From: Prasinococcaceae sp. CCMP 1430 | Lineage: Eukaryota > Plantae > Prasinodermophyta | Assembly: GCA_013416795.1 (NCBI GenBank) | Contig: RQSC01000015.1 | Span: 105,696 to 169,695, forward strand | DNA: 64,000 nucleotides | Direction of reading: 5' to 3' | Shown here: piece by piece, positions 1 to 64,000 of the stretch | Position numbering within the stretch: the stretch's first letter is position 1 | Layout: every line of letters begins with the position of its first letter | The notes under the pieces: model-generated | The model's database searches: none | What the model saw: the letters and a program-made list of their open reading frames with translations, nothing else | Told to the model about the DNA's origin: nothing | Made by a program: the position numbers and the translations under genes

Positions 1-797
<797 letters not shown>

Positions 798-1280
798 GCG
801 GCTGATGAGGCGAGGGCTGGGAAGCGGGATTGTAAAAACTTGAGTGATGGGATGCCCTGCTCGAGCGCGCTGCAGAGCACACCTCCGCGCTTGCCACTCG
901 GGCGAGGGAACGTGTTCAGTGCGGTTTTGGTTTGTTATTAGACGCCAGGTGTTCCGCTGTGCGCGCCGCGACCGCCCTGAAATTCGATCATCTTCTGCGC
1001 TTTCGCACTCGTTGCGCAGGCCAAATGCAAAGCATGTGTCGAAACGAAATCCGCGGAAGCGCGCCGGAGCACCCCCGAATTCCGGCCGAATCGGAATCGA
1101 CCACCGCACGTCGCTCGGCGCACCGTGCCACCCAACAGTCGAAAAGCGCGCAAACGCCAAACCGCCGCCCCCCCCCCGCGCGCGCCACTGCGCGCGGGGC
1201 CGGCGCGCTCTGCGGCGCAGCCGCGCCCAGTGCGCGTGGCGACCCGCGGCGGTGGCGCCGCGTGGTGAGCCCCCAGGACA

Positions 1281-2399
1281 ATGCCGCTCTATGGCTGCTA
1301 CCTGCTGCGCTCCTTGCGTGAGGACCCCGCAGCGCGTGGCAAGACATACATAGGCTTCACGGTGAACCCGCAGCGACGGCTGCGCCAGCACAACGGAGAG
1401 ATCTCGGCCGGCGCGTACAAGACGCGCAAGCTGCGCCCCGTCGAGATGCTGCTGGTTGTGCACGGCTTTCGCTCCAAGCGCGAGGCACTGCAGTTTGAGT
1501 GGGCGTGGCAGCACCCAACGCAGGCGCGCCTTGCTCGCGAAGCAACCCAGGGCCTTAAGAAGAAGGACATGGGCGCGGCCAAGGGCAAAGTGCGCATCCT
1601 CCTCGAGATGCTGTGGCTCTCACAGTGGCAGACCCACCCGCTGTTCCTGCAGTTCACGTCGCCAGCCGCTGCTGCGCTGCGTGAGGCCGGCGGGTGCCCA
1701 GTTGCGCCCCCAAACGTCACCGTATCGGTTGCGCCACTCTCCGAGCTGCCACTGCACTCCGTCTGTGAGGACGAGGAGGACGACGAGGACGAGAACGAGA
1801 GCAGCCTCTCGCAGACCTTCCGGCTCTGCAGTGAGGGTGATGAGGTCTCCAAACCTTTTGGCAGGAGCCATGTAGAGCATGAGCACGCCGGTGATGTATC
1901 AAGAAGGGGTGACACGGCCAGCGGCGGCGCTGTTGAGCGCATGCGGGCAGATACGCGGGGGGTTGAGGCGCACGACGTGGATCGGCGCGAGCTGCAGCAC
2001 GAGGCACAACTTGAGCCGCAGGGGGGGGTGGAGGTGGGAGCGGTGGAGGACGAGGAATGGCGCCGGGCGAGAGTCAAGTGGCTCAACTTCTCCACCGAAA
2101 TCAGCGACAGCAGCCAAGATGAGGGCTCGTGCGCTTCCCACGCTAGCGAGGTTTCGCAGGCTTGCACGCCGGCGACCGTGCCTATGTGCTCGCCCGGGCA
2201 GGCGCAAGGGTACTGCAGCCAGCACATACTGAGCACGGCGGGCGATCCTCAGATGGATGTGAGTGGCGAAAACGACAGCGCCGTTCCGGTACTAGATTTG
2301 GTGGACCTCACGACACCCCCACCAGTCTCTACCCTCGCGACCACCCAGGGGGCGGCGGCGGCACGTGACAGGGCATTCATAGACCTCACGCTGAGCTGA
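1281..2399 (+). CDS. SLX1: Structure-specific endonuclease subunit SLX1 (GIY-YIG)
   Basis: YGCYLLRS...TYIGFTVNPQRRLRQHNGEISAGAYKT...ALQFEWAWQHP; acidic low-complexity C-terminal half. Confidence 0.93.
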   Translation: MPLYGCYLLRSLREDPAARGKTYIGFTVNPQRRLRQHNGEISAGAYKTRKLRPVEMLLVVHGFRSKREALQFEWAWQHPTQARLAREATQGLKKKDMGAAKGKVRILLEMLWLSQWQTHPLFLQFTSPAAAALREAGGCPVAPPNVTVSVAPLSELPLHSVCEDEEDDEDENESSLSQTFRLCSEGDEVSKPFGRSHVEHEHAGDVSRRGDTASGGAVERMRADTRGVEAHDVDRRELQHEAQLEPQGGVEVGAVEDEEWRRARVKWLNFSTEISDSSQDEGSCASHASEVSQACTPATVPMCSPGQAQGYCSQHILSTAGDPQMDVSGENDSAVPVLDLVDLTTPPPVSTLATTQGAAAARDRAFIDLTLS

Positions 2400-2467
2400 G
2401 GTCTAAGTCAGCACACGAGGTGTACAGTACGTACGGTCGTGATTAATATTTGTAGACTATAATGAAT

Positions 2468-3625
2468 TCATTTGCGCGGTTGAACGCGGCGGACGCTCGT
2501 GCGCGCGACCACGTCCTCGTACCGTTCGGCGATTTTCACGAGCGCACCTGCCGGGAGTTGCGCGGGTGGTGGCGGCACGCCAACCGCCTCAGCCATTGCC
2601 GCTGCCACCGCGGTGCCCATCGCCAGCGCCTCCTCGGGAGCTGCGCCGCGCGAGAGCAGCAGCACAGCAGCGCCCATCATGGCATTCCCGCATCCCGTGG
2701 GGTCCTTGCATATGACGCCGGAGGCTGCGGGGCTGGAGAAGACCCTGCCGTCGGCCATGACGAGCACCGCGCCGTCTTCGCCGCACCGCACGATGGCCGT
2801 CGGTGCGCCCGCATCGACCAGCCTTCTCCCTGCGTCAACGGCATCCATGGTGGCGGACGCGAACATTGTGCGCGCCTCGAGCAAGTTGGGCGAAACGCAA
2901 TCCACCGCCCCACACAGCTCGCGAAGCTCGCCTTCCGACAGCGGCGCGTCTGCAGTCGTGAACGTCTCCACCGACACGAAGCGCGTGCCCGCCGCCCGCA
3001 GCGAGCGAACGAGCTCCAGCGAGGGCCGATTGGGGTGGACTCCGACATGTGCTGCGCGCGACTTAAGCAGCCTCGTCGGCAGCTCGGTGGGCTCTGGCCG
3101 CAGCATGGCGTACACGTCCGGCCCCTCGGGCGTGCGCCACACCTGCGTGCGCCTTCCGTCTGCCTCTGTAAGCTGCCATGCCCGCGGCGTTGGTTGACTG
3201 GGCACGACGCGCATGCCGGACAGGTCGATGCCAACACCTGACAGCCACTCAGTGCAGGCCCTCGGCATGTCATGCCCCACGCCCGCGGCGAGCGCGACGC
3301 GCACGTCCACGCATTCTGTGACCTGCCCAGAGCGAGTCAAGCCAGCTGCGGCGGCAGCGGCGGCAGCGCCCCAGGCCGTCTGCGGCCCCCCTCCACCGAC
3401 CTGCTCCATGTCTGTCGCGCCGTCCGCGTGCACAAGATCGTCCACGATGAAGCTGAATACGAGCAGGTCCGGCGGCTCCTGGGCCGCATCGCTCGCATGG
3501 CCGCTGCCCGACGCTCGCGCTGGGCGCCCCGCCGCCGCAATCGTCGCCGCGCGCCGCTGCTGCCGGGGGATGGGCACTGTGGGACAGCATACTGGAGTGA
3601 TGCGCTGGGTTGCGTGCGCCAGCAT
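2468..3625 (-). CDS. PfkB/ribokinase-family carbohydrate kinase, probable organelle transit peptide
   Basis: GGGG motif near the N-terminus, SPNLLEA, VRCGEDGA, and PfkB signature DPTGCGNAMMG. ATG at 3625 is followed by an Arg/Ala-rich leader. Confidence 0.8.
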   Translation of the reverse strand: MLAHATQRITPVCCPTVPIPRQQRRAATIAAAGRPARASGSGHASDAAQEPPDLLVFSFIVDDLVHADGATDMEQVGGGGPQTAWGAAAAAAAAGLTRSGQVTECVDVRVALAAGVGHDMPRACTEWLSGVGIDLSGMRVVPSQPTPRAWQLTEADGRRTQVWRTPEGPDVYAMLRPEPTELPTRLLKSRAAHVGVHPNRPSLELVRSLRAAGTRFVSVETFTTADAPLSEGELRELCGAVDCVSPNLLEARTMFASATMDAVDAGRRLVDAGAPTAIVRCGEDGAVLVMADGRVFSSPAASGVICKDPTGCGNAMMGAAVLLLSRGAAPEEALAMGTAVAAAMAEAVGVPPPPAQLPAGALVKIAERYEDVVARTSVRRVQPRK

Positions 3626-4210
3626 GGGACGCGGCGCACCCCAGCACGGCGCGCAGGCGCGCGCGCGCGCCGTGTGGCGGGCAGGGGCGCCGACTTCGCT
3701 CCGCTCCTCCGGACCCCGCCGCGCCCAGACGATCCAATTCCGACGATCCGTGGCAGTCGTCATCTCCTTTGACTCTCCAGAATCATCGCCTGATCCACAG
3801 CCTGCCAAATTTTCAGGCACGTGACTCACTCCTGACTGATGATGGTCAATCAAAATCCTGAGATGATCCCGGCATTGGGTCGATCGAGCGCACTGTTGTT
3901 CCTGTTTCGCCGTTCGAAGCTTCGAAGTTTCGTCGAACACCGCACGCGTGGCCGGGGGGGGGGGGCGGGGGCGTGCCATGTCAGCGTCCGTTGCGTGATG
4001 GGGTTGCCAGCTGGAGCCACGCCTGCGCGCGGCAGCAGGCAGGAGGATCTCCAAGAGTTCGGAAGGAAGGACCGCCCTCCACTGCGCGCGCGCGCCGCGC
4101 TGCGCGTCGCAGCAAAGGGCGGGGGAGCAGGAGGGGCGGCAGGAGAGGGGGGGATGGAGCAGAGAGAGGGGGCAGGGGAGGAAGGGGACGGGCGGGGAGG
4201 GAGGGTGGCA

Positions 4211-7200
4211 ATGCCAGAGCCGGAAAGCGACGCCGCCGCGCAGCCGGCGCATGAGCCTGCCGCGGCCCCCACCGCCACTGCTGCTGCGACTTCCGCCGCC
4301 ACCGCAGCCGCTGCCGCCGCCGCCGCAGCGGCGCGCGCAGCCATTGGGGACGCTGTCGCTGATGCGCCCGCGGCGCCCGCGGCGCCTGCAGCCAATGGCG
4401 GCAGCATCAAGGTGGGCGAGGGGGGGCGGCAGGTGGGGGGGGCTCGGAGGGCGAGGCGGGGATCCACCGCCGAGGAATCATCGCGCCCCCGCGGTGGAAA
4501 CAGCGTTATCACGAGCCTGCTGTGCGACTGCAAGACGGTCGACGAGGTTCTGGACGTGACTGAGGTGCACAAGAAGTCGATGAACACCATCAACATCGCC
4601 ACTGCTGTGTACACCGTCAGCAAACTGCATCGCTCCAGGGCGCACGCGCCGCCTCCTGCCGCTGCGTCTGCAGGGGCAGCGCCGCTCGCCGGCGCTCCCG
4701 GCGGTGCCGACAGCTCCCGTGGGCCCCTCTTTGAGGACGATCGCTTCCAGGCGCTTGTTGCTGTGGCCGAGCGTCGCCTGCGCGACTTCGAGCCGCGCGC
4801 GCTCGCCAATCTCATGTGGTGCGTGCGCCAGCTGCGCTCGGCGCACCTGCCGCCTGCACGGCCATTTCTGTTTCCGCAGCCTCGCCGCCCCTTCCTGGGT
4901 GCCGACCGCCACCCCTACGTGCCGTGAGCGTGGACCTGCATCCCTCGATGAGCCGCGCGCTGGCCCCGCACCCCCCATCCCCCACCCCTCCCTCTCCCGC
5001 CAAACCAACCCCTTGCTGCGCACCCACACACCAAATGCGCTCGCTGGGGGCGCGCTCCAGCCGGAAAAAAAAGGCTGCGCCACGCGCGCTGACGCAGCAG
5101 CGCGCGCGCGCGGCGCTGCCGTTCTGCGCGCTAGAGAGGAAGAAAGAGAGGGAGACAGGCCCTGACCTCGTAGACGGGCTGCAGGGAGGCGCGGGGAGCG
5201 CAGCGCAGCGCGGCTGCGCGCGGGTAGCCGGCAATTGTTTTTCGGCCGCGCGCCACCGCCGTTTTTTTTTCAGCATGGGCGGTGACCGAGATCGCCCGCA
5301 GGCCCAAACGAAAGCGAAAGCGAAACGCGCCGAAACGGAAAACGCGAGTCTGGCTGGCTGGCGCAGCCGCGAGAAACGACACGCGCGCAGCGCCGCGCGC
5401 GCGCGCGCGCCGGGCGGAGAGGAAACGGAAACGGAAACGGAGCGCGAGCGGGAGGCATGTGCACGCGCATGTGCGAAGTGTGGCTGGTGGAGGAGGGAGG
5501 AGGCGCTCGGAGAGCAGGCGATGCGGCGCTGACACAGCAATGCACGCTCGCGCACGCCCCGCGCACGGCTCGCGCTACTTTCACAGAGTCAAAGCTCGGT
5601 GAGTTCAACAGCATCGATCTGGCGGAGCTCGTGTGGTCACTCGCTGCGCTCCGCCACCATCCGGGGGACACGCTCCTGCGAGGCATCGCCAGCGTCATGT
5701 CGAGGCAGCAGCTCAGTACGTGGAAGCCGCAGCACCTGAGCAACACGCTGTGGGCGTTCGCCACTCTGGGTTTCAATCCAGGCCCCGCCCTGATTGCCAA
5801 CGTCTGCTACCAGTGCGACTGGAAGGCGAATGACTTCCGCGCGCAGCAAACCATCAACCTTGTGTGGGCTCTCGCCACATTCTCGTTTTCCGTCTCACCA
5901 CTGCTGGAGAAGCTCGTCCAGCACCTCGAGAGGAGGCGGCACCAGATCACGCCCGAGTCGCTGGTGACTCTGCTGTGGTCGTGCGCGACGCTGCGCTGCC
6001 ATCCGTACCATCTCATGGCGACGGTGAAAGCCGAAATCGATGTCGACACGCTCGCGCCATCGTCGGTGGTATCCTTGCTTTGGGCATACGCGACGCTCGG
6101 GCATCAGCCAGTCCCCAACCAGATGATTTCGAAGGCGGTGGACGTGATGGAGTCGAGGGTGGCCGAGCTCGCATCGCAGGACACGGCAAATCTCGTGTGG
6201 GCGCTGGCTGCGCTGGGCCACCACCCAGGGCACTTGCTTGACCAGACGGCCGCTGCGCTGGAGTCATCGCTGTACTCACTAGCCCCTCAGCACCTTGCCA
6301 ACCTAGTGTGGGCGTATGCCAAGCTGGATCACTTTGCGGGCCAGTTGTTGGAGCACGCGGCCACGGCCATTCGCCAGCGCATGAGTGAGTTCGGATCCAA
6401 GGATCTCTCGACAGTGGTGTGGGCGTACCGCAAGTGGTCCGGGCAGGCTGGATTCGCCGAGGAAATCGTCGCCGCTGCGTCAGCGCGCTTGAGCGTGGAG
6501 CAGCAGGAGATGCAGATGCGAGCGATTCAGCACGCGCAGGAAGTCGCTCAGCAGCAGATGCAATCACAGTGGCAGGCGGCCCACGCGCAGGTGCAGGCGC
6601 AGGCGCAGGCGAGGCTGGTCCAGCAGCAGATGGCAGGAATGTCACTCGGCAATCTGAGCCAGGTGCAGGCGCCAGCGGTGGCGGCGGCGGCCGCTGCAGC
6701 AGCGGCGGCAGCGCAGCAGCAGATGCAGCAGCAGATGGGCGTACAGTATGGCCTAAGTCCTGTCGGTTTTCCGCAGGAGTCTTCATTCATGATGCCCGGA
6801 GCTGTGGGAGGCGGCGTCGCCATGCCGATGTCTTTTCAAATGCAGCCCGGCTACCAGTCGCAAAGTTACCAGGACCAGGCTGGAATGCAGCCAATCGTGC
6901 AGTCGCCTGCAGTATTCGCAACGGCAGGTACAATGCAGCCCGTGCCGCCACCGGATCTTGAGGTGCAGCCAAGCCCGCAGCAACCGAAGCAACAGCTGGC
7001 GCAGCGATCGCAGCAGCAGGACCAGAAGGAGAAGCAGGGACAGCACAGTGACGTGGGCTCCCCACCTCAAACACACAGAGGCTCAGGTGAGCACGAGATG
7101 CCGCAATTGCGCCGTGAGCTCATCGAAGGGCTGGGAGGTCTTACATTGGAGTCGCAGCGTCAGCAGCAGCAGCAGGATGATGACACCTCCGACGCCGTGA

Positions 7201-7403
7201 GGGAAGGCGGACAAGGGGAGGTCGTCCCGGGGCGTGCGCGTGCGCGCTCGTTTTCGGCGCCAAACGTTACGACACCCCCGCGCTCACGCGCATCGTCATA
7301 TTCGTCTGGTGCTAGCAGCACCGAGGCGCGTGCGAACTTCAGTCCGCCCGAGAAGCTCGCTCCTGACAACGGGTCGGCCGTGGCTCTTCGCGGCGCGCAT
7401 TAG
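4211..7403 (+). CDS. OPR/FAST-like helical-repeat RNA-binding protein with Q/A-rich C-terminal tail; multi-exon (exon ~4211-4818, main exon 5587-7403)
   Basis: ~38-aa repeats such as FEPRALANLMW, WKPQHLSNTLWAFATLGFNPG, SQDTANLVWALAALGHHPG and PQHLANLVWAYAKLDH. GTGCGT donor at 4819 and CAG acceptor at 5586, but their phases do not match directly. Confidence 0.8.
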
Positions 7404-7871
7404 GGGCGGACGCACGTCCATTCGAGACACTTACTTTCGCAGCTTGTGCGACAGCAGTGCGGCGCCGCTCCATCACGCGGCACGGGCGGCCGCATTGCGG
7501 CAGCATACGAACCTGCCAAATTTGGGTTACTCAGCTTTGTGGACGCATTCGCGGTGGTGAGCTCTATTGATTCGGTTCCCACAGACCAGCGAGGCCACTG
7601 GCAGACGGGGCGTCACTTTCACCTCCTTGAGACGATGATTGCGATACGTGTATTCTTGGGCTCGATCAACAGGCCTGATGCGCTCCGTGTGGACAAACAG
7701 CAAGCGTGGAGGCTGCGCGCATTGACTCTCGCTTGCGCGCGCAGTCCGCTTGTAGGACGTGCCTGCACCTCACCTGTATGATTAACACGCAGCGTTCATT
7801 TCGGGCTACTCGCGCGACTGCCTGCAGATCTGCCCGTCCCGTAGCCGCAGTGTGCGAGTGCCATTCCTTGG

Positions 7872-9559
7872 TCATTGGTCTGTGGCTCGTGACGGGCGAC
7901 CCATGGTGCTCGCGGCCGAGGCTGCGGCCGCTGCGGCGACGATCGGGACCAGTCCGCGCGAGCATGCGAGCACGCGACGCGTGATACGTAGAAGCGGGCG
8001 CAAGCGAGCGGGCGGGGCAGTGGGCGCCGTAGCGGGAGTGCCATGGTTGGACGCCTGCACACCTGCGCACCGCAACTCGAGCGTGTCGACATCCACCTCG
8101 ACTAGAGCGCCGATGGGCACTGCGAGTTGGTCGCGCGTGTGGCCCATGCGCAACCCAGCTAGCACTGGCACATGCGGCGGCAGGCCAGCGTGAAGAAGCC
8201 AGAACTGCGCGTGCCCGCGAGCGTCGATGTTAGTAGGCGCAGGGTGGCGGTGGTCCGGCGCATTGCATGCATGCGCACACGCGCACGCACTTCTTTCTCC
8301 TCGGCCGCGTTCCCTTGGAACGCGTCGTTGAAGTCTCCAAGCACGAGTGCCGCGAGGCCACGCAAGGCGCCAGCGAGCCTCAGTGTAGTGAGCTTTCTGT
8401 CGAGCTTGTACGGCGGCTCACCGACGTCCTCGAGCACCAGCACGGCACCAGTGTAATCGGGTGCGAAGCACGTGCCCGATAGCGAGGCCAAGAGGCTGAG
8501 ATTGCCACCAACGAGCTTGCCACTCACAGTGGAGCTTCCCAACTCGCCGGCTCCACGGCGATAGCACTCTGCGAGAGGCGGAGCGAGATCCGATGCGAGT
8601 CAGTGAGCATGGTCTAGGACAGGCACGTCAGGGGCATGCGCCCCCGCTCACAGGAGCGCGCGCACCGCAAGGCGCACAGACCTCTGCACCGCAGCGGCGG
8701 GAAAGCCTCGGCGAGGCTGCCGCCCTCCACCGCGTCCCTAAGCGCGAGCCTTGATTCGTCGCTGCCTGCCAGCATCGCACGAGCCCAGCGAGAAAGCAGG
8801 GTGGCGCGTGAAGCGCAGAGCGCGGGCATAGGCGCAGCGGCGAGTCAGCGGATTGCCCACACACGCTGCATCCCACGACTCCGCGCGAAGTGCGGAGGGA
8901 AGCTCCAGCTTCTGCTCACCTTCGAGGAAGAGGTCCGTCGCTGGCATCGGAGCGTGCGCGCACACGGCACCACGCGTGCTGGCGAGCGCGAGCAACGCTG
9001 TGGCATCAGAAAATCCCACGAGGCGCTTGGACAGCCACGCACGACCATCGAGCGCCGCGTCCAGTGCCTCCAGCAGTCGTGCCGAGCCGTAGCCCCCTGT
9101 GTGCCGAGTTTTCCGAGCGGCACCCACCGCGCCGTGGCAACGCGGCGCTTGTGTCAGGAACTAAACCGTTCGCCATGCGCGCGTCAGACAGTCCATGCAT
9201 GCGGCTTTGTGCGAGCAAGCGCACGTGAGGAGAGTAAGAGGGGGCGAAAGCGTACCCTTCGCGACGACTATGGCACCGACGCTCGGGTCCTTGTACGCCT
9301 CCAGCAACGCGTGCAGGCGGTCAGTATCGCTGCCTGCGAGGTAGGCCGCCTCCCCTGCGGGAGGCGCCTCGCCTTTGTGCCTCGCTCCCGCCTGCACAGA
9401 TGTGCGGACGCGCCAGCCAAATGGTTCGCGCGCGAGCGCTGCCAGCGCCGCGGGCAGCGCACCGCGCACGCATGGCCCGCAGGGCGCGACGATTGCGACG
9501 GTCGTCGCGCCCCCTGCTCCAAGGGGGGGTGGCAGCTCGGCCCACGCGGGGGGTGCCAT
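7872..9559 (-). CDS. ldcA: LD-carboxypeptidase (peptidase S66, LdcA/muramoyltetrapeptide carboxypeptidase-like), about 5 exons
   Basis: VAIVAPCGP, YLAGSDTDRL, AKG|GYGSARLL across intron 9097-9255, GFSDAT (Ser), GKLVGGNLSLL, LVLEDVGEPPYKLDR (Glu), and MGH (His) followed by VPIGA. Confidence 0.9.
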
Positions 9560-9699
9560 GCTCGCATCGAGGGGGCCTCGCGCTTGGCCTTCTGCCTGCG
9601 ACAGGCGCTCGTGGCGCGGTGGCGCGCTGCGCGCCTGTGGACCGGGCAAGGGGCTCCCGACGAGGCTCTCCCCTCAAGTGCGTGGGGAGGCTCCCTTCG

Positions 9700-10480
9700 C
9701 GCAGGGGCGACGGCTCTGCTGGGTTGGCGCGACGGGGGTGTAGTGTGGTGTGTGGGGGGGTAAGGGCACGCCCCGTCGACGACAACGAGCTCCCAAGCCT
9801 TGCAGAATGATCCTGAATCGCCTGCCCTGCGTCCTGCACTGGCACAGCGAACTACCATCGGATGGTAGTAGCGGGGCCGACGCCAGGGGGGAGCTGAGGG
9901 AAGGACTAGGACCGCGACACAAGCACGCGCAGCAGAACCGCGCGCCCACCTTGGGCGTCTCGGTATCAACGAACAGGTCATAGTATACACACCTGGCGTG
10001 GCGCACCGAAGGGAATGACGGTCGAGCGCGACGCTAGCTAGAGGGAGGCTTCGGAGCGAGAAGCACGGTGACAGCAAGGCATTCGCGTGCGCGTGTTCCA
10101 TCAGTTCTCCGCGGATCCACTTTGCCGTGTCTGTGCTGTCCTCCTTGCGCGTGCCGACGTGGCGAAGCCATCCGGTGTCGGCCCAATGTCGTTGGAACCG
10201 CTGTTGAGGTATGGCCCGCGGCGCGAGATCTGCTGGTTGCTGAGCTCTTTGGACATGTCCGTGGGCGTGGCGTGGCGCGCATACCTGCCGGGCGCGGCGT
10301 GCGTGCGTGAGGTGACGTTGGCAGAGTGATTGAGAGGGTACGTAGGGAGGTCAGGCACGAGGGCGGGGCCGGGGGGCAGCAAGGAGGGGGGGAAGGGACA
10401 GGTTGGTAGATAAGACATGCAACACGGACTTTCAAGGCCGACAGACGACTTGTTGTCCACGAGCGCGCGAGCGCTAACCG
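9700..10480 (-). CDS. Putative multi-exon hypothetical gene (fragments YARHATPTDMSKELSNQQ..., VYYDLFVDTETPK, FAVPVQDAGQAIQD)
   Basis: Short coding-like blocks bounded by AG/GT-like sites; the exon phasing could not be fully reconciled. Confidence 0.3.
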
Positions 10481-11616
10481 CACATGCGACGCAGCACGAG
10501 GCGAACTCACCACATGGGGAATGCAGCACCGACGAGGGCGAATGCCAAACACGCCGCCGCCGTCACTGATGCACCAGCACGTTTCGCTGCAGTCGTCACC
10601 GGTGGTCCATCGGCACCGAGGATTACGCGCAGGGGCCGCCGCGATGGCTGCTGCTGCGGCCCCGACATTTCGGCTCACCCAATGCCTCCGCTGCCCCCGC
10701 CGCCTCCGCTGCCTGCACGACTATCGCTGCCTCCCCCACCAGAGCCGCCCACCCGACACCGATGCTGCTGACGGTGCTGACTGTGCGGACGACCGCGCTG
10801 CACAAGCGCCTGTGCGTGCGTGCGCGTTGCTACCGCAGGTGGCGTTTATGGCCACGAGCGCCTGCGATGGCCGAGACTCGGGCTGGGCGTGGTCGGGCGT
10901 GGTTGGGGTAAGAGAGAAGGGGGGGGGGGGCGCATGCAGCGCGCTCCCGCGCTCTCTGTGGCATGGCGCTGGTCCAGCCAGCCTTCCGCTCGCCCCAGCC
11001 ATGCGGCCTCTTCCCGCGCGCTGTCGGGTCGGCGCCCTCGTCAGTCATTTCGTCGGTTCATCACCGCCCTCGTTTGTTTCGTGCCCCGTCCGCGTCTCTC
11101 TTTTCGGCTTCGCTTTCGCGCGGCGTCGATCGGCCGGACCACGTCGATCGACGACCACCGTCCGTCGGTAGGTCGCGCCACTCACACGTCATGTCTATGT
11201 CTGGCTGCGAACAACTCATGTTCGCAGGGGCGCTGGCACCCCACGCGGCGGACGGAGGGCGCACACAGTGCGCGCGCGCGCGCGCTCGAGCGGCCGGCGC
11301 GTGGGACGCGGCGGCGACGGCCGAGGGGTGCGTGCGCGACGCTGCACGTCCGCCCCGCGCGCGGTGCTGCCGCTGGGCGCGCGAATGGCATGCGCTGCTG
11401 TCATATTTATTAGAGAGGACGCATTCGCGGGTGCGTGTGCTCGAGGGAACAGCCTGCGCTCGCAATGAGAGCGTGCGCGCTCACCGTCGCTGGACGCAGA
11501 CACGGCGCTGACCGCCCGCGCCCGCCATGCCCCGGCGGCGTCTCCCACTTCGCAGCGCCGGTGCCCACTGACAGAGAAATCTCGAGGGTACCAATAGGCG
11601 CCGTACCTCTGGCGTG

Positions 11617-13610
11617 ATGATAGGAAGCAGCGGCCGCCATCGAACACCCGCCGGCGCACGTGCGACGCTGCTCGTGGCCGGGCTTGCGGTGGCTTGCTCG
11701 GCGCTCGGAGCGTCCGCTTGCTCGCTGCTCTGGACAAACTGCGCGGGCCTCAAGGCTGGCAAAGCTGGCGATGCGGCGCTTGAGAAAGCTAACAGGCTGA
11801 TGGTGCGGCGCGGGCCCGACGCAACCAACCGCGTGACCGGCGAGCGGGGCTTTGAATACGTCCACAATTTGCTGTCGATGACTGGCGCGGGGCTCACTCT
11901 CCAGCCCTTCGTAAGCGCGGATGGCAAGCGCGTCGCCCTCTTTAACGGGGAGATATACAACTTCAAGGTGCGCGCGCGGGCGCGCGGACGCGCGCATTCG
12001 GTGCGCGCCGATTCTTTTCACTTCGATCTCTGACTTGCTTGCTCGTCCTGCGATAGGACTTCGGCGACCACAACAGCGACGGGGAGTGCATTCTGCCACT
12101 GTACGAAAAGTACGGACCCGCGTTTGTTAGCATGCTCGACGGCGAATTCGCCATAGTGGTGGTCGACTACGCCAACGGGACGGCGCTGTACTCGACCGAC
12201 GTCTTCGGCACCAAGCCACTGTGGATTGGCCTCGGTTCCAAGGCCAACGACGAATACGCGCGCTCGCTCGCCGCCACCAACAGCAGCGCAGGCAGTGCGC
12301 CGCCCGCGATCGGCGTGGCCACGTATCCCAGCGCGCTCGAGGGGCTCGGCTTCAAACGTTCGGAGTTGACGCAGGTGCTTCCAAACACCGCCACTGTGGT
12401 GTCACTCGATGCGCCCTACCGCACGCTCTCCACGCGTCGTCTGTATGAATTTGACCTGCGCCAGCACAAGTCCACCGTCGACGACTGGGACAAGGCCTTC
12501 AACGAGGCGCTGCGAAAGCGCGTGCAACACGTCAAGTTTCCGGTCTTTGTGGCCCTGTCCGGTGGGTACGACTCGGGGCTCATCTCGGCCGGCCTCATGG
12601 GCCTGGGCTTTAAGCATCACACCATCACCATAGTGGGCGACCGTGAGGATGAGATCGTCTACAGGCGCAATGAGCTCTGTGGTGACCTGTGCATGCCCAA
12701 GTACTTCCACCTTTCCGTACAAGACATCCGCCACGAGCGCGAGTACATTGCCAAGTCGGTTGAGCCTTTTGAATACGACATCCCGGAGCCTGGCACCGTC
12801 CGCGACCGCGATGGCAAGGGCAAGGGCAAGGGGCAGAGCTTCAAGCACTACGTGGTCGCCCAAGACGAGGCATCCGTTGGCGTATCCACAGTCATGAAAC
12901 TCGCTCGCGAGTCGGGCATCCTGGTCTACCTTAGCGGCGGCGGCGTGGACGAGATCGTCACGGACTATGGATTTCACGGCAAGCCACGCTACGGGCACCA
13001 CTCGCAGAGCTCGTTTGCAGGACTCTTCCCGGGTAACCTCTCGGACATCTATCCATGGAGCAACTTCTTCGCAGGCACCCAGCGTGCATATCTAATGAAA
13101 GAGGAGCACGTCGGAGGCTCGCATGGCGTGGAGACGCGCTATCCCTTTCTGGACGTCGCGCTAGTGCAGGAGTTCCTCTGGCTCACCGCCGACTACAAGA
13201 ACGCCGTGTACAAGCATCCACTGGACGAGGTGCTGACCAGAAAGGGGTATCCCTTTACGCGCGGCCACAAGATGGGCTTCCACATATCCCCATGTTGGCG
13301 GTCGCTCGAGCCAATCGTTGGCATCCCGCTCTGGGTGGGTCCTGTGGACCCGTTCGGCTGCGGCCCCCGGGGAATTGCGCTCGTCGCAAGCTACATCTCG
13401 CTCGCGGCCTCTGCTGTTGTCGCCGCAGCCATCTCCATCATCCTGTACAAGAGAAGCAGTGGTACGATGGCTTCGCCGCTGGGCAAGACTGTCGGGCTGA
13501 TCGTGGCCTCGTCATGGGAGCTGCGTAGGCGCAAGCGCCTTGCCATAGCGATTGCCTTCGTCTCGCTGGCCACAACTGCGGTACTGCTCGTGGTTCCATC
13601 CTTCCTGTGA
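11617..13610 (+). CDS. Asparagine synthetase-like (AsnB family) glutamine amidotransferase with signal peptide and two C-terminal TM helices; join(11617..11967,12057..13610)
   Basis: Hydrophobic leader ending ASA|C, RRGPD, QPFVS...LFNGEIYNFK, SDGECIL, LDGEFA, DVFGTKPLW, PP-loop ALSGGYDS, LSGGGVDEI and ETRYPFLD. In-phase GT-AG intron at 11968-12056. Confidence 0.88.
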
Positions 13611-13954
13611 CGGGAATGGCGACCGTCCAAATGTGCGCCCAGGACGAGACGTGATACGACTGCCACGACACATAGGCGACTATCTCACTTTGAGTACTTC
13701 GAAAGGCTTGGCGGGGCAGCGGTGGACGCGCGTGAGCTCGCGTGGCGGGTACGGCGTTTGAGTTACATGAAAGGGAACGGGGGGGGGTGAGAGGTGACGT
13801 CACCAGCCGCGGCAATGGCCGCAATCTGTGGCTGAAACTGGGCTGAAAGATACTCCCGGCGGCTGTCGATCTTGCGGCTTGACCGAGAGTACCTCACGGA
13901 AGCGCGTTTGGATTTGCAACCGCCGCCCGACCGGGCCGTGCAAGCGAGTGCCAG

Positions 13955-15418
13955 CTAGGCTGACAGCGCCACCCTGAAGCTCATTCGTCCGAGGTCATGG
14001 AAGAGTCCACCTTCCAAGCACGGCTGCAAGAAGTACGGCGCGGTGGGCAAGAGGATAAGAGACACCACCGCCGTCGCGACCACCTGAGGCATCGCACGTC
14101 CGATTGCAGCGCCCACGCGCGTGCGTTGCAGCAGCGCCTGGCCAAGTGTAAAGGGTAATTGCAGAATGAAGAAGGTCAGCACCGTTCCCGGCGCGTAACC
14201 TGGGAAAGCGACCAACCATGCGTACTCGTGGAAGAACCCCGACGACAGGAACGCCGCCAGCGACGCCAGCGACGCCGGCACGCCGCTGTCCTTGAGCGGA
14301 ACGAACACCGTTCGACGAATGAGGCCATGGACGAGCAAGTTCCAACGCCGCCCCCAGAACTGCTGCGGGCTGGTCGAAAGCAACAGCGGGGACCTGAAGA
14401 GTGTGATAGGCGAGTGCCCGCCCGCAAGCAAAAGCAGGCTGAAGACGTCGAAGCCCATGGATAAGAAGAGGAATATCAACCACGTCTGGGCGTACGAATT
14501 GACCAGCTGCTTGTACGAGCCAACAGGAGCGGCTGAGTACGGGTTGTAGTAGCTTCGAGAGCCAGCACTGCCGGCAGACCCGGCGCTCGAATATACATAT
14601 GATTCCACGCTTGCGCCAAGTGCCAGGTACTCCCTCGGGTGCAGCCAGCTGCACAGCAACGACAGGAACACGAAACGGGCAAGCATGGAGCGCGCGAGGC
14701 GCCCCAGCTCGCCCCTGCGGGCGCGTGCAGGAAGACCCGCCGTGTCAAAACGCGCCTCCACCGGCGATGCGAGCAGCAGCAGCGTGGTCATCCTCAAACC
14801 CACATTGCCATGCTCTCCTGCACGCCCTTCGGCCTCACTGCTCCCGCCGCTGTCGCCGCCGTTGCGGTCCTCCCCTGCGCCGCTCCCACCGCTTGTGCCG
14901 GAGGACGACGTCCGTGGCGCGGCTCCGAAGCATCGCGCGTGCGAACGCACCCCTGAGTACGGTCGGTGGCGGAGTATATGCGCGGTCCGTGTGTGTATAC
15001 GCTACTGCCGCGAGCGGTACGCGCCCTCGACGTGCCCGCGTCACAGTCGACGTGGTCACAAGCAATGACTGCACTCAGCGCGCACGCGCGCGTGCGATGC
15101 GCAGGCGTACTGCGTGCACGGCGCACGCACCGTGCGCAACGAGCGCTGCAGCAAGGGTGGCACCGCAACAATCGCGCCGATGCACAGCGCGGGTAGCAGC
15201 ACGTCCTGGGCGAACTGCATCCAGCGCGGGTGACGCACACCCCTGCCACTCCCATCCTTCTTGGCTGCCGCATCTCGGCGCTTGCGCGCGCCTGTGCCTG
15301 CGGCCGCCGCCACGCCCGCGCACGCAAGCGTCGCCGCCGAGACGCACAGCACCGCCGCGATGGCCTCCACCCACAGCTCGCCGTCCGGCGGGTGCAGCGT
15401 GAGACGCGGAGCGCGCAT
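13955..15418 (-). CDS. MBOAT (wax synthase-like) membrane-bound O-acyltransferase, multi-exon
   Basis: FRSPLLLSTSPQQFWGRRWNLLVH and AFLSSGFFHEY (catalytic Asn/His), multiple TM segments; first exon starts MRAPRLTLHP at 15418. Confidence 0.88.
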
Positions 15419-15846
15419 GGCTCGCGCCGGCCGCGCCCTCTGGGCAGCAGCCGGCCGCCGCCGCGCGCTGCGCGAACGGAGCAGGGCCCCTCCTAGCCCC
15501 CACTTTTGCGCTCTCAGTCGCTCCCCCCCCCCCTTGCCCCGCCACCCCAGCCCGCCCTCCGCGTGGCGTGTGGGGGCCCCCCAGTGCATCCCGTCGTGCG
15601 CGCGCACCTCGCCCCACTGAAACCGACACGCGATGCACCCCCGTCCGTTTCTGCGTCGTGGGACCCCCAGCCAGCGTGCCACCCCCGTCCAATGATCCAC
15701 CATCGGCCGCAAGGGTGGAGGGAACAGTGCGGGGAAAGGACTTCTTCCCCGGCCATACATCCACGTTTTGATGCTGTGGCGAGTCCGCGGACGGCGACGC
15801 GGGCGCCTCGGACCAGCCGACGAGCGCGCGTGCGCGCGCGCGCGAG

Positions 15847-18800
15847 GTGAGAGTCGCGCGGTCCGCGGCTGGCGCTGACTTCCACGAGGCCATCCGTCGC
15901 GCGTTCGCCAGCCACTCGGCGGAGCTGGACAAGGACCTCACGGTGCACGATGTCAGCGGCGCCGAGGTGCGCTCGGCTCGCGACGCGGAGGCGGCAATGG
16001 CGCGGACGAGGAACGCGCCGCTGCTGCTTCGCGTGGGCGGACGGCTGGTGCGCCAGGTGTCCGACCGAATCCAATTCATCCCCGATGCCAAGGCGTTGAC
16101 GCAGGCCGGCGCGTATTCGTACGCCGTGACCGAGGGGCGCATGGAGCTCACCTACCAGCTGGCGGAGCTCATCGACAACTCGTTGCGCGCCATCAGGGTA
16201 CGCAGGGAGGAGCATCCCGGCGCTGACGCGTCCGATGAGGGCACTGTGGTCGTTGGGATCCACAGGCGGAAGGAGGGTAGCGGATGCGCCATCTGCATCG
16301 AGGATGACGGCGTGGGCATGGATCAGACCGACGTCACCAACTGGGCGACGCTCCACTATTCGATGGAGGACAGGGGCTTGCTCGAGAAGGTCAATCCCAA
16401 TGGCCCACACCCTGAAAAGTACCTGAGCGGCAACACCTCCTACTACGGCGTCGGAGGCAAGCACGCGAGCTTTGGCATCGCCCGCGACGTCAAGCTCATC
16501 ACCAAGAAGGCCGGCCAGCCGATGGTGTGCGAGGTGGAGCTCATTCAGGACACGCTCGAGGAACAGACGAAGCAGGGCGTCCGGGCGGAGGACAAGTACA
16601 CCGCCGGCACGAAGTGGCGCGACCTGTGTGACAAGTCGAGCCAGGGGGAGGTCGAGCTGTCGTACGGCGCGCTGGCGCGAATGGTGGCGCTGGAAGGTCC
16701 TGGGCGCAAGCGCCGCGCCGACGGTGTGCGCAGCGCGGTGGCCCGCAGGGTCCGGAGCAACTACCAGACGGAGGACATCGAGGACGCCGACTCAGCCGAG
16801 GCGGAGGGAGGGGAAGCCGCCGCCGCCGCCACCGGACCTGCTGCCGAAGGGAAGGGCGGCGACGGCCCCGCCGACGACTTGACCGCGGCTGCGGCCTCGC
16901 TGGAGCAACAGAATGCGGTCTGCTTCACCCGCCTGGTCCTGACGAGGATCAAGGATCACGTGCCGCCAGAGCTTGGAGATCCGAAGTCCGACGCGTCGAT
17001 GCAGCTCACGCGAGACCTCGCGCACGTGTACCACTACTACCTGCATGGGCCCGACGGTAACAAGTGTGAGGCGGCGGGCGGTGCCTCCGCGACGGAGGCA
17101 GCCACGCAGGTGACTCTCGGCACGCAGGCCTCGCGCCCGAGGCAGAGTGCCCTGCAGCCGACGGTCATTCCGGAGTTGCTCCTTCGATGGTACGGCAGGG
17201 ACGGAGAGATCGTGCACGAGGATGACCTGCGCGACATCAAGTCGAACCATCCCAACGGCGTCAAGCGCGTCGAGGACCCGGAGACGCAGTACCTGCGCGC
17301 GGCCAAATCGACCTTCAAGTTCACCATCCAACCTCTTAATAGGACTCCGGCGATTATCGAGCTGCGCTACTACCCGTTTGACCAGCACCGGGAGACGATG
17401 CCGTCTTCGGACCTCCACATCTGTGCTGACCCGTCGGATGACGAGGGCGCCGACGATGACAACGTGGCGCTGGCAGACAGGGCGCTCAGCGGGACGGGCG
17501 TGGGTGCGGGCAGCAGCGGCAGTCACGCGAACGGCGGGGGTGTCGTTGGCATGCCGAAAGCGAATGGTCGTCGCGCATCCAGAATGATCGACACGTGGTG
17601 GGTCGGGCGCCACGTGCCCGAGCACCATCTGAGCGCCCTCAGCTGGATGAGCGAAGCGCTAAACGCGAGCGACAAGGTCAGCCCCTTCGTCGCGGATCGC
17701 ATCCACGGATCGATGTGGGTTGGCGCCGACTACAAGCCTTTTGCGAACAAGCTGAAGCTCAACGAGGATCTGCCAGCCCTGCTTACGTCTGCCGGGGCGA
17801 GCATCCGACCGCGCGACGCCAAGAGCGCATTTTTGAAGTGGGCGGAAGAATGCCACCGGGAGCTCGACAAGGTCGTGATGTACACAGACAAACTGCCGGC
17901 AGAGGCCCAGGATGTTGCAGGCATGACGCGCTTCGGCGCCTGCTCTGTGCAGAGCGAGGGAGGCGGCGCCAGCACGCGCGCGGAGGGCCTCCTCAGGGTT
18001 GGTGACTGCGTGAAGATCCCCAAAGCCAGAGGCAGGTCCGAGGTCGTGGGCAAGGTGAAGAGTTTTCTAGTCAACGGCAACCACGACCACCCCAAGTGCA
18101 AGGACGGCTCACATCACGTCAACGGCGAGGTGGAATTCTTGCCTCCAAAGTCGCGCGAAGGCGTGCCGTCCCCGAACCCTGTGCGCAAGAAGCTCAAGGA
18201 CATCGAGCGAGCTACTGAAAAAGAGTACCGGGCCTATGCGAAGAAGCTCGTGCAGGCGCTTCCGCAGGGCCTGAGCGTCACATTCGACCCGACGTCTGGC
18301 AGGGCTCACCCCTGCCCACCTCTCTCTCTGTCTCAGTCCAAGGTGCCAGAGCACTCCTGCGGGTACCAGCTGCCTGAGATTTTCGTCCAAGTGATGGCTG
18401 AAGGCAACAAGCCGACCGCGAAATTTGTAGGCACGGACGAGAAGTGCATCGTCGTCATGCGCTTCGGGGAGCTCGACGAGGTCAAAGGCGAATTCGTCAA
18501 CAACGAGTTCTCCACAGTGGAGAACGCCGCGCCATTCAAGGGCAAGAATGCAAAGCACGTGCCGCCCATGGCCTACACATTTAACCCTCCGCCTCCGATC
18601 ACCGAGGCGGGCGCATACCGCCTGGAGTTCATTCTGAAGGACTACGAGGAGCATTTCGTCAAGGGGAGGTTCGACTTCAAGGTGGCACCATCGCGTGCGA
18701 CCGGGTTTGTTGTGCGTGCAGCCAGTGGCGACAGCGTCGGGACCTGCATTCCTGACCGTGCACTCGAAAGACGGAAGTTCCTCCCTCTGGACGCGGACTC

Positions 18801-21800
18801 GCTGGGTGCCGTCGTCATTGGCACGCCGATTCCGAGCTTCGACGTCTGCTTCGTTGACGACCACGGGAACAGCGTCAAGGACGCTACACTCGGTTACGAA
18901 ATGCTCGAGGAAGACCTGATCAGCATCGAAGAGGTGACCACTCCAAAGGACAGCGATGTGCCCGGCCTCAGGATCAAGTATGCCGGCGCTTGGCACGACG
19001 GTGGCGTTTATCGCGTGTCGGACTGCACGCTCTCGTACGACACGGATCCGACGGGCACCCCTGCGTCAAAGCTGCCGCCCTCAGGCACGCGATACACGCT
19101 CAAAATTTCTGCGCGACAAATCATCAAAGATGCCACAAGCGACGTGCCTTTCATGGCCTTCCCTGGGTTGCCATCGCGCGTCGTTTGCGACCAGCCCGCG
19201 CTCACATGCGACTCGGGCACGGCTCTCGAGGACGTGCTCGTCACGCTCAAAGACGTGAAGAACGCGCATGTCTCCATGGCCGCGCTCGCAGAGCTCGGCC
19301 TCGCGTACAGCATCCAGGCCGTCGTAGAGGGCGAGGTTGTGGGCACGGCATCCCTGAACGACGATGGCACCGCGCACGTCAAGGGGGCGGTGATTGATGG
19401 CGCGCAGCGCGACACGGTCATGGAATTCCGGATTTCCGTTGCTAAGGCGGTCGGCAGAAAGAATACGAAGGAGCTCAAGGCCGTCATCGCTGAGGCCAAG
19501 AAGTCAATTGAGGATGGCAAGAAGTCAATCGAGGGCGCGCCTCTGAGCCAAGTCCCGGTCAAGGTCGGAGCGAGCAGGGCGCCGGCCAGGCTCGCGCTCA
19601 TCCTCGCGGGCGAGGAGTTGCCGGGAACAGAGCTGCAGGAGGGTGCAGGCTGGGAAGAGATCCACACGAGCATCAGTGACGTGCCAGTCAACATGCCCAT
19701 CACTAACTTGAGCCTTCGCGTCTACGACATGGCAGGCCGTGAGGTGAAGGACTTCAACGACAAGAGCCAGCCGTGGAGTGCTGATGAGCTGCAGATGTCG
19801 TGGAAGGAGGGCACGACCGTCGCCTACAAAGCGTGTGCATCGGACGGCAGCCTGAAGCTTCACGACATCGGAACGGACATGCTCGGCCGGGAGACGGGTC
19901 GCAAGATGCTGTGGGCAAAGTTGAAGGGAGGGCGCGGCCGCCCGACGCTCAAAGTTAACATCGAGGTCCGCAAAAAGCCCGGTCTCGCTGCGCAAATGGC
20001 ACTCACCCTGCGCGCTGGCAGGCTCTCCGATGGCGTCGTGGCGACGCAGAGGAGCGGTGGCCGATCGAATAGGTCTCTACCATCAAGCGACACCACCCGG
20101 TGTGGCGAGCCTTTCGTGGTCGAGGTGGCCATCGAGGACAAGGACGGGAACCCCTGCACCAGGCTACCTGTGCTGGAAGAGGTGTGGCGCGCTTTATCGC
20201 CGGCCCATACGTAGCGCGCGAGGCGTCGGCGCCGGCGTCCTGAACCGCGAGCTGCGCGCGCGCGCGCGCGCGCTGACCCGCCACCGGCTCGCGCCCCCGC
20301 AGCGAATGATGTGCGACAATGAATCCAAACGTCTCCTCAGGATCGTGAAGACACCCAACACTGCAAGCAATCCCGTCGACTTCAAGAAGTCCGATGGGCG
20401 CTGGATCTCCAAGAACGGGGGGGACATCTTCGAGATCGAGTTCACGCTAAAACACACAGTGGGACCATTCACAGTGAAGGTCCAAAAGGTCGTCATCGAC
20501 GCCGACGATGAGCATGGCAAGAAAAAGAAGAAGAAGAAGGCCAAGCATGTCATCGAAGGTGACGAGTGGACGGAGACGTTGATGGCCGGCAGGCCGACAG
20601 GCTTGAAGGTGTCCATCGAGGGTGTGGCCAGAGGTGACAGCACCCTGAAGACGATCATCGGCGGCCCCTTGAAGCCCTTGGTCATCAAGGCCGTGGACGC
20701 GCGGGGCAGCGTCGCCGATACGGCAAACTTCGAGGTTGCCATCGAACCTCGGGCCGAGCCCATCGGCGACCCGCAGGGTAGGACGGCAGCGACCATCACA
20801 GTGGCAAAGAAGAGCAAGGGCAGAATGCGCGGCAACCTCAAAGACGGCATGCTGAGGATATCCGGCCTCGTGCTGGCCGCTGCTACCGCACCAGGGGCCT
20901 ATGGTCTCAATGTGGTCGTCAGGCGAGGCGGTGGCGACGTCACCGCGAATTGGGAACCGGCGCAGGTGACGCTGGAAGCAGCTGAGCCAAACACGGTCGA
21001 CGCGCTCGGCGTGCTGCTGTTGCCGCCCGGTCAGACGCCCGGGCCGAACACCGCGGCCATCTCCCAGCCGGCACAAGCAGAGTCGGCGAACGCGAGTTTC
21101 GCCGCGGGTGACAATTTGACGGCTTGGGTGGAGTGCAAGTGCCGCGGCGTGAGTCCTCCTGAGGTGGAGCTCGACCCCTCAGCAGCAGGTGCGTCCTCGG
21201 GCGGGGGTGGCGGGCCGCGCCAGACATTCCCTTCGACGCTCGACACGATTGAGATGACACAGACCTTGCGGGAGGCACCCGTGTCCGCCATGGACATCGT
21301 CAATGGCGCGTGGCGAAAGCCCAAGCTGGCCCTCCGACTCAAGTGCACGCACTACGAGCCGCCAGATGGCGATGGGACGAGGCCGCCCCCGAAGAAGCGA
21401 GCTCGCCGCGGCCAGAAGCTTCCCGATCCCCTCGATCTGCTGCCCTGCGCCAAGCCCTTGCAGGCTGACGGGCGATGGTTCTTCAAATTCGAGCTGCCCC
21501 CTGCCCTTGTGCTGCGCCACCCAGGGCGTTGGACAGCAACCGCTGAGTACATCGAGGCACGCGCGGATCTGCTCGATGCGCTGCCAAAGGACCAGTTGAA
21601 GCGCACGAGCACCGCGCAAATCCTCGAGGTCGTGCCGGGGAAACCCGCCAAGCTCGTCGACCATGGCGATCTGGCCAGGCAACGGGGGCTGCTGTGTGTC
21701 AGCGACGGTGCCGCCGCCCCCGAACCGCGCGTGATCGCGAAGGATGTGGCCGTCCGCGTGCTGGACGCCAATGGCAACGCCTGCAACAGCGGCGGTGTCG

Positions 21801-23554
21801 CAATTCAGGCCTGGCTGGAGCGTCCTGCCGAGAGCGGGCCCCAGGCGCCGTCGCACCTGCTCGCGCTCGAGACCGACGAGGATCGCGCCGGCGTGAAGGT
21901 GCTGGAGGAGGCGGATGGGGCGGTGCGGCTCGTGGTCGCATCCGACGACAGTGGCGTTGCCAGCTTCGGCGCGATGAGGGTGGCACCCGGAGCTGCGGGC
22001 GGGGCGGACTGCGAGGCGACGCTTGTCTTTGCCCTGCTCGAGGAGCAAGGCGCGCGCCACGAGCGTAAGGTGGAGATCACCAGCGCGACCGCTTTGGTAC
22101 TCGAAGGCGTGGTCGGCGAGAAGCGCGCACGGGCAGAAGCCGAAGCACAGGTGGTTGCCGAGAAGCGTGCGAGGAAGGAAGAGGAGGTTCTGCTTACGCA
22201 GCGCCGCGACGATTGTCGGAGGGCTGAGGAAGAGCTGCGCAGGGCTGAGGATGAGCTACGCGAGGCCAAGCGCGGCGTCAGGTCTGCTCGCAAGCAGGCC
22301 GTCGACAGCCGTGTGCCGAATCACATCGTGAAGCGCTTGACCGACCTCGAGGCTGCGCGCGCGGAGCTGAGAGTCCACAAGGAAAAGCTCGAGGCGGAGC
22401 AGGCAGCAACCGCGGCGCTCGGTGGCACCGAGCCTCCTCGGATGTGCATTCGAAAGCCGCAGTGGGCGCCTGGTCCAAACGGCGCGGCTGATGAGCCGAG
22501 ACCATTCGCGCAAGGGAGGCTCGACCCGCGGGGCGACCCCTCCAGAACTGGCATTGCGCGCGGCAGGTTCATTGCTGACCTCAGGGACCAGCGCGACAAA
22601 GCGTGGGCGCAGGGGCTAAAGCCTGACGGTGCCGAGGCGATGTTGCACGGCGTCGGCTTCGAGCTACTCGTCGCGCGAAACAACGACCCGGCCGTGAAGA
22701 AGCTCGTCGAGCTCCTCTTCAAGACTCAGCTTCAATACCTCATCGTTCACACCAACGAGCAGAAGGAGGCGATCAAGCACATGTGGGACGAGAAATGGAA
22801 GGACCGCGCTCCGAAGGACCAGTGCCCGAGCATCCTCAGTATGGATACCCAGCCTTCCAGGCCGCCGGTTAGTGGTGAGCAGCTGCAAGGTTGTGAGGTA
22901 GCGGCAGACTACCCGTGGCCGTGGCCGCACTATAAGGCTGACGACCTGAGCACCGACGAGAAGAGGAAGGCGCCGCCCGGATGTCGTGGCTACCTCTTCA
23001 ACCTCGTCGATCCCTCCTCGCAATTTCCGAGGGGCTCTCAGCCGAACGGCAAGGACATGCGCGTCGCCATCAAGGCGATGGTTGGCCCTACGCTCGTCTT
23101 CAAGGACTCGAAGTCGATGAACAGCTACCGCAAATTCTGCGTGAGCAAGCGTGTGGGCTGTCCGAACCTTGTCTGTACGGGCAGCTTCGAGCGGCTGGAC
23201 AGCAGCGGCATCACCCATTTCATGGCACGGGAACCAGAGAAGGTCGCGCTCCTCGGCACGCTCGACCTGAGGGCGGATGGTGCTGCTGGCGGGGACATCG
23301 TTTCGGCCGCGGGCGCGGGCGAGGGTCCGAGCAGCAGCGGCCCCCGGGCAGGGCGGGCGCGCGGCACACCCCTGGTGCAGATCGTAGAGTCCTTGCGATG
23401 GGTCGTCGACAAGTACGAGCTCCTGGAAGACGCGCAGCAGGCGCACGAGGACGCGGAGCAGGCCCTCGCTGAGGCGCAGCGGACTGCCGGGGACAGCGGC
23501 GCTGGCTCTGGCGCGGGCGCGGGGGCGAGCAAGCGCTCGCGCCGCCAGCAGTAG
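15847..23554 (+). CDS. SMCHD1: SMCHD1-like protein (GHKL ATPase, transducer/BAH-like region, beta-rich linker, coiled coil, SMC hinge); join(~15847..20181,20303..23554), true start not resolved
   Basis: YQLAELIDNSL, IEDDGVGM, SYYGVGGKHA, RDLAHVYHYYLHG, LRYYPFDQHRETMP; coiled coil at ~22100-22400; hinge-like GYLFNLVD...PTLVFKD...GCPNLVCTGSFERLDSSG. Phase-0 intron at 20182-20302. Confidence 0.88.
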
Positions 23555-23668
23555 CGCATGGCGTACGCGCGCGCTGCGTGAGAGGGCGCAGCGACCTAAG
23601 CGAAACAGCGACCTCTACACACCACTACTACTGGCGCCTGCGCCCGTTCACGACCTCCTGCTAGCTAG

Positions 23669-24530
23669 CTAGCTGCCTCGCCTACACAGTGTGACCCTCG
23701 CGCCGCCGCCGCGAGCTCGCTCGTTCACGCCCAGCACCTCGAGCCGCCCGACGCCGCGCACGCTCAGCACGTCGCCCTCTCGCACGCCCGCCCCCGCGCG
23801 AGGTGCCTCGTCGCCCCAGTTGAGCCGCACGCCGCCGCGCTTCGCCATGAGCTCGGCGGCGCCCGCGCGGGAGAGCTTGAGTCCCGCCGCGAGCACGGCG
23901 TCGAGCCGTGGCGGCATGCTGCCCACCGCAACGTCGAAGGGCTCCCCGCGCTGCGGCGGGGGCACCTCGGCGAGCGCGCGCTCGTACGGCAGCGCCTCGG
24001 CGTGCACGCGCACGCCTCGCACTCGAAGCTCGCCCTCGCAGCCCCCGTGCGAGAGCACTTCAGCGGTGGTGGGGTCGCACACGACGTACGCCGCAGGCGC
24101 ATCCTTCGCCTTGGAGCGCGCGCCGGTGTCCACGCACTCGTCGACCACAACCACGTCGCCGAGCTTCGCCCTGCTCAGCCCCTCGCCGCTGCACAGCGCG
24201 CCAAGGAAGTCGCGCTGCGTCGCGCTCGCGAAGCGAAAGTCGCCGTACAGGCCAACCACGCAGACGAAGTCGGCCGCGGCTGCGGGTGCGAGCACCAGCG
24301 CGCCGCACGGCTCCGCGCCGTCCCCCTCCTCCCCCGCGCACATGGCCTCGAGCACCTCCGCCCTGCCCGCCACCAGCCGCTGCCGCTCGGCATCGACGCG
24401 TCCGCCGACGCGCGCGTAGCGCACGTCTGCCAGCTGCGCGAGCGCCGCCTCGGCCTCGGCGCGCTCCGGCGGCGTGAGGAAGTCGGTCGCCGCGGCGCCC
24501 CAGTCACGCGCCGCGCGCTCCGCGAGGTCG
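23669..24530 (-). CDS. YlmH/Sll1252-like S4 RNA-binding protein (photosystem II S4 domain type), 5' truncated at N-gap
   Basis: TDFLTPPE, GG..DAERQRL, RDFLGAL..GLSRAKLGDVVV, RLDAVLAAGLKLSR, VRLNW and EGDVLSVRGVGRL. Confidence 0.88.
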
Positions 24531-24547
24531 NNNNNNNNNNNNNNNNN

Positions 24548-25165
24548 AAGTCCCCCGCGGGCGCTCGGGCGCGCGATGGCGGCGATGCGGCGGGTGGCGT
24601 TGCAGCGGATTTCGACTGGGGCGCCTTCACTGCAGAGGGCGGCTTCAAGATGCCCAGCCTGGAGGAGATCCTGAGCATGGCTCTCGGGGGCACCAACATG
24701 AGTGAAGTGGACGAAATGCTACGAGCTGTGGGACAGCACCGCCCGCCGGAGGGCTTTGGCATCGCGCCCTTTCCCGCCTTCACGGCCGCAGAACGCAGCG
24801 CCGAGGACGCCAAGAGGGAGCACGCGCAGCGCACATACCTCGAGAGCATCAAGGCAGATGAGCGCGCGAGCGCGGCGCATGAGTGCGCCGTCGCTATCCT
24901 TGCCGAGGAAGGCGACTCGAGGTGCGGCACCGCCTTCTTCCTGCGCCCATGACTTGACCTTTGCTGGCGCGTCATCTGACCCTCTTGTCCGCGCCCGCGT
25001 CGCCGCTGTCGATCATACGGCTCCAGCGACGGCGAGCTTGCCGGCGGTGGCTCGAAGGACCTCGGACTCGAGGAAAAGTTGAGGCGTGCGTTCGCCGAGG
25101 ACGGGCTCGCAGGTGATGGCACGCCTTTGGACTCAGACAGTGCTGACGATCTCGAAGGCTGGTAG
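24548..25165 (+). CDS. Hypothetical protein, 3' part (5' end lost in gap); probably two exons
   Basis: Coding-like frame ...FKMPSLEEILSMALGG...EEGDSR, GTGCGG donor near 24922, then a second exon ...LEEKLRRAFAEDG...LEGW stop. Confidence 0.45.
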
Positions 25166-25341
25166 CCCCCGCTCTGCAGAGCGACGCGCTCATCGCACGT
25201 GAGTGCGCGTGGGCGCGCATGATCCCTCCGTAGTCTGTACGTGTACACATAATACAAGCCAGGAAGCTGGTGGGAAGCTGGGGAGGTGGGATTGACGGGT
25301 GATACGGAGGTGATGCGCCTGGGTGGAGGCGAGCGCGCGCA

Positions 25342-26076
25342 CTAGATTTCCATCAGCGGTTTCGGACGCTGTCGCCGCGGTGAAGGCGTGAACATGGGCT
25401 CCGCCGGCGGCGGTGAGGGCGGAAGCACTGCACCGGCGCCCGCACCGCGTTCGGTGAACGCCTCCGTTCCCGGCACGCGGTGCGTGCTCGAAGCAGGGGG
25501 TGGCGGTGGTCGCACCACCGCGTTCAGCTCCGCTGCGACAGCCTTTGCAGCCGGCACTATGGCCGACGCGACTGGCGCCACCTGCTGCACCAACGTGCGC
25601 GGGAACGCCAGCACGTCGTCGATGATGACGCCCAGCATATCGCCGGCATGGCCCGCGTCCTTGAGCCGCTCGCCGAGGTCTGCCATCGCAGCTGCCGCGC
25701 TGCGCGGTAGCGTCAGGATGTCCGCGCCCGCGTCGGCGAGCGTGCGCAGCGGGGACCCCTCCTCTCCCGCCATCGTCTTGAGCGCCTCGGGGAACCGCTT
25801 GAGCTCGCTTCGCGCAAACTGTGCAGAGGCTGCCACCTTCGCAGGCATCGCGCGTGCGCCGACCGCCGCGCCACGGGCGCGTGCGCCCGCCTTCGCCGCT
25901 AGCTCACGCGCCTGAGTGGAGTCCCGCGCCACCGCGTTGGCCACCACAGCGACTGTCGGGACGACGGCAACCGCGACCGCGATGCTCGTGATCCACGTGC
26001 TCGCCGGGCCGTCCATGCCGCGCGGCATCGGCCACCCCGCCCATATCCCCTCGAAGAACGAGACAAGCCAGTACAT
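25342..26076 (-). CDS. Hypothetical membrane protein (MYWLVSFFEGIW..., one TM segment, Ala-rich helical region)
   Basis: Coding-like composition downstream of the ATG at ~26076; hydrophobic segment WITSIAVAVAVVPTVAVVA. Confidence 0.55.
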   Translation of the reverse strand: MYWLVSFFEGIWAGWPMPRGMDGPASTWITSIAVAVAVVPTVAVVANAVARDSTQARELAAKAGARARGAAVGARAMPAKVAASAQFARSELKRFPEALKTMAGEEGSPLRTLADAGADILTLPRSAAAAMADLGERLKDAGHAGDMLGVIIDDVLAFPRTLVQQVAPVASAIVPAAKAVAAELNAVVRPPPPPASSTHRVPGTEAFTERGAGAGAVLPPSPPPAEPMFTPSPRRQRPKPLMEI

Positions 26077-26550
26077 GCTCGCGTCCACACGCCGCGCCAC
26101 CGCCCCGCGCGCGACGCAACCCGCGCCCAGGAGCCCGCCGGAGGAGGCGGGGGCCCGCGGGGCCCACGGCGGCGCACGCCCGGGGCGCGCGCCCTGGCAG
26201 CGCGCGCGCGCGCGCACGCTCAATTTCGACCTGCCCCAACGCGTGCATTTCGACGCACAGTGCTGTACACTGTACACGTACCTTCCGCGCACGTTGGAAA
26301 GGAGGACTTGATTCGGATTTGACCTCGGACGTGCGTCGGCATCGCCTGGGTGCCGGCGCGCGACGCTTTGATTTTGACCTCGCGGTGGCTTCTTCGCGTT
26401 TTGACCGTCTTTTCGAGAGAGAGGGGGCGAGGGAGGGGAGCGACGAGGGAGGCCGCCGGCGGGCGGCGAGCACACCGCGCGCGCTGCGCCCCTCCCTCCC
26501 TCCCCTCTCCCTCCCCCGCCTTCGCCTCGTCCTCCTCCGCGGCCTCGCAG

Positions 26551-26589
26551 GAGACCATGCTCTTCCAGGTGTTCTCCGTCGCCGAGCAG
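26551..26589 (+). CDS. Isolated 39-nt exon ETMLFQVFSVAEQ, probably the RRM1 exon of the RBP45/47 gene at 30464
   Basis: Flanked by CAG acceptor and GTGCGA donor, phase 0. Joins in frame to VVNTKVIRNK, matching the ExxLxxxFxxxGEVVxxKVIRNK pattern of RRM1. Confidence 0.65.
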
Positions 26590-27353
26590 GTGCGAGCGCG
26601 CGCGGGCGGGGGGGGGAGTGCGCGTGTGTGTGGGGGGGGAAGGGGGCGGTGAGGCGCCCCTTCGCGGAGGGGCGCGGGCGNNNNNNNNNNNNNNNNNACC
26701 CCCACCCCACCCCCCTCCCACACACACCACCACACCACACAAGGCGCCTCTGCGGCCCCCCCGTGGCGCCCCCCACCGCCCGCAGCGCGCGCGCGCGGAT
26801 GAGATCCCCCCGCGAGATGCTCGCGCATCCTCCCGCGATACCATGGGAAAATCCAAATCCCCCCCCCGCAATTTTCTGCCGCGCGCGCGCGAATTGGGGC
26901 GCTTCCCGCAATTCTGGGAGGGGTGTTCGAATGCTCGCGATGGGCACGTCGCGATTCGACGGAGTTCCGAAAATATGGACCGCTCGAAAATCGAACGTGA
27001 ATTAGTAATAGGGTCACATGTACCCACGGGCGTGCGTGCCCCTTCGTGCACGCGCGCGCGGGCGCGGGGGGGCACGGCGCGCGCTGCGTGCGCGCGCGTG
27101 CGGTCGCCACGAGGGGGGAGGGGTGCTGGTGGGAGGAGGAGCGCACGTGCACGAGCGTGTGTCAGCGTGTGTGCATCCTGTGTGTGTGCGTGTGTGAATT
27201 TGCGTGCGTGCGTGTGTGTGTGTAGGCGTGCCTGGCTGCACGCTTGCCTGCGTGCGCGCGTACACGTATGTGCGCGCGCAGGAGCGCGGCCGCGCCCAGC
27301 AGCGTGCGCGGAGCGGCACACGGCGCGCCGCGCACGCGCTCGCGCTCGCGCCG

Positions 27354-29921
27354 ATGTCGTCGCGCAAGTCATGGCGCAAAGTGTCGAAGCTGGTGTCCGC
27401 CGCGGCGACGCTGTCGCGGCGCGGCTCCGGCACCGACCCCGATGATGACGCCGACGCCAACGCGCGCGCGGGCGAGGACGGCGCCGACACGCGCCCCCTG
27501 GAGCGCCGGCTTGAAGTGGCGCGCACGATCAAGCGGCGCGATGGAAAGTACACAGGGCCGGCAGGGATCGCGTCCTCTAGCGGCGCCTCAACACCACAGG
27601 AGGGCTCGCCCCGGTCGTCGCGGAGGTGCGCGGGCGCCGGCAGGGCACGCACCGCGAGTTCGCGAGCCCCGGCCGTGCGTGCGCTCCGCGCGTCGTGCTC
27701 GTGCACACGCGCGCGCACACACACGCACGTCTACACGGGCGTGCTCGCCTCGCGCGGCCACGCGCGGGAGTGCACGCTTTTGTGCTGACTGGTCTATGCA
27801 CACACTGCACACGGACACGTTCGCGCACACGCGCTCACGGTCGCCCGCGCGCGCGCGCCCAGGGCGTCTGCGGCCGTGCTGGGGGAGCTCGTGGTGGGCT
27901 CGGCGCCGCCGCGCGTGATCCGCTGCGACGCTGACTGGAAGAACGCGTGGGACTGGGGCATCATCGTGCTTATCCTGTACAGCGCCATTGTCGTGCCATG
28001 GGAGTTTGCCTTCCAGCGCACGCCCAACCACTTGCTGGAGACCGTTGACTACCTGGTGGACGTCCTCTTCCTGGCGGACACCGTCATGTGCTTCTACACG
28101 TCCTTCATGGACTCGCACGGCGTGGAGGTGCTGGAGCTGCCCGTCATCCGGAAGCGGTACCTGCGCGGCTTCTTCCCAATCGACCTCCTCGCGCTCATCC
28201 CTTTTGAGCTGATTGTCAAGGCCTCCAAGGCCAACGTGCAGCTTAACCTGCTGCAGCTCATTAAGCTGCCGCGGCTGCTGCGCGTGAGCCGTCTCATGAA
28301 GCGGCTCGACATGTTCACGACCGCGAACTTCCTGCGCGTCATCAAGCTGCTCTTCGGCTTCTTCCTCTTCTCGCACTGGATAGCATGCGCGTGGTTCTTC
28401 CTGGGGCGCTACCAGGAAGAGGGAAACGTCTGGACGGGGTCGGTGTGGCTGGTAGACGCCGACCTGTGCCAGACGGTCCGTTCGGAGGGCTACCTCGACG
28501 AGCTCACCGGCGAGTACGCATTCCACCCGGACAACGAGCGGGCGCAGCCCTACGAGGTCGACCACGTGGCGCACTGCGTGGACCGCAAAGATCACCCCGA
28601 GTGGTACATTTCCGAAGAGCACCTCGTCGAGGCGCAGACGGCAAACGGCGATACCGTGCTGATTCGCCCGGACGCCTCGGTGCTCACGCAATACATCACC
28701 AGCCTGTACTGGTCGCTGGTGACACTCACCACGGTGGGCTATGGCGACATCTCCCCGGCCACCAACACAGAGCGTGTCTTCACGGTGATGGTGATGCTCA
28801 TGGGCGCTATTATCTACGCCTCCATCTTTGGCAACGTCGCCGTGCTCATTCAGAGCTTTGACATGGCCCAAGCCCGCTATCAAGACCGAATCAACCACCT
28901 CAAGGAATTCTGCGCGCTGCACGAGGTGTCCGAGGGCGTGCAGGAGCGCATCCTTCGCTACGCTGACCGCATCTACCTCCAGACGCACGGATTCCACATG
29001 CGCGAGATGCTCGCCGATTTTCCGTCCACTGTACGGCGCGACATCATGCGCGACGTGCACAAGACATTCGTTGCCAACCTCAAGCACGCCAGCCCGTACC
29101 TCGGCGAGAACGAGTTTTTCATGGAGAGTCTGCTGCTGCGCCTGCAACCGCAGGTTTGTCTCTCGGGCGACTACGTCGTCAAGAAGGGCGAGGTGGGTCA
29201 TCACACCTACTTCATCAAGTTCGGTGCGCTCGAGGTGGTGCTCGAGGACGACCAGCGCGGCACCAACGCGGCGCTGGGAGCCATCCTTCTAGGCGCCGGC
29301 GAGCACTTCGGCGAGGCCACGCTGCTGCGCTCTAAGCGGCGTACGACGTCGGTGCGTGCGCGAATCTACTCAGAGCTTTTCTACCTCGACCGCGATGACT
29401 TCCGCGCACTCAAGACCGACTATCCCCATGAAGTCAACGTCTTCGTACAGGTGGCCGTTAAGCGCATCAACGCCGCGCAAGCGGCCCTCGAGCGCGAGCA
29501 CGAGTTCGAAGACGCTACCGTTGGCGCCAACGGCAATGCTGCAGACCCCAACGTCCTCGACGCCGGCGACGCGGACACCCTCGGGTGGCGACATTCCGAC
29601 GGCACTGACAGCTCCACGGGCGGCTACCGCGAGTCCTTTGACGACGGGCGCGACTTCCGCCGCCGTCGAAGCGTTTACCTTGGCGGCATGGGCGATGGGG
29701 TGCTCAAGACGCTCGCTGCCGGCGGCGAGAACGTGCTCAGGCTCTTTGCTGATGACGAGCTCAAGGCGATCACCGGCGAACGCGTGGGCGACGACACGTT
29801 CGAGCCAGAGACGCACCCAATCACGATTCGTTGTGGGGCACAGCAATGTGAGAGGGGCGCCGCGCTTTCGTTTCGACCTGCATCAAAAAGTCGCCCGTGG
29901 GGTGATGTGACGCGTGAGTGA
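27354..29921 (+). CDS. Cyclic-nucleotide-binding-domain potassium channel (EAG/KCNH/CNG-like); join(27354..27625,27863..~29921), 3' end uncertain
   Basis: S4 LIKLPRLLRVSRL, HWIACAW, pore YWSLVTLTTVGYGDI, C-linker, CNBD GEHFGEA...RRTTSVRA. In-phase intron at 27626-27862. Confidence 0.93.
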
Positions 29922-30463
29922 AGGATCGCAACCTCCGCCCTTCGCTTTCATCTTTGCGTTTTCCCCGGCGCCGGCCGCATGCGTTTCGGTGCGCGGCGTG
30001 GGACCCACCCCTGGGCGCGCGTGGGACCCCGCCCCCGCGCCCCTGCGTTGACCCCGCGCCGGATCCGAGTTGGGGCGCCGCGCGACCGCCACCTGGCGCG
30101 GCGCGGCGGCGCTCCGGGCGGGAATCGGATGGGGAAGAGGCGCGTGTGGGGGGGCCGTGCCAGCGGGCGGGGCGCGTGTCGCGTGTGTCGGATGAACGCC
30201 ATTTCGATGGGTCGCGCTCGAACGCGACGCGTTCGAAAGTGATGAGGCGGGGGATGGCCTGACTGAACGGGCGCGGCGCTGGCGAGCGCGAATGGGCGCG
30301 GCGGGCGCTGGGCGGTGGGGCGGGTGGGGTGGGTGGGGGGGATGGGGGGTGGGGTGGGGGTAGCGAGGGCCTGTTGAAGGGAAAGAAGCAAGCCCAAGCG
30401 TGCGCTGACTGGCGCGCGCTGGCACGCGCACCTGCGCGCCACGTGCGCGCCACGTGCGCGCAG

Positions 30464-32857
30464 GTGGTGAACACCAAGGTGATTCGGAACAAGCTCTCGG
30501 GGTACAGCGAGGGCTACGGCTTCGTCGAGTTCGCGTCGCACGACGCGGCCGAGCGCGTGCTGGGCTCGTACAACGGCCTGCTCATCCCGCACACCACGCA
30601 CCGCTTCCGCCTGAACTGGGCGTCCTTCGGCATCAGCGAGCGCAAGCGGCCGTCGGTCGCCAACGGCGGCGGCAGCGACGCGAGCAGCCCGTCGGGCAGC
30701 GTCGGCGGGCGACGCCACTCGACCGGCTCGCAGGGCAGCGGCGCGGGCGCCGCCGACGGGGGCGGCACCGACGGCGCCGCTCCGCCCGACGGCGCCGAGG
30801 AGGAACACTCCCTCTTCGTGGGCGACCTCGGGCACGACGTGGGCGACTACCTGCTCCAGGAGACCTTCCGCCAGCGCTATCCGAGCGTGCGCTCGGCCAA
30901 GGTGGTGACCGACCCCAACACGGGGCGTTCGCGCGGCTACGGCTTCGTGCGCTTCGGCGATGAGGAGGAGATGAAGGCGGCGCTCGTGGAGATGGCCGGC
31001 GTCAAGTGCGGCAGCCGACCCATGCGCACATCGAGCGCCACGCCGCGCAAGACCAGCACGCCCAGCGCGCCCGTGCAGCCGCCCGCGCCGGGCGCGTATC
31101 CGCCGGGCTCGCAGATCCCGCAGGGCGTCATGATGGGCATGCACGGCCACGTGCAGGGCCCTGGCGTGATGCCCGGCGCCGCCACCATGCTGGCCCCGCA
31201 CGTGCACGCGCAGATGGGCGCCGCGGGCGCGCCGGCGTACTACGCCGGCGCCGGCGCACAGGGCGCGCAGGGCGAGCCTCCTGGGGACGGAGGCGGGGGC
31301 GGCGGGCGCGCGGCGGGCGCACCCCAGCAGCCGGGGCAGCAGCAGGGGCAGGGGCAGGGGCAGCATGGCCGAGCGGAAGGCGAGAACGGCGGGGGCGGAG
31401 GAAGTGGCGCACGAGCGCAGGACGCTCAGGGTGGCGGGGAGGAGCCGCAGGCCAGCAGCCCGCAGCAGGAGGGCGCGGGCGTGGCGGGAGGCGAGCAACA
31501 ACAGCGGCGACACAAAAGCCAGCCGCAGCATCAGCAACGCGGCATGCTGTCGGAGGGCCTGGCGGCGCAGCTGGGCGGACTATCGGTGCAGGTGCCTAAC
31601 GCAGCGGGCGTGTCGCCGACAAGCATGGGCATGGGCTCGCCGCTGGGCGTGGGAGGCATGCACGCGCACGCGCATGCGGCGGGCGGCATGCACTCGCCGC
31701 CCGGCATGGGGCCCGTGGCGACGGGCCATGTGCCGCCGCCGCCCGACACGAACAACACGACCATCTTCGTGGGCGGGCTGGACAGCAACGTGACGGAGGA
31801 CATGCTCACAGCGGCATTCTCGGCTGTGGGCGAGCTGATCTACGTGCGCATTCCGCCGGGCAAGAACTGCGGCTTCGTGCAGTACGTGCTGCGGCAGGAC
31901 GCGGAGCACGCGATGCTGGCGCTCCAAGGGCGGCAGATCGGACACGACGCGTTCATGCGGCTGAGCTGGGGCAAGAGCGCCACGCGCGCGACGGCGACGC
32001 ACCACGCTGCGGCGGCGGCGCGAGCGCGCGCCAATGCCGCCGCGCGCGCGCAAGCGCAGGCCGCGCGCCAGCTGCACGCCGCACACCTGTCGCAGCAAGC
32101 TGCCGGGCTGCACGCGCACGCGCAGCACGCCGCGGCGGCGCAGGCGCAGATGCAGGCCATGTACGGGGCCGCCGCGCACGCACAGGCGCAGGTGGGCTCC
32201 AATTTCGCCGCGGCGGCGGCCGCCGCGCACCACAACCCGCAGGCCGCGCAGGCCGTCGCCATGCACGCCTACATGCACCAGCAAGCCATGCAGCAGGCGC
32301 ACGCGCAGGCCGCGGGCGGGTCGCCACCGCAGGCTGTTCCCCACGCGCAGCCGCCGCACGCCGCCCACTCGCACACCGCCGCCTACCAGCTTCCCAGCGC
32401 ACACGGCTCGCTTGGGCTCGCCGCGCATGGATTTGTTGGCTCGCCCATGACCGTGGGCTCGCCTGTCCTCCCAGGCATGGCCTCGCCGCTCGGCGCCACC
32501 TCGCCGGTGGGCTCGCCGATACACGCGCATGGCGCAGGGCTGAGCGCGTACTACTATCAGCACCAGGCGCACATGGCCGCGGCGGCGGCCAACCACCAGC
32601 AGCAGCAGGCGCAGCAGCAGGCGCAGCTCGCGCACGCGCAACTCGCGCAGGGCTTGCACGGGCACGCCGAGCCGGCGCCACCGGCGGCGGCAGAGCTGCA
32701 GCACGGCGGCGACGGCGCAACCACGCGCGACGCTGAGGACAACGCCGTGGTCGACGAGGCTCCAGTGGCGGGCACCGATGCGCCGGGCTCGTCGGCAGCG
32801 GTGACAGCGACGCGTGTGCCAACAGCGGCTGCGTCGGCGACGGCCGTCGCGTCGTGA
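30464..32857 (+). CDS. RBP45: Polyadenylate-binding protein RBP45/47-like (NAM8/TIA1 family, 3 RRMs), main exon; 5' exons displaced or missing
   Basis: KVIRNKLSGYSEGYGFVEF...FRLNWA, SLFVGDL...SRGYGFVRF, TTIFVGGLD...GKNCGFVQY...RLSWG; A/Q/H-rich tail; CAG acceptor at 30463. Confidence 0.92.
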   Translation: MVNTKVIRNKLSGYSEGYGFVEFASHDAAERVLGSYNGLLIPHTTHRFRLNWASFGISERKRPSVANGGGSDASSPSGSVGGRRHSTGSQGSGAGAADGGGTDGAAPPDGAEEEHSLFVGDLGHDVGDYLLQETFRQRYPSVRSAKVVTDPNTGRSRGYGFVRFGDEEEMKAALVEMAGVKCGSRPMRTSSATPRKTSTPSAPVQPPAPGAYPPGSQIPQGVMMGMHGHVQGPGVMPGAATMLAPHVHAQMGAAGAPAYYAGAGAQGAQGEPPGDGGGGGGRAAGAPQQPGQQQGQGQGQHGRAEGENGGGGGSGARAQDAQGGGEEPQASSPQQEGAGVAGGEQQQRRHKSQPQHQQRGMLSEGLAAQLGGLSVQVPNAAGVSPTSMGMGSPLGVGGMHAHAHAAGGMHSPPGMGPVATGHVPPPPDTNNTTIFVGGLDSNVTEDMLTAAFSAVGELIYVRIPPGKNCGFVQYVLRQDAEHAMLALQGRQIGHDAFMRLSWGKSATRATATHHAAAAARARANAAARAQAQAARQLHAAHLSQQAAGLHAHAQHAAAAQAQMQAMYGAAAHAQAQVGSNFAAAAAAAHHNPQAAQAVAMHAYMHQQAMQQAHAQAAGGSPPQAVPHAQPPHAAHSHTAAYQLPSAHGSLGLAAHGFVGSPMTVGSPVLPGMASPLGATSPVGSPIHAHGAGLSAYYYQHQAHMAAAAANHQQQQAQQQAQLAHAQLAQGLHGHAEPAPPAAAELQHGGDGATTRDAEDNAVVDEAPVAGTDAPGSSAAVTATRVPTAAASATAVAS

Positions 32858-33248
32858 CTGGCGACGCAAGTGGCGTGCGGTGCACACCATCGGGACCGAT
32901 GACTTAACAATGGAACGGGAGCCGGCGTGCAAGGAGGACTCGACACCTCGCAAGGTGCTGCGTGAGGACGTGCGTGAGGCACGCGTGCGGCGAGCGGACG
33001 ATCGCGTGCGCGAATGAGCGCGCACACCCGTTCGCATGATGCTCGCGACGCCCCCCCCCCCACCCACCCACCCACCCTTCTAACTAATATGAATACCGAG
33101 TGTGTGCTCAAACGCGGCGGTAGCTGAGGACGCGCAAGCGCGCCTCGCGCTCGGCAGCGCGCACTTGGTGGTGGCGCCGCCGTGGCAGCGCGCTCGCCCG
33201 CGCGTGCCATCTGTGCAGTGAAGGCTATACAAGGCGCAAGGCCCAAAA

Positions 33249-34137
33249 TTACTTCTTGACCTCCACCTCATCCAGCGCGTAGTTGTTGGTGGACACGCCC
33301 GCGTAGTTCACCTTCTCGAAGCGCACCACCACCGGGTAACGGATGCCGCTCTGCGAGGACGGGAGGTGTGCGCGGCGGGGTCAGCATCACAGCATCGGAC
33401 GCGCGTGCGCGTTTCCGCTCCTCTCTCGCTCGCACACGACACGAACGGACACGCGCGGCTTCGTCGAATGCCGAGGCGGCAAACACCAGCACCACGCCCG
33501 TCCCTCCCCTCATCGCGTGGCACACTCGCGACAGCGTGGTGTGCGAGTGCCGCGCGCGGTGGCGTGTCCCCGCCTCGCGCCGGGCTCCGCCCCGCGCTGC
33601 GTCCCACTCCGAGGGGCGTGGGACCACGCCAAACGCGTGCCGGCAGGCATGCGGCCCGCAAACCGCGTCGCGGCGCACGCCGCGCCCTTTGCCTGGGCAG
33701 CGAGCGCGGCAGACCTCGAGGCGATAGGCTCGGGAGGCGTCCTCACCCGATCGCCCGCGTCGCCGCGCCGCGACCGCACGGCAACACCGATTTTGTGCGC
33801 GTGTGTGTGTTGATTTTTTTGGCCTCGCGCGCGCGCGCGCGCCCCGGACCGCCCGTGCGGACCCATTGGTCCGCGCTGCCCTCGCGAGCGCCGAGGCCGT
33901 CGGCCGGCGGCCACCCGCCACGCGACCCGGCGTTGGCCCTCGCAGGAGAGAGGGATGTGGCGAGTAGCGAAGGATGAGCGCGTCGGCCGCCGACGGCGCG
34001 GCCTCCCGCCGCCGCCGATGCGGCGCACTCGAGGCGTGGGGGTGGGGGCGACAGCGGAGCGCGTGACGCACCTGGTCGACCGACACCACCTTGCCGAAGT
34101 CGTTGAACCAGTAGCTCTCCGGGCGCAGGATCTTCAC
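33249..34137 (-). CDS. psaE: Photosystem I subunit IV PsaE; exons 34072..34137 and 33249..33350, 5' exon(s) absent
   Basis: [22 protein letters not shown]|[33 protein letters not shown] stop, with canonical phase-0 splice sites. Confidence 0.96.
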
Positions 34138-34189
34138 CTGCGGGCGGCGGCGCGCGGGGGCGCGCGTCAGCGCGCGCTCGCCCGCACAG

Positions 34190-35528
34190 GAGCAGTCGCC
34201 GGCCGCGGGCGTCGCGCTCGCGCGTGGCGAGGCCGCCACGTGGTGCGTGGAGCGCGCGCTTGCTGTCGACACACGCACTGGCCAGCTGGAGGACGCCCTG
34301 CAGATCCTGCTCGCTGGGGAGCAGATCGAGGCCGATGCCGACGCTAAGGAAGGCGCTGAGGCTATCGATGAGTCCGCGGAGGCGGTCACTGGCGCGTCGA
34401 CAGCCGCGCTGGACGCCGCCACCGTCCGCGCCGCGCCGCGGCGTGCTCTTGCGGCGCTCTCCGCTGCGGCGGGCCAGCTGCATGCGGCAGTGTATGCCCT
34501 CGGCATGCACGGCCTCGAACTGGGCGCATTTGCGGCTCTCGATGCAGCGGGGCGGTTCGACGCGCTTATGGAGGGCGCGCTTGGGGAGGACGCGGACGGG
34601 GAGGGAGAGGTGGCCGAGGGGAGTAGCGACGAGGTGGATGACGAGGCCTTGGCACGCTCGCTGGGCGCCGTTGAGCGTGCAGCTCGCGACGCGTGCGCAG
34701 TTCTCCCGGCGCGTGCCGCGGGCGCAGATACGCGGCGCCTCGTATGGGCCTGGGCAGAGCGGCAGCTGACGCTGGAGGCAGGCGAACCCGCGCGGGGAGT
34801 TTGCCGTGCCGCGCGCGTGGTGGCCGCTGAGCCGCCGCTGCTGCCGCTCGACGGTGAGCTCGCGATGGCGTTCCAAGCGCTGGTGATAGCCGCGACCGAG
34901 GACGATGCGCGCGGGCGCGTATGGTCAGCGGTTGGCGCGGCCGCCGAGGCGGTGCTTGCGCGCTGCTTTGCCGGCGAGCATGAGGGCGCGCTGCGCGCGG
35001 CGCGCGCCGCGCGCGCAGGCGCGGCTCTCGCACGCGCCGGCCTTCGCGGCGTAGCGCCAGCTGACATGGTGCGCGCACTGGACGACGAGACGGCCGCGCG
35101 CGGCGTGCTCGCGCGCGCGTACGCTGCGGGTGTGCCGCCCGCTGCAGCGGCGGCGGCCACTACCGAATGCTTCGACGACGCTCTTGCGTCGCTCGCGTAC
35201 GCCGACTACGCGCTGGCCGCAGGCGATGTCGACACTGCCGTTGCGCTGCTGCGCAACCTCGCGGGTCGAGCGTACGCACCCGCCGCACCCTCGGCCGCGG
35301 CCGCCGCGCGCGCGGTGCTTGCGCGGCTGCAGAGCTCTTCGACAACGTTGAGGGAGGAGGAGGGTGCAGGGCTCGAGGCGGCCCTCGAGGCCGCCTGTGA
35401 GCTGCTGTCTCTAGGCTTGACCGACGCGGGGCTGGCCGCGGGCGACGGTGCCGAGCTGCTCGCGCTCTGGCAGAGGGCAGTCATGCGCCTCCAGCGGCTT
35501 GAGGAGGGAGAGGAGGCGGACGACCAGG
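34190..35528 (+). CDS. Internal exon of an NBAS/Sec39/MIP2-like protein (fragment)
   Basis: WCVERALAVDTRTGQLEDALQIL resembles the Sec39-domain motif WY..RA..ID..TGQLDN. CAG acceptor at 34189 and GTGCGT donor at ~35529; sequence breaks at the N at 35630. Confidence 0.6.
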
Positions 35529-35703
35529 TGCGTCGCCGCGCCATGTGGGCAAAGAGCGTCTCTCGTAGGCACCACAGGGCGCATGAGTGCCGCACGTATG
35601 CATTCGCATTCGTGTACAGATACGCATGCNGCAGCGCCGGCGGCGCGGCGGGCGGACGCCTCCCGCGGCGCCCCGCGCGCCGGAGGGCGAGGCGGTCATC
35701 TAG

Positions 35704-36633
35704 CTAGGCCTTGGTCTTGCGGCGGCGCAAGAAGAAATACGCGGCGCCAGCGGCGACGGCGGCGCCCGCCAGCATGTACGGATCCTCGAGCACCTGGGCG
35801 AGGGAACCGAAGGACATGTCGCCCGCCGACGCCGTGGCGGGGCGCTCCTTCTTGGTGCTTGCGGCGGCGCGCGCGGCACCCTTGACCTGTCTCACGAGGT
35901 CCTTGCACCCCACCTCGCTCAGCTTCTTGAAGGCAGCGCCGAAGTCCGCCAGGAAGGCGTCGCCGTCCTCCTGCCAGCGCGTGACGCACCGGCGCATTTC
36001 GTCGTCCTGCTGGAGGAGCTCGGTGATGGGGTCCTCCGCTGGCGCGGCGGTCACCTTGGCCAGGTAGGCCGTGCCGAGGTCCAGGGGGTCCATAGAGAGC
36101 GCGCCGGTCCCCTTCCCGGCGGCGGGTGCGCCGAACTGCATGCCGCCGAGCAGGGCGGCGGCCTCCGAAGCGCTGAGCCCCGTGCGCAGGAACGCCTTCT
36201 TCACCGCTTCGGGGCCCTTGCTGCCGTCGGGGACGCGCCCGGACGGCGGGCACGCCTTCGAGTCCTTGCGGCCCACGCGGACGTCGATGATCGGACCACC
36301 CACCATCTCGATGGCCGTGGCGCCTGCGATCTGGATGAGGTCCGCATACGTCACCGCGTCGAACTTGGACTTGACCACCTCGAGCGCCCTCAGCGCGGGC
36401 TCGAGCCCGGCGTTCTCCGGGCGCGCGAGCTCCCTCTCCACGCGGATCGTGCCGTTCGGCCCGCCCGTCCGCGTGATGCTGTCGTACGTCGCCGCATCGT
36501 GCGCGGCGAGCCGCGCGAGGGGCGCGCCGAGCGCAGCCGCCGCGTTGTCCGCCAGCAGCAGGTAGCGCACCGCGCGCTGCGCGCCCTTGCACGCCGACAC
36601 GTACTCGTCGCTCACCTCGATGGTTCCCACCAT
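35704..36633 (-). CDS. Ascorbate peroxidase-like protein with C-terminal membrane anchor (peroxisomal APX3-type), catalytic residues altered
   Basis: RLAAHDAATYD...GGPNGTIR...NAGL, TYADLIQIAGATAIEMVGGP, GRKDS...PPSGRVPD; C-terminal TM plus RRRKTKA. Confidence 0.85.
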   Translation of the reverse strand: MVGTIEVSDEYVSACKGAQRAVRYLLLADNAAAALGAPLARLAAHDAATYDSITRTGGPNGTIRVERELARPENAGLEPALRALEVVKSKFDAVTYADLIQIAGATAIEMVGGPIIDVRVGRKDSKACPPSGRVPDGSKGPEAVKKAFLRTGLSASEAAALLGGMQFGAPAAGKGTGALSMDPLDLGTAYLAKVTAAPAEDPITELLQQDDEMRRCVTRWQEDGDAFLADFGAAFKKLSEVGCKDLVRQVKGAARAAASTKKERPATASAGDMSFGSLAQVLEDPYMLAGAAVAAGAAYFFLRRRKTKA

Positions 36634-37779
36634 CTCTCTCCCCGCGCCGCGCCCGGGCGCGCGCGGCCGGAGCGGGCGGAAGAGCAGGAGGCTGAGCTGT
36701 GGGTCCGGAAGACGGAGGGACCGCCCGGCGTGCGGCCAGGGGCGCGGCGCGCGCGCAGTGTGGCTGGCAGCCAGCCCCCGCACACGCGCACGCCCACGCG
36801 CACACGCGCACGCTCGCGCGCGCGTTCGCAGCGCGCTTTTTTTTTTGGTTCGTCGCCCTTTCGGCGGCAGCCGCCACCAACGACACGGGGCGCCACAGCA
36901 AATCGAGCAGCCCCGGATCGGAACCCGGTCCGCGTCCGAGATCTCGCCGGGCGAATCCGGGTCTTTCTGGGCGATGACCCGGTCAGACCGCGGACATATA
37001 CCGGGGTCAGCGCGCGCGCTTTCGTTTCCCGCCGGCGGGAGAGCGCTCAGAATTCGCCATGCGCGCGGGCCCATCAAAACCCAAACTCATTTGGGTTTTA
37101 GGGTGCAGGTATTTGATTTGTAGGGTTTATATGTGGCGGGAGCCGCGGCGGCTGCGGCGGCTGGCGCAGCTTCGAGGCGGATCGCACCAACGTGTTCGAC
37201 CGTGTGATCATGGTGCGGCGCCGCCCTGCTCCGCCCGCCGGGGCGCGCGCGCGCGGCCCCGCGCCCAAGGGGAACCCGAGCGTTTTCGTAACGGGACGGC
37301 CGCGCGAAATGACCTGGCACAATCAGAACCGGAATCCGTGTTCGCCGTGGCGCAGCTGCTTCGCGCATCGACAGTCCGAAGAGTCGCCCGTGGTTATATA
37401 ATACGTAGTAACGCATGTACAACCTTCTCATTTGATCTCGTGGGCGAAGTCCAGATCCGGATCCGGCGCCGCGGCGGCGGAGGGGGGCACGCGCGCGAGC
37501 ACGCGCAGCGACGGGCGCAGCCGCGCCCTCCGAAGCGCACGGCGGCGCGGGCCGGCGAGCGCGGCGGCGGAGGTCACCCTCGGCGCGCGAGACGACGAGG
37601 TGCCGCCGGCGGGTATGCTGCACACGCCCAGTGTGGGCGGCTTTTTACATGTGCGTTCGCGCGCTCCTCCCTCAAGCAGGCATCCTCGTGCTCGAAGGGG
37701 AGCGGGCACGCACGGGTCTCTGCGAGCAGTACGTGTACAATGAGCAGGTGCGACGACCCGCATATGCGTGTCGGCGGGC

Positions 37780-39230
37780 TCACAGCGGCGCGCCAATGTC
37801 GCCTGCGCTGGTCGAGGCATTGCCGCCATTCTTCGCGGCGATCAGCTCCTGCAGCACCAAGTTCTCGTCCTTGACCTCGAAGGGGGTCTCGTTGAAGTCG
37901 AAGTGCATGAGCATATTGTCCTCGGACATCTCCACTTCGATGACCGCAGTCGGCCTGGTTTGCAGCAGGATGAAAGGCAACGTCACCTCGGCGTCTTTGT
38001 CGCCCGAGCGTCGCCCCGCAGCCTCGGACTCGGCGTTGCGCGCGACGAGGGCGTCAAGGGCACGCTTGTGCTCGTGGAGCTCGGTGAGGCAGGCCTTCTT
38101 CTTGGCGATGCGACTCGCGCAGCGGAGCTTCTCACCCTGGAGGTGCTCCATGGACGACTCAGTGCTCGTCGGAAGGCCCTTCCAGTGGATCTCCTTCTTG
38201 TCCTTGGAGATGATGTTCATCGCCATCAGCACGTTGAGCGCGTCGTACACTCTCCGCCGGATGTTCTTCTCGTCGTAGCCCGTGAAGCATTCGAACTCGC
38301 CCTCGTTGTTCTTGAAATCCTGCACGAGCTCGTCGGCCACCTCGTTGTACGAAGTGCGCCTCTTCGACTCGACTTTCTCGCACACCTTCATCGAGAAGTG
38401 GCGCAGGCCCTTGTTTGCCTTCTCGCCGCCGGCGCCTCGCGCGCCGCGCTTCTTCTTGGCCGATGGCGGCTCGTCGCCGGTCGCCTTCCCGCTCTCTGTC
38501 GCGGCAGCGCCGTTCGTTTCCGTCGTCATCGTCGTGTGGCTTGGATCGGACACGGCTGTCCGCTGCTGCTCGCTCTGTTGCGCCGCCTTCTGCTCTGTGC
38601 GCTGCTGCTCCTGCGCCGCCTCCGCCACTTGCAGCGCGACGCCCTCGGCCGGCGCACCGTCGGCCGCGCCAAGCACGGGCCCGCCCTCTCCCATGGGGCC
38701 GACGCCAGGGGTGCCGACGAGGTCGCAGAGCTGTCCATTCTGGATCATACCGAAGTCCTACGGATCGGCAGCAGAGAGACGGCGAGGCGGCAGCAGCGGC
38801 CGCAGGTGGCGGTGTCAGCTCTGTGGTACGTGGTCGCGGGCGAGAGCAGCCAGCCGGGCGATGCGGTAGGCAGAGCGGCATGCGACGCGCCGCTCGCATG
38901 AGCACGCCTGGGAAAAGGGGCTGCAACGGAGCGGCGAGCAGGTGGGTGGGGAGGGACGCTCGTCTGTGCTCGGGTCCGAGCGACTACGAGGAGCAACGGC
39001 CTGGGCGCCTCGGGCGCCACAGCCGCCGCGCCATCCGGCGCGCGGGCGGGCACCCTCGAGCTGCTTCGTCCCCAACGCGGATCGATGCGCGAGCGCGCGA
39101 GGCCGCGGCGCGCGCTTACCTCGGCGAGGTCGTAGAGTCCTGCGTCCGAGAAGCTCTGCAGCAGCTCATCCTGCACACCCCGCGCCCCGCGCCCCGCGCC
39201 CGCCGCGGCACCGCGCCGCCCGCCCGCCAT
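37780..39230 (-). CDS. DP: Transcription factor DP (E2F dimerisation partner); join(39120..39230,37780..38757)
   Basis: KGLRHFSMKVCEKV...SYNEVADELV, NIRRRVYDALNVLMAM, IHWKGLP, LPFILLQT and HFDFNETPFE; phase-0 GTAAG...TAG intron. Confidence 0.95.
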
Positions 39231-39232
39231 CG

Positions 39233-39450
39233 NNNNNNNNNNNNNNNNNNNNNNNNNNNNNNNNNNNNNNNNNNNNNNNNNNNNNNNNNNNNNNNNNNNN
39301 NNNNNNNNNNNNNNNNNNNNNNNNNNNNNNNNNNNNNNNNNNNNNNNNNNNNNNNNNNNNNNNNNNNNNNNNNNNNNNNNNNNNNNNNNNNNNNNNNNNN
39401 NNNNNNNNNNNNNNNNNNNNNNNNNNNNNNNNNNNNNNNNNNNNNNNNNN
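39233..39450. other. Assembly gap (N run); smaller gaps at 24531-24547, 26681-26697 and a single N at 35630
   Basis: N characters in the sequence. Confidence 0.99.
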
Positions 39451-40330
39451 AAAAAAAAAAAAACGCCCCAAATGCGTCGCCTCCGCGTGCGACTTGATCT
39501 TCGATGCACAAAGGGTAAAACGTCCCGCTGATGCGGTAGTAGGGTTTGTCTTTGTTGAGGTTTTGGTGGGTTTTGAAGGGGGCATCGCAGGGGGTGCGCC
39601 GGCGGAAGGAGGGGTTGGGGGGGTTGAGGTTTCCGGCCGGGCCGCGCGCGCGCGGCCCGCGCGCGCGCGCGGGAAGATGCCCCCCCCCCGCGCGCAACCG
39701 CCTCGACCTTCGCCGCCCATATTTAGGGTAAAAGGTCGCAAGCACGTGATTTAGGGTTTGCATGCGCGCTGGTTGCTGTGGGTTTTGACGAGGGCGTCGC
39801 TCCGTCTGATGGGTTGAGGTTTCGGCGCCGTCGCGCGCGCGCGCGCGGCGCGCCGCGGCCGCACGTTTCACCGCCCCGGGTTTTCCCCTGCTGTTCCGTG
39901 GGAACACGCACACGCACACGCGCGTCAGAGGCATGGCCCGCGGCACCTGCGCGTGCGGGAGGGGGGGGGCGGATGGGGATCGGGGGCGCGCGCGCGGCGG
40001 AGCGCAGCGAAGCTGGGGGCGGCCTCGCCGCGCGCACCGCCCGCGCGCGCCCTGTGCCCCCATCCCGCGCCGCGTCGCACTCCGCCCCGCTCTCACGCCC
40101 GCGCGCATCCGCGCACACTCACAGTCCACTCCCTCCGTCCAACCACCCCCCCACCCACACGCGCTCACACGCCCGCTCGCCCACCCGCACCCGCACGCAG
40201 CGCGCGCGCGCACCCGCGGCGGCTGGTTGCGCGCCCGCAGCCACACAGCCGCCGCCGCCGAGGGAATCAAATCCATCCTCCAACCAACGCATCCATCCGT
40301 CAATCAAATCAGACGGAACCAACACAAAAC

Positions 40331-40366
<36 letters not shown>

Positions 40367-40387
40367 GTCAGTCAGTCAGTCAGTCAG
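40331..40387. repeat. Compound tetranucleotide microsatellite (TCAA)n-(TCAG)n
   Basis: Direct reading: atcaatcaat... followed by cagtcagtcag. Confidence 0.9.
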
Positions 40388-40852
40388 GGGAGCCCGGCGC
40401 ACGGAATCTGGATCTGCGTTCCGCGTTTCAACCGATCGTTGGCCTCGCGGCCGCGCGCGCCGGCGGCGCCGTCCCGCCCACCCGCGGATCCAATTCGCGT
40501 CCCGCGCCGCGCCCGCCGCGGACCCTCGCCTTTCGCTTGCTTGTCGGACCTCCTGCGGCCAGGCTGGCCTCGGTCGGCTGCCAGTCTCTCCTTCTTCCAG
40601 CCGACCCGGATTGATTCCAGCCTCTTTTGCGGTTGTGTTTGGGATTGGTTGGGGGATGTTGATTGGTTGGTTTGGGTTGGTTGGTTGGGGGCTTTGAGCG
40701 CATCCGCAACCGATCCGCGGCGTGGAGACGCACCCCCGCCTCGCTGCTGCTGTCGCTGCGCGCGGCGTGGTGCAGGTCGGGTGAGTGTACGTGTGTGTGT
40801 GTGGGGGGGTGCCACACGGGGGGAGTGCGGCGCGGGGCGGGGTTGTGCGCAG

Positions 40853-41984
40853 GCAGAGGCGGAGGGAGCTGCGGCAACGGGAGGCGGCGGGTGCCGCACC
40901 GGGCGAGGATGCGAGCGCTAGCGCGGACACGGACGCGGGCGGGCGCGAGAGGGCGGCGCTGGGACGGCCTGCGCAGAGCACACGGTCGATAGCGGCGGCG
41001 GGCTCGGCCGCGAGCTTCGCGGTGACATGCTTCTGCCATCCGATCGACACGCTGAAAACCTTGATACAACACGACAAGCGCGCGTCGCGCAACGTGGTCG
41101 AGCAGCTGCTGCGCGTGCTCCGCGAGCGCGGCGCCGGCGGCCTTTACGCGGGCATGCCGAGCAGCCTCGTCTCATCGATGCCCATCTCCGCGATATACAC
41201 GTCCAGCTACGAGACATTCAAGGCGCTGGTGATGCCGTACGTGGGAGATCGCCAGGCGATGGCGCATGTCACGGGCGGCGCGATGGCGAGCGTGTGCACG
41301 TCCTTCGTGTACACGCCGTGCGAGACACTCAAGAACCGGCTGCAGGTAGGCCAATACAAGAACACCGCCGAGTGCCTCGTGCATATGCTGCGCACTGAGG
41401 GGGTCTTCAAGCTCTACGCCGGCTGGGGCGCCGTCCTGTGCCGCAACGTTCCGCAGAGCATCATCAAGTTCTGGACGTACGAGCAGCTGAAGAAGCGCCT
41501 CGCGAGCGCGAATGGTGACGGCAAAATCAGCGAGGCGCGGATGCAACTCGCGACGGGGGCCGCCGGCGGCGCCAGCGCGTGCACGGCCGCGCTCTTCAGC
41601 CACGCCTTCGACACCGTCAAGACGAAGATCATGACCGGCACGCTCGGCATCGACACGCGCAATCCGCTCGTGGCGATTCGGCACATCGTGCGCACGGAGG
41701 GCTTCTGGGCGCTGTACAGAGGGCTAGCGCCGCGGCTGTTCATATACGCCACGCAGGGCGCAATCTTCTTTGGCTCATACGAGACGCTCAAGGTTCTGTT
41801 CGCGTCGGGCGAGGACGCCTTGCGGCAGCTTGGCTCCCCGAGGCCCGGCCAGCAGCACGATGCAAACGACGAAGTCGCGGGGCGGTCGCAGGAGCAGGGG
41901 CAGCCGGCGCAGAGCCGGTGGCGGTGGGGGGATCGCCAACGCCAACCTGCCGTGACCATCGCAACAGGGGCCGCCGCTGTGTGA
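40853..41984 (+). CDS. Mitochondrial carrier family (SLC25) protein, SAM-carrier-like; 5' end uncertain
   Basis: Three carrier signature repeats: HPIDTLKT, TPCETLKNRLQ and HAFDTVKT; GLYAG, KLYAG and ALYRG motifs. Confidence 0.92.
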
Positions 41985-42448
41985 ACTCGCGCACAGGCGG
42001 GCGGCGGGCGCCACCGGCATGGCGCGCCGCGAATAATAACAGAAGCAGCCGGCAATTTTGCTCCGATTTTGACGAGCGGGGCCTCTCTAGCTAGAGCGCC
42101 GAGGACGACGCGCGCGCCGCCCCTCAGTCGTCCAGAGCCCAACCAGTGCGTTGGCGACGGTCGCCTCCTGGCCATCCATGAGAGTCCAGCTCATCGGCCT
42201 CTTCAAGAAGCGCGGCCACTTTGTCCCTTTTTGGGGGGGGCGCAGGCCGCGGCGCCCAGGGTGCGGGAGCGGGGGGGTGCTGCAGGCGGCGTCGGAAGGA
42301 GCGGGGGCGTTGTCAATCGCGGCTGCGGCCCACTGCGCACTTTCGAGCCGTTCAGTTGTACACATGTCAAAAAATTACGCCCGGACGGCAGACGCGCCGC
42401 GCGCCGCGATGCTTGTGCCGCCGTGGCGCCACCACCAGAACAGGGATG

Positions 42449-43738
42449 TCAACGGTAGATCGACTCCTGCTTCAGGTTGTAGGCAATCTCTGCGAGTGGT
42501 GCAGCACGAGAAAGCGTGGGTCAGTGTCAAAAGCAACAGCCGCATTCCCTCCGCACGCGTGCCACGCGGGCGCGCACGCTCGCGCACCAAGGCACACGCA
42601 CCTGTCTCCCACTTGTCGCCATTCGCCAGCAGCTTTTCTTTGTCATAAAGTAGCTCCTCATGCGTCTCAGTGGCGAATTCGGCGTTTGGGCCCTCCACGA
42701 TAGCGTCCACCGGGCACGCCTCTTGGCAGAAGCCGCAGTAACTGTGGGTGCAGGCGAGCGGCGTCGCAAGTTCTGTCAGCGCATGGCGCGCAGTGGCGCG
42801 GGTGCCGCGGCAGAGAAAGACGCGCTGCGTACGCACATGCACTTTGTCATGTCGATATCGTAGCGGGTGGTACGCCGCGAGCCGTCCTCGCGCTCCTCGG
42901 CCTCGATGGTGATCGCCTGCGCGGGACACACGGCCTCGCACAGCTTGCACGCGATGCAGCGCTCCTCGCCACTCGGGTAGCGGCGAAGCACGTGCTCGCC
43001 GCGGAAGCGCGGCGACAGCGCCGCCTTTTCGAACGGGTAATTCAGCGTGAACTTGCGCTCAAACGCGTACTTGAGCGTCATGCTCATGCCGCGCGCAATT
43101 TCTGTGAGCATGTACGTCTTCGCCTGGCGGTCGAGCAGCTCGAAGAAGTCCTTCTCGTCGCCCATGTCGGAGAACTCCTTGCGGCCGGAGTTGGGCTGCA
43201 CGCACGAGTGGGTAAGGCAGGGCCGTCAGCGCACGCGTGCAAAGGGCCCCCGCGCGCGAGCGCCTGCAGCCGCGGAGCTCCTCCCGCCGCCCTCCGCCTA
43301 AAAAAACTCGAGCAAACACACTCGTAGTTCGAATGCTTCCATGGATGAGTCAGGCCGGGGGGGCGAGCTCCGCGGCGGTGCTTCGCAAGCGCGACGCCGC
43401 GGGGGCAAGAGCGCGAGCCGATGGGCGCCTCCCAGCCTCGCGCACCCTCGCGCCTGCGCTCAGCGCGCCCGCCCGCCCGCCCGCCTCTCGCGCATCCGCG
43501 GGCAGCGCGGGGCCAACCCTAAATAGCGCGTGTGCGCACGCCACGCACGTCCTTGCCCGTCGTGTCGCGCTTGGCCAGAGCGCGCTTCGCGTAGCCACGC
43601 GCGCCGTCAGTCGCGGCGCTCGGGGCCTGCGCGGCGCCGGCGAGCGGCCGCATGGCACGCGGTGCTGTGTAAGAAGCTTCTTAGCAGTCGTGTCTACATG
43701 GCCGCGCCGGCGATGCGCGACGCCGCCTGGCGCAGCAT
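42449..43738 (-). CDS. NDUFS8: NADH:ubiquinone oxidoreductase TYKY/23-kDa subunit, multi-exon (5' boundary approximate)
   Basis: [48 protein letters not shown]|[28 protein letters not shown]|EIAYNL...YR stop. Confidence 0.96.
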
Positions 43739-44018
43739 GGCGCCAGGGAGGGGGTGCGCGACGCGACGCCACTGTGGCGCGCCGCGCCACGCGGCCTGCC
43801 CAAATCTCGCCCCACTCGATAAAACAAACAAAAAAAGCGGTCGGTCCGCCTGTCTCCGCCACCTGCGTTTATTTCATATGAAATTATATTTGCATGAAAT
43901 GTACTTCGTTGTTTCGCATACTGACAATTGGTGGGGTACCCTTTGCGCGCGCCGCGTGCAGATACTTTTTTCTCGCTGCACTCAACACGAAAGAAATATC
44001 CACCAAAAAAGTACTTCA

Positions 44019-45769
44019 ATGTTTGTGAGTGTCTCACGCGTCCTTGGAAGGAGGCGAGGGCAGCGCGCGCGAGGTGCGGCCAGGCGGCATGCCCCTTTGG
44101 TCCGCGCGTTGATTTTGATGGCACTTGCGTTCACTGTGCCGTGCCGGGCGCACGACGGGCGCGCCACAGCCAGCGCCCCGCGCCGCACGCGGCCGTGCGC
44201 ATGCTGCAGGATCTGCTCAAGGAGGATGCCTCCAAGCCCAAGCGCAAGGCGCAGCGACGGGCGCGGGCGCATGCTGGCACGGCGCTGACGACGCCCGCGC
44301 GCCGCGTAGCCGCCGCGTTCGAAGTTCGGCTACTACCACGAGACGCGTGTACGCGAGGTCTTCGACTCCATCGACAAGGACAGCAACGGCAAGCTCAGCT
44401 TCAGCGAGGTTCGGCGCGCGCGGCGGAGGCAGTGGTAGCAGCACCCTTTTGGTCCTGCCGTGATTTGGGCCGCGAGTCGAAAGTGGTTTCTTCCCCATGA
44501 GCGTGCGCGCGCGCGGGGGGGGGGGGGTGCAGCGCCCCCCCCCTCGCCCCTCCCCCCTCTCGCCGCGCGCTCCCAAGCGCGCGGGAGGCGAACGGGGAGG
44601 AGGCCTATCGCGTACTGGCTTAGGACGCGCTTGCTTGAGTTGGGAGGACGGCGCGGCGCGGGGGGGGGCGGGGGCACGAGGGGCGCGCGTCGCGCTCGCG
44701 CCCGAACGAGAAACTCCGTGCTTGCTCCATTTCGAAGGATGGAGTGCCGTTGCAATGGCCCGCATGCACGCAGCAGAGCGAGAGAGGCGGCTGCCTGCGC
44801 TGCGCGCAGCGACGTCAGTGCCGGGTCTGCTCGGGGGGAAGCAGAGCAGCGTGCTCGGGCAGCATTACGTCGCGCAGCCCGCCCGCGTGACCCCGCGCAC
44901 GCCCGGCGAGCGAGATTGCTGACGCGACCGTCCGGAACGGGCGCGCTTGTGACCGGCCCCACCTGGCTGCGCCCGCGTTCGCTCGCGCCTCCGCGTTGCA
45001 CGCCCCGCTCCCATGCTGCACGTGCGCACGCAGATCAAGGCAGGCTTGGAGGGCGATGCGGTCGACTGGGAGCAGTGTGGCCTGGACTCATCCACGGTGA
45101 TGGAGGCCATCTACCGCGAGGCCGACGCGGACGGAGAGAAAACGCTCACCTTCGAGCAGTTTTGGAAGGTGCGCCGCTGCGCTCTTGGGTCCTCGCCGGC
45201 GCTTGCGCATGCTGGGGGTGCGATGGTCTCCGCGCCGTCCGTCCAGCCACGCGCGTGCGCATGGTATCCGTGCAATGGGTGTGCGTGGGGGACTGACGAA
45301 TACTCCTCGCCGACGAAATCGTGTGTGCGCACGCACGTGTACGCGCGCCATCTACGTGCATGTGCATCCGTCGCACGCGCAGTTCGCCACAGTACACGGC
45401 AAGGGTCGGCATGCCGAGGATCCGTCTGAGCAGGTGCGCGATTATGTGGACAGACACGACCTGCTGGCCGTGATGGAGCAGTCGCTTGCCGCGCTTCTCT
45501 ACTCCAAGCCGGAGGATCCCAAGGCGTTTCTGTCCAACTACTTGGGCATTTTGAAGAAAGCAGGGCGCAAGGAGACCTCCTTCTTCACAGATGATGACCT
45601 AGGCATCGTGTTCGGGCTATTTGACCTCACGGGCAAGGGTGTGATGGCGCCCAAGCAGTTCGCAAACGCGCTCAAGAACCTGGGCATTGAGCGCGCGCCC
45701 GCCATTGAGCGGCCCATTAGCAAGGAGAGGTTCGTGCAGCTCGCGAGAGCAGCGCTCGACGCCCTCTGA
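44019..45769 (+). CDS. Multi-EF-hand protein with C-terminal EFCAB10-like (RIIa docking-like plus EF-hand) region; about 5 exons
   Basis: EF loops DKDSNGKLSFSE, DADGEKTLTFEQF and DLTGKGVMAPKQF; LAALLYSKPEDPKAFL docking-type motif; splice sites give an in-frame join. Confidence 0.7.
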
Positions 45770-45897
45770 GCCCGGGTCTGCCCCAATCATTAATATCTAA
45801 ACCCCGCCTTCGTCGCGCTCGACAGATAGCACGTGTGTGGAAAGAGGTGTCCAGAGCGTGCCCCCTCACTGTCCCACACTACAATGACTCCCGCGCG

Positions 45898-47877
45898 TTA
45901 GGGGGGGCCGAAGCCCAGCAGTGGGTGCGCCTCGGTGTTGAGCACCCATCGGTCAAGCGGCAGCAGCGAAGCGTCAGCGAAGAGCAGGTAGAAGTACTTG
46001 AGGGTCTCCGCCATCCAGAACGTGTCCAGCTGGTCTTCGTGTAGCACCGATCCGCCCTTGTTACTGGGAGACACGCTCGCCACCTTGGCGAAGGCACCGC
46101 TGTCCAATCGGCTGGTGGACTCGAACGCCTCGAACATCTTCCAGCCCCACTCCTGGTAGCGCTCGTCACCGGTCACCCTGTGCAGAATAAAGAGGGACTC
46201 GACGGTCTCGGGGCGCAGCAGATTGTGCTGGTCATTGCTGTTGTAGCACACGTCGCCGGATACAAAGGCGCTCGAGGGGCACTTCTGACCATCACCCGCC
46301 CAGTGGATGATCTCCGGGGCGATACCCGTGGGCGAGCGCTCGTAAAATGCTCGATAGCAAGCCTCCACCTGATCCTTGGCCTCCCGTAAGTACGGCTCGC
46401 GCGGCAGCGCACCACGCTCGACACCCAGGGCAATGAGCCCCGGCCAGAAGCATACAAGGTGGTCCATCTTGTTGCTGACGCGGCCGCTTCCTGGATTGTT
46501 CTGCTCGCCAATGAGGAGCAGCCCCTCCTTCTCCGACCGCCTCGACAGGTGCTTAGACACTGCGGCGGCAGCCTTCCTGAAGGCCTCCAGATATTCGTCC
46601 TGCCCCCCGAGCTTGTGGCTCCCGCTCCCCGCACCAAGCAGCCAGTACTTCAGCAGATACTCGTAGTAGCTGTCCACGCGCGCGCCAAGCGTGATCTTTC
46701 GCTCCCCCAGCATACCCGACCTGATATCCACCCACATGCCTTCGATGAGCCCCTCGAAGTGCTGCGAGCTCATAAGCATGCTCTGCGCCTTCTCGGCCGC
46801 ATCGGCGAATCGGCGATCCCCCGTCAGTACGCTGAGCGTCGTCCACTCCATTGTGAGCGTGCCTGCCTCGGCCACATTGGTCTGGCCAGCGTTGAACACC
46901 GGCCCGTGCGGCCGGCCAGTGCGCAGGTCGACGTCCGTGAATGGCATGCCGCTTGCCGAATCGAATGCCGGCAACAGTCGCTCGCCGAGCTCGCGCGCCT
47001 TGTCCAGGTACAGCGGGTCGCGGCCAGACAGATAGAAGGCCGAGAGCAGGCCTCCAAGAGCGCGAATGGTGACCTCGAACACGGATGCGTCGGACGCGCC
47101 ATCACCGGGGCGATGGATATCGAGCTCCTGTGCCACCCACTGGCGCGCCAGGGCGTACTCGTCCGTCAGATTCATCAGAAGCATGGTATCGAGCGAGTCC
47201 ACCAGTGTCAGACCGAGCCCGAACCAGTTGTGTCCGCGCTTCGACAGCGGCTTGAGCTCGTCGTAACCCCACGCCGACGCGCGGTACGCATTAAATGTCG
47301 ACCGGTAGGCATCCTTCACGCGTTCGCGGCGCGACGCCAGCAGGTGTGCCCGCGCGAAGGCCGAGCCGGTGCCGCTTGCGCTGTCACCGGTCTCTGCACG
47401 GTGTCCTCCCCTCGCCCATGCACCGTTGTCGTCGCCAAACAACGCATGCACGTCGGCGTCAGCGTCGACAGCGTCGGTGGCTGACATGTAATTAGTAGTC
47501 TCTGCCGAACGGATCACCGCATCCGTGTCGTCCCCTGCACCGCCATTCCCCCACAGCCTGGGCAGCGCGCTGCCACGTGCACCCCTCGCGTCGGCACGTG
47601 GATGCTCTGTGACCGCTGCGACGACGAAGGCTGCATGAGCGTCGTCCACGGCCGTTCTGACGTCGGGTGCGAGCATCGCTGTGGCGAACACCCCACCCAA
47701 CAGCAGGAGAGCGCTCAGCAGCATCGTCGCACCACTGCACTGTCGCGCGAGTCGCGCATCGCCCTCCGCGCCGCGCGCAATCGCGCCGCCATGCGCGAGC
47801 GCGCGGGCGCCCCCTCCGCCCCCTGCAACGCCGCGGAGGCCGAGGCTGCCGCCGCCGCCTCGCGACAGCGGCAGCAA
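45898..47877 (-). CDS. Class I alpha-1,2-mannosidase (GH47), type II membrane protein; start uncertain
   Basis: AWGYDELKPLS, TLVDSLDT, SVFEVTIRALGGLLSA, GARVDSYYEYLLK, KMDHLVCF, LRPETVESLF, FWMAETLKY and NTEAHPL. Confidence 0.96.
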   Translation of the reverse strand: MLPLSRGGGGSLGLRGVAGGGGGARALAHGGAIARGAEGDARLARQCSGATMLLSALLLLGGVFATAMLAPDVRTAVDDAHAAFVVAAVTEHPRADARGARGSALPRLWGNGGAGDDTDAVIRSAETTNYMSATDAVDADADVHALFGDDNGAWARGGHRAETGDSASGTGSAFARAHLLASRRERVKDAYRSTFNAYRASAWGYDELKPLSKRGHNWFGLGLTLVDSLDTMLLMNLTDEYALARQWVAQELDIHRPGDGASDASVFEVTIRALGGLLSAFYLSGRDPLYLDKARELGERLLPAFDSASGMPFTDVDLRTGRPHGPVFNAGQTNVAEAGTLTMEWTTLSVLTGDRRFADAAEKAQSMLMSSQHFEGLIEGMWVDIRSGMLGERKITLGARVDSYYEYLLKYWLLGAGSGSHKLGGQDEYLEAFRKAAAAVSKHLSRRSEKEGLLLIGEQNNPGSGRVSNKMDHLVCFWPGLIALGVERGALPREPYLREAKDQVEACYRAFYERSPTGIAPEIIHWAGDGQKCPSSAFVSGDVCYNSNDQHNLLRPETVESLFILHRVTGDERYQEWGWKMFEAFESTSRLDSGAFAKVASVSPSNKGGSVLHEDQLDTFWMAETLKYFYLLFADASLLPLDRWVLNTEAHPLLGFGPP

Positions 47878-48247
47878 CGTCGATCCCCCAGTGCCCGCCG
47901 TCGTGCCACGCGTTGGACGCGGTCCCCGGCCCCGCCTGGCCGCGCTGCGCCGCGGGCGCCGCCGCTTGCCCGCCTGCCCGTCTTAACACGCGCGCGCGCA
48001 CACACACACACACACGAGCGCGCGTCCCCTTCCTTCCCGTGGCGCGGCGCCACGGCCCCTCCCCACCCCACCCCTCCCCCTCCTCCCCGGGGCGACGCGC
48101 GCACGGCGCAGCGCTGTGGCATGCGCCATGCGGTCGGCGCAACCCGTTTCGGGTGAAATGTACAGTAGGGTTCGCCCGCCCTTGTGCGCGCCGCTGCTGC
48201 TTCACGCCACACGCCGCGTCTGGGGGGGCGCCACCGCAGCCGCGGCG

Positions 48248-49664
48248 ATGCAGGAGGGGGGAGGCTCGCAGGCACAGGCGCAGGCGGAGGATCCGGGCGC
48301 TGCCGCCGACGCCGCGGCTGGCGCGGCCGCCGCCGACGGGGACAGCGTGCGCGTCGGCGCACGCATCGACAAGCGCCGCGCCGGCGCCAGCGGCGAAGCC
48401 GCAGAAGACGCCCGCAGGCCCGGCGGTGCCCCTCGCGTCAGCCGTCACGGAGGTATGGGCGGTGCTCGAGGCAGGCTCGGCGGAAGCCGCGGCATCAAGT
48501 GGCACACAGAAGTTTGCCTTTACCGTCGACCAGCTCGCGGCCAAGGTGGGTTCGATCGAGAAGAAGGAGGTTGGCGATGTTGTCTACACGCTCGAGTGCT
48601 TGAGTGTACTCCGGCGCGCCAAGACCGGCTCGAAGCGTGCCGCCGTATTTGTGTTCGACCATGCAAGCACGACTGCAGCCACCATCACTGCGGCCGTCGA
48701 CGAGCTTTGCGACGAGAGCTACGCCGTCCAGGACGCGTGGCGCCTCATGGGCCTGGTGTCGACCCTGGTCGCCGAGCTGGTGAGAAAGTTCATTGCGCTA
48801 TGCGCGAGGTACGGCACTGTCGAGCTCGACGAGGTGGCGGCATCGGTGTGTGGACCGGCAAGGCACGCAGCAGCGGCGGGGTAAGTGCGCGTGTGCGCGA
48901 TTGTGAGCGCGTAAGTCGCTCGCGCTGGCCCCACGCAGATCGTCGTGCTCGGCCGGTCGCGCGCCTTTGCACTGACACGCTGGTCTTTTCGGCGGTGCCG
49001 GCACACACGCTGGTGATTCGCTGTGATGCGCAGGTCGCGGCGGCGAGCCACAAAGAAGCGCCTCGCCGACGTGGCATGCATCCTGGGCGCGCTGCGCCTC
49101 GTGCGTGAACTACCCCCCGATGCTCGGCCCGACACGCCAGGCGGTGGCGGTAGCGGACCTGGCGTGCGCGCGCCAGCGCGCAGATTCGAGTGGCTGGGAC
49201 CTGACGAGCGTGGTCTCGGCATGGGGCTGTCGGCGGCCTGGGCGTCGATGAAGGCTGCGGGCGAGTACTACGAGCTTGACAAGCTCGCCACGCTCCTCGA
49301 TGCGAGCGCTGGAGCGGGAGGCGCCGGCAGCGCGGGGCCTGCAGGTGGCGTGCCCTTGTCTGAAGCGGTCGAGAGCCAGCGCGCTACCGCACAAGAACTC
49401 GTGAGCCTGGGCGAGCTCGCAGCGCGTGTGGGCGCAGCGTGCGAGAGCGAGCGTGCCGAGGCCGAAGCGCTGCTGGCGCGTGCGCGGCGCTGCCTCGGCG
49501 CGCTTCCTGCCATCGTCGAGCGGCGAGAGCACTACGAGCGCGCGGCGAAGCGCGCCAGGGGTGAGTGCGGCCGGCTGCTCGACAAGTTGCTCGTGTACGA
49601 GGACAGGGCGGCCGAGGACGAGGAAGACTTGATGCCGCCTCCACCCGACGGAGATGGCATGTAA
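48248..49664 (+). CDS. Degenerate atypical E2F (DEL/E2F7/8-like) with two winged-helix-like domains and a coiled coil; intron ~48881-49033, start uncertain
   Basis: TVDQLAAKVG.IEKKEVGDVVYTLECLSVLRR; LVRKFIAL...VELDEVAA...KKRLADVACILGALRLVR...FEWLG. Confidence 0.6.
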
Positions 49665-49813
49665 AGTACAAACTGTATTATTGCGAATATGGCGGCGCCT
49701 TCGCAGCACCAGCCGTGTGCAATGCGCACGCCCTTGCACACGCCCATATGCGCCCCCAAAAAAATACTTCTACGCCTCGCCGCGCTGCGAAGGCGCGTGC
49801 GCGAAGCTCCCGC

Positions 49814-50781
49814 TCAGCTGCTGGCACCCCGCGCCGCTCGTGCTGCCCGAAACGCCGCTGCCTTCGAGGGCGCCCTCGCTGTGGCCTTTTTAGTCGCCTG
49901 GTTTTCTGCCAGCGCGTTGACCTCCTCCACCGCCGCCAGCAGACCTTCGGGCAGGTTAGCCGAACGTGGTGCGGGCGGGATGAGGTCGCTGTCGACACTC
50001 TGCTTGACGACGAGGTGACGCAGCACACGCTGATCTGATCGAACACCAGCGCGCACCTGCTCGAGTGTTTCTGGCGACGCGACGAAACTGAGCTTCGCGA
50101 GGTGAGCATGCAGATGTTTCGTGCCGCCCTTGCGGATAGGCGTCGCAAGGGGTTGCGGCACGTACGACGGCTGGCCAGTCACGTCACCACGCACGACACC
50201 ATAGAGGCCCGCATCCGTGAGCACACCGCCACCCTGAAGCACCGCCCGGCCGAACTGCGGCGCGCCAGAGAGGCGAGAGCGTGGCACACATGGGCGCGTT
50301 GGTGCGAGTGCGCGTGTCAGCAACGCGCCCTGCATTCACCGCACAGAGGAGATGGCGCTTCATGCTGCCGCGACTGGCACGGGTGCTCACTCGACTCCGC
50401 TGCCAGCCGCGTTCGCGCACAGACGCGCCCAGGCAAGCGCAGAGAGCAGGGTTGTATCCGCCGAGCACGCTGGCATTGCCTTTGAGGCCTTCGAGGCTCC
50501 CGAACGCGCGGGCCTGCCGCTGCCGCGGCGCTCGCTGCGCCCGGCCGCCCCGCCTGGCTAGGGTTGGTACCTGCTCCGCGCCGGCCGCTCGAGCGCGCCC
50601 GCACGCAAAAAACCAAACAAGAAAAAACACACGAAAACCCAGGAAAAGACAGCCCCGCACGCCCGCCCGCGGCCCGCGCGCGCGCCCGCTCCAGTGCGCG
50701 CACCTTGGTCATGACCTCAGCCAGGTGCCTCCTCGCGACGTCGTGCGTGCGCACGAGGCACACCATCTCGTAGAGCGGCAT
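49814..50781 (-). CDS. RPS6: Ribosomal protein bS6 (probably mitochondrial); join(50704..50781,49814..50254)
   Basis: MPLYEMVCLVR...|...GGVL...PLATPIRK...F.ASPETL...DQRVLRHLVVK; phase-0 intron. Confidence 0.85.
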
Positions 50782-51165
50782 CGCACCGCGCCTCGAGGCG
50801 CCCCTGCGCCGCGAGCGCGCACTCTGCCCCTACGCCAAGGCACACCGGCATGTGCGAAAAATCGCCACAAACGCTGAAACCTAACCGTAAACGTAACCCA
50901 AACATTGGATGGCGAGCAGTTACGCACTACTCTCGCCAGCGCGCCCAAAGCGTCGCTGTGCGCGCGTGCCCGTGCGGGTGCGGGTGCGGGGGGTGGGCAG
51001 GCCTGGCACGCCACAAGCAGTCCCGGCCGTGCGTGCGGAGCGGTAGGGCAAAGCGCGGCCTAGCTCGCTGGCCCACTCACTCGCTCGCTCCAGGAAGCTG
51101 GGTTCGAGCAGGCGCGAGCGTGCGCGAGCGTGCGCGAGCTCGCAAGCGCGAGCACCGCCACAGCG

Positions 51166-52182
51166 ATGGGGCATGCGGGTGAGCTCCAGGACGTGCGGTT
51201 GCAGCTTGCGGGACGCCTTGTCGCGCAGGGCGCTGCCACAGTGGCCTATGAGGGCCCGATCAAAACTCTTGCGCTCTTCTCCTGCAGTCAAAGAAGCGGT
51301 GGGATGAGGACCGGCACCGACGGCGATGGGGCGTGTGCGCCCAAGCCAGTACATAAGGGGGCGAGTGCCTCGAGAGAGACCCTGGCGGCGGACGGCAGCA
51401 CGGCGGACGCCACAGAAGGCGCAGCAGAGCGCCATCTAGGACCATACGACACTGACGTATTCCTGACGGCCATCAGCAGCATGCACGACTCTGACTCAGA
51501 TGACAGCAGCGGTGGTGAGGACGCAAGCGCGCCGGCCACAGCAGGTGAGGACAGAGGTCCGCAAACTCCATGGTTCGACGCACATCGACCGCCCCCGGCG
51601 GTGAGTGCTGCACAGAAGTCCTGCGTGCGCGAGGACATCGCACGGATGCGCAAGGCAGACCCAATCCTACGCGCGGCGTACGAACCGCTTGCGCCACCCT
51701 CGCCCGCGCGCCTGCACGAGCTCTCGCGACCGCGCTCGCCGCGTATGCCAGGCTGCGCGGAGCTCGACGCTACGCCACGCGTCGATGGCATCGACCCCTC
51801 GCTCGCGCTGCAGGACACACGCGACCTGGCGCTGTACTCCGTGCTGAAGGCGACATCAATCGCGCGCAAACGGCAGAAGGAGGAGACAGCCGCGCGACAT
51901 GAGGAGCGCGTGCGTTCGCGGCGCGTCGCGGCCCTGTTGCCGTGGCGCCAGCACAAGCAGATGGCCGCGCAGGTAGAGGCCGCGCGTGCCGAAGCGACCG
52001 CGCGCGCGAACGCAGCCATCGCCAAGCGGTTGAGCGCAACGTTGTCGAGGCGCGCGCCGGCTCGGCTGGCTGCTTACGCAGCGAAGCGACGAGAGCAGCT
52101 GGCGAAAGCAGAACAACTCAGGACCACCACCAGCAACTTCGACCGTGGGCCCGAGCGCTTGAGCAGCAGGACGCATCGATAG
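51166..52182 (+). CDS. Hypothetical protein with C-terminal coiled-coil region
   Basis: Long ORF starting at an ATG, between divergent and convergent neighbours; contains a RLHELSRPR motif; no family recognised. Confidence 0.55.
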   Translation: MGHAGELQDVRLQLAGRLVAQGAATVAYEGPIKTLALFSCSQRSGGMRTGTDGDGACAPKPVHKGASASRETLAADGSTADATEGAAERHLGPYDTDVFLTAISSMHDSDSDDSSGGEDASAPATAGEDRGPQTPWFDAHRPPPAVSAAQKSCVREDIARMRKADPILRAAYEPLAPPSPARLHELSRPRSPRMPGCAELDATPRVDGIDPSLALQDTRDLALYSVLKATSIARKRQKEETAARHEERVRSRRVAALLPWRQHKQMAAQVEAARAEATARANAAIAKRLSATLSRRAPARLAAYAAKRREQLAKAEQLRTTTSNFDRGPERLSSRTHR

Positions 52183-52261
52183 CTGGCCGCCATAGATTAG
52201 TCTACTGTATGCTAATACCTCTGTGGAGCAGTGACCGTCATTACAGCAGTGTCGCGCGTGC

Positions 52262-53233
52262 TCACGCCTGCACCAGCGCAAAGGTGCCGCGACCTTCCTC
52301 GGAGTCAAAGAAGAAGGCGTTCTCCATCGTGCGGCCCTTCTTGCTCACAGCCTTGACAAGCTCTTGAGCGACAATGCCACCCACCACGGCACACACGGGA
52401 GACAGCTCGACTCCAGCTGCGGCCATCACGCTTGCTGCTGCGTCGAGTACGGGCTGCTTGTCAAAGCCAGCGGTCTTGGCGGCGGCCGCCGCCGCCTCGG
52501 CTGTGCACGCGTCCGCCGGGAGGCCACCGGGCCCGATCTCCGCGGCAGCCTCGGCGCCACCCACAGCGCGCATCGCGCCGAAACAGGGGCTGATTTTCCT
52601 CGGCAGGTCCTTCCAGGGCCCGCTGAAGGCACGCTCTAGTGAGGGATACTCAATTGTTGCCTCATTCCATTCGGTGACCTCCTCGCCGTCCTTCATCTCC
52701 TTCTTGGGCTCGGAGAACGTGTGTTTGGCACCGAGGTCGCAGATCGCCTCGCCGTACCCACCACGGACGTCGACCACGAAGAGCATTGTGCCCGCGGAGC
52801 GGCAGGCCGCCGCCAGCGCAGATGCTTCGGCCACCGACAGCCGCGTCGCCACCACCGCCGTGTACTCCTCGACCGATGAGAGCACGGCAGCGCTATCGAC
52901 AGCCTCCACGCTCACCATCGGATTCATCGCAGCCAGCGTCTCCACGCACGCCTGCGCAGCGGAGAACCCACCGCCACGCGCGCGCTGCGCTGCATCCACA
53001 AGGAAGTTCGCGGCGGGAGCATCTGCAGCCACTCCAGGTGCACCGAGCCGCACGGCGCCGACGCCAGCGAGTGTCACGTTCTTCGCGATTTCGGCGGCGA
53101 CGCCAGTCACTGGGCCAGCGAACAACACTCGCGATTGCGTGAGGTTGCGCTGTGCCTCGACGCCCCACACGCGGATCTGACGGTCGTACACCTTCTGCTG
53201 CTCCTCGTTGAGCTCGGCGGCATCAGCGGCCAT
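52262..53233 (-). CDS. SAE1: SUMO-activating enzyme subunit 1 (SAE1/Aos1)
   Basis: YDRQIRVWGVEAQ, AEIAKNVTLAGVG, AMNPMV and ELSPVCAVVGGIVAQELVKAVS...NAFFFD. Confidence 0.93.
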   Translation of the reverse strand: MAADAAELNEEQQKVYDRQIRVWGVEAQRNLTQSRVLFAGPVTGVAAEIAKNVTLAGVGAVRLGAPGVAADAPAANFLVDAAQRARGGGFSAAQACVETLAAMNPMVSVEAVDSAAVLSSVEEYTAVVATRLSVAEASALAAACRSAGTMLFVVDVRGGYGEAICDLGAKHTFSEPKKEMKDGEEVTEWNEATIEYPSLERAFSGPWKDLPRKISPCFGAMRAVGGAEAAAEIGPGGLPADACTAEAAAAAAKTAGFDKQPVLDAAASVMAAAGVELSPVCAVVGGIVAQELVKAVSKKGRTMENAFFFDSEEGRGTFALVQA

Positions 53234-53770
53234 CGCCAGCGAAGCGGGCCGATCAGCGCCTCACCTCGCCGCGCAGCGCTGCGCCGCGGCCTCCCCGTTC
53301 GGATGCCTGCGCGCCCCGATCCGCGGCGGCGCGACGGCCCGCCCGCCCCCCAACGCGCCCCCCGACCGCGGCCAGAGCGCCACCACCCCGCGGCGTGGCA
53401 CCCCCGCGCCACACGTGTGGCAGCGTGCCGCGCCGCCCTTTTGCCGCCCCGCGGCGCAAAGCCTGCGGAAGCACACGCGGCGGATGCGCGGAGAAAAGTT
53501 GAGCACAACGAAAGCTCGGACCCACAAGTGCTGCGAGGCGAGCACACGAGCCACTCCCGCGCGGCGGCGCGCGGCGGCCTCGGGGGTGAAGAGTACGGGA
53601 GGTGAGGGCGACGCGAGGTCCGGTGGAGGAGGGGCCGCCGGTCGCGCGCCGCAGCGCCGGGGCGCAGCGGCGCCGGCGCGAGCGCACGGGGCGCCGCCGG
53701 GCGCCAGGTGCTGCGCGCCGCGGCGAGGCGCGCCAGGGTGCGTGTGCCAAGAGGGGCGCACGGCGCCGCC

Positions 53771-54769
53771 ATGGGCGAGGAGGTCGACCGCGCCGCGCAG
53801 AACCTCACCGTAGCTTCGCACTACAACAGCCGCAAGGACGTCGGGCGGCAGGCGCGCGAGGCCTCGCCGATTGTTCACATGAAGCGATTGAACAACTGGG
53901 TGAAGGCAACGCTCATCGGGACGTACACGCAGCGCGGCGACGCAGTGCTCGATCTTGCAAGTGGCAAGGGCGGCGACCTCGCCAAGTGGCAGGCTTCGGA
54001 GATCGCCCTCTACGTAGGCGCGGACATCGCCGCGAGCTCGGTCGAAGACTCGCGCAACCGCTACAACGCTGATCAGAGGCCGTTTCCTGCCCGCCTCTTC
54101 TCCGGAGACGCCTTCGCTGCTGACCTCGCCTCGCTGTTGCAGGACGACCTCCCCTTCGACGTCGTCAGCTGCCAGTTCGCGTTCCACTATGCCTTCGACG
54201 CCGAGGACCGCGCGCGCAACTCGCTGAAGAACATCGCCGCGCTGCTGCGTCCAGGCGGCGCCTTCATCGCCACGGTACCCGATGCCAATGTCCTCGTGCG
54301 CAAACTGCGCAACGCGGATGGGCTCAAGTTTGGCAACCGGATATACTCGGTTGAGTTCGACGAAAAGCACGCAGACAAGCGCTTCTCAAAAGACAGTCCC
54401 TTCGGCAACAAGTACGTGTTCAACTTGCTGGACGCTATCGAAGACTGCCCCGAGTACCTAGTACCCATGGAAACGCTGGAAGCACTCGCGGAGGAGTACG
54501 GTTTGCAGGTTGAAAGGGCGCAGAACTTCCACGAGTACCACTTGTCCGCGAGCCGAAAGCCAGAGAACGCGCAGTTGCTGCAGCGCATGAACGTGATGCA
54601 CAATGCGCGCGCGGGTACGACAATCTCCCCGGAGGAGTGGGAGGCCGCGCGTGTGTACATGGTGCTCGTGCTTCGCAAGAAGGGCAATGCGCCGCGCAGG
54701 GAGAGGATGTGGCCACCCCGGCACTTCAAGCTGCCGGCAGGCGCGGTGGTCAACCTCGACGAGCTTTGA
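53771..54769 (+). CDS. RNMT: mRNA cap guanine-N7 methyltransferase (RNMT/Abd1)
   Basis: VASHYN, REASPIVHMKRLNNWVKATLI, VLDLASGKGGDLAKW, FDVVSCQFAFHYAF, LLRPGG and CPEYLV. Confidence 0.96.
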   Translation: MGEEVDRAAQNLTVASHYNSRKDVGRQAREASPIVHMKRLNNWVKATLIGTYTQRGDAVLDLASGKGGDLAKWQASEIALYVGADIAASSVEDSRNRYNADQRPFPARLFSGDAFAADLASLLQDDLPFDVVSCQFAFHYAFDAEDRARNSLKNIAALLRPGGAFIATVPDANVLVRKLRNADGLKFGNRIYSVEFDEKHADKRFSKDSPFGNKYVFNLLDAIEDCPEYLVPMETLEALAEEYGLQVERAQNFHEYHLSASRKPENAQLLQRMNVMHNARAGTTISPEEWEAARVYMVLVLRKKGNAPRRERMWPPRHFKLPAGAVVNLDEL

Positions 54770-54926
54770 TTGAAGCCGTCGCCGGCCAGTCACCGCGCCG
54801 AGACAGCCGGCCTACTGGCGCGCGCTTAGAGCCGCACGCGACCTCCTCTGCGTCCCCGCGGCTGCCTCGTGATAATAATAATTATGCATCACCGGATTCT
54901 GGCCTTCCACTACACCACTGTGCTGG

Positions 54927-56262
54927 CTACAGCAGGAGATCCTCGAGCTTCTCTAGAAGCCTTCCGACAGTGGGTGGCATGCTATCCGCCGACGGCGATG
55001 ACGTGTTGCCGTCGCTTTCCGGCACCGAGTCCACCTTGGAATGAAAAGCGGGGGTGAGGGCTTCGGTCAGCACGCACGCATCACTTCAGCCTGGATTGTT
55101 GGATATCAAGCACACGCATGAGCGCACGTACTTCGAGGAACTCCATGCCGAGGCTTTCGGCGGCCGCGCGCAGCTCTGCCCGGCGCGCATCGATTGCGGC
55201 CACACCGCTGCTGCTCGTTGTGGACGCTGTCGAGATGCTGCCGCCTGGGCTGGCGCCTTGGGCCGCGGTAGCTGCACCTCCTGCTGCTACGCTGCTACCG
55301 CCACTGCTCAGTGACAGCGAGTCGCTTGTTTGGGACCCCCGCTGCCGCCGTTGCTCAAGCTCCTGCTGTTCTTGCTGCTGACGAGCGCGTGCCTCAGTCG
55401 CCGCGACCGCTGCGATGCCGCGCGCGGTGCTCACCACTATGCCAGGAATGCCATCGCAGCGCTGTTGCCGACACGCGTGCGGATGGTACCGGAGCACACG
55501 CGTGTGCGCGCACAGGAGTCAACGAGCGCGGTCACATGGAGTGGGCATAGTGCAGCCGCAACGCTAAGAACTGGCGTGCGCGCGCTCATGTGTGTCGTAC
55601 CTTGGCATCCGTGCGGAGCGCGTCGGCGGCACCTCCAGGCGCGCCCGCTGCGAGCGAGGGTGCTACCACGTGAATCGCAGCGCTGGCAGCGGGGGCAGGC
55701 GCGGCAGCCACGTATGGGTACTGAGCGGCAGCACTGCCGCCTAGGTCGCGTCACGTCGTGCCGTGCCGCAACGTACCAGATCGCGTCGCATTGCGTGCGC
55801 GGGCGGAGTGTTGCGATGACCCGTCGGCGTGTATGAGCGTCAGTCATTCAGCTTATTCGCCATCCAGAGTGCGCGCCCGCACGCACATGTGGTGCTCGTC
55901 AGAGCGAGCTGGCTGTGCATGCTCCGGCCCAGGAGCAAACCAAACTCACCTGCTTCAACGATGGATAGCACGACGCTCCTGCCGCTCCGCGGGAGCTGCA
56001 CGACGGCCTCATGCACGGCGACGCCAGGTGTGCGCGCGTGGTGGCGGCCGGCGGCGCGGGAAGCGGCAGAGAAGGCGGCCGCGCCGCCGCGCGAGGGTAG
56101 AAGCGCAGCCGCAAGCGCGCTCTTGCCGCACCCTTCACGACCGGTTAGTGCCACTCGCACGACCTCCAGCGCGGTCGGGCGCTCCAAGAGTCCGAGGCTC
56201 CGGCCGGCGCTTGCGCGCGCATCTGCGTGCGCGCGCGGCGCGGCCGCCGCCGCGGTGGCCAT
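54927..56262 (-). CDS. Atypical small GTPase, RSG1/CPLANE2-like, multi-exon
   Basis: GLLERP ahead of the P-loop VALTGREGCGKSAL, HHARTPG effector-like segment, VLSIVEA|G; last exon ends VGRLLEKLEDLLL stop. Confidence 0.6.
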
Positions 56263-56818
56263 CGCCCACGGGACCCGCCCGTCCGCAGAACGGGCGGGCG
56301 GGCGCGCCCCCCTCCCCTGTGCGCGCCTGTGGCGCCGCGCGCGCGCCGCGCCGTTCGTATCAAGCGGTGCTGACGTCGAAATGAAGCAACGGTACGGAAA
56401 AAATTGCAAGCGCCGTCGCTACCTGGTTCGATCGAATCCGCGCGGTAACTACGTAGGGTTTGCAATTCGGTGCGGATGTTGCGGTTTTGGATTTTCAATC
56501 AACGAGTTTGTGCGTGCCAAGACTGAACACACGCGCGGTTGGGGCGTGCGGGGATGATTAGGGTATGGGCCCAAGACACGCGACACGCGCGTTGTTGATG
56601 CGATGGGCACGCACACACGCATGCACTCTCAAGCTCGCCGTTGCGCTTTGCGCGCTAAGGCCACGACAGCTAGCTACAGCAGCGCAGCTAGCTGCAGCGG
56701 CGCATGGCAAATGTGTCTCAAATTATGGCCTCGGCGGCGGATGCCTGGTGCGGCTCTTGCGGCTTGTGTACTCGCCGTAGTGAGCGGGCTTGGAGATCAT
56801 GAGTCCTGCAACTGCTGC

Positions 56819-57652
56819 TCACGCGTCCGCGTCCCCCGTCGAAATGGAGGAGCTCGACCTCCACCAGCGCAACGGGCCCTTCGATATAGAGGGCACCACC
56901 CTGCGCTTGTGCGTATGCGCGCGTGCACCCTGCCGCGTGGTGGTGGCTGCCGTAGTAGATGCCGCGCTGCCGCTGCCCTCGACTGCATCTTCTTCCTCTT
57001 CTTCGGTCGAGTCATCACGCCATGTCTTGAGGGGGCCCTTCGACTCGTACGCCTTGTGTCGCCGTGCGGACTTCGAGAGTGCCAGCCTGGCTCGTCTGCG
57101 CGCACGCGCCGCTTCCTCGGGCGTGGGCGCGGGCACCTCGATTCCGCACAGTGGCAGCGGGAGCAGGGTGAGCCACATCACCCACGCCGCGAAGAAGCAC
57201 CAGTAACTCCAGCCGAGCGACGCGCCGCCCCCGCTGGTGTCGCTAATGCCCTCGCCTCCTGCGCCGCTGTCTCGTACCCAGGTGTTGAACACGCACGTGG
57301 CTGTCAGCCCAAGAATGCTCGCAAGGTAGCACAGCGAAAGAAGCGCGGCCTTCAACAGGCGGCCCCGCCAACGCAGACGCAGCCATGCGTAGGCAGAGAG
57401 TACGAAGGACGTCCACGCGAGCGCTGTGGAGGCTGCGACGAGGCCACCGGCCGCATCCCACTTGCCGCTTTCGAGCCCCCCAGGTGCCCCGCCCCAAAGA
57501 CCCTCCTTGTCGGCCGCGAGGCCAGCGACGTTCTGCTCCGCCGGCCGGACCCAGAAGCCACCGCCGAGGCCAGCCGTAGCGGCAGCCGCCGAGGCCGCCC
57601 AGAGCGCCGCCGCCGCTGCCCCGCAGCGCCGCGCGCCAAGCCCCCGAGGCAT
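56819..57652 (-). CDS. Four-TM claudin/PMP22-clan-like membrane protein
   Basis: TM1 followed by W...EGLW, TM2/TM3, and LGWSYWC leading into TM4; charged cytoplasmic tail. Confidence 0.6.
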   Translation of the reverse strand: MPRGLGARRCGAAAAALWAASAAAATAGLGGGFWVRPAEQNVAGLAADKEGLWGGAPGGLESGKWDAAGGLVAASTALAWTSFVLSAYAWLRLRWRGRLLKAALLSLCYLASILGLTATCVFNTWVRDSGAGGEGISDTSGGGASLGWSYWCFFAAWVMWLTLLPLPLCGIEVPAPTPEEAARARRRARLALSKSARRHKAYESKGPLKTWRDDSTEEEEEDAVEGSGSAASTTAATTTRQGARAHTHKRRVVPSISKGPLRWWRSSSSISTGDADA

Positions 57653-58525
57653 GGCTGCGTCACTCGCTCCCAGCTCGAGCGGCGAGCACCCGCCCGGGCT
57701 GCCGCTCTCGCCCCTGCCGGCCGACCCCCGCCAGACCGGCCGTGCGCGCCGGGCGGCGCTGCGCAGAGCGCGTGCGCTGTGAGCCTCTGGCACGGGCTCG
57801 CGCCGCCGCGGACGTCTGCATGCCCACCGCCCGCGAGCATTGCTCATCGAAAATCCAGGATGCTGATCCTCTGAGATGCTCTGCCATCGCCCGCCTGCCA
57901 TGCCTGGGTGGCGTCTGGAGTCTCCGGCTCAGCTGTCAATGGGCTCTGGTCTTCCTCGAAGTTTTTGGACATAATCTGGCTGTCGGGTCTAGCTAGGTCT
58001 TGGTCTGGCCATGATGCGCACGCCGCCGCCGGCGCCCTACTACTGCTCGCTGTCGCTCGCGCCAATTTTTCCATCCGGAAAGCAGATATCGCAGCGCGCG
58101 GTGGCGGCGACATTGTGTGCGTGCGCGGGATATGTAGCGGGTCCCACATCGCGCCCAGGTGATATCACATGACGATGGCGCATGGTGTGTGTACCTGGCG
58201 TGCCAAAAGGGCCGTGTCATGCGCCGTGCCGTGCATGGATGTGGATTTTTTCAGTGGGTTTTCGAGGCGCCCTACCAGCTCGCCAGCTCGCTCGCTGGTG
58301 GAGCGTCTTGTCGGGCTGCTGTCGGGCGCCCACACAGCACGCGGCCGGCGCGGCACGGGGGCGCGTTGCTGCTCGGCTGCGCGTGGCCCCGGGGGCATCC
58401 GGACTGGCTGGCTGGGGGGCGCCCCGCACGACGGGCCCCGCCCTTCCTCTTCCTCAGTCCCCACCCACCTCGTGACCGTTCAATCTTGAGATTCGGTCCG
58501 TACTGCCTGACCTATCTGTGCATGC

Positions 58526-60759
58526 ATGTCACCGCATGGCTCGCCCGTCTTAGGCGGGCTCGCCCGCTCGCTCGACGAGGGCGCCAAGTCTGGCGACCTA
58601 GCGCTGTCATGGCAGTCTCCGGGCGATGACAGCCAATTACCGCGGCGCGCGGCTCACCCGCTGGCGCTCCTGGGCTTGCGCGTGGCCGTGGTCGCGTGCG
58701 GAGGCGTCTGGGCGCACTTGGTGCTGCCCGCGCGGCTGACGGCATTCAAGACTGCGCTTCACGCGGTGCGCGTGCTGGTTCTGTGGTATCAGCCACAGCT
58801 CGAGCGCGCGTGTGGGCTCCGCTTCGCCGACGCAGCCGAGGAGGCGCGCTTCGCAGAGCGCAGCCTGGCGAGGCTACCAGCGAAGCCCCTGATGATGTCG
58901 GTGTCATTCGGAGTCTGCGCGGCCTTCAACTGCCGCGTCCTGTTTTTGCAGTCCGGCAGCACACTGCCAGACTCGTTTGAGGAGTTCTTCAATTACGGAG
59001 CCGGGCTCTTTTTTATGATGATCATCTTCATGTGGTGCTTGGTGGCCAAGCATCCCTATGGACCACTTTTTGGGGGCAAATGTCAGGTGGCCAAGACAAT
59101 CGGGGTGCACCTCTCTATGGTGGATGTCATTTGGTTCATCTTTCACATTGCTGCGCCGATTGACTTTGCGCTGCGAAGCCCGGACGAGACGTTCCTGCGC
59201 GACGACTTCACCATGCTGGTCGATAGCGTGGGAATCCCGTTTGTCATGACGGTCATCCCGTGCCGCACCGGCTGGATGGACTTCGTAGCCACTCGGCTTG
59301 TCTCCGTCTCGCAATTCGGACCGCACTTCTACACCAAGCTGCACTACACGCTGCCGTTGCTCGGAAGCTTCCTTAGCACATATCTGTACCGGCGCATGGA
59401 GCGGTCGGTGTTTGAAATGGAGCATCGCGCCGCGCGCGCGATGAACCGGCGCCTGGGACTGGCGCTGTGCTTTCTGTCGCACGAGGTGCGCAACAACGTC
59501 GCCCCTGTGCAACGTATCATAGCGGATGGCCTTGCCGATGGGTCCGACAAGGCGGCAGCCATCGTGGCGCTAGAGACGGTGTCTGGCATTTTAGAGAACG
59601 TCCTCACGCTGGCCAAGCTGAGCACGCCGGGCAGGAGCGGAGGGTCTGAAGAAGCGGTGTTTCCGCATGCGCCCTTCCAGTTGCGCGACCTCGCGCATGC
59701 CGCGGCGCTGGTTGGGGCACGCAGCGTGCTGCCAGGGGTGAACTTCGTGACCGACCCCCCGCAGCTGGGCGAGAACGCCGTCGCAAGCGACGTGTGGGTC
59801 GATAGCTCGAGGACGGCCCTCGTGCAGGTGCTCAACAACTTACTGAGCAACGCGTGCAAGTTCACCAGCTCAGGCGAGGTGCGCCTCGAGTGGCACGCCG
59901 AAACGCGCGCAATCGGCGCGGAGGGCTATCCGGGTGAGGTTGAGCTTCGTGTGCGTGTGTCGGACACCGGGCGGGGCATACCTCGAGAGCAGCTCGCGAG
60001 TGTCCTGCAGGAATTCGGACGCGTGCGGACGGGGCGATCAGCCGAGGAAGGAACAGGATTGGGGCTGCCACTCTCGAAACGCCTAGTTGAAAGCCTCGGC
60101 GGCACCTTCCGATTGGACTCGACGCCGGGCGTGGGCACGACGGTATCGATTGCGCTGCGGCTACCACGCGCGTCGCCCAGGACGCACGTCAGCGTGGATA
60201 CGGAACTCGAGCAATGTCTTCAAGCCATCGACGACGACGATGCGAATGCCGGGGACGTGTTGGTCGCGGACGACAGCCGGCTGTGCCGAATGGTCATGCG
60301 ACGCGTGGTCAAGCGGCTTGGGTTCTCGTACAAGGAATGTGAGGATGGCGACGAGGTGCTGGCAGAGGTGTGTCCTCCAATTCAAGACAGCTGCGCAAGT
60401 GCTCGCCTCGCCCGCCCTAGCGTTTGTCGCGTGCGCGTGTTGGCTCGTCGCCCGCTCCGCTGCGCGCTGACTGACGACGCCGGGCCTGATTCGCACAGGT
60501 GGTGAGCGAGGGCGGCGTCCTAAAACGCTACGGCGTCATCTTGCTGGATATGCACATGTCGCGCATGCGAGGCGACGAGACGTGCCAGCATCTGCGCGCG
60601 GCAGGGTATCGCGGATATGTCGCGCTCGTCACAGGCAATTCACTGAGCCAGGACGAGCGCGAGGAACTGGTCGACCGCTGCGGCTTGTCGCACGTATTTA
60701 CCAAGGGCGCGCGCCCTAGCTGGGAGGACCTGCTCGCTACCTGGCAGCGGCGGCGCTGA
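58526..60759 (+). CDS. Membrane-bound hybrid sensor histidine kinase (HisKA, HATPase, receiver); join(58526..60367,60499..60759)
   Basis: H-box FLSHEVRNN, N-box QVLNNLLSNACKFT, G1 DTGRGI, G2 GTGLGL; receiver VLVADD...ILLDMHM...VTG...TK; phase-0 intron. Confidence 0.93.
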
Positions 60760-60982
60760 GCGTCAGCGAGCGCGGGGGGTGCACGCAGTGGTGGCGGCGG
60801 GTCATCACGATGTAAAACATCTAGAGTCGGCTCGCTTGCTTGGAGCTCAGGCGTAGACGTGCATGCGCACTCCCACGCGTGGCCACGGCCAGCCACCAAT
60901 TTTCAGCCACCAAACGTTCGCTCACATCGATCGGTACATCGCAAGAACAGTGAAACTGAAACCTGCCAAAAACAGAAATATC

Positions 60983-60992
60983 TAAACCCTAA
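60983..60992 (+). promoter_or_regulatory. Telo-box-like motif TAAACCCTAA immediately upstream of the HA-repeat gene ATG
   Basis: Matches the plant-type telomere repeat/telo-box; similar TTTAGGG motifs at ~37097, ~39722 and ~39750 in intergenic regions. Confidence 0.4.
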
Positions 60993-60996
60993 TGCG

Positions 60997-62190
60997 ATGG
61001 ACACCTTTCTGCGCGTGTGGCGCGCTCGCGGGCGGGCGAGGTCCCACTTGTACGCCCTGGGTGGGGGGGGCACACGCCGCGCGGGGCCGCCCCGGCGCGC
61101 ACGTGCGCTGCGCGAGCGCCGAGCGCTGCGCGGGCGCCGAGCTTCTTGTGCGGCCACGGCAGAGCCGCCGTCGCCGCAAGAGGCCTTCGAGAAGAGCCTC
61201 GAGCAGCTGGCGGCGTATCGCGAGCAGTGGGGCCACGCGGCGCCCACGCTCGGAACACCGCTTGGGCGCTGGGCATATGCGCAGCGCGGGCTGAAGGTGT
61301 GTCATCGCCACGCGCTCGCACGCGCCTCGTTCCTCGTGCGCTTGGGCAGGCGTGCATGATTGGAGTGCGGCGCGCCTGCGCGTCCCACCGCACAGACAAG
61401 CTGCTGACAAGGCCCGCCTCTGTGTCGCCGCCGCGCCACGCCGCCGCAGGCCAGGGGCGCGCTGAGCGACGAGCGCATCGCCGCCCTCGAGGCTCTCGGC
61501 TTCAGCTGGGAGCATCCACTCGATGCAGAGGTGGCGCAGGCGGATCCAGAGGCGCTCTTCGAGGAGATGTTGGCGCGGCTCGAGGCGTTTCGGGAAGAGG
61601 TGCGTCGCTGCGAGCTCGGCTTAGTCGACGTGTGCAGCAAACCCCGCTTTTCGTGCGTGACGGACGCGCCAGAGTTGTCGCGTACCATGCACGACGCGCT
61701 AGGGCTGCTCGGGGTCCTGTCGGCGGGCAGCAACGTGGGCAGAGGGTGCTAGTCTCGGACTCGGGTGCGCCTGCTGACCCTGCGCGCCTGACATCGACGC
61801 CTGTCTCTTCAGAACGGCCACTGCGCCGTCAAGAAGAAGCACGACGCAGACCCCGCGCTCGGCTACTGGGTGAACGACGTGCGCATTGCCAAGCGCGAGC
61901 GCAGGCTCTCGGAGGCGCAGCAGGCGACGCTAGACGCGATGGGTTTCGAGTGGGAGGCGCGGCGGCAATGCGGTTCGAAGTTTATGAAGGGCTTCCGGGA
62001 GCTGTGCGCCTACCGCGATGAGACGGGAAGCATCGACGTGGAGGCGGCCATCGCGAAGGGGTGTGCCACGGAGCAGGAGGAGCGCCTGGCGGCGTGGGCC
62101 AAGGCGCAGCGCCTGGCGCGCGCCAAGGGCATGCTGAATGACAAACGCGTGGCCTACCTGGACGGCGTTGGCTTCGATTGGAAGAGTTAA
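60997..62190 (+). CDS. Helicase-associated (HA) domain repeat protein with Arg/Ala-rich N-terminal transit-like peptide; 3 exons
   Basis: Three HA repeats: LAAYREQWGH...LGRWAYAQR...RIAALEALGFSW; LEAFREE|NGHCAV...LGYWVNDVR...LDAMGFEW; LAAWAKAQR...LDGVGFDW. Confidence 0.85.
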
Positions 62191-62399
62191 CGAGCGTGAA
62201 AACTATGTACGATTCTGTGTGGCTTTGTATGGGATGGGAGTCGACGCGTGCGAGTGGTGCGTGCGTGCGTGCGGTGTGCGTCTCCGGTCGCGGGCGCGCC
62301 CTCTGTCTGTAGGGGCCTGCCGCTCGCGCCTTCATGTGTCCGCCTGCCCGCCTGCGCCTCTGCGCGAGCCCACTCCCCCGATCCCTCCGTCCGTACCCA

Positions 62400-62582
62400 T
62401 CAGGACATGGCCTGGGGCGCCGGCGCCTTCGCCAGGTCGACGGCGCGGCCCGCAGTGTGGTCGATGGCGCCCGAACACGCCGAGCGCGCCACACAGCCGG
62501 GAACGCAGTAGTACATCGGCAGGCACTCACCGTCCGCCTTACTGCCGTCCACCTCAACAGTCATGGTAAATGGCACACCGAC
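62400..62582 (-). CDS. Possible terminal exons of an unidentified gene (VPFTMTVEVDGSKADG..., YCVPGC...)
   Basis: Coding-like segment after a CAG acceptor; upstream exons not resolved. Confidence 0.3.
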   Translation of the reverse strand, partial: VGVPFTMTVEVDGSKADGECLPMYYCVPGCVARSACSGAIDHTAGRAVDLAKAPAPQAMS

Positions 62583-64000
62583 CTGCGTTCCAAGGGAGCG
62601 CCAGCCGCCGACGTCAGCACACAGAGGGGGGGAGGTGGCGCCGCGAGGCACTGCGCAGTGCGGGGCGGCCAACCTTGTGCTCGATCGCCACCTCGCCGAG
62701 CTTTCCGGTGACCGCATCGGCCACAGCAAAGCGGTTGCCCATGACTGCGCGGTTACGCGCACACGCGCGCAGCGCAGCACAAGAACAGACGTCGGTCAGC
62801 CGTCGCACGGCGGGCGTCGCGCGCGAGGCGCACCACCGCTGCGCATGGCGGCGCGAGCGGACCCCGCGCCGGCTCGCTCGCACGCACGCACCCCATCCCG
62901 CCAGAGGTCAGGAGTGAATGATGACCTTCGTTGGCTTCGTCGGCATTTCTTGCGCGGCGGCGACCCTGCCCATAGGGTCGAGCAAAGACTAGGTCGAGGC
63001 GAGGGGGCTGGGATGCGAGTGGTCGCTCGCTCGCGGAGCTGTGCCGCCCCCGCACCCCGCACCCCGCCCCGCCCCCGCGCGCGAGCGCCGTCCGTTCCCC
63101 TCGCGGCGCCGTCGCGTTTTTTCCCCGCAATAATGAGCGCAGCGAAATGCACGTCCGCGGTTCCGCGAGCACCCGTTTCATTGGCACGCGGCGCGGAGCG
63201 GGTGCGCCGAATTGCAATTGCACCCCCCAACCGACGCCGCGCGCGACCGCCGAAGAAAAATCTGAATCGCTCTCGCGCCGAACTCAAACTGGCCGGGGGG
63301 AACGAACGGTACGCGACCGCAGCCATGATGATCGAAATGCATTCACTCGGCATTGCCATCAAACTCAATGCGTGTTTTGTGGCCTTTTTTGGCTGGCAAT
63401 GTCATGCACGGCGTGCGCCGCGACGCCACACCGTGCGCCGGCGGCGCCTGCGGGCAGCGCGGGGAGGGGAGCGCCGGGGGCGCGCGCGGGGGGATTTGGG
63501 GGGAAGGCAAGGCGAGCTCGCGTAGGCCTGCTGGTCTGGGACCGCCCCATCGGACGGCGCCGCGCCCAGCGCGCCCCGTCCACCCGTGAGCGTTGAAGCG
63601 CGTCTTTTCGCGGGTGTGCGGGAGGCCTTTTCTCTGCGCACGCAGACATCCCGCTCGCCGCGGCGATGTGGCCTGGTGCGGGGGGAGGGCGCGGCGGGGG
63701 GCCATGGCAATCTCCCCAGGATAGTAGGGACGGGGCACTTCCCTCGTCACTGACGCCCGCGGCGAGGCGCGACGGCGACGCGCTGTGGTCCCAGCACGGA
63801 GGTGGGCCAGCGTCGGCAGGTGCGCAGTTGGCGCTGGGCTGGGCAGCGGCTGGGGAGCCTGGGGGGAGCCACAAACGCCGTCCCTGCCTGTGCTCGGCGT
63901 CGCTACGGGAGTCGGCTCCTCGACGACAGCAGATTCGGCACCTACCATGCGCTTGTTGCCGGTGCCCTGCAACCAGCCGTTGCCGGCGCGTGCGCCGGCA

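What the first reader, a model, noticed from the sequence alone, without database searches (positions are those of the whole stretch)
15847..23554. Full-length, animal-like SMCHD1 chromatin ATPase in a green alga
Seen in sequence: two ORFs joined by one clean intron give ~2,530 aa with an N-terminal GHKL ATPase (catalytic Glu intact in LAELIDNS), a long beta-rich middle, coiled coils and a C-terminal SMC-hinge-like domain. From recalled vertebrate SMCHD1 sequence, the similarity goes beyond generic GHKL motifs: RIQFIPDAKALTQAGAYSYAVTEG (cf. [24 protein letters not shown]), LSGNTSYYGVGGK, RDLAHVYHYYLHG, LRYYPF..RETMP, and a BAH-like GKVKSFLVNGNHD...GEV segment. Established: SMCHD1 silences chromatin in mammals (X inactivation, D4Z4), and land plants have related GMI1 and hinge-only DMS3. 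Inference: this alga keeps an ancestral SMCHD1-type silencing or repair module, informative for the origin of SMCHD1, GMI1 and DMS3.
Basis: partly seen in the sequence, partly recalled or inferred. Interest (0 to 1): 0.8.

Follow-up and report, generated by a model that had tools for sequence, protein, structure and literature searches.

The report
Algal copy of ancient SMCHD1 ATPase
This marine green alga has a real, spliced, full-length gene for SMCHD1, the DNA-compacting enzyme that silences the inactive X chromosome in mammals, but similar genes occur in many green algae and other single-celled eukaryotes, so it is an ordinary, fast-evolving member of an old family and not a special animal-like gene.

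Summary
Observation confirmed. Two ORFs are joined by a 121-nt GT-AG intron (20182-20302) that is spliced out in one contig of a probable RNA run, giving about 2,530 aa; the start exon is unresolved. The N-terminal module is SMCHD1-type, not MORC or HSP90 (Pfam SMCHD1_S5; predicted model vs human 6mw7 Z 37.6, next best about 20). All mapped catalytic residues are intact. The C-terminus has no Pfam hit but folds as an SMC hinge (top Foldseek hit: mouse SMCHD1 hinge).

The novelty claim fails. Full-length homologues occur across chlorophytes (Chlamydomonas, Volvox, Chlorella, Ulva; some database-named SMCHD1), and in Klebsormidium, Naegleria, a dictyostelid, a malawimonad, a foraminifer, an ochrophyte and choanoflagellates. 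The ATPase groups with green algae (99/98); a clade with animals is rejected (p-AU 0.0009). Iyer et al. 2008 already noted this ancient lineage, though I found no paper treating algal or protist copies.

Likely mechanism, inferred from mammals: a hinge-dimerised DNA-bridging clamp with ATP-gated heads; silencing versus repair is untested. One oddity: two of three hinge-interface glycines are replaced. GMI1 could not be placed on the tree. The scan had no earlier SMCHD1 note.

The parts
15847..20181 (+). Coding exon A (1,445 codons; 5' end unresolved, a short upstream exon is probable)
   Evidence: partly covered by contigs of probable-RNA run X1 and metatranscriptome X2
15847..16071 (+). Ubiquitin-like (UBL) pre-ATPase region, first strand(s) missing from the readable frame
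   Evidence: aligns to P0001 N-terminus and to position 12 onward of the algal profile; weak score to a UBL-only profile, about 9-12 bits; helix-strand-helix-strand in the model
16078..17070 (+). GHKL ATPase domain; E107 (16165), N111, D153, G157, R176, Y199-G203, T361 match human E147, N151, D184, G188, R207, Y234-G238, T320
   Evidence: Pfam HATPase_c_3 47.7 bits; alignment to 6mw7; residue roles from PMC6620310; positions
17275..17859 (+). S5-fold transducer domain with switch lysine K635 (17749; human K525)
   Evidence: Pfam SMCHD1_S5 74 bits, cut-off 27
17860..18261 (+). BAH-like domain
   Evidence: aligns column by column with the region after the transducer in animal, protist and algal homologues; animal profile hit to residue 748, E 5e-6; beta-rich in model; not fold-searched alone
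18262..20181 (+). Beta-rich linker, first part (Ig-like repeats inferred)
   Evidence: algal profile hit 1119-1439, E 4e-19; algal vs animal profiles colinear over 1,865 columns with off-diagonal repeat hits
20182..20302 (+). Intron, 121 nt, GT..AG, phase 0, CTGAC branch-like site near 20273
   Evidence: skipped in one X1 contig
20303..23554 (+). Coding exon B (1,083 codons plus stop)
20303..22100 (+). Beta-rich linker, second part (Ig-like repeats inferred), with basic NLS-like runs
   Evidence: algal profile hit 25-710, E 2e-38
22115..22417 (+). Coiled-coil helix leading into the hinge
   Evidence: read from sequence; not tested with a coiled-coil predictor
22553..23239 (+). SMC hinge domain; keeps R1867- and G1872-equivalents (23192, 23207), has H and F at mouse G1875 and G1876
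23375..23476 (+). Returning coiled-coil helix after the hinge, then a basic C-terminal tail
   Evidence: read from sequence

Best explanation
The locus is the alga's vertically inherited SMCHD1 orthologue, a fast-evolving member of a family spread over most eukaryotic supergroups. SHOWN here: architecture UBL - GHKL - S5 - BAH-like - long beta-rich linker - coiled coil - SMC hinge - coiled coil; intact catalytic residues; splicing; placement with green algae. INFERRED from mammalian SMCHD1: two chains pair through the C-terminal hinges; hinge and BAH/first Ig domain bind DNA weakly; the long linker lets the dimer bridge and compact DNA or nucleosome arrays; ATP binding closes the N-terminal heads (helped by the UBL swap) and hydrolysis reopens them, tuning residence on chromatin. 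The most likely cellular use is compaction and repression of repeat or heterochromatic regions, probably with a part in break repair. Confidence in orthology is about 0.95, in the clamp mechanism about 0.75, in silencing as the main role about 0.5.
For: Pfam SMCHD1_S5 and HATPase_c_3 above cut-off. Best PDB sequence hit human SMCHD1. Predicted N-terminal model: Foldseek E 6e-27 to 6mw7 against 1e-8 for MORC3; VIA Z 37.6, rmsd 2.7, 400 aligned, against about 20 for HSP90/MORC. Hinge: profile grown from animal seeds without the window protein finds it at E 2e-5 then 3e-10; algal-only profile hits mouse SMCHD1 hinge E 4e-15, DMS3 6e-8; model's Foldseek top five are 6n64 chains and all top rows are SMC hinges. 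Tree: window plus P0001 with nine green-algal rows at 99/98; animal clade rejected, p-AU 0.0009. Variants in related strains lean synonymous (X9 12 of 18, X2 5 of 6, L002 9 of 13). Mechanism in mammals: PMC4628070, PMC6620310, bioRxiv 10.1101/2025.07.08.663435 and 10.64898/2026.02.05.704097.
Against: No functional data for any algal or protist copy was found. The hinge replaces two of the three glycines whose joint mutation abolishes mouse hinge dimerisation. The position matching the BAH DNA-binding lysine K668 is Asp (approximate mapping, basic residues flank it). The UBL is incomplete in the readable frame. The branch is long (1.7 + 0.7 changes per site), so its exact place inside green algae is unsure. 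LRIF1/HP1-type partners were not searched (no genome-wide tool). Structure models used alignments containing homologues, so they are not fully independent of the profile evidence.
Confidence: 0.72

Rival explanations
1. Same enzyme, but its main job in algae is DNA double-strand-break repair or recombination, as for Arabidopsis GMI1, with silencing being an animal specialisation.
For: GMI1 acts in break repair and mammalian SMCHD1 is recruited to breaks (PMC5651269, PMC4628070, PMC4004971). The family is kept in lineages with very different silencing systems.
Against: Sequence and size are SMCHD1-like, and no GMI1-type protein was recognised among the 150 best relatives. Both animal SMCHD1 and plant DMS3 act in silencing. 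Other agents note Argonaute, HEN1, DRM-type and SRA proteins in this genome (unchecked). The two roles are not exclusive.
Confidence: 0.3
2. A derived variant whose hinge no longer forms the mouse-type homodimer, so it works as a monomer, an ATP-gated dimer only, or with another hinge partner.
For: H and F stand at mouse G1875 and G1876 in both the window protein and its closest relative P0001; G1876 is Gly in 56 of 72 ungapped homologues. Pfam misses the hinge.
Against: G1872 is kept (invariant in 74 of 74); G1875 is Gly in only 24 of 74, and about 16 of 72 homologues from several lineages also lack G1876. The hinge folds confidently, pLDDT above 85 in its core. The mouse test changed all three glycines together.
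Confidence: 0.12
3. The gene was acquired laterally from an animal or another non-green eukaryote.
For: It is far more divergent than other green-algal copies, and scores only modestly better against algae than animals in single-sequence search.
Against: Starred grouping with green algae in three trees; clade with animals rejected; typical GC and intron style for the window.
Confidence: 0.03
4. It is a MORC/HSP90-type ATPase with an unrelated tail, or two separate genes.
For: Pfam gives no hinge or Ig hit for exon B; ESM-Atlas feature search returned only generic HATPase/MORC clusters.
Against: Spliced joint in RNA-type contig; P0001 encodes both halves in one ORF; SMCHD1-specific S5 model, structure scores and hinge fold.
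Confidence: 0.01

Closest known systems
Animal SMCHD1 (human 6mw7 ATPase module, mouse 6n64 hinge)
   Same: Domain order, catalytic residues E147/N151/D184/G188/R207/Y234-G238/T320/K525, BAH-like domain, long beta-rich linker, C-terminal hinge with R1867 and G1872 equivalents.
   Different: About 500 aa longer (low-complexity inserts); about 23% identity in the ATPase module; middle region not detected by an animal profile directly; G1875/G1876 and probably K668 not kept; no X chromosome context; partners unknown.
Chlorophyte SMCHD1-like proteins (Chlamydomonas CHLRE_06g294050, Chlorella sorokiniana and Scenedesmus entries named SMCHD1, Volvox, Trebouxia, Ulva, Tetraselmis, Cymbomonas)
   Same: Same clade, size (2,150-2,830 aa) and colinear homology from UBL to hinge; shared PPGC.GY..NLV hinge motif.
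   Different: The window copy is on a long branch at or near the base of the clade, 25-29% identical to them; lacks their second hinge glycine.
Arabidopsis GMI1
   Same: GHKL ATPase joined to a C-terminal SMC hinge (PMC5651269).
   Different: GMI1 is shorter (about 1,600 aa, from memory) and no such protein was recognised in any of my searches; no sequence was available, so it was not aligned or placed on the tree.
Arabidopsis DMS3 (6ois)
   Same: Related hinge: algal profile E 6e-8, VIA Z 13.6, tied best.
   Different: DMS3 is hinge-only, has no ATPase, and is confidently identified only in angiosperms (PMC4607528).
MORC ATPases
   Same: GHKL + S5 module (Z 17-20).
   Different: No hinge or Ig linker; much weaker match than SMCHD1; window hits SMCHD1_S5, not Morc6_S5.

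Membership tests
SMCHD1 | N-terminal GHKL ATPase with catalytic Glu/Asn, G1/G2 boxes and lid Arg | tested here: met
SMCHD1 | SMCHD1-type S5 transducer with switch lysine | tested here: met
   PF22899 74 bits vs cut-off 27; K635 aligns to K525
SMCHD1 | N-terminal ubiquitin-like domain | tested here: inconclusive
   homologous region present but first strand(s) not located; weak profile score
SMCHD1 | BAH-like domain after the transducer | tested here: met
   alignment with animal/protist/algal homologues; fold not searched alone
SMCHD1 | Linker of tandem Ig-like domains | tested here: inconclusive
   homology shown only through algal intermediates; no Ig_SMCHD1 Pfam hit in this library copy; not folded
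SMCHD1 | C-terminal SMC hinge flanked by short coiled coils | tested here: met
SMCHD1 | Three hinge-interface glycines (mouse G1872/G1875/G1876) | tested here: not met
   only G1872 kept; but G1875 and G1876 vary across the family, so this is not family-defining outside animals
SMCHD1 | Phylogenetic placement among SMCHD1 orthologues | tested here: met
   within green-algal clade 99/98; tree had no MORC or GMI1 outgroup
SMCHD1 | Hinge homodimer, ATP hydrolysis, DNA compaction, gene silencing | not testable with these tools
   needs biochemistry and genetics
MORC | MORC-type S5 and closer structural match to MORC than to SMCHD1 | tested here: not met
   no Morc6_S5 hit; Foldseek 1e-8 vs 6e-27; Z 19.7 vs 37.6
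GMI1 | Groups with land-plant GMI1 | not tested
   no GMI1 sequence retrieved
DMS3 | Hinge-only protein without ATPase | tested here: not met
   ATPase present in the same spliced frame

The most novel reading that the evidence does not exclude
The Prasinoderma-type SMCHD1 is a functionally altered version of a LECA-age chromatin clamp: its hinge has lost two interface glycines and may no longer homodimerise in the mouse manner, offering a natural test of whether hinge dimerisation is needed for SMCHD1 action. The broader by-product, that full-length SMCHD1 is pan-eukaryotic and present in tractable unicellular models, is much more likely true (about 0.85) but was foreshadowed by Iyer et al. 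2008 and is visible in public annotations.
Probability: 0.12. Interest if true: 0.55.

Novelty: new member of a known kind. Interest (0 to 1): 0.3.

Why it matters
SMCHD1 is studied almost only in vertebrates (X inactivation, FSHD, arhinia), and its ancestral job is unknown. This locus extends the family to an early-branching green alga. The survey done here shows the complete architecture in chlorophytes, a streptophyte alga, Discoba, Amoebozoa, Rhizaria, stramenopiles, malawimonads and choanoflagellates. That makes the question 'silencing or repair first?' testable in Chlamydomonas. The window gene itself is not the best vehicle for that: it is among the most divergent copies and the organism has no established genetics that I know of.

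Tried and rejected
Pfam and single-sequence PDB search of exon B found no hinge; profiles and folding were needed. ESM-Atlas feature search of the ATPase gave only generic GHKL clusters. Twenty-five first-exon models, including a frameshift model from the ATG at 15771 read with X, scored 9-12 bits against a UBL profile with no winner. A possible 42-nt intron 15847-15888 was rejected because the skipped residues align to P0001. Three word searches and one full-library search returned no recognisable land-plant GMI1, so the GMI1 relation is untested. Paper searches for SMCHD1 with algae, Chlamydomonas or protists found no study of these copies; the GMI1 paper and Iyer's parasitology review are not held. 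The idea that the lost hinge glycines are unique was rejected. The organism could not be named from my own tool results; the name comes from other agents' notes. The costly full-library search was used once because the 'animal-like' claim rests on absence of relatives elsewhere.
Full report
OBSERVATION. Two long + strand ORFs lie at the stated place: ORF1 open from 15772 to 20214 and ORF2 ending at 23554. Among in-frame GT-AG joins, donor 20182 with acceptor 20302 gives 2,528 codons from 15847. Laying four runs on 14950-20900 showed exactly this 121-nt skip in one contig of run X1, a probable RNA run of the same organism. Contigs of X1 and of a seawater metatranscriptome cover other parts of both exons; contigs show presence, not level. 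A relative from a public sequencing run (P0001, 2,520 aa) encodes both halves in one ORF and aligns over both exons at 32-35% identity, so this is one gene. Strain variants lean synonymous. The start is unresolved: the first in-frame ATG is at 15997, but homology extends to about 15860, and no first-exon model stood out.

THE ATPASE. Exon A hits Pfam HATPase_c_3 (47.7 bits) and SMCHD1_S5 (74 bits), both above cut-off. Its best solved relative is human SMCHD1 (6mw7, E 5e-25). With the chain offset of 18, the window residues E107, N111, D153, G157, R176, Y199-G203, T361 and K635 (counted from 15847) match human E147, N151, D184, G188, R207, Y234-G238, T320 and K525, the residues that PMC6620310 names for catalysis and ATP binding. 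An AlphaFold model of residues 1-810 (pLDDT 76, pTM 0.77) matches 6mw7 at Foldseek E 6e-27 against 1e-8 for MORC3, and VIA Z 37.6 over 400 residues against about 20 for HSP90 and MORC. The segment after the transducer aligns with the BAH region of animals, protists and algae. The position matching the DNA-binding lysine K668 (bioRxiv 10.64898/2026.02.05.704097) is Asp here, flanked by basic residues; this mapping went through a bird sequence and is approximate.

LINKER AND HINGE. A chlorophyte full-length profile matches both exons in order, and chlorophyte and animal profiles align colinearly over 1,865 columns (HHalign probability 100, E 6e-153) with off-diagonal hits typical of repeats. The Ig-like nature of the linker is therefore inferred, not folded. 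Pfam misses the hinge, but a profile grown from four animal hinges, never including the window protein, finds exon B at E 2e-5 and then 3e-10. An alignment without animal rows hits the mouse SMCHD1 hinge at E 4e-15, DMS3 at 6e-8 and a bacterial SMC hinge at 6e-4. The hinge model (pLDDT 76) returns mouse SMCHD1 hinge chains as the top five Foldseek hits, and SMC hinges and DMS3 at Z 10-14 with unrelated folds at 3 or less. The R1867 and G1872 equivalents are kept; G1875 and G1876 are H and F. Mutating all three glycines abolishes mouse hinge dimerisation (PMC4628070), but across 84 homologues only G1872 is invariant, so the departure is notable and not unique.

DISTRIBUTION. Word searches returned full-length homologues from Chlamydomonas reinhardtii, Volvox, Gonium, Chlorella, Micractinium, Trebouxia, Botryococcus, Ulva, Tetraselmis and Cymbomonas, two already named SMCHD1 by their depositors. 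The full-library search found 182 representatives at E up to 0.001. Look-ups named 1,850-2,400 aa members from Klebsormidium nitens, Naegleria lovaniensis, Synstelium polycarpum, Gefionella okellyi, Nonionella stella, Chrysoparadoxa australica and three choanoflagellates; nearly all carry a hinge. The Klebsormidium hinge is closer to mouse SMCHD1 (E 9e-12) than to DMS3 (0.002). No land-plant GMI1 was recognised, so its position is untested; ESM-Atlas clusters of about 1,500 aa and a streptophyte cluster with SMCHD1 domains are leads only.

PHYLOGENY. On the ATPase module, the window protein and P0001 form a long-branched pair inside the green-algal group in FastTree (109 rows), quick IQ-TREE (46 rows, 98) and careful IQ-TREE under LG+C20 (26 rows, longest branches and near-duplicates left out, 99/98). 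Animals group with choanoflagellates. Forcing the pair with animals is rejected (p-AU 0.0009). The trees are unrooted. Some 'green' rows are unnamed environmental proteins assigned by the tree itself. The near-basal position fits the name Prasinoderma coloniale given by other agents (not verified by me) but could also reflect long-branch attraction, as a Helicosporidium fragment was drawn to the pair.

MECHANISM. Shown: architecture, intact active site, splicing, orthology. Inferred from mammals: hinge-linked dimer, DNA binding at hinge and BAH/Ig1, direct DNA bridging and compaction regulated by ATP. Whether the alga uses this for silencing or repair is open; I put silencing slightly ahead because both SMCHD1 and DMS3 serve silencing, while GMI1 and part of SMCHD1's activity serve repair.

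WHAT IS KNOWN. [quoted passage not shown] I found no paper dealing with algal or protist SMCHD1 in the searchable library, which lacks most subscription papers, including the GMI1 paper.

VERDICT. A real, well-supported SMCHD1 gene; a new member of a known kind. The 'animal-like in an alga' surprise disappears once relatives are sampled. Residual interest lies in the under-described breadth of the family and the altered hinge motif. Interest 0.3.

Noticed in passing
P0173 (Klebsormidium nitens GAQ79996.1): A streptophyte alga has a 2,030-aa full-length SMCHD1-like protein on a very long branch that does not group with chlorophyte copies; its hinge is closer to mouse SMCHD1 than to DMS3. It may be the better bridge to GMI1.
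   Followed up: partly
P0126, P0112 (Nonionella stella); P0160, P0228 (Naegleria lovaniensis): Foraminifer and Naegleria each hold at least two full-length copies, so the family has duplicated in some protists.
   Followed up: no
L001:1940-1975: The relative P0001 is also called from a GTG just after a pyrimidine-rich CAG acceptor, suggesting a short missed first exon there too.
   Followed up: partly
window 15419-15847: The gene is head to head with a minus-strand MBOAT acyltransferase gene (13955 to about 15419; Pfam MBOAT), leaving about 430 bp for a shared promoter and the missing first exon.
   Followed up: partly
window 23669-24424 (-): Convergent neighbour that reads like a YlmH/Sll1252-type S4 RNA-binding protein (from memory); no Pfam hit at E 0.01.
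   Followed up: partly
L002 vs window 18330-18331: A low-coverage metagenome contig, 99% identical, lacks two bases in a TC repeat; probably an assembly error, since an X1 contig spans the site without a gap.
   Followed up: yes
   Followed up: partly
window 3-794, 1284-2396, 27789-29918, 52265-53260: Ordinary neighbours: CDC48-type AAA ATPase C-terminus, SLX1-like GIY-YIG nuclease, cyclic-nucleotide-gated channel, ThiF/E1-like protein.
   Followed up: no
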